A stretch of 64,000 bases of DNA. Source: Lepidodermella squamata. Its lineage: Eukaryota > Animalia > Gastrotricha. The stretch covers positions 62,001-126,000 of the forward strand of contig JBLDXI010000007.1 in NCBI GenBank assembly GCA_047495785.1. The letters run 5' to 3'. Positions 1 to 64,000 of the stretch are shown here, one piece after another. The notes under the pieces are model-generated. The model had not been told where the DNA came from. It was given only the letters and a program-made list of their open reading frames with translations, and ran no database searches. A program made the translations under genes and the position numbers. Position 1 is the first letter of the stretch; the number at the start of each line of letters is the position of its first letter.

Positions 1-2849
1 ATTATAATTGTTATTGTTATTGTTGTTGTTGTTGCTATCACAGTCTCAATTTCACGGTCTCGTGCTTTTGCTGCGTTTGCTATAGTAGGTATCGTTCTTT
101 CGCACTTGTCCACTGTGTTTTAGCAGTGGGGTACGGAAGGAGGCTGAAACACGAAACTAACGTAGCCAACCTGGCTCATTTGTATACACATTCCTTTGTT
201 GCCGGCGAGACGTGTCCCTCGCAAGATGTTGTTGACGTGCGAAGGTTTTTTCGTCGTAGTTGCCGATTCCGTGGATACAAGAATTATCTTGGTATCATAG
301 CACATTGGAGATGCGGTATAGCTAATTGCGTGAATAGTCTTGTGCAGCGCCTGGCAAATATTAATATAGCATGTTGCCACGTAACACGTTCGGCGATTAT
401 TCGCACACAAACACTGTACATGCATTTGGATCAACACTTTCCGCTTCTTTGTTCTACATGACGACGAAGAAATGTTTACTCTGGCCGCTCTGTTGGCTCC
501 GCGAGCCCCCTCCTCATCTCTCTCGCTCTCTCTCTGGTCTCTTCGCTCGCGTATTTGCTCAAGGGGTGCAGTCATCTCGGCTATTACCGTGCCTAGAGCT
601 CGCGAAACCTCCTTGACATACGCGCGGATATGAGTGTGGCTCGCCGGGGGACGGCGCGACACTGTCAAATGCATAATTCATAGTGCTCGCGACCCCACCA
701 GGCGCTTATCCTGTGCTATTCTTTCGCTTCGCACTTGCTGAATGAATACTAGGTAGTTGCAAAGTGTGTAAACTAATTAGAACTTCGATCAAGGTGTAGT
801 AGTAGCGAGGACACATGATGTATCGTCTTCCATCGAATTTTATAGCGGGTCATGTGTAATTTGTAGTAATCGTCTCCGGAAAGATGATTACGATGGCCAC
901 ACAAGATAATGCCCGCACGTGAGCTGGCATCTTGGAAGTACTCGCCGCAATTAACCTCGCCATATTGCCCTCTGTTTTGCATTTTCAGCAGCGCTCGTTA
1001 AGTTCAGGTTTACTGCTCGATTGAGAAGTATACAGTATAGTGGGTTCCGCAGCAGCGCCGCTACATCTCTCGGCGCGAGTCCGTAATTGCGCGCGGCCGC
1101 TATGCGTAAAGGAATCCCCCATCAATCAAGCAGCTTAGGGCTGAGTTCCCACACGCACTCACGCACGATCTGCCTGCTAAATTTCGGGCGATTGCTTTTA
1201 GCATCTTGTTGATACTTGTATTTCTAGAGGCTGCACTTTTATATTACCATTATTATCATTACTATTAATATTTCTTTTATTGTTCTTCGCGTGCGATGCT
1301 CAACAATCGCCTCGCTGCTACTACTGCTGATGCTCCTCCGTTCATTATTTCTTAATAATAAATAAATGCAATACAAATATGAATCTATTTGAAGATGCCT
1401 CGGCTTGTTTTGGTCCTAATCCGCCTTAATAATTTTTGCGCGCCGAATTTTTTATATTTATTGTTATTTACAGCTCGAAGTCCCTTCCCTAATTTTTATT
1501 ATTGCCGCGTTGCGGAGCTGTTTTATGATTACAGCTTATGGCACAGTGTTAGCCCCAACTTTACGCTCGCCAAATAGAGAGCTGCGAGTAAGTATTTGCC
1601 AAAAATATGGCGGTGTGCTTAATTGACAACTGTGGCATGCGCGGCAGATGGCGACGGGAAGATAGCTGCTCCACGACTCGATGTATCTTCTATCTCCTGC
1701 TCACTCTCACTGTTTTATGATAATGGCGTTGGCTTCAAGTAGCAGTAATAAAAATTTGCTCATTTAACTGAGCGTGCGTGCTAAATGCGACAAAAGATGA
1801 GCGCGCGCGCGTTACTGTAAAAAAGCTACCTTAATTGCTGAAAATGCGAGCTGGCGCGAGTATTTACCCTTTAATCTGCGCGAGCGAGCGCGCGCAAAAC
1901 AAAACAAATTATTATTCCAATATAATAGACTCGAGATTATGGTGTTAATTTTATGGCCAATGGTTGTTTTTCACTGCGCGCGCGCGCCGCATTATCTAAC
2001 ATCATCATCATCACCGCGCTATTGAACGCCCCGTGTTATTTGACGCGTTGTTCTGCCCAAGACTGCTGCTTCGACAACTTGTCAACTGTAAACAAACGTG
2101 TCTCTTCGGCAAGTTTGCCCCAGTGGCGTCGCTTTTCTTCTACCTACTTACTCTACTCGGATTTGGCGCAGCGTTTTGCAATAATACCCTCACGCGGGCT
2201 CTTGGCTCAGAGCACGGCCGCCATAATAATAAAGTCCATGATAGGCCGCTGGCCATGGTCCATGGGCGGTCTATACGACGACGAGCCCAAGCAGCACAGG
2301 TATGGTGATGTACGTTTGTTTTCTGTCTGTCTGCGTCATGCCAGCCACTACAAATGGCAGCTAGAGCAGCAGTGCCACTTGCGAGTCTATTTATCTCGCA
2401 TCACTCCAGACAATGTAAAATATGCGCCTTGGAATACATTAACCGCCCATAAAACACGCTATTACACAGTCACAGATACCTCGTGGTTGTAGTAGTATTT
2501 TTCGACGGCGTCTTCCGTCACCCTCTCCCCCAGCTTGTCAAAAGACATGCTGTTTTGTTGGCCGGCCCGAAAAAATGTGTGTGTATGTGTGCATTTGAAA
2601 TGGGCGGCGAAAATACGTATACGTCGGGGTAACGAAGCTTTTTCATTAATACCGGCCGCATGTTATTTGCGCAGCGCCGCGCGCTGTTTACCCCCAAACA
2701 ACTCGACCCATTTTTCCCGTAGCCAGAAATGACGTTAATTGACTAGAATTATCATATAATGATATTATGATATATTTCTTACAATTACCACTCTAGAATT
2801 TTAATATCGTTGTCATTAGCGAGGAGAAGTGCGTTACTAGCTACACTGG

Positions 2850-5707
2850 ATGTATGACGACAACCCGCAGTTCGGCACTCTCTATGCCACCAAAACAACA
2901 TCCACCCTAATACATAGCCAAACCGGCGGCACATTAGGCCTTCTTCCCAGCCACCTTAACGGTCTGTCGCTCTCGCCGCCCTGCCTTCCTCGTCATCACA
3001 TTACTGCAAAAACGCTGCCTGTTGCTATTAATAATGGGCACAACCACCAGCAGCAGCATCATCTGCTGAGCGAACTAGCTGAAAAGCAGCAGCAACAGCA
3101 ACAACACAGCAGTCTCATCTCGCCGACTGCTTACACCTCGAACTCTCAGGACAAGTATCGATTCTTCTCGACAACTACCATGAACGACCCGGCTATGCCA
3201 ATGATCGATCAAAAGTCCGGCTCAACATCGTCTTCCAGCGGCCAATCTTCGCCAAACGGCTACGTTACGCCCAGTAACAACGCCACATTACGCCTTAACC
3301 AGCCTCTGCCACCGGTTACGAGTCCGGACCTTAATTTACTGAAACGGATCTCGCCGGAGAAGCTGAAATTTATGCTAGCGCCGTCAGAGTTATACGCGCC
3401 CGACCGGCCGTTTCTCTTTGGCGCCCTTATTTGCTTACGTTTATTCGAAAAACCGGCTCAAATTTTTGACGACGTTTGCGCCGAGTGCTTCCGCCGTCAG
3501 ATCGCCATCGAAGCGAGCACATCGCCTCGAAAAGCCGATTTGCTGCATGCATTTTCCTCGCACGTCGTCCTGCTGCTAAGCGACTGGACCGATCTATTGC
3601 CGGCGGATTTCAGCGACGATGCCGCTATGGGTCGGCTTCGCGTTATCCTCGAGCGAATCTGCTTGCCGAACCCGAGTCTCAAGCGCAACGTGTTATTGCT
3701 GGTGAAAAACTTGACGATTAAGCTGGAGAGGACGCGGCGGTTGACGGAACAGCTGAGTCGGCTCGAGGCCGAACGGGTTCGTCGTCTCGTTGCCGGGGCA
3801 ACAGCGCCACAGGCCGCGTCAGCCTCGGATATTTTCTCGGCTTGCCCTGATCCGAACGCAGTCGCGCGGCAGTTGACGCGGGTTGAGCTGGATTGGTTGC
3901 AACGCATCGAACCTTCAGACGTGATCGATTCATTCCTTCTTTCACAATCCTCGAAACAACGCTCCGGCGGTTCAGTATCATCCATGTCATCGAATGGACA
4001 AAGCTCCTCGGCATCAACTCGTAATTTTTTTCACGAAATATTCCAGGAATTATAACACGAATTTTTCATTCCAGTGAAAAGTTGTTCTGCCCTCAAAGCT
4101 TATGTCGACTGGTTTAATCGGCTCAGTTATCTCGTCGCCTCGGAAATATGCCTGGTAAGTAATTGAACCCAGCTTAAATCCGCTTTTAGAAGAACACCCT
4201 GGAATTTATACTCGGTAGTTGTCCACCTTAAAACGCGCATTTTTGACAAGTGCACGACGTTTTTTTGTTATTTACAACGTAGTTGAAATCATCTTCTTGA
4301 TGTGCCTCGTGATATTATCACAACTTTAGTTTTTACTTCGGCAATCATGTTTAATTTTAATTGTAAATGCTGTGCTGTCCACAATATTTTTAGGGTCGAA
4401 ACGGACGGGTAAGCATTTGACGATTTCCGATTCAGTTTTACCGAGAGAATAGAACCTCTAGTTGACTTCGTGCTTGTGTTTATCATCGACCGTGTTTTTT
4501 GTGCCCCTCATCATTCAAACCTCATCATGTTTTTAAACTGACAAACAATTTTTTCGAACCAAAATTCGCTTGATGAAGCTTGATTTTGCGACAATTAATA
4601 ACATAGCGGGAATTCAAAGACATGATATATTTTTTAACTACACCGCGATGTAGTTTTTACCACCCACCGTTTTTCTTAGCGAGTGTTTTTATTGCACGCA
4701 GAATTAATATTTTCAGTTGTTCCGCATGAATGACCCTTCTTTTGTCGTTTCGAGTGTCATATTATTATTGAATTGCATGCGAGATTTCATACTATTCGAT
4801 TAGCAGACCCAGATTCCAAGGCGTCCCAAGTTTTACGTGTCGTACCCTCCATTTCTCTATAGTGAAATTCTGCTGCTGCTTCTGGTAAACAACATCCTCG
4901 TAGTCCCTGGGACCGCGTCCTCATTTTATTTCCGATAGAAAATTTTTATTAAATAATATCGCCGAGCGAAAATGTAATTACGTTGTTGTTATTTTGCAGC
5001 ATCTGAAAAAGAAAAACCGCGCCCGGATTATCGATTACTTCATCGATGTGGCACGCGAGTGCCTCAACCTCGGTAACTTCAACTCGCCGATGGCCATTAT
5101 CGGCGGCCTTAATTTGCCGCAAATTCAACGCCTAAAGCGAACGTGGGCTCTTGTCGACCGTGAGAAATTCTCCGTTCTCGAGACACTGACCGGTCCTGAG
5201 AATAATTTCGCCTCGTATCGATCGACGCTCAAGGCTGCTCAATGGCGGTCGTCGCGGGGCCAGGGCCGTGTCGTAATCCCGTTTTTCAGCCTATTCATCC
5301 GTGATTTGATCTACTTCTGGGAACGGTGCTCTGAGTCGCTTAGCGGCGAATCGTCTCCCACTTCGGCGTGTTCGGTCGCCAGTTCTCAGCAGCCGAGTGG
5401 GAACAGCAGCCAAAATAATTCACCCGCATTGAGAACCCCGACCGAGCCGTCGAATTCAAATTTAAAACCTAGGCCGAGTTTTGTTGATTTCGACCGATTT
5501 CTGCCGCTTGTTAAACACGTTGAACAGCTGCACGGTTGGAAGGGCGTTGACTGCCCGTTTGCCGCGAATGATTCGGTCGCTAGTTACCTACTTGCGACAC
5601 CCGTGTTGACAGACGACAGCTTATTCCTGGCATCTTATGCCTGCGAGTCGCCTGATTCTCAGCACGAAAAGGAGAGATGTAAAAGCCTCAAGTCGCAAAT
5701 TTCGTGA
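2850..5707 (+). CDS. RASGEF1: Ras-GEF domain protein, RasGEF1 family (REM + CDC25 domain); 3 exons ~2850-4020, 4075-4154, 5000-5707
   Basis: Spliced frame gives ARQLTRVELDWL...AYVDWFNRLSYLVASEICLHLKKKNRARIIDYFIDVARECLNLGNFNS..., VVIPFFSLFIRDLIYF and C-terminal LFLASYACESPD, typical of RasGEF1A/B/C. The start may be at 2850 or a downstream Met. Confidence 0.88.
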
Positions 5708-7488
5708 AAAATATCTCCAATATCTCGCCTATTTTGTTTACTCTGACTTGAAATTTTATGATTGTTACTATATGTTATATATATATAGTCTATCTGCAGC
5801 ATAATATTATATAGTAGAGCTCGAGTTTTCAATACAAATATTTTCTCATAATTTGACATTGAGAACAAAAATTTACAACGAATTGATTATAAATATCTTT
5901 GTTTTTTTTTCGATTTTCTTTTGATTTTGATACAACTATGACACGCGTCTTCCGTTGCTGGCCAAAAATTGCGACAAAAGCTTCTTTTTAACCGGCGGGC
6001 TTGTCAAATGATTTGCGCGCGCTCGCTTCCATGATGATGATGATGATATCACGTCATATTGTTAAGTTTGATCTTTTTGCGTTTTTTTCATGAAAATTTT
6101 ATTTGCGTATGTTGACAACTTTTGTGTTGACACTGCTCAATCCTTTCGAGTCGTACTTTGAGCGTACTTTGTTTTCTTGGTCTCTACGCAAGAAAGCGAT
6201 GACCTCACTTCCTGCATCTCTCTCTCTCTGTCTCACTTCAATGCTGTTTACTTAATCAACTGCCAATTTTGATTTCAAATAATTAATTATAACAATATCA
6301 CTGAAATTAGATCGATATTGATGTTGATGAAAAAGACTTATGATTGCTTATAGAAAATGCTACTGATTTTTGAAAAAAAAACCACGGGAACGTGCAGTTG
6401 TCACCGATTTGGATGATCGATGGAAGGAATGAAACAATAAAAATGTGTTGTTACTTGGTAATTTGTTGTTCGAAAACACTCGGGGTTCCAGGGTATTGAT
6501 TTGAGATGCACGCTAGAAAAAATTGCGCAACTGAATTATTTGGTTATTTTTATGAAAAGAACATAAAAACCAGTATCCGCTATTGCGTAAAAGCCTCAAA
6601 GCGTGCATCAAATTCGTTCAAATATCGAGGAATTCCATGGTCGCCATGGTCGGGCATCGAAGTTTCAGAGATTTTGCTCTCCGTTTAAGGATTCATAGAA
6701 CGAGCGAGGAAAAGAAACGCCTCATGCCGTTTGTTCCAGGGTGAGTTTTTCCAAAGCATTCAATGTGTTTTCCGATTCTTTTCCAATTTTTAATTTCAAT
6801 GAAAATAAAATGTACGGAATTGGTGCTGTTTCAAGTCGTGCCGATAATTGCACACAATCCAGAGCTTCAAAAAGCACCCGCTGAATGCCCGTTTTTATCT
6901 TTATGCCGTGCGGTATAGCGGTAATAGCTGTGAACTTTCAACAGTAGGTTGAAATTGGGCTTTCGCAGAATTTGGAAACTTGGATCAATCAATAGACAAA
7001 TTTGCTTGATCGCAAATGACTTGAGTAATCCATGGTGGCTTGACAGTGGAGCCACAAGTCCTAATGACCAATCTGGTTCTCGGGAAAGCGTATATCTTTC
7101 ATCCTAATATTGTTGTCACCTGCTATTTTGAACATTGAACATGGTAACAAAAATGGTGAGGGTAAGACGACGTAATCGTAATCGTTTTCAAAGCTTTTTA
7201 TTCAAGAACCAACCGATGGCACAATGTTATTTTCGTTCATCATACTAGAATAGGATTAGAAAGTAGTAGAATAGAAACGTCTATAGTAAATAAGAAATGA
7301 TTTATCATCGATTTTCGTACCGAGACAAAATTTACACGTGGCAGTGGCTTAAATATAAGATCAATCAAGAGTATCATCCTACATTTTTCAAGTATTACTT
7401 TAAAGAGAGTAAATAATTATAATATCGCTAATTACAATGATTATGCTTTATTTATCGCGAGAGAGGAACCGTACAGTTTTCAAATTGT

Positions 7489-8632
7489 CTATATCTGCCC
7501 ACCAGCGTTCGAAAATTGGGCGATACCACCGATTTGGGGCGAGGTCTGGGGAACCATCGCGGGTTGGTACATGGCCGAGCAGAGGCGAGTGCTGCAGCAT
7601 CGGATCTGAGAAAAAACGATATAGGTACTCATCTTTCACGATTAAAAGCATTTCATACCGTCGAGAGAGCGTTGGGGTCGACCCAGTAACGAGTGCCGGA
7701 GCAGAAGACAAGGAGGCCTTGAGCGGCTGGCACCTGAGACTGAACTTCAGGGGTGCGCTGAGGAACGATGCCCTGGGTAGTGCAGTTTTCGGTGTTGTAG
7801 TTGTACAGATCCTGGCCGCAGCAGCCCCAGGTGAGGGTGGCACCCGACGCCAGAACGTAGCGGTAGTTGCCGCAAACGGCGTAGACTGAGCCGTAGGGGA
7901 GAGATGGTTGAGAAGGTTGCGGCAGAGATTGAATCTGGTAAAGGAAATCAGTCGTAAAATACTGCATTTTCTTCACGCTTCTAGATAATTTACCTGGCCA
8001 TCCATGCACTGCTGGATCGAGGGGTCGTAGACGTCGAAGTTGCAGCACCGGTAGGTCTCGGCAGCGACGTACAGGTAACCACCGCAGTTGAGGCGAGCAA
8101 GGCGGGTGGTGGCTGATCCGATGGGGCCAGTTGCGGTCAGGGGGACAATCATGCCCTGGTCGCATTTCTGGTAGCGGCGATCGTAGGCACCATCACCACA
8201 GCACTCGAAGTTGTTGTACGGGTCAGCGTAGACGCCAGCGCCGCAGCAGTCGAATCCAGACGGGCACGCGCTCCAGTTAGCAGCCAGAGGGCCGTAAACG
8301 TTGGGCAGCGACGAGGTCGACAGCGGGATGTTCACAGCGGGCTGCTGGGGTTGCGCGGGTGGCTGGACAACAACCGGGGGCACGAAGTTGGTCTGACGAG
8401 GCGCTGGGTTATTGTTGGCAGCCGCTGGCTGATTTGTGTTCATGCCCGAGAGAAACCGGCTGATGAAGTCGGGAAGCTGTTGGCCCGAGGCATCCATCGG
8501 CATCCCTATTTACAGAAAAACTAAGACTGATATACAGCTGGAAATCGATTTCAACTAACCTGGGTTCTGGGGGCCCTGGTTCTGAGCGAAAGCTGCTCCG
8601 AACAACACGACAATAGTTGCCGAGAACAGCAT
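7489..8632 (-). CDS. Secreted galaxin-like di-cysteine repeat protein (4 coding exons)
   Basis: Signal peptide MLFSATIVVLFGAAFA, then a Q/P/N-rich segment, then about 4 repeats of the type CG..Y.....CC....YD....C (e.g. CCGDGAYDRRYQKC, CGGYLY..YRCCNFDVYDPSIQQC). The last exon reads IRCCSTRLC...GGQI*. Joined by GT-AG introns. Confidence 0.7.
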
Positions 8633-9807
8633 GATTATAGATGTTATAATATTGATTTCGCTAAAAGGTTAGAAATACGTTAAATATACGCTCACAAATT
8701 GTAAGTTGGGAAAAAAACACGACTGAGAGTATAGCAGGTAAAAAGTGCGACTGAAAGACGCGACCGAGCCTTTGCCGCTCGAGTGTTCTGTCCAACGGGT
8801 GACCAATCCAAAAAACTGAACTCAACTGTTCGGTTGGCCGGCTTTTATAGACGTCGAGAATAATACTGCCGGCGCGTGTTTCGTGTTTTTGCGGCGCTCA
8901 CGGTATCTTTATAGCCGTCGAAGTTGATGATACGGTGTGCAGTGATGTGTCGAATGAGCGCGACAACATTTGTCGAGGCGGCGACCGCCGGCCATTTGTG
9001 CAAATTCTTGTTTTTTCTGACCGCCAGTTTTATTGTTATACAGCCGGTGGTCATGCGCGTATCTGCGCGCGCAAAAACCGGGCCTTTTTTCACGCGCATC
9101 GCGATGATGTTATTACATAGGTGTTACATTTTACGTGAAGCCTAGATTAATGGCCGCGATATATTGACTAACAAGTGTTTAATTACTCGGGTGATGGATG
9201 ATGATACATATCTCTGTATTGCCAGCAGCCGGCGGCTCGTGCGTTTCGGCGAATGGCCGCTAGGTGTTTTTACAAGTTGCTGGCTTTTACACAATACCTA
9301 CTGCTGTAGCCGAAATCACACCTCCTCGACGACAAAAGCTCGCGAGCCGGCTCGAGACAGGCAAAACCACAGAGGGGAAAAAAAACGAATTTTTATGTAG
9401 CTGAAGCACGCGAGGTAATTTATTTTACTCCCACGAAGGCGGCTCGAGATTTTAGGCCGAATATCGCCAATATGCACGCATATCCAGGGTTTTATTCTTA
9501 TTTCTCATGCATGTCCTTTGCTACAAAAAAAACAGGTGCGAAATCTCAACAAAAATAACGCAACCTAAGCGGAACCGTGTCACAGCCTTCTTAGTGTGTA
9601 AAATGTTTGTGTCCATGGGAATTAAGTTGTCCGCATATTTGCTTTGTGTTCATTATTCTCGAAAAAATCTCACCAGAAAAAACTAGGCGACCCGCCGAAG
9701 GAGGACGAAATTAAACAATAGCAACATTAATAGCCACTGTACGAGTACACTTTGGACAATCCTTTGGTTATTGAAGGCTGAGAAGCTGAGCTTCGCGGAA
9801 AATTACA

Positions 9808-9832
9808 GTGGATCGAAGCAGCGCTCTGTTAA
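9808..9832 (+). pseudogene. Degenerate 3' half (T-arm/B-box and acceptor strand) of initiator tRNA-Met
   Basis: GTGGATCGAAGCAGCGCTCTGTTAA matches the intact tRNA-iMet 3' end plus 1 nt of flank (GTAGATCGAAACTACGCTCTGCTAA, ~55122-55146) at 20/25. It is followed by a T-run and lies at essentially the same distance from U1. Confidence 0.65.
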
Positions 9833-9869
9833 CAATTTTTTGCATTCCGTTTTTTTTTGACAGAAGTTG

Positions 9870-9947
9870 GTGAATATGCTAATGAAACATGCGTTATATC
9901 AGGTCATGACTTGAAAATGCGCATGGAAGAATAAAATCTATTCAACT
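9870..9947 (+). promoter_or_regulatory. Putative U1 snRNA promoter (octamer-like box at -72, PSE-like box at -39)
   Basis: GTGAATATGC(T/A)AAT.AAA, ACTTGA(A/G)AATGCG.AT and AAAATCTATTCAACT are conserved at identical offsets upstream of both U1 copies, while the intervening DNA differs. Confidence 0.65.
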
Positions 9948-10107
9948 AAACTTACCTGGCACTGGGATGAACCGAGATCATGAAGTCGGTCGCCCCAGGG
10001 CGAGGCGGGCCATTGCACTTCGGTCCGCTGACCCCTGCGCTCTGCCTCATCGGTGGAGTCGGGTGCAAAATATTTCACTTGGGTATCGGCGTTCGCGCCA
10101 CACCCGT
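9948..10107 (+). ncRNA. RNU1: U1 spliceosomal snRNA, copy 1
   Basis: 5' AAACTTACCTGG; SL1 loop GATCATGAAG (U1-70K site); CCCCAGGGCGAGG; SL2 loop ATTGCAC (U1A site); GCTGACCCCTGCG; terminal stem with GCGTTCGCGC; ~160 nt. Confidence 0.96.
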
Positions 10108-10751
10108 AATTCGAAAAATAAAACCCCACTTTTTAATCATTTGAAGGTGAATCCTCGCGCTACATCATGATTTCAATTACATATCAATTTGGTTTCGAGA
10201 CAATATACACGTTTTCAACTTGGCCGACTGGGCCGCTTTATATCAGAGCACATTATTTGTTTCCAAGTGGAATTTTTTCAGAGGCTTAATATATACGAGC
10301 TAATAATGGATCATGCCGGCCAATTACTGAGGAGCGTCACTTTGGCGCCATCTTTCTTATTGAAACAGGCGACAATTCCGGCACGAAGATAATCGATAAT
10401 GCTCACTTTCTCATCAGTCAGCGACCAGAGTTTATATTTTAAGTAGTATAGTAAAAAATCGGGTTTCCACCAGCCGACTTGTAGTAAAAACATCAGAATT
10501 ATCTGAAAATATGTCAACTTGTCTCGCATTACCGGCTTACAAATTGAATTTATTGACACAATTGGCAGTGTTTGTGCGAGTGGCAAGTTTCAAGAAAGTC
10601 GACGACACTGATCACTCAGAGGCGTACTACTACGCGCGGCATATCCGCTACGACGATGAAAGCAACCAGCCGATCGACGATATTTTCAGATCTTGTTGGT
10701 ACGACTTTGAGACCGTAATAAATGGTATTACCCTTCATATCCTCGCTAAAA

Positions 10752-12833
10752 ATGATGGCGAATATTTCTCTCTTACTTTTTATTTTGATTCGCCCGATCT
10801 CGCCACATAAATTCAACGACGTTGACGAACCATCAGAACCGGACTGGTATTCGATGAACAGAGTTCAGCCTCCGATAGAGCCGACTGATGAACAGCGGCT
10901 CACTGACTATTTAATGACGAATTATTCGGCAATAAGTCGGCCGGTTCTTTATGCCAATGAATCGCTGACTGTGATGGCTCGTATTTACCTAATGAAAATT
11001 CTCGACCTCGTCGAACGTGAACAGATTCTTCACATCGTTCTTAGATTTCAGCTGGTAACTATTTATTTTTTATCGAAAAAATTAACAACGATTAATTTAG
11101 GGCTGGACAGATCCGATGCTGACTTGGGACCCATCAGAGTTTGGTAATTTGTCTGCGTTAGTTTTGCCTGGGGACACGCTATGGATCCCGGATATTCAAA
11201 CTGGCAACTCCGCTGGTGATCGATACGGCCTGCTTCGAAATCGAGCCTACCCTTTCAAGATACATTCAGATGGCTCGGTAATCCCCTTCTCGAAGCCTCA
11301 TAAGGTTGTTAAATCCTGAATATTTTCAAGGTTTGGTGGCATCCAACTGGCAGTGTTTTCACTCGCTGCTCGCTCGATTTGTTATGGTTCCCATTCGATG
11401 TTCAAAGATGCCCGCTAGTTCTCGAATCGGCGATGCAACCCCAGTCAGCAGTCAATCTAACCATTCGGAAAAATAAAGAAAGTGTCTTGCTAACAATGTT
11501 CACAGAGAATAGTAAGTTCCTAATATGTTAGGATTGTAATATAGGATTTAACGTTTCGCAGGTTTGTGGGATCTTATTGGGACGTCTTCAACTTCGTACT
11601 ACTACAAAAGCTCATCAGCAGCAAGCGCCAGAATTGGAAACTCGAAAGATATCAAGTTCGAAAATAATTACACACGAGCTGTTTTTTGGTTGAAGCTTCG
11701 TCGGAAAACCAACTACTACAAAGTTTGAATAGGGATTATAGTTACCATTCAGTTTTATTCTCATCATTTACGTTATAGTTAAACGTGCTATATCCGTGCT
11801 TCATGTTGAGTTCAATGCAGCTGTTGACATTTCTGCTACCGCTTCAAAGGTGAGGTTGAAAAGATTTAATATTTTTATCAATAATTCCAATTTCTTCAAG
11901 TTTAACTCGAGTCCCTCAGGCGACGACTATCTTGCTTTCTGTGATCATCTTTCAAGCAGTAATTGTCAATGAGTTGCCAAAGTCTTCAGGTTAATAGCAA
12001 TTTTAACCTAAAAAATCAATTTTTTTAAACGAATGCAATTATTAGATACCATTTCTTTAATATCGATCTACACGACGTTGATGATAGGCGTCTCAGTTAT
12101 AGCAATTGTCGAGTCGGTTTTCGTCGCGAATATCCTCTCGCGCAATTTTGGCCCGATATCGCTTTCACGACGCATTGCACTACTCCTAAGGTAAACTTGA
12201 AGCATTTCAGGACTTTTTCTCTCCTGTTTTTTTTTAGATTTTTCTTGAAAGAGCCGCCCAGTATGAAAGAAAGACAAGTAGAAATTAATGGAGCATCCGA
12301 TAGCCCGGCTATCAACCGGCACACCGGCTCGATCAGGATAGTGCGAACCCAGCAACGGCCAACGTTGGAGAGCGTGTTCGAAGAGACAGCGGTTGATCAC
12401 GTGACCAGCCGAAGCGTGCATCCTGTCATCGGCCTCCCAGCTATCACGATTCCCAAGCATCAACGCCGGCCTCCTAGTGCCCCTAGGCAAAGTGAACATA
12501 GACACCTGTTCAAGCGCGAATCCTCAATAGATGAGGGCAATGAAGTCAGGGATCAGCCCTTCACGGATTACGTCGCTTCAACAGGGCGGCGGGGACAGGT
12601 ATGTTCTCAAACTCGTTGAATAAGCTTATTCTATCTCCGACTTGTTTACCTAGGTTCCAGCAGTAGTTAACTGGGAAAGAATTGCTTTCATCATCAATAT
12701 GACGGTAATTCCTATATTGACTGAAAATTAGATAATTAAATAATTTCAAATGTCTTTACAGTGCTTCTTCCTTTGCGTTCTCTGGATAATGATAATTCCA
12801 TTGGCTGTTATTTTGGTGACACCGACTGAGTAA
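10752..12833 (+). CDS. Cys-loop ligand-gated ion channel subunit, nAChR-like non-alpha, divergent (~9 exons)
   Basis: EQRLTDYLMTNY..SRPV, W.DP.LTWDP, LWIPDI, Cys-loop CSLDLLWFPFDVQRC, LRRK before M1, four TM helices and a large M3-M4 loop. No vicinal cysteines in loop C. The start codon is uncertain. Confidence 0.88.
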
Positions 12834-13258
12834 AAAAAGTTCAAAGACTTGTGATGGTTAAAAAAATTCGCCTTGTTTGCATGGAAACGTGATACCGTGT
12901 TAGGCTGAATGGCCATTATCGCACTGACCGCTCATTTTTTGTTCGCTGTGTAACGCGTTCTTCCTGATGGTCCACCTACTGACGCTATTGCAATAGTACT
13001 GCTTTTACTGCCGAAAAAGCCACGCTCTCTTGGAGACACGAAGAAGATGGCCTGCTTCTAGTGAGGTAGAACTGATGGCGTGTTGGCGCTTCTACTCGAT
13101 GGCGCGTGCATAGACATAACAATAAAACAGAGCAAACAACTCGTCGTCTGCTTTGTTCCACGTCGGTGATTATTAAGCAATATTTTTTCCTATCTTACAT
13201 GCCCATTAGCAACTGATTTTAACCGTAGGAGCGGACAGCCTTGTAATTCAAAGATACT

Positions 13259-15291
13259 ATGAGTAGAAAATCAACTCGGGAATTGCCTCCTGAACCTCTG
13301 CAGAAGGTGTATTCCCGGGAAGTTCCGCCTGTCCCTGTGCAGAAGGTGCATTCTCGAGAATTGCCCCCGGAACCTGTGCAGAAGGTTCATTCTCGGGAAG
13401 TGCCGTCTGTACCGTTGCAGAAAATGTATTCACGAGAATTGCCACCTGAACCTTTGCAGAAGGTGTATTCTCGAGAAGCACCACATGTACCGCTGCAGAA
13501 GGTGCCGAGCAGACCTCAGCCTTCAGCCCCAACATTGCAGCCGGAGTTTTTCGAGATAACAGAGCGGCCGAGTTCTACGAGCAGTCACCACCACCATCGC
13601 CGTCATCAACGTATTTCTCCAACACCTTCAGGTCAAAGCCGAAATCAATCAGGAATCAGCCAGCGACCCGTCCCGCCAATACCATCTTCAGGCAGTGGTA
13701 AAAGCAAGAAAACCGAGAAGCCATCTCTCGGCCGGTGCTGCTGTCGGGCTTTCATCGTCATTTTCCTCATACTCGGCCTTGCTATGGCCATTGTTGGCAT
13801 TATACTAGCCATCCACTACCGAACGATCTTCATTCGATTACTTAAAAAGGAGTTGCCTGTGGTTAGCGGCTCGCAAAGTTTGGCCCAGTTACAAGAGCCA
13901 ACGACAACCGTATTCAAGTTTTACATGTTCAACTTGACTAACTCTGCGGATGTGGAGAGAGATGGCGTCAAACCAAGCTTCGAGCAAATTGGACCATATT
14001 GCTACAGGATGACTGAAATTAGGGAAGATTTCTCCTTCAGCCATGACGAGACAGATCTGGCATATTCACGGCGGCAATATTACAAATTCGCGCCGGATTT
14101 ATCAGTTGGAAGCGAGAAAGACACTGTCATTTCGCTAGACTTTGTCGCATATGCTGGATTGACCGGGTCAAACGACAGAGGAATGGGTGCTATTGGGGAG
14201 TCATTGCTGGAGCAGCAAAACCGAAGCTCTCCTTTTCGAAGCTATAAGATTGGCGATTTACTCTGGGGCGCCGATGATTCGTTTTACTCGTTACTGTTAA
14301 GCGTTGCCGAAACTTACGGCGCATCTCCGAAAAAGGCCCCGGAAAAATTCGGTTTCATGTTCGGACGAAACGGGACTATTATCTCAAACGTAACTTTCTA
14401 CACTGGTAAGGATGACATGGATCGTTACATGAAGTTGAAAAACTTGAATGGCCACGAGGGGAAGCTGGACAATATCTGGCCGATTGTCAAAGTACCGGAA
14501 ACCTATGATGCCAACATTTTCACCGGCGTAGTTAGCGGTTCATTCCAGCCTGATGTTTTGAGGAGTTCAATCATTCAACCTCACGTGAATGACTTATGCA
14601 TGTCGCTGGTGATGGATTATTGGACGATGGAAATGGTGGGCGAGTTCGAGGTGCTTCGATTCGGGGTTGATTACCGGCTTTTCAAACGGTTGTCTTACCA
14701 TCTCAACCAAGCTCAATGCGCGCCAGAGTATCGCAATAATAATGAGAAATGCGCGACATTTGGCGTTTTGAATGTCACGAAGTGTCGAGATAACCTACCG
14801 GTCATCATTTCCTGGCCGCATTTTTACGAGGGTGACGCTTATTACCTGGAACTGGTCGAAGGACTGCGACCTCTGGAACGCGATCATGCCCCATATCTCG
14901 ACGTTGATCCACTTACAGGCAAAGCAATCCGAGCGGCGGAACGGGCCCAGATCAATTTACCACTGTACAAACTGCCCTATGCTGGGTATGGTAACCTGCA
15001 AAACTTTACACTGTTCCCGGTTATGTGGATCGAGCAATCTGCGGAAATAACGCAAGCGGGCATGGAAAAGCTAAAAACTGCAGTATACAACAGATTTTAC
15101 TCACTGAGATCGCTGGCTTACGGACTTCTGATCACGAGCGTCATCTTGCTGCCGATCGCTGTTGTCGTCGTTGTTGTATTTCATTGTTACGGTAAGTTCC
15201 CGAGTAGTTTCAAAAATAATTTAAAAAAAAAATAATTATATTTCCAGAAAAAGGAAGATGCGCTTGTCTCACAGATGACATGTCTACGTGA
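13259..15291 (+). CDS. CD36/SCARB (scavenger receptor class B) family protein 1 with long repeat-bearing N-terminal tail
   Basis: N-terminal TM, FYMFNLTN, EQIGPYCY, PVIISWPHFYEGD, LDVDPLTG, FPVMWIE, C-terminal TM. One intron at ~15192-15247; last exon EKGRCACLTDDMST*. Confidence 0.93.
13271..13510 (+). repeat. Six 39-bp (13-aa) coding tandem repeats, consensus SRE(L/V)PP(E/V)P(L/V)QKV(Y/H)
   Basis: Directly visible in the translation and in the DNA (recurring GCAGAAGGT...TC.CG.GAA). Confidence 0.92.
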
Positions 15292-15641
15292 ATCGGCCGC
15301 GATTATATTATTTATATACAAAAACCCTGGTGGCAATCAAACGGTTTATACAAACGTTCGGCGGGATTCCAACGCGACTTTCGCTATATAGCATGATATT
15401 TCTTATAATTTTGGGCTGCCTTGAGCACGATGACCCTAAAATAAGCTGACAATGTGTTAATAAAATTCAGATGTATTTTTACGAAGCTTTTCGGCTTTCG
15501 ATAAACAGCTTTCAATTCAATGAGATCTTGTCATTTGGAAAGCTTGAAAAGCCATTTCGGAATTCAGACTGAAATTTCCAGCATTTGAATCCTTTAGGAA
15601 CGCTTCTGAAAGAACGATGATCTGAAGAAGGGTCCAAATAA

Positions 15642-16014
15642 TGAGGTTCCAGCACTAAATTTGTCAGATTCCTTAAGATTTCGGCGTTTTCGTTTTTTGA
15701 TCGATACTGATGCCCTCCCTGAACCTAGGATTTTTTATTTTAGCTTCCTGGTGGAAATCGAGGTAGAAGTTACGTAGAAAAATTATCGATTTTGGGTTCC
15801 ACGACGGCTGATATCGAAAAAATCACTGATTTGTAAAATCGATACTTGGAATCGATATCGGCTCTGCAGGCTGAAGCATAACTCATAAACTGACCGCTCA
15901 TATCGAAAAATCCGCATAGTATGAAGATCTAACGGTTAGGCAAAAAGGTGATTCCAGAGAAGGCATGAAACTCGGAAAACGCATATTGAAGGGAAATCTA
16001 GAGCTGGAACCCTA
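15642..16014. mobile_element. MITE / non-autonomous DNA transposon, family A copy 1
   Basis: Imperfect terminal inverted repeats AGGTTCCAGCACTAAATTT ... AAATCTAGAGCTGGAACCCT. The internal sequence (GATATCGAAAAAATCACTGATTTGTAAAATCGATAC) recurs inverted at ~49740-49790. Confidence 0.7.
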
Positions 16015-19000
16015 AATTTAGGGTGCGCACATCCTCTGAAGAATTTAGCTCAGCTGAGGAATCGCAATCTTAAGTAAAACCAGGCCTCTGTAGGCTAACT
16101 ATATACACTTCTAATTTCAGTTTTATAATTTATTTTAAATAGAGCAATCCGAGTCGAAATTTAAGGTAAAATTAGGTCTGAAGACCCATGTGAGCTAAGC
16201 TCCAACCAATTCGTCCTTTTAAAGTTTTGATTAGAAAGTCATTTATGCAGGCCATTCAATGCAGCGTTGATATTTTCGGCAATCGTTTGGATATTTCAAT
16301 CTATGTGGAAAACATTATATTAAAAGCTCAGATATTCCGAAAATCAAGATTTTTCACCATTTGGTTGAAGTTGAAATGTCTGGCCAAAAGTCTGGCCAGT
16401 ACTAAGTTTTCAGACTCGAGTATCGGCAGTGAACTACTGCGTACGGCGGTGTAATTGATATTTTTACCGGCATTCCATGACGACGTTAAGGGCGCATTGC
16501 AAATCCACCGCTTTGCAGGACCTGTGGCCCGTCGAGAGTATCGAAATTTCGGCGCAGGTGAGCCAAATATGCGCAAATCCTGCACATCGCTGCTGTTGTT
16601 ACCCGAGTGCGGCATTATTTTTTACTCATGCGAATCGTTAAGTACTAAAATAACGTTTAGAGTTTGATTTGTACTGTATGGCAATATAAAGAAAAGATGA
16701 AAGCTGCTTGTCAAGAAAAACTAAACAGCTCCCGCCGCGCACAGAATGACCCTTTCCATTTTTTATATTTTACGGCGAATTATGAATATTTCATGAACAG
16801 CCCCAGGTTAAGCATACACGTGCAGCGCCTTTTTTCTAAAAGAATAAATCAATCCTTCAGTTTCCTGTATAAAGAGCGGCAATAATTGCCTTTCTACAAT
16901 ATGCGACAAGCGACAAGGGGCCGTACGATAATTATTCGGCATACGGTATATGGAAAAAAATGGTCGTCGAAAACAAAACTTTTCCCAAGAATGTCCAGTG
17001 CAAAAAAATAAAATGATGGAATTTTTTTTTTCGTTTCTTGCTTTTCTCATTTTCTCGGAAATGGCCAGCAGGATCAGAGCTGAGATTTGCGGCGAAATAA
17101 ACAAATTTAGAGCCGCCTTAACACTTTTTAGCTGCAGGTTCTTTTATTCTACGAAATGTGATCACAGTTTCGATTTGAAATAATAAGTAACTTTTTATAC
17201 AAATATAGTGCCCGCTCTGCGTTTTGATCTCGTCACATCAATTAAAAATGCGTGCCCGTCACTTGAAATTGATTTCAAATTTGCGATGACATTTTTGTTT
17301 ACGCGCAAAATTTTCACGCTCGCGTGTATATAATATAGTATGTATTACACTTTTAATACGCACACACCCGCCGGCGGCTGCTGCTGCTTACGTTTTTGCT
17401 GCTGCTGAATTTCAGCAAACTTCCGCCGCGGCTTTGTTACTTTTAAATAGTAATAATTGCTGCTACGCGACTATCAGCAGCCGATGATGATAGTTGATGG
17501 ATGATTTTAACCGCTCCTGTTTCGCGCGTTTCGCGTCATGAAACACTCATCGAAATCGGCGGTCCATCCATCCCTCGTGTGATTTCGCGTCTGCTCATCA
17601 TCCCTGTTGTCATCCTAGCGCATGCGTGAATTGAAAGCGATGCGGCTGTAATAAAACTGCTGCCGAGGTCGATATAGTGGCGGCACTTGTCACGCGGCCG
17701 CAGACAGGCCATGTCACATTTGAAGCTCGTTCGAAACGCTCACTCCCTTACGTGCCGTAAACAACAAGAGTCGCTTAGAGTCGCTTAGCTCCGTGTGATT
17801 ATAGGCCAATATTCGACATATTATATGTGTCGCCGGCAGCCACTTGTTTGCAGCGCTGCGCCTGAAATTTGTGCGTGTTGTTATTTATTTGTATTATTAT
17901 AAACTATTTTTACAACCGCGCAGGAATATGATGCCCCGATTTGATCGATACGCTAAACAGGAAGTAAATAATAAAATCCGTGTGACGGCCTCGGCCTTAT
18001 ACTATAATAATAAAATACTACTTATTAGTAGAATGACGCTGCTTTTAACGCACTCTATTATTATAATAGACGACACGGCCGTCGCAAGTCGCCGACCAGA
18101 GGGGGAAGGGACACTGGACATTCTCACCCGGTCGTCGAATAACTCGCGTCGCCAGTCCCAACAAGTGCTCGCATTGATTTCTTCAACTGTTGCCACACAC
18201 ACAGCTCGTGTGCGCGTAATATTGAAATATATTAAAAATTTCCACCCGCCATTCAACCACAAATTATTCGATGCCCATAATAATATACCCAAATAATAAT
18301 CTTTATTATACTCGGACTATATAAATTAAAATCTCAAATGCGCCGCTCTTGGCACTTGCCAGCCAGCCGCCACAAAATTTTACGATTAGGCCGAGCTATA
18401 AATATTTATTTACTCAATAAAGCGTTATTTCCCCGTCAAAAACTTTGAATCAGCTATTTAATGACAATAATAATAATCAAAAATGCGGCATGCAAATTAA
18501 CTCGCGCTCTCTCCCCGTTGCGTTTTTGCGCGTCCTGCGATTTAATTTTTTTGTTTGATCCCAATAGAGAAAGATAGCGCGGTTTTATCAGTACAGTTTT
18601 GTTTCGCACTCATCATGGATTTGAATTTTTTGAACACGTCGGTCTTCTCTCATTCTAGATACACTTGTAAAGCACTTGAAATCTCGCTAAAATCTGCGAT
18701 AGCGAGTGCGCAGTAAACATCATATTTTTTTTCTCGGTTAACTATACAATCTCTCCCCGAGACGTCGGTGATGTTAATATTTGCGGTGGTGGCGGTGAAG
18801 AGCGCGAGAGAGATTGTTGTTGTTGTTGTCTACGTTTGTGCCTCCTCGATGTCTTCGGCGGCTGTTCACCACCAATTTACCACCACCGCGCCACATATAG
18901 GTATTACAATTATTTACCATTATATTTGCCATGACTTTTGATGCAGTGGTGCTCGCTGATTATCGAGTGGGGCCCGAAGCCGTTGCGGCGAGAGGAGTCA

Positions 19001-20924
19001 CTAAGGCGCGATTTCAACGCGGTGTGTTTGCGAACGTGGCGCTCAGCAGCACTTTTTTAGGGAATCGCTCGTTCATTGTGCACATTGTTTATTGTTACCG
19101 CGGTTTGACTTGTTCGTCGGCAGACGTCTAATGTGACGTCAAATAACGTGTTGGTGTAAATAAACAGTAGTGGCGTAATGGCAGGGTGGTGCTGCTGCTG
19201 GGTGGCGGCGCCGAGAGGCTTGGTGACACTGTAGTTGACAAACGACACACGGTGGCGCGCACAATTTGACGACTGATGATACTACATTTATTAGTGGCAG
19301 CGCCCTTATTAGCCGGCCTAGTCTCTCAGCAGCGCAGTAGCTATCTATTTACTGCTGGCGCGTTGTGTGGTGGCTCGTTTCTTCGTCTCTTTGTCGCCGC
19401 CGCAGATAATCATTCGGGAAGAGACAATTCCGCTTCCATATTGCGCGCGCGCGTACACAGTATCGCATGTCGCTCGCCTCGTCAAGAGTTCGATCCTACA
19501 CGAACGACAGCAGTAAAGGCAGTTCTGTATTATTTGCCCCGAGCTAACATCACAGCATAGTGTAGGCAGTCATGTAATATAGCCGAATTCCAGCCCGCAG
19601 CTTTCAGGTAGGCATCAGCAGCAGCAGCTACTTTTCTTGTGTGCCGGGTGTATAGTCGCTATGATAATAACGATAAACAGCGCGCATACCTAGTGGTATA
19701 GTCCTATAATATATTGTAGTAGTGAAGAAACCAAACCAAACCGTGTTTGCGCGCGCTAGCAGTTGTCCGGGAAAATGGTCGGGCTATTATCGCGCCAATA
19801 ATAATATGTATATTGCTATGATGCGACGCGCCTCAGTTATAGTTACAACGCCAAGTTGGCGATGGCTGTTATCAAAACCGCGAGCTGCTCGCCAACCCAT
19901 CGTACTTATACTCTGTGCTCTTGCGCTATTGACGTCGCGCGGCGCGCATCGTTTTGCGCCAAAAATCAGCGCAATAATGGCCGGTTGAATGCAGGCGCGG
20001 TGCCGCTTCCACTTGCGGCTATTTGCGCTGGCGCTCTTCTAGACACCGACACCCCACTTCTCAACAAAAAGCCGGCCGCGCCACACCGAGAGCGCAGCGC
20101 GTGCCGTAATTATAAATGACTCTGTTATTTTTTCTAGTTCTGCATCACTTATTTGCGTAAACTGAGCTAGCAGCAAATAACACGGCTCATAATACCTGAT
20201 AATTTATTTTGCCCGGCCCTGATTCGAGACGCCAAAAATAATACTCTTGTCTCGGCCACCACAACAACTTCTTGACGCTTCCGCTTCAGCTCGACCATTA
20301 TCAGCAGCAATTTTTTCAATCTCGCCTATCGCGCAAATTTACATCACCACATATCACCTGACAACACCAGGCTTTCGATCGGTTTGATTCACGAAAATGC
20401 TGGGACTTCGTTACTATGATACTAGTTTGATCTTCACACTGCATAAAAGCACAAAGGTTTCACGACGAGGTTTCCGGCGTTAGTCAAGTAATTTTCAACG
20501 CTACATGTGGGTCGCACATTTTAATCAGCGATCATTATCAGAGGGAACATAATGCTTGAAATATGCACTATAACAAATTATAATATCATGCAAAACCTAG
20601 GCAAAAATTAATCAATAACGCGGTACATTTCTCGTTTTTCTGAAGTTCAGATAACGATTTATAAACCGAATTTTTTCATTCGTTTTGGATGACATTCTCG
20701 AAGGTTTTCCATATAATTATTGGGCCTCCAATTATGTGATCCTTTATTGTACATTCACAGCTGAATAATTCATCACATCCTGCAAACTTGCAGCTATGAT
20801 ACAGCGATTATCATCAATATACCGTGTTTTTTTTACCTGCATATATAGGCCTTTTAATAAATTTACTGACAATAGCGCGGTGTTTTCCCCCGCGCAACTA
20901 GACGACATACCTGTGCAGTTTCCG

Positions 20925-22558
20925 ATGGCGGCCAACGCCGGTGAAGCCGAGCAGTTGGGCGAAAAGTCATCCAAGTCTGACCCGCCGATCGGCCGCAACA
21001 TCCGATCCGCGGAGGGCGGCGGCGGCGGCGGGCGGTGTTCTTGTCGACTAATACTTCGCATTGCCATCATCAGCGGCGCAATATTCGCCACAATCGGCCT
21101 TCTTCTCGTCATATTTTACCGCGATTTTTTCCTCGGTCAGGTCAAGGCGCAACTTCCACTCCGCCGCGATTCGCCTAATTTGCCTAAATTCGAACGCCCG
21201 CCAGCCAATGCCAGGGCGTCGTTCTATTTCTTCAATCTAACAAACGCGAAAGACGTCATGGAATACGGCGAGAAGCCTAACCTGCAAGAAATCGGGCCTT
21301 ACGTTTATCGGTTGATTGACACGAAAGAAAACGTCGAATTTTCGAGTGACGAGTCCGAAGTGAGTTATTTAAAACGGAAAAACTACGAGTTCGATCGAGA
21401 TCAATCCGCTGGAGATGAGACTGATACAGTCGTCACGCTTGATTTCGTCGCCTACAGCGGATTCAAAGGCTCTCATGAGAAAGGTCAAACAAGTCTCGGA
21501 TCAGTTTTGCTCGACACCATGGACAGGAAATTGCCATTCAAATCTTATGAGATCAATAGCCTACTATGGGGCAGTCATGATAAGCTCTACAACATCTTCC
21601 TCACCGCTGGGAAGAAAGATAAGGCGCCGATTTTCGGCCTATTCGTTGGCAAGAATGCAACGATCGATGCGAACTTTACTGTTTTCACCGGTCGCGACGA
21701 TATTTCCAAGATTCAGAAGGTGAAAGAATTCAACGGCCAGTCACGCTTGAATGACATCTGGCCATCGCCACTGGATTCTGTCGAGGAATCAGGCGAACCG
21801 TTAGATCCTAATATTATAGCCGGGACCCTGGGTCAAACATTCGCGCCTGATGTCAATTCTGATGCGCCGTTGGTTGTGTTTTCCCACGACGTTTGCCTTA
21901 CAATGAAATTCCACTACCGATACGAAACTTCGGTGCGAGACGCGCAGACATATCGATTCGGCATCGATCACCACGCGCATAAAACTAAAACTCAGGTTAT
22001 CAACAAGGCGCTGTGTGATGCCGAGACATACACCAATCGGCAATGTGCTGGTTTTGGTTTGATCAATGTTACAAGTTGTAAAGACGGCTCGCCAATCATC
22101 ATGTCATGGCCTCATTTTCTCGAAAATGACCCTTACTACTTGGTAATTTTTCCCTCGTTTTTTCTGACTTTCTTAACATGTTTTTATAGACTCTGGTCGA
22201 AGGGTTATCACCATCCGAAGAAAAGCATGGAGCTTTTCTTGACATAGATCCGCTGACTGGCATGACGTTAAATGGAGCGAAACGGGTGCAAATCAACTTC
22301 CCTCTCGTGCCTTTGCCTCATGAGAACTACAAAAACCTGCCGCCATTCACCATGTTTCCTATCCTGTGGATGGAAGAAGCCGCTCAAATATCGGACGACG
22401 GCATGACAGCGCTGAGAACGGCAGTTTATTCCAAGTACCTGCTGCTGCAAAACATCGCCTATGGAACCCTAGTCGCCGGTTTGCTACTGCTCTCCGTCAG
22501 CGTACTCATCTACGCCCTATATGCGATAGCATGCGCGAGCAGACTCGATAGATGGTGA
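20925..22558 (+). CDS. CD36/SCARB family protein 2 (one intron, 22143-22189)
   Basis: TM, FYFFNLTN, LQEIGPYVY, SPIIMSWPHFL, LDIDPLTG, FPILWME, C-terminal TM. Paralogous to the 13259 gene. Confidence 0.93.
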
Positions 22559-24290
22559 TAACTATCTGCTAAAACATGACGATGACCAAAATTTGAAGAA
22601 GCAAAAAACGAGCCGACTTGACTTGATACAAACCGGTACAACTAGATTGATGGAGTGACGCGGGACTACTACTACTTATACCTACATCGTGTGTATATTG
22701 TGTATAGCTGTTTTAGCGGAAGTGATTCGTCGACAATCTCGCATTATATTGATGAAATGGCTGGATATTACCAAATGATTGCAATGAATCGGAAACAACA
22801 CATTTTTGCTGGTCATAAACGCTTGAACTGGAGTGCTAATAGGCCTTGCTGGTTGTGTCTCATCTTCTCAATATTCGAGTTCAGCGAAGCCTGATGATGT
22901 AAGCGCGGAAGAAAACGTCGACGTCAACGTTTTTCTCTCTCTATCTCTACCAAGTCTTTCTCAACTCTGACATGACTAAGCTATTGTAAACATTTTCAAT
23001 TGACTTGTGTAATTAACGGCCCTTTTACTCCTTATATCAATTTTACCTGCCTAAATTTTATTTATACGCAAAACTCTTCGTACATTGTATTTCAGTCAAA
23101 ATCACTGCACTCAATTTTCTGATCTGAAATCGCCATGCCAATAATATTTTATCAACTCCACTGCCGGAAGTTTGATTGACAAGCTGACCCGATCTCATGT
23201 GTTTTATTGGCCATTATTATTATTATAGAAAATTTCCAATTGACTGACTATTAGGCCTGACATCATCAATTCTTTGGTACAATTTATGTATTGATTATGT
23301 AAATTTCATGTCACTGTCATATAATATCGGTCGAATCCCGTATAAAAGTGACTGGATTTATTTGCTGAAAAATTCCAATCCAGCTACGATGAAAAAATCT
23401 CAACTTTGCAATATTATTGAACTGTGGTTCGCTCTTGGAAAATTTTCATTGTATTATTATTCTTCTTGAATTTTTATTGTGTTCAAATCACCGTGGCAAT
23501 TATAATATATAGTTTGTATTTCTACAATTATACAACTCGAGTTTTTCCGTAGAAAATTTACATAGCCTGATTTTATGTAAATACGATTGATTCGATTATT
23601 TGTTCTCTACAGCATTTTAGTATTCTTATTCTATTTATATACCTATTGGATAGATGAACAGCAGCATTTCATTTTATTCAACTTGACATACTATATTGCG
23701 TTATATATTTCTCTCGTAGAAAAGAGTTTTAAATTTGTGCCAGAAATTTTGAAGATTAAAAATGAAATAAATCTGAAAAAATCGATCCTCACTTGTCTTT
23801 TTTCGCACCGAGAATTAAAATGACCCAGAAGCCGGAAAGGAAATAAATTTCAAAAGAATAGCATTAAATGAGAAGCCAGCGGCAAAGGTTACCTCTGTAT
23901 AACAATGCTTTTACCCGACGTAACACGAAAACAAAGAACAAAGATCTTGAAGAATAAAAGAGATGAAAAGTTTATTATAACAGTCTTGAGGTCATTCGAA
24001 GGTATTATAGGATTGAGAATTTCTCGATTCTTCCATGTTACATATGTTACTATCATCTTTTAGCGAGTCGCTATGTAAATGCTGCGCTTCCTTAAAAATA
24101 ATTCCAAATTTTTTTCCCAACTTTAAAATTGAAAAAATAAGCCACACCCGCGCGTGCCTATGTCGCGTGCCTAACTGGCTGGAACAAGTCGGCAATCTTC
24201 TGATATCACGCCATAGTGATCGCGCTTCATTTGCTTGTTTTTCAATTTCTATGTTTTTTATACACACTATGCCACATTACTATCAGTTGA

Positions 24291-25172
24291 ATGATCGCAA
24301 CTGATTTGATTTTCGGCGCTTTCCTATTCGTTTTCGGCTCGACTCTTTCGTGTCTCATCATCTACCTTGGCATCATCATTGTCGATTCTTACGTCAAGTC
24401 TCCGTGGCTCGGCTTCACGTTAGGAATGGCTTTGCTCGGCATTATTCGACTGACGCTTATCAAAATGATGACAACTAATTTAATCTGGGTCATTTTCAGC
24501 CAAATTTGGGTCTTGTCTAAATTCGTCCTCTCAAAACTGCCATACGTAGGAAAGTGGCTTCAAGCTGAAGATTTTGATTTTGATGATGACGACGAAGATG
24601 TCGGAAAATACGCCAACAGTCCTCAACAAAGCGGCCAGAATTTCGCACCAGGTTACCATCAACTCTACCAGTTGGAAGGCCATGATAACGCTCAATCAGC
24701 CTCGCCACCTTCGTCAACCGCGTCGATTTTCGGCAGTGAGGACGACTACGGAGATGACGGCAGGCTACACCGGCGTCGAAGCACTGTTTTTTCAACACTG
24801 TCATCCTCAACTTCGACCGCTAGCAAGCAAACGGCGGCTTTATCAGGCGCTGAATGCGTCGTTTGCTTAGCTTCACCGAAAAATGTACTTTTACTACCGT
24901 GTCGGCATCTATGTTGTTGCACGGCCTGTGTCGACCGGCTGTTCACAGCCTCGAATTCACTATCATCATCTCAGCCGTCGATTATCAACAACAACAATCA
25001 CAATCATAATACAACTGTGAACGGTAGCAACAACCTTCAAGTTGTTTTGACGCGGTATTATCGCAATTTCCAGCGGAACATGTCCCGGCTATTACACGCC
25101 AGGCATAAGGAACTTGGCACGTGTCCCATTTGCCGCAGCGCTGTTCGCAAGGTGATTCATGCTTACACCTGA
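24291..25172 (+). CDS. Membrane-anchored C3HC4 (zf-C3HC4_3 type) RING E3 ligase, RNF26-like architecture
   Basis: 2-3 N-terminal hydrophobic helices; C-terminal CVVC..KNVLLLPCRHLCCCTAC...CPICR..V...IHAY. Confidence 0.78.
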   Translation: MIATDLIFGAFLFVFGSTLSCLIIYLGIIIVDSYVKSPWLGFTLGMALLGIIRLTLIKMMTTNLIWVIFSQIWVLSKFVLSKLPYVGKWLQAEDFDFDDDDEDVGKYANSPQQSGQNFAPGYHQLYQLEGHDNAQSASPPSSTASIFGSEDDYGDDGRLHRRRSTVFSTLSSSTSTASKQTAALSGAECVVCLASPKNVLLLPCRHLCCCTACVDRLFTASNSLSSSQPSIINNNNHNHNTTVNGSNNLQVVLTRYYRNFQRNMSRLLHARHKELGTCPICRSAVRKVIHAYT

Positions 25173-25483
25173 TATAATAATGACGAACTTCGACATATGA
25201 GTTGTCCGCCATATTTATTTCATTTTTTACACAATATTATGCTGGGTATTTTCTTCGACACACCCTGGGTGACTAAAGCAATAAATTTAGCCGATATGAA
25301 CTCGATATGTTATTTTTAACGAAAAAAAGCTATTTTTCGACGATTTGTCGATAGGAGTTTTATAATTGTCCAGACACTGATAAGGTGCGCCATATGCGAT
25401 ATTCGACGAAACGATGCTAATGCGATTTTTTCGATAAAAAGTAACCTTTTCGCGAGACTTTTTTTTATTGTTATTCATTTTAT

Positions 25484-26276
25484 ATGGCTTTGGAAAGAAT
25501 CAGGGCAAATTTGCTGGACATTGACTTCGACGTACAGCGGCTCGCCGCAGAAATGTCGATGATTTATCCGGAAATTTTCGACGACGCCTTTCGGAGTCGT
25601 ATTCGAAAATCACCTGTCGATATTCTTGAAATTTGCACGGCATTATCGGAAAAACCGGTCGTCGGATTTGTCGTAGCTATGGAAGCGGCTAAGCGCTGCG
25701 ATTTCGAACAAGTCGCCGATATTATCAAGGCTGATATCGTCGATCTTTACACCGAGACGCCGGAATCTGGCGCGAAGATGCAGTTGAAATCGCGGCTAGC
25801 GAATTATTTTTCATTCATCGATGCCGATAGCCGAATAGCCGAGGCTTTTCGCCGCCAGTTGCCTCGACGAAAATCAGCTCCGGTCGTTATTAGCAACGAG
25901 CCTCGAATATCCGACGGAGCTGTAAGTCGTATGACAACATTGAGTGATTCAGTGGTCGACTATAGCTCAGAACGGCGCCTGAGTGAGGGTAGTGAATGCG
26001 TAAGCCACCTTAATGATAAAAAAATCCAATATTTTACTCAATTTTTTTTAGATTATTTGCCTTGATGCGCCTAAAACGGAACTCGTTTTGCCATGTCGGC
26101 ACTTATGCGTTTGCCTGGAGTGCTCTCACAAATTGGCGGAGGAGCCTATTGGCACTTCAACAACCGATCACCAACCCGCAAGATCGTGCGTAACTCAACG
26201 GCAAAGAAGTGCGACAATGAGTCGCTGCCCAGTGTGCCGAGGCGAAGTAACCGAAATAATTCACGCCTTCATATGA
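25484..26276 (+). CDS. C3HC4 RING protein with probable N-terminal CARD/death-fold (intron ~26000-26051)
   Basis: Spliced [26 protein letters not shown]...CPVCRGEVTEIIHAFI*. The N-terminal ~85 aa is helical with a CARD-like pattern. Confidence 0.78.
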
Positions 26277-26733
26277 CCGAGAATTAATTTTATCTAAACT
26301 TATTTTTTTAATTGCTTTAATCCTGCAATATCATGAATAAATAATTATGTCATTATTTGTGGCCTGGTTTTTGTTCGGAGCTTGCACAACGTCCTTTTGT
26401 TTGAAAGGGCATGACATAACATGAGTTCACAATGACAGTGCGCTCCTGATTCTTATCTTTTTGGCCTGAATTCGTTGGATCAGTCGGAAAGAAACGAGGT
26501 CATCTAACGCACAGGTAACACAGGGCGGTGTAATAATTACAGCCCCGCCTTGCTTATCGGCGTCTTCTAAAATATCCCACAGCGATTTCGCACTCGCGCA
26601 TCGTTGTGCGCGATTATCGGCACGGTCACGCCTATAAACGAGACCTAACCTCACACCTCTACTCGGGTATAAATACGCGGCACATTTCAGCGCATAGGTA
26701 AATCATTCGAATAATTTTCTGGCTTTGAATTTC

Positions 26734-29405
26734 ATGCACTGCTTGATCGTCGCCACGCTCGCCTTGATGGCGGAGAGCGCGATGGCTGTGAATACTTTCC
26801 AGGATTCGCTCAATGTCGCCGCTATCATGGCTGAACTTTCGCGTTTGATGCTTCTGAAGCACAACATTTCGAAGCCGTTCAGAGACGCCACTATCCAAAC
26901 GAAGCCGATTCTAGAGGACGATTTGCGCCTAACTGTTCCTCAAGCGTCTATGCTGCTCGAAAACCTACAGCGTGAAATGGGAATTATCGGCCCCAATGTC
27001 AAGAGAGTTTCAACCAGCGCCGGAAAATGGACTTTCCCGATCAAATACTCGTTCGACGGGACTCATTGTAAGTTTACAAATTTGGTCGCAAAAATGGATT
27101 ATATCATTATGAGCTTTGCTTACAGCTGAATCAGAAAAGGCGACTATCCGCCTCGGACTCAATATGTGGCAGTCTACGACATGCGTATCTTTCAAGGAGT
27201 ACTCGACTCCATCGCAAATCAACAATGGACCATCGATTATTTTCCAAAAAGGATCTGGCTGTTGGTCCTATCTTGGTAACTTTTATCGTTCGATTATTCG
27301 ACACAAACTAATTATGCGCTAATTTTAGGTCAAAGCGGCGATCAATGGCAGCCGATTTCTCTGGGTGATGGCTGCGTTTACGTAAGATAAAGGCCAAATT
27401 TCATGACCGAAATTACGAATTTTTATTAGGATGGCGTTGCTGCTCACGAAACTGGTCATGCTCTCGGAATGGTGATTTTTCAAATTTTTAAAAATGCATG
27501 AAATAAATGTTTGTATTTATCATAGTATCACGAACAAATGAGACCAGATCGCGACAGCTATGTTCGCATCAACTTGGCCAACTGCATCGCTGGTTACGAA
27601 GGGGCCTTCGCCAAGGTTGCCGCCAGCGACGATACCAACTACGGCGCCCCGTACGATTTCGAATCTGTGATGCACTACGACTCGCTAGGTTTCACCACAG
27701 ACTATTGGGGCAAAAAGCGAACGATCGAGTCACTCGATCCCAAGTACATCACGTCGATGGGTAACCGAGATTTCCTGTCGTTCAATGACATTAAACGCAT
27801 CAACTACCATTACAACTGCATCGGTAAGTGATCGAAGTGATCTTGGACATGCTTCAGTTTTGATTTATCCTTATAGCTACGGCTTGTGGAAGTACCAAAC
27901 TTTCTCAATCTTGCCAAAACGGCGGCTACCAAGATCCGAAAAACTGCGTCAAATGTCGGTGCCCTCGCGGATGGGGTGGAGATTTCTGCACCCAGCCTGC
28001 CCCGTCTCAGGGCGCCACTTGCGGTGGAACCATCAACCTAGCCGCGTGCTCTCAAACCACAATCAGATCGCCGAACTACCCGTCCAGCTATCAAGCTGGA
28101 ACTCGGTGTTCCTGGGTCATTCAAGCGGTAAATTTTATTACCAATCCTCGAACATTAGTAAATTAGGTATCTTTTCCAGCCCGCTGGTTCGCAGATCGTT
28201 TTTGGATTTGAAAGCCAGCCCGACGTCCCTTGCGACAACGCCGATAAATGCATCGACTTTGTTGATATAAAGCTGAGAACTGATGATCCAACGTTCAACG
28301 GCGTCAAGTAAATCTCCCAAATCGCATACCTTTCCTTGACCTAACGATTTGTTTTAAGGTTCTGTAAATGTGGCCAATCAAGCGGTCGCTACACTGTGAG
28401 CAACAACCAGGCCGTTGTGTCATTTTTTGCCCAGCGATCGGCGACTGGCTTTCAGCTGAATGTCTACGCTACATGCTCCGGAACCAGTGCTTCTGCCCTA
28501 TCTAGCGAATGCGTCATCTCCAGCACCGGCTACGACTACATCGGCTCAAGGACGACGACCAGCGGGGGCCAGACTTGCGCGGCATGGTCTGGTCAGACGT
28601 CTCTGAGTTCCCTCAGCTTTCCCGATGGATCTTTGCTAGCTGCTGGTAACAAATGCCGCAACCCTGACTCGCGATCGGCGCCTTGGTGCTACACCACTAC
28701 CCGTTATACAACAACAGGGTCATGCGATGTATTCTCGAAATGCCGTAAGTCACTGAAACTAGCTGTAAATTTAAAATTCTAAATTTAATTTTTTTGAAGC
28801 GGCGGGATCAACGACTCAAGGGCCAGTCACAGTGAGCACTACAACGCCGCCTAGGGTGGCAACCCAAGCCCCCGTGGTTACTACTACGACCTCTGGGTAA
28901 TAATAATTTTGAAAAGCGTTATCTTTATTAATACTTTTCAATTAATTAAGGAATATTAATGGCGGTCAATCATCAACTTGCCGCACAACTACAGCCGGGC
29001 AGAATTACATCGGCACTGTTAGCACGACGGTCAGTGGTCGCACGTGCCAGCGCTGGGACAATCAGTGGCCGCAATCGCACAACTACAACCAGGGGTCATT
29101 TTTTCCAGATGGCCAAATGTGGCTTGTCGGCAATAACTGCCGTAATCCTGACCCGTCGAAATTTCCGAACGGTGTTTGGTGCTTCACTACCGATCAGAAC
29201 GTGCGCTGGGAATACTGCAGTGTCCCACGGTGTTCAAAAAAGCGTAATTGGATCGAAAAAATGGCTCGCGAATATTTTGACCTTGTGGTAAGTGAAAGAA
29301 ATCTCTCATTATTTACTTGTTAAAACTGATTTTTTTATGCAGGATCGAGATGCTCGTGATGACGACTTGATGGCAGAATTCGACGAGGGCGGATATTTCA
29401 ACTGA
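26734..29405 (+). CDS. Astacin (M12A) metalloprotease A: signal-pro-astacin-EGF-CUB-kringle-Thr linker-kringle-acidic tail
   Basis: HETGHALGMYHEQMRPDRD (split by an intron), Met-turn SVMHY, GCWSYLG, CQNGGYQDPKNC.KCRCP.GWGG (EGF), SPNYPSSY..G..C.W.I (CUB), and two N.CRNPD...WC kringles. Confidence 0.92.
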
Positions 29406-30234
29406 TTGCAGTGAAACCTGGTCATTTTTTTAAATATTATAGCAGTAGCTCTTTGGTATTGAAGCACCTATTTCATCACCTGTGATAGATTTCACTTATT
29501 CACGTGTGGCACTAGGGATAAATCACCTTGCTATAATTCGCCGCCGCGATGGCGGCAATGCACTGCAAAAATTGGCACGGTTACACTTGAAGTCACTCAT
29601 CCACTTTAGTTTCTTTGTCATTTGTTTTCGCCACTGTTAGCTTTTTTAGTTAGTTTGTAGTTTATTGTCCCAATTTGTACGGTTTCTAGTGAAAATACCA
29701 GTGATTTGTCTTTGTTACTTGGCTTGGAGAAATAAAAAGTTGAGAGCAATTTGGTTGTTTTTTTGAGGTCATGAGATCACCTTGATCATCAGAAAGATCA
29801 TCGTTGAAAAATCATTGAATTTTGAATCGCGCTGTTGCAACTAAAGTAAATCAGTTGAAATGATGTGCCCCTCTGCCTTTCGATTCAAAATCTGTAACAT
29901 TCATCAGGGTTAACATTTGCGCAATAGAGCAATATTGCCGAACACTTATTACCTAGATCTTATCTTTTTTTCTATTTCACTCAAAAGCGATGGGCTAGGT
30001 AGGTGCCGGGACGTGACCAGTGCCAGTTGCATATTGCCGACGAAATGCGCGCAATCCATCTCCGATTGAGGCATGGTGGGAACAACCCGCTTTCACACCC
30101 ATTATAGCAATGTAACCACTCCCGCCAGTCTAAGGTGTGCATCTGACAGGTAAATTTGCGGGTACTCTTACCCATTTTATTTCATTACTTCGATTTTATT
30201 CGTTTTGAAATAATCCGATTTGCTGATTTTTCGG

Positions 30235-32860
30235 ATGCGTCTAATAGCCATTCTAGTAGTTATCGCGGCGCTTTTAAATCCAGCTTTAGCTGTGAACAGC
30301 TTTTCCGACTCCCTAAATGTGGCATCAATCATGGCGGAATTGTCGCGCCTCATGCTTCAGAAGCACAACATTTCTAAGCCTTTCAGAGATGCCGTAGTGG
30401 TGACGACGCCACTTCCTGAGGATGATTTGAGGCTAACTGTCCCACAAGCGACGAGACTATTGGAGAATTTACAGCTGGAGATGGGCATCATAGGTCCCAA
30501 CGGCAAACGCGTTTCAATCGACGCTGGTAAATGGACAATGCCTATCAAATACGCTTTCGACGGGACCCATTGTAAGTTTTTTCCTGGATTCAAATGATTC
30601 AATTGAATAATCTCTATAAAATTATTAGCTGAGTCGGAAAAGGCAATTATACGGAGAGGTATTAATATGTGGGCGTCGTCGACTTGCCTCACGTTTCGAG
30701 AATTTTCCTCAATGTCCCAAATTCAAAACACACCTTCAATAATTTTTCAAAAAGGCTCCGGCTGCTGGTCGTATTTAGGTAAAAAATTCAGATTTTTCTT
30801 TTTACATTTCATTTTAAAGATATACATTTTAGGACAAAGTGGAAGCCAGTGGCAGCCGATTTCGTTGGGAGATGGATGTGTTTACGTTAGTTTCATTCCC
30901 CCAAAATGAGGCTGATATTATAGGAATTTTTACTTACAGGATGGAGTCGCTGCCCACGAGGTTGGACATGCCTTAGGAATGTACCATGAACAAATGAGGC
31001 CGGATCGAGATAGCTTTGTCCGAATCAATCTAGCCAACTGCATCACCGGCTATGAAGGTGCCTTTGCCAAGGTTGGAGCAAATGAGGACAATAACTACGG
31101 CGCCCCATACGATTTCGAATCCGTGATGCATTACGACTCGCTAGGTTTCTCTAACGATTACTGGGGCAAGAAGCGAACAATAGAGCCAGTTGACATGAGA
31201 TACCTTACATCGATGGGAAACCGAGATTTTCTGTCATTCAATGACATTAAACGCATCAACTACCACTACAACTGCATTGGTATGTGATCGAAGCTTATGC
31301 CTTAAACCTGCTTAAAAGTTATGCATTACTTTATATAGCATCAGCATGTGGTAGTACCAAGCTTTCTCAATCGTGCCAAAACGGCGGCTACCAAGATCCG
31401 AAAAACTGCGTCAAATGTCGGTGCCCTCGCGGCTGGGGCGGCGATTTTTGCAACCAGCCTGCCCCATCTCAGGGTGCTACTTGCGGTGGATCCATCAACC
31501 TAGCCGCTTGCTCTCAAACCACAATCAGATCGCCGAACTACCCATCCAGCTACCAGGCAGGAACCAGTTGCAATTGGCTAATTCAGGCGGTAAGTTGGCC
31601 TTTTTTAAAGAAGAGTTCTATTCTCAATCTTTTCGTTTTCAGCCCACTGGGTCTCAAATCGTATTCGGATTCGAAAGTCAGCCCCAAATGCCCTGTGATA
31701 ATGCTGACAAGTGTATAGATTTCTTGGATATAAAGCTCAGAACTGACGATCCAACATTCAATGGTGTAAAGTATGTCGAAAATCAAGCGAATTTGATGCG
31801 CCAATTATTGATTTTAATTTTCAGATTCTGCAAATGCGGTATCTCAAGTGGTCGCTTCTCTGTCGCCAGCTCTCAAGCCGTTGTCTCATTTGTTGCTTCT
31901 CGATCTGCATCCGGTTTTCAACTGAACGTCTACGCCACATGCTCTGGAACCAGAGCTTCGTCCTTGTCTAACGAATGCGTACTGTCAAACACTGGCTACG
32001 ACTACATCGGGTCCAGGACAGCGACCAGTGGGGGCCAGACTTGCGCGGCCTGGGCCGGGCAAACCTCCCTTGGCCCACTCAGCTTTCCTGAAGGATCGCT
32101 GCTTGCGACTGGCAACTTGTGCCGCAATCCTGACTCGCGATCGGCGCCCTGGTGCTTCACGAGTTCTCGCTACACTACAACAGGGTCGTGCGATGCATTG
32201 ACGAAATGCCGTAAGATTTTTTATCAAAATTGTTGAGTTTTTCTTTAAAATTAATCTCGACTTTACATAGCCACTACTACCAGCTCAACTACTGTTGCTC
32301 CGATTTCTACTACAACCACAACAGCCGCGACTACTACAACCAAGTCGGCGATCACGACTACAACCGCCATCAGCACCACTACTACCCAGTAAATAAGATG
32401 ACTTTTTTGAATATTTAATCGCAATTTCTTTTGTGCGTAGATCAGGAGGCCTGTCAACAACATGCCGTTCGACTGTGGCTGGTCAAAGATACGTTGGAAC
32501 AGTGGCTACTACCGTTGGCGGTCGCAGTTGTCAGCGGTGGGATAACCAGTGGCCGCAATCGCACAACTACAGCCAGGGCTCGATGTTTGCTGACGGAGCG
32601 ATCTGGCTTGTCAGCAATTACTGCCGCAATCCTGATCCGGCGAATTTTCCGAACGGCGTGTGGTGCTTAACCACCGATTCGAAAGTGCGTTGGGAGTACT
32701 GTAGCATTCCACTTTGCCAGGGCGTTTCAGGTCGAAAACGCAACTGGTTTGAAAAGCTGGCCCGGGAGTATTCTGAGCTTTTGGTAACGGCTAAATTTTT
32801 ATTATAATTTTCAATCGATCATAATATTATTGTCTTTAACAGGATGATGAGTCATGGTGA
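30235..32860 (+). CDS. Astacin metalloprotease B, same architecture (2 kringles)
   Basis: HEVGHALGMYHEQMRPDRD, SVMHY, EGF, CUB, two kringles, Thr-rich linker, tail GRKRNWFEKLAREYSELLDDESW*. Confidence 0.92.
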
Positions 32861-33524
32861 AATAGAAAACAGGAATTCCGGCCCCTGATATTTCAAGCAA
32901 TTTTTGTAGCTCCTGACCGACTTAATCTTCATGTGATTACAAACTTTAGGATTTTTGAGCTTGACAAATAATTCGATTTTCTACAAGTTGAGAATTGGAT
33001 TCACCAAATAATTTCTTTAGTCATCACTGATTGATCTTACTTGTTCAATGTCTGTTATTTGCTGTAATTTTCCGCGCCACCACTGGTGAAATAGAAATAA
33101 AATCTTGGGTTGTAACTGTTTCTTTTTACTCTATTTGCCGTGAAAAATCTCATGTTAATACCTATTGAAGGAATAATTTAAAATTTAAAGTTCGAAATAG
33201 CTTTTGGCTGAGCGGTTCAAAACCTTCAAAAGTAACTCTCGAAGCCGAACACGTATAAGGCCTCTTGATCAAAAAAGTTGCTGAAGCAAATAATTGCTTT
33301 CTCTGTGGTATCCCAGTATCCTGTGAAGTTGAAACCTTGAGCTCAGTCCTCAACTATAAATACTACCACTCAGCTAATAGCGGGCCATAATAACTCTGCA
33401 GATTTGGTATTCCTATAAATCCTCATTGAATTTCGACTCGGCTATCAATCATAATCTGAATCAGCATACGACTGGCAACGTTTCATTCTACTAATCAGAG
33501 CAAAAAAAAGCAGAATATCTTTTG

Positions 33525-33792
33525 GCGGAACCAAATTTGCCTGTTGCGGAACCAAATTTGACTGGAGCGGAACCAAATCGGCATTTTGCGGAACCTAATT
33601 TTAGGTAAGCAAAAGGCCGCTTTTTGAATATTTCTACGAAATTGAGGCAATGCATGAATTCTAAAGCGAAGAATGCGTCTTTTACAGAATTTTACGTTGA
33701 ATTTATCTCTAATTATGCTGATAAATCATGACAAGCTTGAAAGCCTCGAAAATTGGCTTTAGGCCCATCGAAAATTCCAAAATTTGGTTCCG
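33525..33792. repeat. Four 21-bp-period copies of GCGGAACCAAATT plus one inverted copy
   Basis: Motif starts at 33525, 33546, 33567 and 33588; reverse complement AAATTTGGTTCCGC at ~33779-33792. Confidence 0.8.
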
Positions 33793-34133
33793 CTAAAAGT
33801 AAAACCCCAAAAAGAGTAAGCCGAAAACTAAGCAAGCCAGCATAACAAGCTTCTCTCTTAATCATAGTTATTTTTTATTTCGAGTCATTACATTTTGGGA
33901 GAAGAGATGATGCACTGTCCGGCCGGCGTCTAGCGCGCTTATGAAACCACTGATCAGCGATATAAGGAGCAACAAAAGCGCTTTTGTTTCATCTATCAGT
34001 ATCTCCGATCAACCATCTCCCGCAACGAATGGAGGTGTATCATCACTGGCGCGCTCACACGCGCAACGCCGCGCCGTCTGTGCGCAACCGTAATAAGTAT
34101 CTCACACTTTGAAAAGGCCTCGCAATCGTGGAC

Positions 34134-34167
34134 TATAAATTGAGGTTTATTAACAAACGAGACATTC
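34134..34167 (+). promoter_or_regulatory. TATA box + initiator-like CATTC for astacin C
   Basis: TATAAA at 34134 with CATTC 30 nt downstream. The same arrangement occurs before astacin D (TATAAA 39251, CATTC 39281). Confidence 0.55.
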
Positions 34168-34195
34168 AGAAGAAATTTTCATCGTTTCTTGTTCG

Positions 34196-36965
34196 ATGCG
34201 TTTGCTAGTTGTTATCCTATTCGCTGCATGCAATGTGGCTTGGGCCACTGTTGTTGGCGACCTGCCGTTCGAGGACTCGATCAACACGTTGATGATCATG
34301 AGCCAGGTCTCGCGGCTAATGCTTCAGAAGCATAACATATCCCGGCCGTTTCTCGACCCGGTCGCGCCTGTTTTGCCAACAGAACACCTGCTCGAGGATG
34401 ACATTCGGCTCACCGTCGACCAAGCGAAAATGATCCTGCAAACGATCGAAGAGGAAATGGGCATTCAAAGCGGAATTGCGAAGCGCGTTTCAACCTCAGC
34501 TAAGAAATGGACTTTCCCCATCAAATACGCCTTCGACGGAACTCACAGTAATGTTTTTTCTCTGGAAGATGGTCATCATTAACAATTTCTTTCCAAACTA
34601 TAGGCGATGCTGAGAAAGCAACGATTCGCCAAGGCCTTGCGATGTGGACGTCTACAACCTGCGTTACTTTCCAAGAATCCAGCTCAGCTAGTTCGATTGC
34701 TAACACCCCATCACTAACTTTTAACAAAGGTTCTGGTTGCTGGTCTTATATTGGTTAGTATCACTGCTTTAACTTTTTCTAACAAAAATTTCCTATTTTA
34801 ATATAGGAACCATTTCGTCGAAAACCCAGACGATTTCTCTTGGCAACGGTTGCGTTGTGGTGAGTTTACCTATTTTTGCGATTTATTTTATCGCAGTAAT
34901 TCGGTTTATTTGGATAATAGCCTGGCATTGCTGCACATGAAACTGGTCACGCTCTTGGAATGGTAATTTTTCAAATTAATTTTTTTTTAATTTCATGAAA
35001 TAACTGTTTTTATTTATGTTAGTACCACGAGCAAATGCGAAACGACCGCGACAGCGCCATCAAAGTGAACCTTGGCAACTGCATTTCGTAAGTTTGCTGC
35101 CATTATAGTTCAATTCAAAATTTTATGAATTAATTGCCATTAGGGGTTATGAATCAGCCTTCGCGAAGGTTGCGGCTTCAGAAGACAACAACTACGGCGC
35201 GCCATACGATTTCGAGTCTGTTATGCATTACGATACGCTAGGATTCTCGAACGACTACTGGGGCAAGAAGCGAGTTATCGAGCCCCTCGATGTCAAGTTT
35301 CTTACCGCAATGGGCAATCGCGATTACCTCTCGTTCAACGACATTAAACGCATCAACTACCACTACAACTGCATTGGTAAAAAATTAATTTCAAAATATG
35401 TTTGTTGTAAATTTTTCGAATTTTTATAGCGTCTGCTTGCGGAAGCACGAAGCTGTCTCAGCCTTGCCAAAACGGTGGTTACCAAGACCCGAAGAACTGC
35501 GTGAAATGTCGCTGCCCCAATGGCTGGGGCGGTGACTTCTGCACGATCAATGCCGCTTCGAAGGGCGCTTCTTGCGGTGGTGTCATAACCCTAGCGGCTT
35601 GCTCTCAAACCACCATCACCTCACCGAGTAACCCTTCTAACTACCCGGCTGGATCTAGTTGCTCATGGGTCATCGAAGCTGTAAGTTTCTTCTTGGGCTA
35701 AGCAGTCTAAACAAGTTAATCATTTGTATTACAGCCATCGGGCTCTGGTATTGTCTTCGGCTTCGAAGGTCAGCCGAAAATGCCCTGCAACTATGCCGAT
35801 AGGTGTAATGACTTCGTCGAAATTCGGACAAACAGCAAAGATCCAACTTACAACGGCTACAAGTTTTGTTCTTGTGGCCAAGCTAGCGGCCGCTACGCTA
35901 CTGATGCTAACAAAGCCGTAGTCTACTTTGCCGGTTACGCCACGTCTGGTGCTTCGGGTTTCAAGCTAAACGTCTACGCCACCTGCCCTGGAACTACCGG
36001 GTCTGGCCTGTCCAAGGAATGCGTGATTTCTAGCACGGGCTTCGACTACGCCGGTGATTCGACCAAGGCAAGTAGTGGCCAGTCTTGCTCAGCCTGGTCC
36101 GGCCAGTCGACCTATCCTGCGATTAATTTCCCCGATGGAACTCTGCTGGCGGCTGGGAGTAAGTGCCGCAACCCGGATGCCCGCTCGTCACCCTGGTGCT
36201 ATACGACTAACTATCAAACTACCGGCTCATGCTCCTTCTCGAAGTGCCGTAAGTTTTAGGAGTTTTCTGTTTTCGAAATAACTGGGTTGAATTGAACAGC
36301 GACGGGTACGGTTACTACGACTGCTGCTCCGACTACAACAACAACTAAGGCGGCTACTACGACTACAGGATCGCCAACTACGACCACAACACCGCGGGCT
36401 GCAACTACAACGACAACTACGGCTGCTACGACTCGTGCAGCTACTACTACTACTACGACTGCAGCTACCACAACCCGTGCGCCAACTCAAGCGACAGCTA
36501 GCCCTGCCAAGTGAGTCTAAACATTTCATTATCAGATGTTGGAAACTATCTAATCATTTTTTTATTTGCAGGCCTTCGGGTGATTCCACTAACTGCCGTA
36601 GCACTGTAGACGGACGTAACTACATCGGATCTGTCAGCCGAACGGTTCGAGGCTACACCTGCCAACGCTGGGACAACCAATGGCCACAAACTCATGACTA
36701 CACCGCTGCCACATTCCCCGACTCATCGCTGACCCAGGCTGGCAATGCTTGCCGCAATCCTGACCCGGTCAACTTCCCGAACGGTGTTTGGTGCTTAACG
36801 AACGACCCAGCCGTTCGAACTGATTACTGCAACGTTCCACGCTGCCCAACTTCAGGCCGCAAGCGAACCTGGATCGATAAGCTGATTGAAGAGTACGCTG
36901 ATTTGGCTGAGCGCGAGATGGATGATGGCAATGACGCCTCTTTCAACGATTTTGTGTTCGAATAA
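34196..36965 (+). CDS. Astacin metalloprotease C (2 kringles, long Thr/Ala linker)
   Basis: HETGHALGMYHEQMRNDRD, SVMHY, EGF, CUB, two kringles, tail GRKRTWIDKLIEEYADL...FE*. Confidence 0.92.
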
Positions 36966-37124
36966 TAGGTCTTAGTTGTTAGCTTCAAGTTCAATGTGAT
37001 AACCTTTAGATCGTTGCAATAAAAATTCAGCTCAAGCGTAGATTTTTTCACAAAACAAGCACGTGTTTCAGTTCCTGAGGTCATGACGAGCGATCAATAA
37101 TTGAAGAAAATTTACAAAAGAAGA

Positions 37125-38896
37125 ATGGAGGCTGGAACAGATTTTGAAGAGCCAGAGCCTAGAAGCTCTGCATTTTATTACATTTTTCTCATTATTTCCA
37201 TCGGATTGACAGCCTATCAGTTCAGACCAGTTCCTTTTGATAATAATCCTCCTCAAAGCCTGGAATCTTCGCCGGCTTTGAGAGCTTTCGATCACCTGAA
37301 AAGTGTTATAGATACTCCAAGCAGCGGCTCGTACAGCCAATTCTATGATGGAGCCGTTGTATCAAGTGCTGAGGACCAATCGAGATTGCAAAGGTCATTT
37401 CTTCAGTTGCTCCACCCCGAAAACAATAGAACTCGGCTAAATCGGCTTTTTGGCGGCATAAAACGGGAATTTCGGGTAGCTGTGGTCGGAGGCTCTTGTA
37501 CAATTCCTAGAGCAGTTCTGGTAAATTGATCAATAATAATATTTTTATGTGTTTATTTTCGGCGATTTTAGCCAACAGAAGGGTATTTCCACCTGCTCTG
37601 TAAGTGGCTTCAAGATGCCCTGTCCCCATCTGGCTTTCCTGTAAAATGCGGTAATTGGGCTGTTGGAGCCACTCAAAGGTTCGTATTTCGTTGACTTAGT
37701 ACATCAACACCCGATTTAATTTAATTATAGCGGATTTTTCGCCGATTGCTTTGACGAAATGTTTGACGTATCTGAAATCGATCTGCTGTTAGTTGAATTC
37801 GCAGTCAACGAAAACCCGGCCCACAGCCAGCTCGATGATCTCTTGCGTGCCGTACGATTCAAAGCCCCGAATTTGCCGATTATTGTTGCAATTTTTCTGC
37901 CAACCCGTCAATTGCAATCTCGATCGACCCCTCCGCTAGAATTGATCCATTTGGATGTAGCGAAGAGACACTCAGCAGCTGCGATTCGCGTCAGCAGTTT
38001 TTTCCATTATGGCGACCATAGACTAAAACTATCGTCATTTCTAGGTCAGTCACCTTTGATCTATATTCCATAGCCAATATTAGGCCAGGTCATAACCTTC
38101 GCCCTCATTTGGAAAGGGTGTAAGAAGGAAATGGGGTCGCTTTATCAAAAAAGTTTGAAAATCAAAGGAATTTTGCCTTTTGAAGGCAATAAATTAAATA
38201 ATTTAAATTTTTCATTCAGGTATCTATTTGATTGCACCTCAAAATGGTCACCCTGGAAAACAAACGCACCTGATTCTGAGCGAATTTATCATCAGCTACA
38301 TCAAATCAACTCTGCAAAAACTGGTTGATCGTAAAATAATTCTAATGCCCCTTGAAAGGCCGAAAAATGCGACCAAAGCTCCGCCGTCGTCACTCTGCTT
38401 CATTTCTTACCATCGAGGGCTGGGGACAAATCTTCATTTGGAACGAGCTATATCGAGCATATCAAGCGAATATTCCCTGGAGCAGCACACATATCTGACA
38501 ATGATCAACGGCCTCAATTCTACGAATTCAACTTTAAACTTTACTTTTTCGAACCTGACGAAAAACTTGACGTTCCATTCCGGTTGTTTGCCGAGCTTGA
38601 AAATTTCGCATTTAGCTCAAAAGGTATACACAAGTCGCAATGCCTTTTTACTAGCTGAAGCTGAGCTACAATTTTCGAATGGCCGAAACGTTCCACTTCG
38701 ATATCGCGTGCCTCTTCTCTTCGATCGTTCCTACAATCATCACGTGGTAGATATCTCGCAGCCAGAGCTTGCCTCCAATACGAGTGAAATACCAGACGGG
38801 TCGTTAGTCAGCGCGATCAAGTTGAATCTAACGCAAAAAGCTGTTCGCTTCTATAAAACGTTGATAACAGGAATCATTTTCTCGTTTGACTGTTAA
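37125..38896 (+). CDS. Type II membrane SGNH/GDSL-hydrolase-like protein (4 exons)
   Basis: N-terminal TM, then SGNH-like blocks VAVVGGSCT, NWAVGATQS, DLLLVEFAVNE and NGHP, joined in frame by GT-AG introns. Confidence 0.72.
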
Positions 38897-39303
38897 TTTG
38901 TTTATGGTATTTCATTAAAAACTGCTCAGATATTACTTTGTTTTTTGTTTACAGTTTTTCTTATTTTTTTGAATTTTTGAAAATGTTACGAAGAAGGTCG
39001 TCTGTCACAACCGATATCACCATGTGATCTTAAATTACAGACCGCTATTTGTAGATTTTGTTCCATTCGCGGTGAGTGAGAGGTGCGAGGCGCGTCTTTG
39101 CGCAAGTAAATGGGCGCTGAATGCAAGTGAGAACTCTATTACCGAGAAATTATACGTACGCGTACGCGCTCTTTGTGCTGGACGGGCGCGTTACAAGGAT
39201 ACCAATCTTGATTCGCACGAGATAAAGCGGCAAGCGTTCATAAAATGGGATATAAATACTCAGAAAATTCGTCGGTTTCCCATTCGACAAAACGAACCCC
39301 GAT

Positions 39304-41658
39304 ATGTTTTCTGTCGCTCGCTTGATAGTCCTAGCGTCACTAGGCTCGTTGGTCCTCGCGAATTCCGACCAGGATAACGAGTCCAATGACCGAGCCAAGG
39401 TGAACGAAATTCTGTTCAAGGTCTCCGGCTTGATGCAGCGGCATCACAATCTTCAAAAACCACCGGTTTGTTCCAACTGCAAACTTGGTTGTATCATCAA
39501 CTTAATTTTTTAAAATATAGTTAATGGACCCAGGGATAATCGTGAATGCCTACCTGTCGCCAGACAACGACATGCGCCTCAACGTAGATCAGGCCCAAAT
39601 GCTACTGGATGAGATGATTGAGAAGACGAATGCAAAGTCGGGTCAAGCCCCTCCGGCCAAGACAAAACGCGTTTCACAATCGGCCGGAAAATGGACTTTC
39701 CCGATTCTATACACCTTCGATGGCAGCCACTGTATGCTCTGAAAAAACTAACTCTTATTTAAAACGTTTAATTTGATTGTATATAGCTGACTCGGAGAAA
39801 GCCATCATTCGACAGGGTATTCAAATGTGGCAATCGATGACGTGCGTGCGATTCCAAGAAGTAGCCAACTCATCATTCAGCTCTTTCGGTTCCTCGTCCG
39901 GGCTTGTTTTCAATAAAGGATCAGGGTATGTCTAATTCTCAATGTATTTTATTTATTTACCAGTAAACTCTATTTTTTAGATGCTGGTCCTGGGTAGGAA
40001 GGCAAGGCGGTGCTCAAACCATCTCGCTCGGCTCTGGCTGTGTTACTGTAAGTTTCCATGCTCAAAAACGCTACGAAGGTTAAAATTTGTCTCAACTAGG
40101 CTGGAATTGCTTCTCACGAAATCGGTCATGCTCTCGGAATGGTAGTTTTTCAATTTTTTGAAAGTTCATGAAATAAATTGTTGTATTTATGGTAGTACCA
40201 CGAACAACAACGGCCGGAGCGTGACCAGTTTATCAACGTTGACTTGTCGAAAGTAATATCGTATGTTTGAGCCTTCTTCTTAACGCTTCATCGAATCAAT
40301 TTTTTTGTAATTCAGAGGCTATGAATACAATTTCGCGCAATTATCGGCTTCTGAGGAGTACAACTACGGCGTGCCATACGACATTTCCAGCGTCATGCAC
40401 TACGGATCGCTGTCTTTCTCCAACGACTACAACAACAAAGCCCGAACTATTATGCCGCTTGACTCGAAGCTGCTCACGTCTATGGGCCAACGGGCGCAGC
40501 CTTCATACTTCGACGCCAAGCGCATCAACCTGCACTACTCGTGCGCCAAAATTTGCACCGGAATAACGGTCAATTGCAAAAATGGCGGCTACCAAGATCC
40601 GAACAACTGCGCTCAATGCCGATGCCCGCCTGGCTACGGCGGAACTGACTGCTCAGGCCCGGCGGCAGCGACTGGCCCGGTGGCCTGCAGCACGACCTTC
40701 AACATGGCCGCCTGCAGCTTCCGCAATTTCCAGACACCCAACTACCCAAGCACTTATGGCGCATCCTCGTGCTCTGTCATGATCAACGCGGTAAGACAGA
40801 TAAACCGGAGATTAAGAAAATATTATTTCAATTTCTCCCACAGCCTGTCGGTTCGAGTCTAATTTTCGCACTCGATTCCTTCCCGAGAATGCCGAGCTCT
40901 ACCGAAGACGTGTGTGCTGATTACATTGAGATCAGGCCGAACACAGGCGACCCAGAAGCGCTAGGCTATCGATTTTGCCAGAGCGGGGTCAGCGCCGGCC
41001 GGGCTCATCAAGCCGACACGAATCAAGCAGTCATGCACTTCTTCACGTCGTCAGGCGGTGGATATCGAGGCGCTGTCGTCCGCGTTTTCGCAACATGCCA
41101 GGGCACGAAGGTCGCCGATATCAACCGCGAGTGTTCGTTCACTACCACAGGCTACGACTACATGGGAACGAGGAACCGGGCTGACAACGGCCGCCCATGC
41201 TTCCCATGGTCAGGACAGCTAGCCCAGCCTGCTAACAGATTCCCAGAGGGTACTCTCGCCGGTGCCGGTAGTTACTGCCGAAATCCGAACGGCGCCGGCG
41301 CTGCCTGGTGCTACACGTCTTCTGCCTACACCGCAGCCTCAATTGCTAACTGCACGAATTTCGCTGCTTGTCGTAAGTTTTATAACTCGTTTTAATCGCT
41401 GGATATAAACAAAATTATTTCTAGCTACAACGCCTACTACGACAACGTCAACCACTACAACAACGACGACGACTACTACAACGACTGTTGCTCCTACAGT
41501 ATCAACTGTCAAGACGGTTGGAAAGCGAGGTCACATGAAGCATAACTTCCTAAGGCGAATTTTACGCGAGTTCATGGTAAGTCTTTCAAAGATTCATTCT
41601 CATTTTTTATATCTCTTTATTTTCAACCCAAAAGGATGCCGACGACGATTTCGAATAG
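39304..41658 (+). CDS. Astacin metalloprotease D (divergent; single kringle)
   Basis: HEIGHALGMYHEQQRPERD, SVMHY, CKNGGYQDPNNC EGF, CUB, kringle SYCRNPNG..AWCYT, Thr-rich segment, tail GKRGHMKHNFLRRILREFMDADDDFE*. Confidence 0.9.
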
Positions 41659-44600
41659 TGCTGTGATACCTTAGGGCTCATTTTTAGAATTGGTGACGGA
41701 AATTTGTTGCAATAAAACGTAGTTGTTAAAGCAAAAAGTGCGTTTTGTTTTTCACTGTCGAGATTTGTACGGCATAAATTTTTCATTAAATGTGAACGCG
41801 TGTGCACTGGGATATCCTGTGTCCACTGCTGCTGCTGCTGGTGGTGTCGGAGTGAGATATGATAATATTACGATTCAACCCCCTTAATAATGAATATCTA
41901 CGCTAAGCTCATCCTCTCGGTGCTAGTAATAATATCGTTTGCCGAAAATTAATAATTATTATTAATATTGCAAGCCGCTTATACCAGACACACTTTTCAT
42001 CTGCCCGGCGGTCAGCGGCCACTCGCCACTGGTTTCGCCTCGCCTTCCGCCAGCAGATGTTTCGTGTTGTATCATCTTAAGCCAACACGTAATTATTATC
42101 ATCATGTAAAATTCTGCCAAAGTATATCGGATATTATAAAACGGCAATAACAATGTCTTTGCCTCGTAATTAATAAATTCGTCTGGTATTAGGCTCAAGT
42201 GGAATTCCACATTTTTGAAAAGGGTTATCACCCGCGGGCAGCTTCGCACTCAAAAAGACGCGCGCCCGCAATTTGTCTTTTTGGCGCGCGTTATAATCTC
42301 ACCAGTGGGCGCTTTTAATTTTTAATGAGCTCGCCATTGACCTTATAGCCGCGTTACAAAAACACCGCCGCAAAAATCAAATTTTTTCGTGAATGTGTGT
42401 TTACAGCCTCACGCACAAGGCGTGTTTATCGCATCGCGATATGACACAATTTATATTATGATTTATGACAACACGCCGCTCGTGCGTCAAGAATCCACTT
42501 GAAAAAAGCCATCTCGCTTCTTTAATCGCATGCCTTCTCATAATAATTGCGCACTCCCCCACCTGCGCTCCCAACATCAAAGAGATGATACGAAAAAAAT
42601 GCCCGAAAACGGCTCTTCAGGTATCATGCGTTTGACAAACTGCTACTTATAATCTGAGCTGATGCGGACGCGCAGTGATGCGTTCAATAACACGCCGAAG
42701 TGTAGGTTGGCAGCAGGGTGCATACACGAGATGGCAATAAAGCATCTACAACTGTACGGCGATGGAACAATAACATAACGATACGTTTAGCGACTGGTTT
42801 TTTTATCTACCGGGTCCTTAATCTGTCGAGCGGCGCGCCATCATCTTGATGTATCAACTCGAGTTGCGGGCATTAATTTATTAATATTTTATTTGTGACT
42901 ATATTTGCTGTCATTTCTCCGCCATCTCATCTTTTAAATGCCTCATGTTTGTCCATCTGAAAAATACAACGTTATTTGTGCAATTTTTAGCGTGCGCTTC
43001 TGGCATAATATATTACATATATAGGCGCAGATTTTTTTACCCTTCTTAATTGCGCGTAATGTTTACTACTGCCCGCAAAAATCAACCGTGCCGCGCGTAA
43101 TCACATGATTGTCGATAAATAATAACAAAGTTACTTATACTTACGCCAAGGCTGATCTTGGCAATTATTTTTTGGCGCGTAGTTTCAAATCGATACATTT
43201 TATTGTTGTACAAGCCCCTTGATGACTACTGTAAATAAACAACACAGCGCAGTCCAGCGCAGCCGTGCGTGTCCTCCCTTCACTATTTTTTCCGTTCTTG
43301 ACCGTTTTTCGCCGCTTAAATTATCATTATTTTGTGTACACTGAAATATCGGCGACCTCAGGATATATTGAGAGGAATATAGTTTTTTTATTTAATTAAG
43401 GCGGATTGCAAATATGGCCAAGTAAAATAATATTAGCCGTGCCTTAAAACCGCAGCGATTCTTAAGTCATCACCAATTTTTTCATCCCCATGTCATTATT
43501 TTCATTCGATTTTTAAACGACCACCGCGACTATATATAATTGCTGCTTCTATCATTGTTCGGCTTAGGCATGCGCTCTACACACAAGTCTGAAGAATGAG
43601 AAGTTGGAGAAGTTCCGCCATCATCATAATTATACATATATATTGTATGGACGAGAACAAAACGACCAGTATACTTAAGGGGGTGGTCGCTTTGTTTTTT
43701 CGCTCCCTGAAACTCTGAGGCGTCCCTTCGCACTGCCCGCTCATTTGTTTTGTTGTTTTCGCTCTGTGTGGTGCAGTGGTAGCGTATAGTCTTTCATATA
43801 TATTTCGTTGCTGCGCCACAACCAGAAAAAAGGCGCGGGAAAAATCGAGCGCCTCCAGAAATGCCGTTCACAGCACATTTAACTCGCATATATCGTATAA
43901 AAATTACATTTTTCTATTATTTACGTTTTATATTGTAATATCGTATGGGAATGACATGTGGTTTACGGCGTGGCTTTCATTATAAATGTCTTTCTTACTA
44001 CTACTGCTACTACATCACAGCCGTATATTTTGTAGTGCAATAATTCACATTTTCCTACGATCGTCATCAAAACTGACCGGGTCCGACGCACCCGAAATCC
44101 CATTTATCATTTTTTCCAATTTAATTTCCTGTACATCTGCTTTATTGTTATTTACGGATTGTTTATTCACGCGAAATCAGTTGTCAAAAATCACCACCGA
44201 AGATCGCAAGGTGCGAACTTTAATTTGCACACCGACACCCAACATTTTCATTAGGCTTCCGTCGAAAAATCTTGTACCACCAATAACAACAACACACAAG
44301 AGTAATTAGTGAGCGTTGTTTACTGTTGTTGTTGCAGCGCAGTCATAATTATACGGCCATTTGCGGGCGATGTCGCCGTCGCCGTGTCCTCAGTGCAGTA
44401 TTTGGCGACTACGTTATTTGTACCTGTGTGATTTTACGCCCCCTAAGACAATAAAAACAAACGCGCGCGCAGGTGTGCGTTTTTCATCGGCCGTCGCCCG
44501 TCCGACTTGATGGCTGTTGGTCTCAAACCGGCCCAATATTGACTTACTTGTAGCATTAGCACTGTTTCATCGCCCGTTTCTATCAAGTATATAACCGATG

Positions 44601-47090
44601 TTCCTTTACGTTTTACTTTAAGGTAGCTTGAGATAATGCAATAATAACACGGCCGCACGCCTGGCTCTCTTCAGCGCGTAGCAAGATGCGCAGTAGCATT
44701 TAGGCGCGGCGTGTTTATCGGGCGCCGCTACTGAGAGAGAAGCCGTCGTTGTCATCGACGGTGGGGTGGTTGTGGCGGGTGGCGCCCACTCTCTCGTCTA
44801 TCGCCCGGCAAACAAGAAGATGCGCGCATATGTCAGAGCGGCGGCTGTTGCGCACCGTCGACCTGCTGTTGCGCTTCCTTTTTGGGTGTCACTTGTCTTG
44901 TTCTTCGCCGCGTGTTTGACCAAGAGATAAAGCCGGACCCTAACAACACGGGTGAATGGCAACCAAGCCCTGCCGGCAAAACGCGATTCTAATCCTGGAT
45001 TTTGCAGCAGCCACGAATAACAACAAAGCACTCGACGCGAAAAATCCCAAGAACACATTCACTTCACCATCCTTTTTTCGCCACGATCCACCCTTCATCT
45101 TGTAGAGTTAGCCAAGAACATCTCCGCCCACTTGCCGGCTTTTATCGTTGTTTACTAATAAACAGGTGCTATATAAATCGCACCGTAAACACTGTTACGC
45201 GCATAAAACGCGATAATAATTTTGTTTATTATTTCAATAGTTAACGCCCAGACGAGATAATTAATTGATTCATCCACCTTAATTAATCCGATGTTTTTCT
45301 TCCGTCGATCGATTTGTTTCGCCTTGTTTTGCCTTGCGTGCGTTTTTTGTTGGTTCATTGATACATACCGTATGTTTTGCGCAATTACTGTTCGCACCGA
45401 TGTAACAACATTATCGAAGATGTTGCAAGAAAAACCGATCCCGTTTCGTTATATAGGATGCATAAGTAATATAAGGTTAACGCTACTGTCGAGCTGCGGC
45501 GATGCAGAACCGTTTTGAAAGTTGAACTTGTCTACTATATATGTATATTAGCAGCTGCTTTTCATTTTGAAACTGGTGTCTTGTAAGAACAGGCAACGGG
45601 TGCACGCTAATTTATTCGAACGCTTCGACCCCGTTCAGCTTGAACACGCGCCACGATTTGATTTTATTATTTCGCCTGCATAGTTACGCACGCGCAGCAG
45701 GTAGCTTTACGGATGTTGTTATACTACGATGCGATTTTTGGCGATGAGCGCCATGAGAGATACACTCATCCATGTTCTTCTTGCAACACGATCGGCTGGC
45801 GTCGATCAGCAGACTTGAAAGAGCGCCGACGAGCCGACGCGCACCCCGTTTATGCATATCGCGCGTAGATACGCAACTAGATACGCGTAAAATACACGTG
45901 CATCTTTTCGCGATTTTCATCGCAGTGATTGCAATATAAAATGACAAGACGCGCCCAACGCGGAAGTTATAATCAGCTTTCATACTTGTTATTTTAGCTG
46001 TTGATGAGGTAGTATTTTCCTTTATTTTTCGCGTCATCACTATAAAATAATAGCCGTGTATCGATGTAGGTACGATGATTATAGGCCAAACAATATCAAA
46101 CAAAACCTTGTTTCCACATCCGAATCATCATATTTACAGTGCACCAATAATAATAGCAAGAGCAATAATAATTTAAGCTACATCCTTTTCCTTATTGCTC
46201 GTTTATTGGGTGCCTAACAACACACCCGTGTAGACACCGCGTAGTACTCGACTAGACGCAGAGTTATTAATTTGGCCGGTTTATTAAACGAGAAACAAAT
46301 TGCTTGGGGGACATGGCTCAATATAACTCGTTACAAGCGAACGCTTATCAATTTTTCAAGAAAACGCATATTTAATGAAGAGGTGCGTCTCCGGCCGGTC
46401 AGTTATTGCCGGTTATTAAAATGCTTGCGGCTCAATTTCCAGGCAATAAAACGCTCTCACCTGACTTATCAACATGCGATATTATTATTATTTTCTCCGT
46501 TCAATAGGCGCGAATGCAATATTTTCTCATCGTCAACACCTACTTTTGTCGCTGCTAGATGGACACAACAAAAAATAAATGTCGTATATTAAGAACAATT
46601 ATGTTCTGTTTTGTTATGTCGGCATTCCAGCTTAATTTGCCGGCTTATGGTGGCACAATGCGGGCGTACGCGCTGAAAAACCGCAAGACACGGTCGCTCT
46701 TATAGTAGGTATTAGGAATTATTTATAAAATCACAAAACTGCGCTTGTGCATCGTGAAAAGCATCAACGGCGCGCGTCGTTTTTCCGTCCATCTCTCTAT
46801 ATACCTATGTTTGCATCTTTTCCACTCATCATCAGAGATAGCGAGATACAATAATAATTTAACACGCGACAGAAAAGTAGCCTTTTTAATGATGATGATG
46901 ACTTGATGCGTTCGTTTTCGTCGTCAAAAACTCGCGCAGTCATTAATGAGTGGCCTAAAACGGTGAAACGGCTCTCTTTTAAAACATAAATTAATTGCGT
47001 GTTTTTTTTTCATCCATAGAGAGATTATCTTTTCGCTGCTACCGCGAAAGCGATATTTATCAGACGGAAAATGGAACACTTCTTTTTAAG

Positions 47091-50000
47091 ATGATGAACA
47101 TGGTACTTCTGCCGCTGATTTTTCTCGGCGCCGTTTTTTCGACAACTCGGGCCCAGGACCAGGAGCCGATTTATGTGAACACCGCGCCGTTCCCGCCGCC
47201 GTCGGCTTTCACGCGCCGGGTTAACACGAACAACCGGCAGCCAACTTCTGTAGCTTTGCGGTCTAATGGCAAGGCAGCTACTGACTACAAAGTGACGGTC
47301 CTTCCGACGAGCAGCGTCTTCGCGACGGCGCCGACGACGGCACCGCCGCCGTCAATTGTCGCCGCCATAAAAATGGACATCGACCCGAATTCGGTGATAA
47401 CGTGGCCGCAGAAGTGGTGGGGCTGTGGCGGGCCCGGCGGTCCCGCGGCTGAGCAGTCGAGTGGCCTATCCGAGGACGAAGAGCTGTTTATTTCGTCGCA
47501 GATTGAAAATCTCGTTCTAAAGGCGCACATCGCCGTACGGGCTGAGTTGCTGGCAGCATCGGCAACGGCCTACCCGCCGCCGACCCTGGTACCGCCGTCG
47601 GCTGACGATGACAACGAAGCCGCTGCGCCGCCGTCTTCTGAGCCGATTTGGACACGCGCTGAGTTCAAAGTACTTGAAATCTTCCGGTTTAGCGACTTGC
47701 GAGGTTGGTTTCGTTGTTTTAAATAAACGCCGGCAGTTAATTCACCCAAAGCCACGTATAAATGCCATATCATAGCCCTTGACGAATGCTGTCCACTTTG
47801 AAATTTAATATTAGCCTAGTGCAAATTTTCTCGGCAACTCGAATTTCCATGCTCAAATTTCACAACACACTTCAGATCACACCTCTCAGGCCATTTTGTT
47901 GAAAATGATGTCATCACTATATACTCAGAACTTTTTATTCATTTTTTATGTGCATGATGTAAAATTTGTTCTCATATAGGTAAGGGCAAGCCGTTTTTGG
48001 ATGCGTACTCGACCGATGGCCGAATAGCCGTTTCCTTTCGACCGTCACCTGCTCTTGTCGCGTCCGGCATGACCGACAAAAACAGCGACTGTTTCTCGTC
48101 CATGTTCGCCGCGCCGGCGCCGACGGCGGCATCGCCGGTCGTCGTGTCGCAGAACAGCATGCTTAAAAAACGCAACATCAAAGTCGGCCTCACTTATCTG
48201 CTATTCATCTCGATCGTGAGTGGCAACAGCAGTGCATCTTCGGCAACCTCGTTGTCCCCGGCCTGGTCTACCTCTGTGCCGTTGACGATGAGCGCTGGCG
48301 ATGAGCAGCAGCCGGTTTCAGTGACGCCGTCGCTGGTGCAGACCTCGATGACATCGGCAGTGCCCATTTCGCAGCAACTGCACTACTCCCTAATGGCACC
48401 GCCGCTGGTATTCCACAAGCGATTTCGCCACAGCATCTACAATGTTCTTTGCACGGATTGTAGTAAGTCATCGAATACGCTACTTTTATTGTTGTAGTAC
48501 GCTGTTTATAACAAAGTGCGAAGGAGTCGTTCTCGTTATAGCAGTAGTAGTAGTAGGAAGAAATTCGATGATGACAATGCGGTTTATGCACGCGTACACA
48601 AAAATCGGCCCCTGGGACAAACGGCCATCAGCGAGTGATGCGTGCCATGATCGGACCGTTGCGATAACGTGATAGGCAACAACTGCCATTTGGCTATAGT
48701 AATTTAGCCGACTAAATAGCGAGGCATGTCACTCGCTCGCGCCGCGGAATGTATACCAATACAATAAAAACCGTAAATAGACGTCGCGGTTTTATAGCTT
48801 ATTATATAGCCCGCATTACATACCCTTCAGGGCCCGAAATAAAAAACAAACAACTTATTTTTAAAGAAATGAACTTCACACTCAGCTTCGGATATTGAAT
48901 TTCTTCGTATTTTATTTACATTAATATTTCATGAATGTTGATTATACAAAGTTCTTCTAGTTGTTGTTACTTTCAAGTGCTTGTGCGCGGATAAATTAGT
49001 TCGTCTGATGTAGTTTCTCGGCCCATCTTTTTCCGTCACTGTGTTTGAATCGTGTGGGGGTTATTAGAGCAAATTTGAAAATTTTACCCCGCGATTAGAA
49101 TGTGGCAAAATATCACCTGATATTGAGCCGCCCGCCTTAAAATTCTCCGAATAAGTAAGGATTTCGAGTTTTCATTTTCTGGTCGGAAAGCCAAGTCTCC
49201 TATCTGACCCTACAGGATTTTTCAATAATGCACTTTGCTATAGCGATTACCATCGGATATTTATATTGACCCCGAATAATTAGGGTCTTGATATCGCGAA
49301 AATCAATTGTTTGCCTAATCCTTCTCTCCCATTGACACCCGATTGTGCAGAGTGAACCTTGGTCCTCGTGAGTCCGAATATCCCACAAACTACGTTTAAT
49401 CATGGGATCTACCACTTCTGTTTGACAACCAAATGGGAGTTCAGTGAGATGTAGTTGGGAATATTAATTTTAGCTTGTGCCCTATGCCCTCCTGATCTGA
49501 ATGCTAATTGGAATTTTTTGAGCCCAAGTTCGAGTGGTTTAGGCTTATAGAATAAAATGCTCTGCTCATCAGTAGGATTGAAATGAGTTGCCTTTCAATT
49601 TCTGCAACTTCAAAGGGGGAGGGGGGAGGGTGTATCAAGGGCTCAAGTAGGGTTCCAGCACTGAAGTTCTTCACTAGAACCTAGAACCTCAATGTTTTTA
49701 TTATCACGCCTAACCGATCAGTTTTCGAGTCTTCATTGCCGATATCGATTCTTGGTATCGATCTTACAAATCAGTGATTTTTCCGATATCAACCATCTTG
49801 GTAACCAAAAATAGAAATTTTCAGAAATAGCCGCGGGAGCCTAAAAAATAGATTCCATCTTCAGGGAGAGCATCAGAACAGAAATGCCGAGATCGCTAAG
49901 AATCGGAAAAATTTAGTGCTAATTACCTACCCTATATGTTTGAATGTTGCCTGTTGATCAGCTCCTATGTTTTGTTTGAGAGGTGTTGATTATAATTGGT

Positions 50001-53000
50001 GATTGTCAATTAACTGTTTAATTTCATTTATCTAGCAAATGCTCCGTTGATAAAGCAACTGAGCTTGAAGTACAACTCTTCGGCCGGCGTACTAAGCGCC
50101 TACTGTCTCTCGCCGGCACATCCTATTCCGACGTTTGTTTGGACTTACGATGGCAAGACTCTGGCAGAGAACAGCGCCCCGATCGAGGGCCTAGAACCTA
50201 CGCTAAGAGTCGAACGAATCAAAACTTCAAGGTCAGTTTTTCGCTCGATTAATCACGATTACGCAACTAACCATTATACTGCGAATTGCTAACAGGAAGA
50301 ACTCTAAGATCGAAATTTCCGGCATTAAGGAGAAAAGCTCGCATACTCTGTCTTGCTGGGCGCGCAATCATTTCGGCCACGCATCTCTCAGCCAGCCATT
50401 CACCGGTATGTCTCACTTATTGTTGTTATTGTTATAGCATTTATGTAACAAATACACTCATATAATTCACTATATCAGTGATTATATAAACCCAGATAGA
50501 TTGATGACCGCGTATCATGTGCGCGGCGCTACACTTAATTTCCACCAGTTTCGCATATGTGTACCTAGTAGCGCAGTAAATGCATGTCTAACAAGGCTCC
50601 TTAAAACGGCTATCGAACAAAACGTAAACATTTCTCGCATTATTGCAACCACGCGCATTTGCGCTTCGATTTCCGATTAGGATGTTGGCGAAAACGCTGA
50701 CTACCGTTGCAATTAAATGCGTCTCTATTGCTCGCGTATATTACAATATTGGCTTTGCGCGATATGCGAAAAATAAGCGCGAGATGTCTGAATGGCTGCT
50801 AATAGAAGTATCTGTTTCTTGCTATACAAAATATAAGCAATAAAATGTTTTGATAATCCGTTATAGCGCGTTTTTGCCGCCTTAAAATAATAGAAAAATC
50901 ACCAGCCAGGCGAGATTCATCCCAGAAATATACCTGTTACCGCCAGGTGGGCTTAGTCAGTCAACACTATCGAACAGGCGGTTTTTATCAGCCGCCTTTA
51001 GCACGCTGCCTTACTCAACTCAGCGAGTTACTTATTATTTATTGTTATTGCCTCATCAAAATGTTGGTAATATTTCGGGCAAAGTGGACCTGTCTGACAG
51101 CTTCATCGGCATTTTGCGGTTTTCGCACGTGCGCGTTTGAAGCAGAGCCATTAATTTTCAGGCTAATATTTCGCGGCGAAATGGCCGTGAAAAATGCTAC
51201 GGTTTCGCGGCGTCTGTCGCGTCACGGAAAACTGCGCGCACAATTTTTCAAACCTCGCTTTGTTTCATCGGTCATCTTCATCGCACTAGGTTTTTGCGCG
51301 GTACCGAGTCGGCGGCTACTGAGTTACTTATTATATCAAGTCCAGCATCTGCGTGATAAGCTGGAGATGATATTTTTTATTCGCCCCTCTTTTCGTGAGG
51401 ATTGCTTTTTAATGAGAAAATAATTTCGGTTATAATCTGCTAAGAAGCGCAAAATAATGCGCTACTTAAACTTCACTGCAGTTGAAGTTTACGCATTTTA
51501 TTTACTAAATAAATAAAGCTACACCTGTGCGCAGCGATCATGCGAAGCCGCTCTAGTGGCGAGAGAGTTGTAAATAATAGCCAAAAAAGGAGTGTTATTA
51601 AGTCTCGTTTTACGCTGAAATATTATCGCACGCGCCCGTCTCTCAAGTTGGATCGTCATAACTTGTCAAAACACGTAAAAGCTCACCTAGAGAAGAGGAA
51701 AAAGCGCGCGCGCGTGCGCATCGCCCCTAAAAATAATATAATAGCAATTTATCGTGCGCGCATATTTTTAAGGTGGGTCACTTCGCGGTGGGCGCGCTCT
51801 GCTTTTTCGCGCTCCACTCGTAAAAGGCGACGTATAACATCTAAGAAGGACAAAACTTTGCCACTTATCTTCGCCGCAGATCAATAGCAATATTCGTAGC
51901 GTAAAATTTATTCTCATAAATTTATTGCACTTTTTAAGCTTATACCCAGTAGTATTACCACAAAATCGTTCTTTGTCTGATGCATTATACTATTATATGG
52001 ATTCAAAGTTGATAATTTTTATCACGTTGCACATTTTTTCACTGCCCAACGCGGAATTGGCTCGAAATCTTGAAGGCACTTGCGTTTTAGTGCAAAAACT
52101 GCGAGTATTTTCATCTGAATCTTGAGTGTTATCTCCACCGGGGCTTCGAACGCAATGACAATGGTCGAGAGCGGTATTACCTCCAGCTTAAGTGAGATCT
52201 TGGAAATTAGCATATATTGCCACTGGACCATAGCCGGTGTGTATGACAAGTTGGTTGACAGTGATACAAGCTTTTATTGTCATGCTATTTGCCATTGGTA
52301 TCGCAGCTTTGGCTTGTACACTGCAGCGATAATGGTATTACAACAGGTAATGCCAGCTCGCGTCTCGTGTCAAAAATAAAAGAAGCGCGGACACACGCTG
52401 GACTCGCTTTTACCTGTAGGTATATGTGGTGTCACTCGCATTTGTCAAACCATAACTACGGTTGCATCTTTCGTTTTGTAGTTATTTTTCAACTGTTTAC
52501 CCTACCGACTACTAACCTGCAATATACCTACGCGACAGAGATAAGATGAATTACAACCATATAGTTGCGCTTTTATTCGTTTGCACCCCGGTGAGAAATA
52601 TATCATAACGAGAGCCATAAAAATGCGACGCATCAGTGTTCATGCTGCGTTGCGGTAGCCACAACAGAAACATGCTTACAGCTACAAGTCACCTTCCGAG
52701 CCACCACTTGTGCGCGGCCTTCAGTAGCCGCTGGGCAACCTTGAGCCAGCTCTCGTCCATCAACACACATCCCCCGTGTAATCACCGCAATAATTTTATT
52801 AGCTCTCACGCGCTTTCAAGCGTCAGAGTAATTGTCATCGGGTTATTTTACTCATCTACCTGCTATAGCTTGTTATATTTTGTTTGTTCAGCCGTTCGCT
52901 TTGTGACACCACTGTATATACTTACTACTTATACCTTTCTCCGTAAAAGCAGCAGCACGCGCTAGGTAAATGTATAAATATATACAAAATCCCGCAATAT

Positions 53001-56000
53001 TTTGACTCGCTGTATTTGAGAGCTTGAACAGTTTTCGCGTGTCGACGGGTGCCACTTGTTAATTTATGTTTCACCGACGTCATCATCACGCCGAATAGTA
53101 AAGGTCGCGCTTGATGAGTAAAACTTTGCACCGCGTTTCATTACAGTTTATTTCGGTGTACCACAATAAATCGCTATTTTTAGGAGAATTTAATTCAAGG
53201 ACGTTATTTATGAAGCGAAATGAGCTGAGGTTTCCTCTCAAATGTCATCAAATCTGTCAATAAATTGATCATCAATCATATTTCTAACGATTTCTGTGGT
53301 TTTACTAATTTGTTTGCGAGAGCGAGTTGGCATTTTCTGGCGATTGTATGCCATAAAACCGTGGCTTATCAGTATTTCATTTCCACGTATTTTTTACGAG
53401 TATATTTTACGACCGTGTGACAAATTACTTTCTCCGCGCCAAAACAGCAGATATCGCATAGCTATGCATTATCATATAGGTATTACGATGTTTTTTACAC
53501 ATCAAACGAGCCGATACGCCAGAAATGTACGATTATTTTATTACGCCGCATGGTTAGCTTAATCGGCCGTGAATCACCCGGTCGCAATTTAGCCGCTGAC
53601 TTTTCTCTTTTTTATTTTTTATTATATCGCCTATCATTAACAGCTGGCCCACTCACTTATTGGATATATAAGCGAAAAGATATAATTGCACTGACCGCGA
53701 ACCAGTTTGAAGTACCTGTGTACATATCGTTTTTTTACTGTGTGAGCGGAAATTTGGGCGAGAATTAATTACTTTCACGCTGAGCTTGCTCTCTTGGAAA
53801 CATCTATTTCTCACAATTGTTTTTTTCTTCTAGTTCAACAGAACAAAATGTCTTTGTTATTACTGAACGACGAACACAACAAGGTGCTAAATGGATCTAT
53901 CAGCTCGTCAGAAACTACTCCAGGTTCTGGAATTACCTGTTTTGGCGAACTCGGAAAGACAGGTGAGAAAAACTTCGATTTAAATTTCCTAATTTCTGTT
54001 TACAATAAAATGTTGAAAAAAACAGCTCAAGCTGGTAGGTTTTCTTGTTATGATGTAAAAGCTAGTAGTAGCCGAATAATGAATCACTTAGTATTGCCCT
54101 GAGCTTTAAAATGCAACTGCCAGTCGGAAAAAAATTAATACACAAGAGACACGTTCCCTTTATGTCCGTCATCGTATTGTCATTATATATTGTGAACTCC
54201 CCTCGCAGCTCGCAGTCATTCCTTTATTCAGACAAAACACATGCATTTTCTTGGCAAATTTTACGATAATGGATTCTGCTTCTTTCATTGCAGTTATGGA
54301 TTGGGCCTTCATGAATCCGTGGATCAGCGTTTTCATCGGCCTAGCTTTCGTCATTCTTTTCCTCGCAATCTCAATGTTGATTCTCAAGTAAGGCTGGACG
54401 AGATGCCTTCAACTCCGAGAACTAATTTATTGCTTTTTAGGTGCATTCTTCGCGCTCGGTTCCACACAATCGGACGTCATACTGGTCAGAAATGTCCGCA
54501 CCACCATTCGATGTCCCACGAGCGTTCGCCCTCGTTCAATGCCGGTACCATCGTTATTGACTCGTCGTGTAATGGCGACGACTGCATTGCGACGAGCGGC
54601 GGCGGTCGCAGCTACCTGACCGCCGAGTCGAAGGTGCCACTCCTCGGCAACGGTAAGCCATCGAACGGTTCGGCAATGCGCCGCGGTCACAGCCATCACA
54701 ATCACCTGGCTGTGATGGTGGGCAGTGAGAACGACGCGAGTTGCGAATCGTCCGGCGGCCGGCACGGTGTGTCGCCCGGGTCGGTCGGCAGCGATGGCGA
54801 GCACTCGTCGTCGTCGGGCGAGCACGCCAGTGGGAAACTCGGCGCCCTGGCCGCGAGCAGCAACAGCACGGCCTCGTCGTCGGCCGGCGCCGTGTCGCTG
54901 ACGGCGCAGCAACGGGTCGGCAGCGTGGGTAACAACAGCGGCGTGCCAACTACATTCCGAACCTTACAAAATCAGCCGAAGCCGCAAGGCCCACCAACGG
55001 CACCCCGCAATACTATGGCGCAGTCGTGGCATGCTCAGCAGGTTAGCTTGTTTTTTCACGTTAATTACTGTCAAGCAGAGTGGCGCAGTGGAAGCGCGCT
55101 GGGCCCATAACCCAGAGGTCTGTAGATCGAAACTACGCTCTGCTAATGACCTAGATTTTTTTTATTGCGCATTGATAATAGTGTGAATATGCAAATTAAA
55201 TGTGAGTCATAGTATTCGATCACTTGAGAATGCGGATACAGGACTAAAATCTATTCAACTAAACTTACCTGGCACTGGGATGAACCGAGATCATGAAGTC
55301 GGTCGCCCCAGGGCGAGGCGGGCCATTGCACTTCGGTCCGCTGACCCCTGCGCTCTGCCTCATCGGTGGAGTCGGGTGCAAAATATTTCACTTGGGTATC
55401 GGCGTTCGCGCCACACCCGTAAATCGAAAAATAAAATTTATATGTTACTTTCATAGGCGAATCCTCGAGCCACGGATGCGACGGTGCTTATAAATGATGG
55501 GTCAAACAATTATCATTTGCCGAACTGCAGTCAGCTGCAAAGCCACGGTTACGTGCCAGACTTACCCCAACCAGCCTACCTGTACGCACTCGCTCAACAA
55601 CAGAACAATAACCAACAAACATTACTAATTCGCCAACAACCACCGCCGCTACCACCGCCTATGAGCGACAGTGACGTGGTGGTGAAACTGCTGCCGGCTC
55701 TATCGGCCGCGTCTTCGCTCGCCGAATTCCTCGGCCACGAAAACGAACACATCGAAGTTGTGCCCGAGGGAGACGAGGACCAACTGTCGGACGAGGACAT
55801 GGACGACGACGACGGGCGGCGGCCGCGAAGTGTTGACAGCGATGACGAGGCGCGCGAGCAACACCGGCAGCGCGACTACGACGCGCCTATCGACGACATC
55901 GACACAGACCCGATCGACTCGATACCGACGTCGAACTCGTTCGGCAACAGCGCCTCACTTCAACCGAACGCGAATTACGTCATGTCTTCCAGTCAAAACA

Positions 56001-56032
56001 CGGCCATCTACCGGCCTGTCCACCATCAATAG
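47091..56032 (+). CDS. Single-pass membrane protein with Ig-like domain; 8 exons ~47091-47703, 47980-48462, 50036-50231, 50296-50405, 53833-53962, 54294-54388, 54441-55041, 55457-56032
   Basis: Signal peptide MMNMVLLPLIFLGAVFSTTRA, Pro/Ser/Thr-rich ectodomain, Ig-like AYCLSPAHPIPTFVW...LSCWARNHFG, TM WISVFIGLAFVILFLAISMLIL, long low-complexity cytoplasmic tail. All intron phases are compatible. Confidence 0.75.
49648..49929. mobile_element. MITE family A copy 2 (inverted relative to copy 1, intronic)
   Basis: Begins TAGGGTTCCAGCACTG and ends AAATTTAGTGCT..ACCT. The internal segment is the reverse complement of ~15650-15870. Confidence 0.68.
55074..55145 (+). tRNA. Initiator tRNA-Met (CAT), intronic
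   Basis: AGCAGAGTGGCGCAGTGGAAGCGCGCTGGGCCCATAACCCAGAGGTCTGTAGATCGAAACTACGCTCTGCTA: 72 nt, A1:U72, three G-C anticodon-stem pairs, ATCGAAA T-loop; followed by a T8 terminator. Confidence 0.97.
55156..55163 (+). terminator. Pol III oligo-T terminator of tRNA-iMet
   Basis: T8 run starting ~10 nt after the tRNA 3' end. Confidence 0.75.
55261..55420 (+). ncRNA. RNU1: U1 snRNA, copy 2 (identical by eye to copy 1), intronic
   Basis: Same hallmarks as 9948-10107; same upstream boxes (ATGCAAAT at -72) and downstream TCGAAAAATAAAA. Confidence 0.96.
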
Positions 56033-57080
56033 TTATTATTTGAAATTCATATATAAATGTGTATATCGTCGAATGAAATCTCTACGCTAGTCCGATGTTC
56101 AAAACGCAACAAATCATCACAAATTCTGCGAGGCGCTTCTTGTGTAATCGAGTAATTTATTATTTCTCTTCTTTCTGATGATGATGATGTTCTGACACGT
56201 TTGCTATCTCTGTCTCGGCGTTTTATCTCACACGAAATGCTATAAGTTGGCGAGTTGTTCTGGTTTTTGGTACTTTTTACCAAAAAGTTCATTATATGCA
56301 AAGAAATCGCTGTTTTTAACAAGTCTTACTCGAATGATGCGATAGCGAGCGGCAGTCGAGTAACGCGATTGGCAATCTGTTTTTCTTCATACATATACTT
56401 ACGCTATGAAGCCTTGAGATTACCGAATTTCCTTCAACGAAACCATACTACGCAGTTGTTTTTAGGACCAATCGTCCTCAGTTTTGGCGCTCGTTGTTAC
56501 TCGACTGCCGCGGTACACAAACCAACTAATTTTTGTATGACTCTCTTTGTACATATTGATGATCAGCTGCGAAAGGCTATATGAGAATGATAGAATAAAT
56601 GATGATCTTTTGACGGGTTGAAGCTTTTTTTCTCAATGTACCGGTGGCCGGTTTATTTCATATAAATGCCAATGGAGCAACGGATAACCAGGGTTTGAAC
56701 CGAAATGATAGGCGTGAGGTCATCATCATTCGTTATTTTCCTACAATTTTCGCGGACGGTAAAGTGGACAATTTTGGCTTTTGCGGGCTTTGCGTACAAC
56801 AACCGATTTAAACAACTCCGTCTTAATTCCAGCTTTCGAATGGATAAGAAGTTAAGGTTGCAATAACCAATTTTAGAAAAATGTTGTACGCCTCCATATT
56901 TTACATGCAGAATTTGTTGATGATATTATTTGGGAAATCCTCTGTAACCGCAGAAAACATATTCGGACGACTAGTTTCAACTGAGCGTCCTCCTAAAGTT
57001 TAAACTCAGTAAGAAAAAGTTTCTACTCCTTGAAAAAAAGCGGGTAAGCTCATAATTTTTTTTTAAATTTGACCATATAG

Positions 57081-57471
57081 CAGGCCTTCTCAACCTCTAA
57101 CCCTTGGCGACCCAACATGAAGTTCTTTACCAGGCTGCGACCCCTAGCGATTTTTTCCATTTTTTACCTTTTTCAATGTGGGGAGAATTTTCAGCGGCTC
57201 GAAAAATCCAAAGTTATGCGTCCAAGCTATAAAATACCGCCCAATTGACATCATTTTTCCCCATAATTTCTTCAACCTTTACATGACCTCGGCTCTCAAC
57301 CGCATTTTCAGCCGGCTTCCAGTCGAATAAAATTGGATGCGAGCTTTAGCTAACGCTATTTTTGAATATTTTTCCTGGAAGAGGGACTGAAAATGAACCG
57401 AAATTTCGCAATATTCAAGTTTTATGAAAATCATCAGGCGATCCCCGCGACCCCCAGTTTGAGAGACCCTG
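57081..57471. mobile_element. hAT (Charlie-like) MITE, ~391 bp
   Basis: TIRs CAGGCCTTCTCAAC ... TTTGAGAGACCCTG, internal GCGACCC motifs, and a near-perfect 8-bp target-site duplication CCATATAG / CCCTATAG. Confidence 0.82.
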
Positions 57472-57959
57472 CCCTATAGTTTCCCAAGGAAGTTTGATTT
57501 GCCACTATTTGTCCAAAGTTAGTCTAACACATTTCATATTCCAAAGTTCCTATCAGGTGAAAATAAGAAAATTCTCAATAATATTTGGCCATAAACCGGG
57601 AATTTCTGGCACTTTTTTGAAATTTCAGTATCCAGCGAATACTGTTTTATACCATTCGAAAACAGCCTATAGTTACCCCTCGTTGCGTTAGACTGCGAAG
57701 CAACCCCTAGGCTGAATTTTCAGGGACATTACAGTGCTCTGTGTCCACTTCTATGACAGATTTTCTCTCTTGAAATGGAAAAAATTGGCATGCATCTACG
57801 TCAAAATTGCACTAAAAATCGCCAAAAACCGAAATTTATTTATTTTAGTATTCGCAAGGCTTTCAAACCGAACACAGTTTCCAAACATCACTTTGAGAAG
57901 ACACAACAGAGAAAATTAATTTAGATTGTAAATAATATTATATGAGTCCTTGATTCATT

Positions 57960-58672
57960 TTAAATAGCAGTTCCCACCGAGCCAGTTAGTCCACCTGATT
58001 GCGGTTTCTGTTGTTGTTGAGGTTCATTCGAGGTTTCGGTGGACGCAGCCGCCGCCCGGAAGAGGGTCGAAACCAGTTTGGGCTTGAGATAGTCGGTAAT
58101 CGACGCAGTTTTGCTGCCAACAACACATCGAATGTAGCCGTAAAGGTTGGCGCCGCTCATCACAAAGGCGACGACCACCAGTAAGAACCATTTGAAATTG
58201 AAAGTAAAAAACGACCAAATCATGAATAGACTCCAGATCGCTTGCACGGCGAATAAAGACCCCCAAAATATACGTGATTCTGACGGGATAATATCCCTGG
58301 CAGCAGGGCCTTTCTTCGATTCGAACACCCAGTGCGACTGGCCTTCGTCATCGACCTGGTTCCACCACCGGAGACCCGCCAGCAATCGACCGGAGACATT
58401 TTTTACAGTCCAGAAGTCAAGGCAGCCGAGAAATGTGACGAGAACGAAAGAGACAATGAAAGAGTCGGTGAAAAACCGGCAAAACAGATAGGCTAGGATG
58501 GTACCAGATCGAAAGGCGAGGTGAAAAATCATCGCGATAGGGTGTCTAAAATTTGAAATTAGAAGCAACCTTTAATAGCTTTCAGGGCTCACCTTTTGCT
58601 GCGAACCAAGTCCTCCAACTCTGGAGGGGTAACAATGCCAGCTGCTTGGGAGGCTGGGTAGTTCCAACTCAT
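57960..58672 (-). CDS. TVP23: Golgi apparatus membrane protein TVP23/FAM18 (exons 58672-58593, 58545-57960)
   Basis: HP...FHL.FR, DFWTVKNVSGRLLAGLRWWNQVDDEGQSHWVFES, ESRIFW, ANLYGYIRC. Confidence 0.95.
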
Positions 58673-59046
58673 TGCTTAATAGAATATTCTAATCGATAAC
58701 AAAAAACTGTAAATTTACGATAAAAATTGAGACATTTATTTTAGCAATAATTCGTATGTAGTTTCCGTCATGTATAAACAAGTTTACTCTTCGAACAACG
58801 GCCTTATAATATTAAATTAGTGCGCTTTGAATCACGCTTGATTACAAATTGCAATTAAATTATTACAGAAAGCATTTTCTCAGTTTCGTTTTTACAAACC
58901 AAATTAAATTTGACAAAAAGTGAATGAACTGAATGAAATTCCGAAAAAAATCACCAAGCAGCGTAAAATCTGAGAAATCGTCAGCATTTCAATTACGACA
59001 CAATATTATATAGGAATTTCGTGGGTTTCATGTTGTCTCATGCAGT

Positions 59047-64000: not shown

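Follow-up and report, generated by a model that had tools for sequence, protein, structure and literature searches.

A tRNA-iMet/U1 snRNA gene cassette with a probable 5′ truncation in a gastrotrich genome and the likely origin of its upstream B-box sequence

In a 64-kb stretch of the genome of the gastrotrich Lepidodermella squamata (64,000 nt, hereinafter the window), initiator tRNA-Met (tRNA-iMet) sequence is linked to a U1 snRNA gene at two loci, at one of which, denoted copy 1, only a 25-nt relic of the tRNA gene is present. Copy 1 is probably a 5′-truncated member of a tRNA-iMet/U1 cassette family, with the relic being the leftover end of the tRNA gene, an interpretation to which we assign a probability of about 0.6. 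It builds on the observed anatomy of the two loci, on the statistics of the sequence comparisons and on the conservation across species of an upstream block, box A. The first-pass annotation of this DNA had described a duplicated tRNA-iMet + U1 cassette with a relic at conserved spacing, which holds up, and had further proposed that the B-box of the relic was co-opted for U1 transcription, a proposal that gains no support from three tests: the identity of the relic to the tRNA is in the neutral range, its B-box span has not been preserved better than the remainder, and a related species lacks the motif. The leftover of a gene copy that was cut off thus seems to fit the evidence better than a recruited control element.

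Two U1 snRNA genes and an intact initiator tRNA gene

Both U1 snRNA genes of the window, copy 1 at 9948-10107 and copy 2 at 55261-55420, are located on the plus strand and are identical to each other (160/160). Each is recognized by the Rfam covariance model of U1 (RF00003) with a score of 110 bits, compared to the gathering score of 69.5. Given that the spacer next to them has diverged, this identity points to either gene conversion or strong selection. With an identical sequence and intact promoter blocks (see below), the U1 gene of copy 1 is, by all appearances, maintained.

In copy 2, U1 is preceded by an intact initiator tRNA-Met(CAT) gene (55074-55145, plus strand), which ARAGORN reports as Met(CAT) and which scores 55.2 bits against the Rfam tRNA model. 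Direct reading of the sequence reveals the hallmarks of an initiator, namely the A1:T72 pair, three G:C pairs closing the anticodon stem, A54 and A60. The 3′ end of this tRNA and the start of U1 are 116 coordinates apart, in agreement with the original description of an intact tRNA at 55074 that ends 116 nt before U1. The broader claim that each member of the U1 pair is preceded by tRNA-iMet sequence is likewise borne out by Rfam, ARAGORN and the sequence match described next.

The tRNA relic upstream of copy 1

The relic (9807-9831, plus strand) corresponds to positions 49-73 of the initiator tRNA, that is, the T-arm with the B-box, the 3′ acceptor strand and the discriminator. It is identical to 55121-55145 at 19 of the 25 sites, or at 20 of 25 in the register 9808-9832 that was used in the first-pass annotation, and its end and the start of U1 are 117 coordinates apart, so that the reported match of 20/25 ending 117 nt before U1 stands. 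The relic is not a functional tRNA and cannot make one; between 9650 and 9950, ARAGORN calls no tRNA, and the same holds for Rfam with E values of up to 10. That a match of this kind is a product of chance has nothing in its favor except the shortness of the segment, and the probability of this explanation is negligible. At a fixed position, at least 19 matches out of 25 are expected with a binomial probability of ~1e-7 to 1e-8; the relic is the sole match of at least 18/25, besides the tRNA itself, on both strands of the window (128,000 positions); and it is in register with the flanking conserved blocks. The similarity is far beyond chance and unique in the window, which confirms the observation.

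The A-box half of the tRNA is entirely absent from copy 1. The 47-67 nt upstream of 9807 are as similar to the 5′ part of the tRNA as random segments of the window are (P = 0.5-0.9), which indicates that this part was lost in one event rather than “decayed”, as had been originally stated. A displaced copy of the 5′ half (47 nt) was looked for across the window, and no significant match was obtained, either in the 9.8 kb that precede the relic or elsewhere. Together, these two results imply that homology begins abruptly at tRNA position 49, where the boundary would represent either the breakpoint of a duplication or a deletion that came afterwards.

Two other routes to the same structure appear far less plausible. 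If point mutations had eroded the whole tRNA in situ and had merely progressed further in its 5′ half, the 76% identity over 25 nt would predict ~68-76% over the adjoining 47 nt, which would be easily visible and is absent; MAFFT does put scattered matches between 9770-9806 and the 5′ part of the tRNA, but these are at the chance level given above, and such decay is very improbable. A shade less probable still is the splitting of the tRNA by a mobile element, for example, a Dada transposon targeting tRNA or snRNA genes, with the 5′ half now located farther upstream. Transposons specific for tRNA and U1 genes, such as Dada, do exist (PMC3706591), but the 5′ 47 nt are not found in the window, as already mentioned, and no transposase-like reading frame was found in 8500-9800. 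As a separate observation, the motif AATTAC.GT precedes both the relic and the intact tRNA; a microhomology-mediated deletion was considered on this ground, yet the upstream similarity is not significant (P = 0.22-0.47), and this candidate was rejected.

Conserved blocks around U1 and the probable mode of transcription

Apart from the relic and U1 itself, the two copies share several blocks, all on the plus strand. Box A, the candidate PSE of U1, occupies positions 9870-9887 (-78..-61 relative to U1) and is identical to 55183-55200 at 16 of 18 sites; box B, the second promoter block, is located at 9909-9921 (-39..-27) and is identical to 55222-55234 at 12 of 13 sites; and the proximal block at 9932-9947 (-16..-1) is identical in both copies (55245-55260 in copy 2, in which the promoter region accordingly spans 55183-55260). 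The boxes that had been claimed at -72 and -39 are therefore real, the former coordinate being the middle of box A and the latter the start of box B. Downstream of U1, an A-rich block that is a candidate 3′ box (3′ block 1, 10108-10124, +1..+17) shows 1-2 mismatches in 17 positions to 55421-55437, and the last homologous stretch (3′ block 2, 10145-10163, +38..+56) is identical to 55455-55473 at 16 of 19 sites, such that homology between the copies ends 56 nt past the 3′ end of U1. The stretches between the blocks yield a gapped alignment no better than that of shuffled sequences and are identical at 15 of 30 sites when aligned without gaps.

Between the relic and box A, two T-runs can be directly read in copy 1, T6 at 9836-9841 and T9 at 9850-9858 (plus strand), where copy 2 has the Pol III terminator of its intact tRNA (T8, 55156-55163). 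The spacer segment that comprises these runs (9836-9858) aligns to copy 2 only with gaps, and the alignment is not significant compared to shuffles. A CTATT..ACT motif resembling the proximal block directly precedes U1 in contigs from two public sequencing runs, X2 and X4 (see below).

Within ~35 nt after U1, no T-run of at least four residues is present in copy 2 or in the related species described in the next section. The lack of a consistent T-run and the conservation of an upstream box are both as expected if U1 is a Pol II snRNA gene equipped with a PSE-like promoter and a 3′ box. Thus, U1 is most likely transcribed by RNA polymerase II and most likely runs on its own boxes at -78..-61, -39..-27 and -16..-1, where both the polymerase and the role of each box are what we infer, and the two conserved blocks downstream of U1 probably handle 3′-end formation. 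Metazoan Pol II snRNA promoters include a PSE, which is bound by SNAPc, and a 3′ box. The loci analyzed here resemble such promoters in having a conserved block 60-80 nt upstream and blocks just past the mature 3′ end, but differ in the sequence of the box, GnGAATATnCTAATnA, which is lineage-specific; SNAPc is its putative binding partner.

A related species with U1 among Pol III genes

A protein query with a spurious antisense reading frame that runs across U1 retrieved one relative, P0271, which is present on two metagenome contigs, L004 and L005, each from a different sample. The U1 gene of these contigs is identical to that of the window at 143 of 160 positions, with compensatory changes in stem-loop I, and has the same unusual AAACUUACC 5′ end. 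In both species, U1 starts with AAACUUACCUGG as opposed to the usual AUACUUACCUGG (window 9948-9959; L005 589-600, minus strand). The gene belongs to a tandem unit of ~1.12 kb (L004 1-1263; L005 1-1177), seen in the two metagenome samples, which consists of 7SL RNA, tRNA-Arg(CCG), tRNA-Leu(TAG) and tRNA-Arg(CCT) genes, with U1 on the opposite strand; upstream of U1, there are 131 nt and then the divergent 7SL gene.

Box A is readily recognized in this species, as GGGAATATTCTAATTA at -77..-62 vs GTGAATATGCTAATGA in the window. Box B is not recognizably conserved in L004/L005, and 3′ block 1 is partly conserved. There is no tRNA-iMet upstream of the relative's U1, no relic-like 25-mer in the relative (the best match is 15/25), and no B-box-like 11-mer with up to 2 mismatches on either strand within 260 nt upstream of its U1. 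The first-pass annotation had suggested that the U1 loci of the genome be searched for an upstream tRNA or B-box; when this search is applied to the relative, box A is found and the element is not. It follows that box A, rather than the tRNA B-box, is the conserved U1 promoter element of the lineage. A feature common to both species is the packing of U1 among Pol III genes. Within the 131-nt 7SL/U1 intergenic region of the relative, box A is also located ~55-70 nt from the start of 7SL.

Copy number, linkage and U1 variants

Contigs of four public runs were aligned to copy 2. In run X1, from which this genome probably derives, depth is ~110 in the unique flanks, 5,500-11,600 in the U1 bins and 33,000-36,900 in the tRNA-iMet bins, which amounts, in summed depth over the unique level, to ~50-100x for U1 and ~300x for tRNA-iMet; although depth is not a copy number, these values indicate that both parts of the cassette are highly multicopy. 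They also suggest, with the same proviso, tRNA-iMet and U1 copy numbers that are unusually large for an animal. Over 55172-55233 in the spacer, the alignment, which passes a filter that omits some records, gave zero depth even for the contig of the locus itself. Approximately 4,300-4,500 of the 4,782 depth units of X1 carry C, G and C at positions 55290, 55294 and 55295, respectively. Because most of the U1 depth thus differs from the window at these positions, the U1 type of the window is a minority variant; contigs with the majority letters are also present in the biofilm runs X2 and X3. The three positions fall in the loop of stem-loop I, the binding site of U1-70K. The window type, GAUCAUGAAG (55288-55303 = 9975-9990), appears to resemble the canonical loop more than the majority type does.

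One 309-nt contig from the biofilm metagenome run X2 bears on the linkage of the commoner U1 type. It contains a joint that links 55146 to 55258, has 29 letters on the 3′ end of tRNA-iMet, and reaches 141 nt beyond 55258 in the upstream direction. If these letters are terminal, as is to be expected when a contig enters a repeated gene, tRNA-iMet would end ~112-116 nt before U1, so that this contig is consistent with the same arrangement, which is not to say that it proves it. A metagenome scan for tRNA-iMet followed by U1 at 100-130 nt produced no match, a metagenome scan for the lineage-type U1 pattern likewise produced none, and neither did a search of genome contigs and viral contigs with a 29-nt word from U1 stem-loop II.

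Under the reading preferred here, copy 1 would belong to a multicopy family of cassettes in which tRNA-iMet precedes U1 and would have been truncated at the 5′ end. The linkage of the two genes would reflect the co-amplification of small-RNA genes as one unit.

Genomic setting of the two copies

Copy 2 fills, almost completely, a 415-nt phase-0 intron of a Ser/Gln-rich gene (55042-55456, plus strand), which begins with GT at 55042 and ends with AG at 55455-55456; only its removal brings the flanking exons into one reading frame. Over its first 17 nt (55457-55473, coding for ANPRAT), the exon that follows is homologous to the sequence 3′ of U1 in copy 1 (10145-10163), where the counterpart of the exon start reads VNPRAT and is followed by a stop two codons on. 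There are two options: the cassette gave rise to the exon start and the splice acceptor, or copy 1 was copied from the intronic locus.

Of the relatives found for the HRS gene, the closest, P0001 (62% protein identity), is encoded on contig L001, in which HRS-DUF846 synteny is retained: the HRS and DUF846 (TVP23-like) genes are adjacent both in the window (57960-61134) and on L001 (928-3612). The next-best HRS matches, from molluscs, cladocerans and annelids, are only ~44% identical, which implies that the lineage is poorly sampled. Contig L001 contains no U1, no tRNA and no recognizable host gene of copy 2. The CD36 relative P0121 (44% identity) is found on contigs L002 and L003 among different neighbors, and these contigs contain no U1 and no tRNA either. 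Because these relatives are too distant, L001 and L002/L003 are uninformative with respect to orthologous sites. The window encodes a single-exon CD36-family protein (13259-15235), the N-terminus of which contains five tandem 39-nt (13-residue) repeats (13277-13505), and a second CD36 gene (20796-22247).

Is the relic under selection?

The identity of the relic to the intact tRNA (76-80%) is higher than that of the spacer (~50%), but this comparison is unfair because the intact partner is frozen: its own function keeps the tRNA from changing, and changes therefore accumulate in the relic lineage only. A neutral test was therefore based on 30 non-box spacer sites and the 25 relic sites. The ungapped spacer identity of 15/30 translates into a Jukes-Cantor distance of 0.82 and into a one-lineage neutral expectation of ~68% identity for the relic (49-81% over the confidence range of the spacer). 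The observed values are within this expectation (P = 0.28 for 19/25; P = 0.15 for 20/25); only with the spacer at the low end of its confidence range (33% identity) would the relic look constrained (P = 0.006). A neutral-rate check had been put forward in the first-pass annotation, and its paralogue version, as performed here, lends no support to co-option. The relic can be explained with no excess conservation, although, with so few sites, moderate constraint could be accommodated. We infer that the relic is neutral: the 25 nt are most simply viewed as a leftover, the remaining end of the tRNA gene, which would be preserved to the degree that neutral drift predicts. U1 itself is kept identical and is most likely transcribed by Pol II from the PSE-like box, the second box and the proximal block.

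The principal functional alternative is that the relic is a B-box-only, ETC-like TFIIIC site ~130 nt upstream of U1, kept because the bound factor opens the chromatin, or insulates it, so that SNAPc/Pol II can transcribe this gene. The composition of the relic is suggestive in this respect: all six core B-box residues (G53, T55, C56, G57, A58 and C61) are retained, the A52>G change shifts the sequence toward the consensus, and the B-box-like sequence of the relic, GGATCGAAGCA, has 2 mismatches to the B-box consensus GGTTCGANNCC, one of which is the initiator-specific A54. However, by direct count, positions 52-62, the B-box span, show 3 changes in 11 sites vs 3 in 14 in the remainder, so that conservation is no higher there than in the acceptor strand, and six random changes in 25 sites would spare all six core residues with P = 0.15, which is not significant. 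The relic is the only B-box-like 11-mer (up to 2 mismatches) within 260 nt upstream of either U1 of the window; against this, such 11-mers are expected by chance about once per 64 kb. The spacing to U1 is equal within 1 nt in the two copies, the X2 contig of the commoner U1 type is consistent with it, and in the relative, too, a Pol III gene (7SL) begins ~130 nt upstream of U1; in that species, however, the same box A is present without any B-box-like motif upstream of U1. ETC sites and the boundary functions of TFIIIC are established phenomena (PMC3395662). Weighed together with the neutral range of the relic's identity, these observations make an ETC-like function unlikely.

A looser functional dependence could nevertheless be envisaged, given that U1 is within ~115-135 nt of a Pol III gene in both species. 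In its explicit form, the U1 genes of this lineage would need a TFIIIC-bound Pol III element ~125-150 nt upstream, which would serve SNAPc/Pol II as a distal enhancer or as an insulator. This element would be the co-oriented iMet B-box in the window and the 5′ internal promoter of the divergent 7SL gene in the relative. We consider this scheme slightly more doubtful than an ETC-like site. Were it true, copy 1 would represent a natural minimal version in which the B-box alone is sufficient, and the whole would parallel, in an animal, what is known from trypanosomes.

Comparison with known systems

In trypanosomatids, all snRNAs are Pol III transcripts, the companion tRNA is divergent, and both the A and the B boxes are needed. 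An upstream gene, either a tRNA gene or a tRNA-like one, is required by the snRNA and 7SL genes of these organisms (Nakaar et al., 1994, as summarized in PMC10781861; for gene maps, see PMC2695483), and the upstream element of the Trypanosoma brucei U2 gene is a “tRNA-like region” that retains the A and B boxes (PMC10781861). What the window shares with this system is a U snRNA gene that is preceded, at a distance of ~100 nt, by a tRNA or a tRNA-like remnant. Unlike in trypanosomatids, the tRNA here is co-oriented and the A box is missing from copy 1; U1 possesses a conserved upstream box of its own and lacks a consistent T-run terminator; and the related species has no tRNA-iMet upstream of U1.

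ETC sites are conserved and defined by TFIIIC occupancy, and tRNA genes can function as chromatin boundaries (PMC3395662; reviewed in PMC11346459). The resemblance to these sites consists in an isolated B-box-like sequence that is not part of a complete Pol III gene and is found beside a Pol II-type gene. The differences are that the conservation of the relic does not exceed the neutral expectation and that its occupancy by TFIIIC is hypothetical. On the features compared, namely the A box, the terminator, the U1 gene's own box, conservation and the related species, the locus appears to belong neither to the trypanosomatid type nor to the ETC sites.

A further parallel is offered by linked multigene families of small RNAs. 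In nematodes, crustaceans, molluscs and fishes, 5S rDNA is linked with spliced-leader RNA or U snRNA genes, and the human U1 clusters are interspersed with tRNA genes. On zebrafish chromosome 4, snRNA, tRNA and 5S genes are co-located (PMC10723407). As in these families, different classes of small-RNA genes are amplified as one unit, tRNA-iMet and U1 in the window and 7SL, three tRNAs and U1 in the relative. The cassette differs from them in being a tight unit of ~350 nt, with a fixed tRNA-to-U1 spacing of 115-116 nt, that has been dispersed into an intron. No description of such a tight tRNA-iMet/U1 unit was found in the literature searched, and the same search found no animal Pol II snRNA gene that depends on a Pol III element.

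Implications

If the relic is only a leftover, it is in itself ordinary, a truncated copy within an unusually tight and highly amplified tRNA-iMet/U1 unit. The comparison between the window and the relative yields a candidate U1 promoter element, namely box A (-78..-61), in a lineage of animals that has received little study. Furthermore, copy 1 amounts to a natural deletion experiment, in which U1 is identical and its promoter intact while a functional tRNA gene is lacking, and therefore, precursor transcripts from this copy would tell whether an active upstream tRNA is needed for U1.
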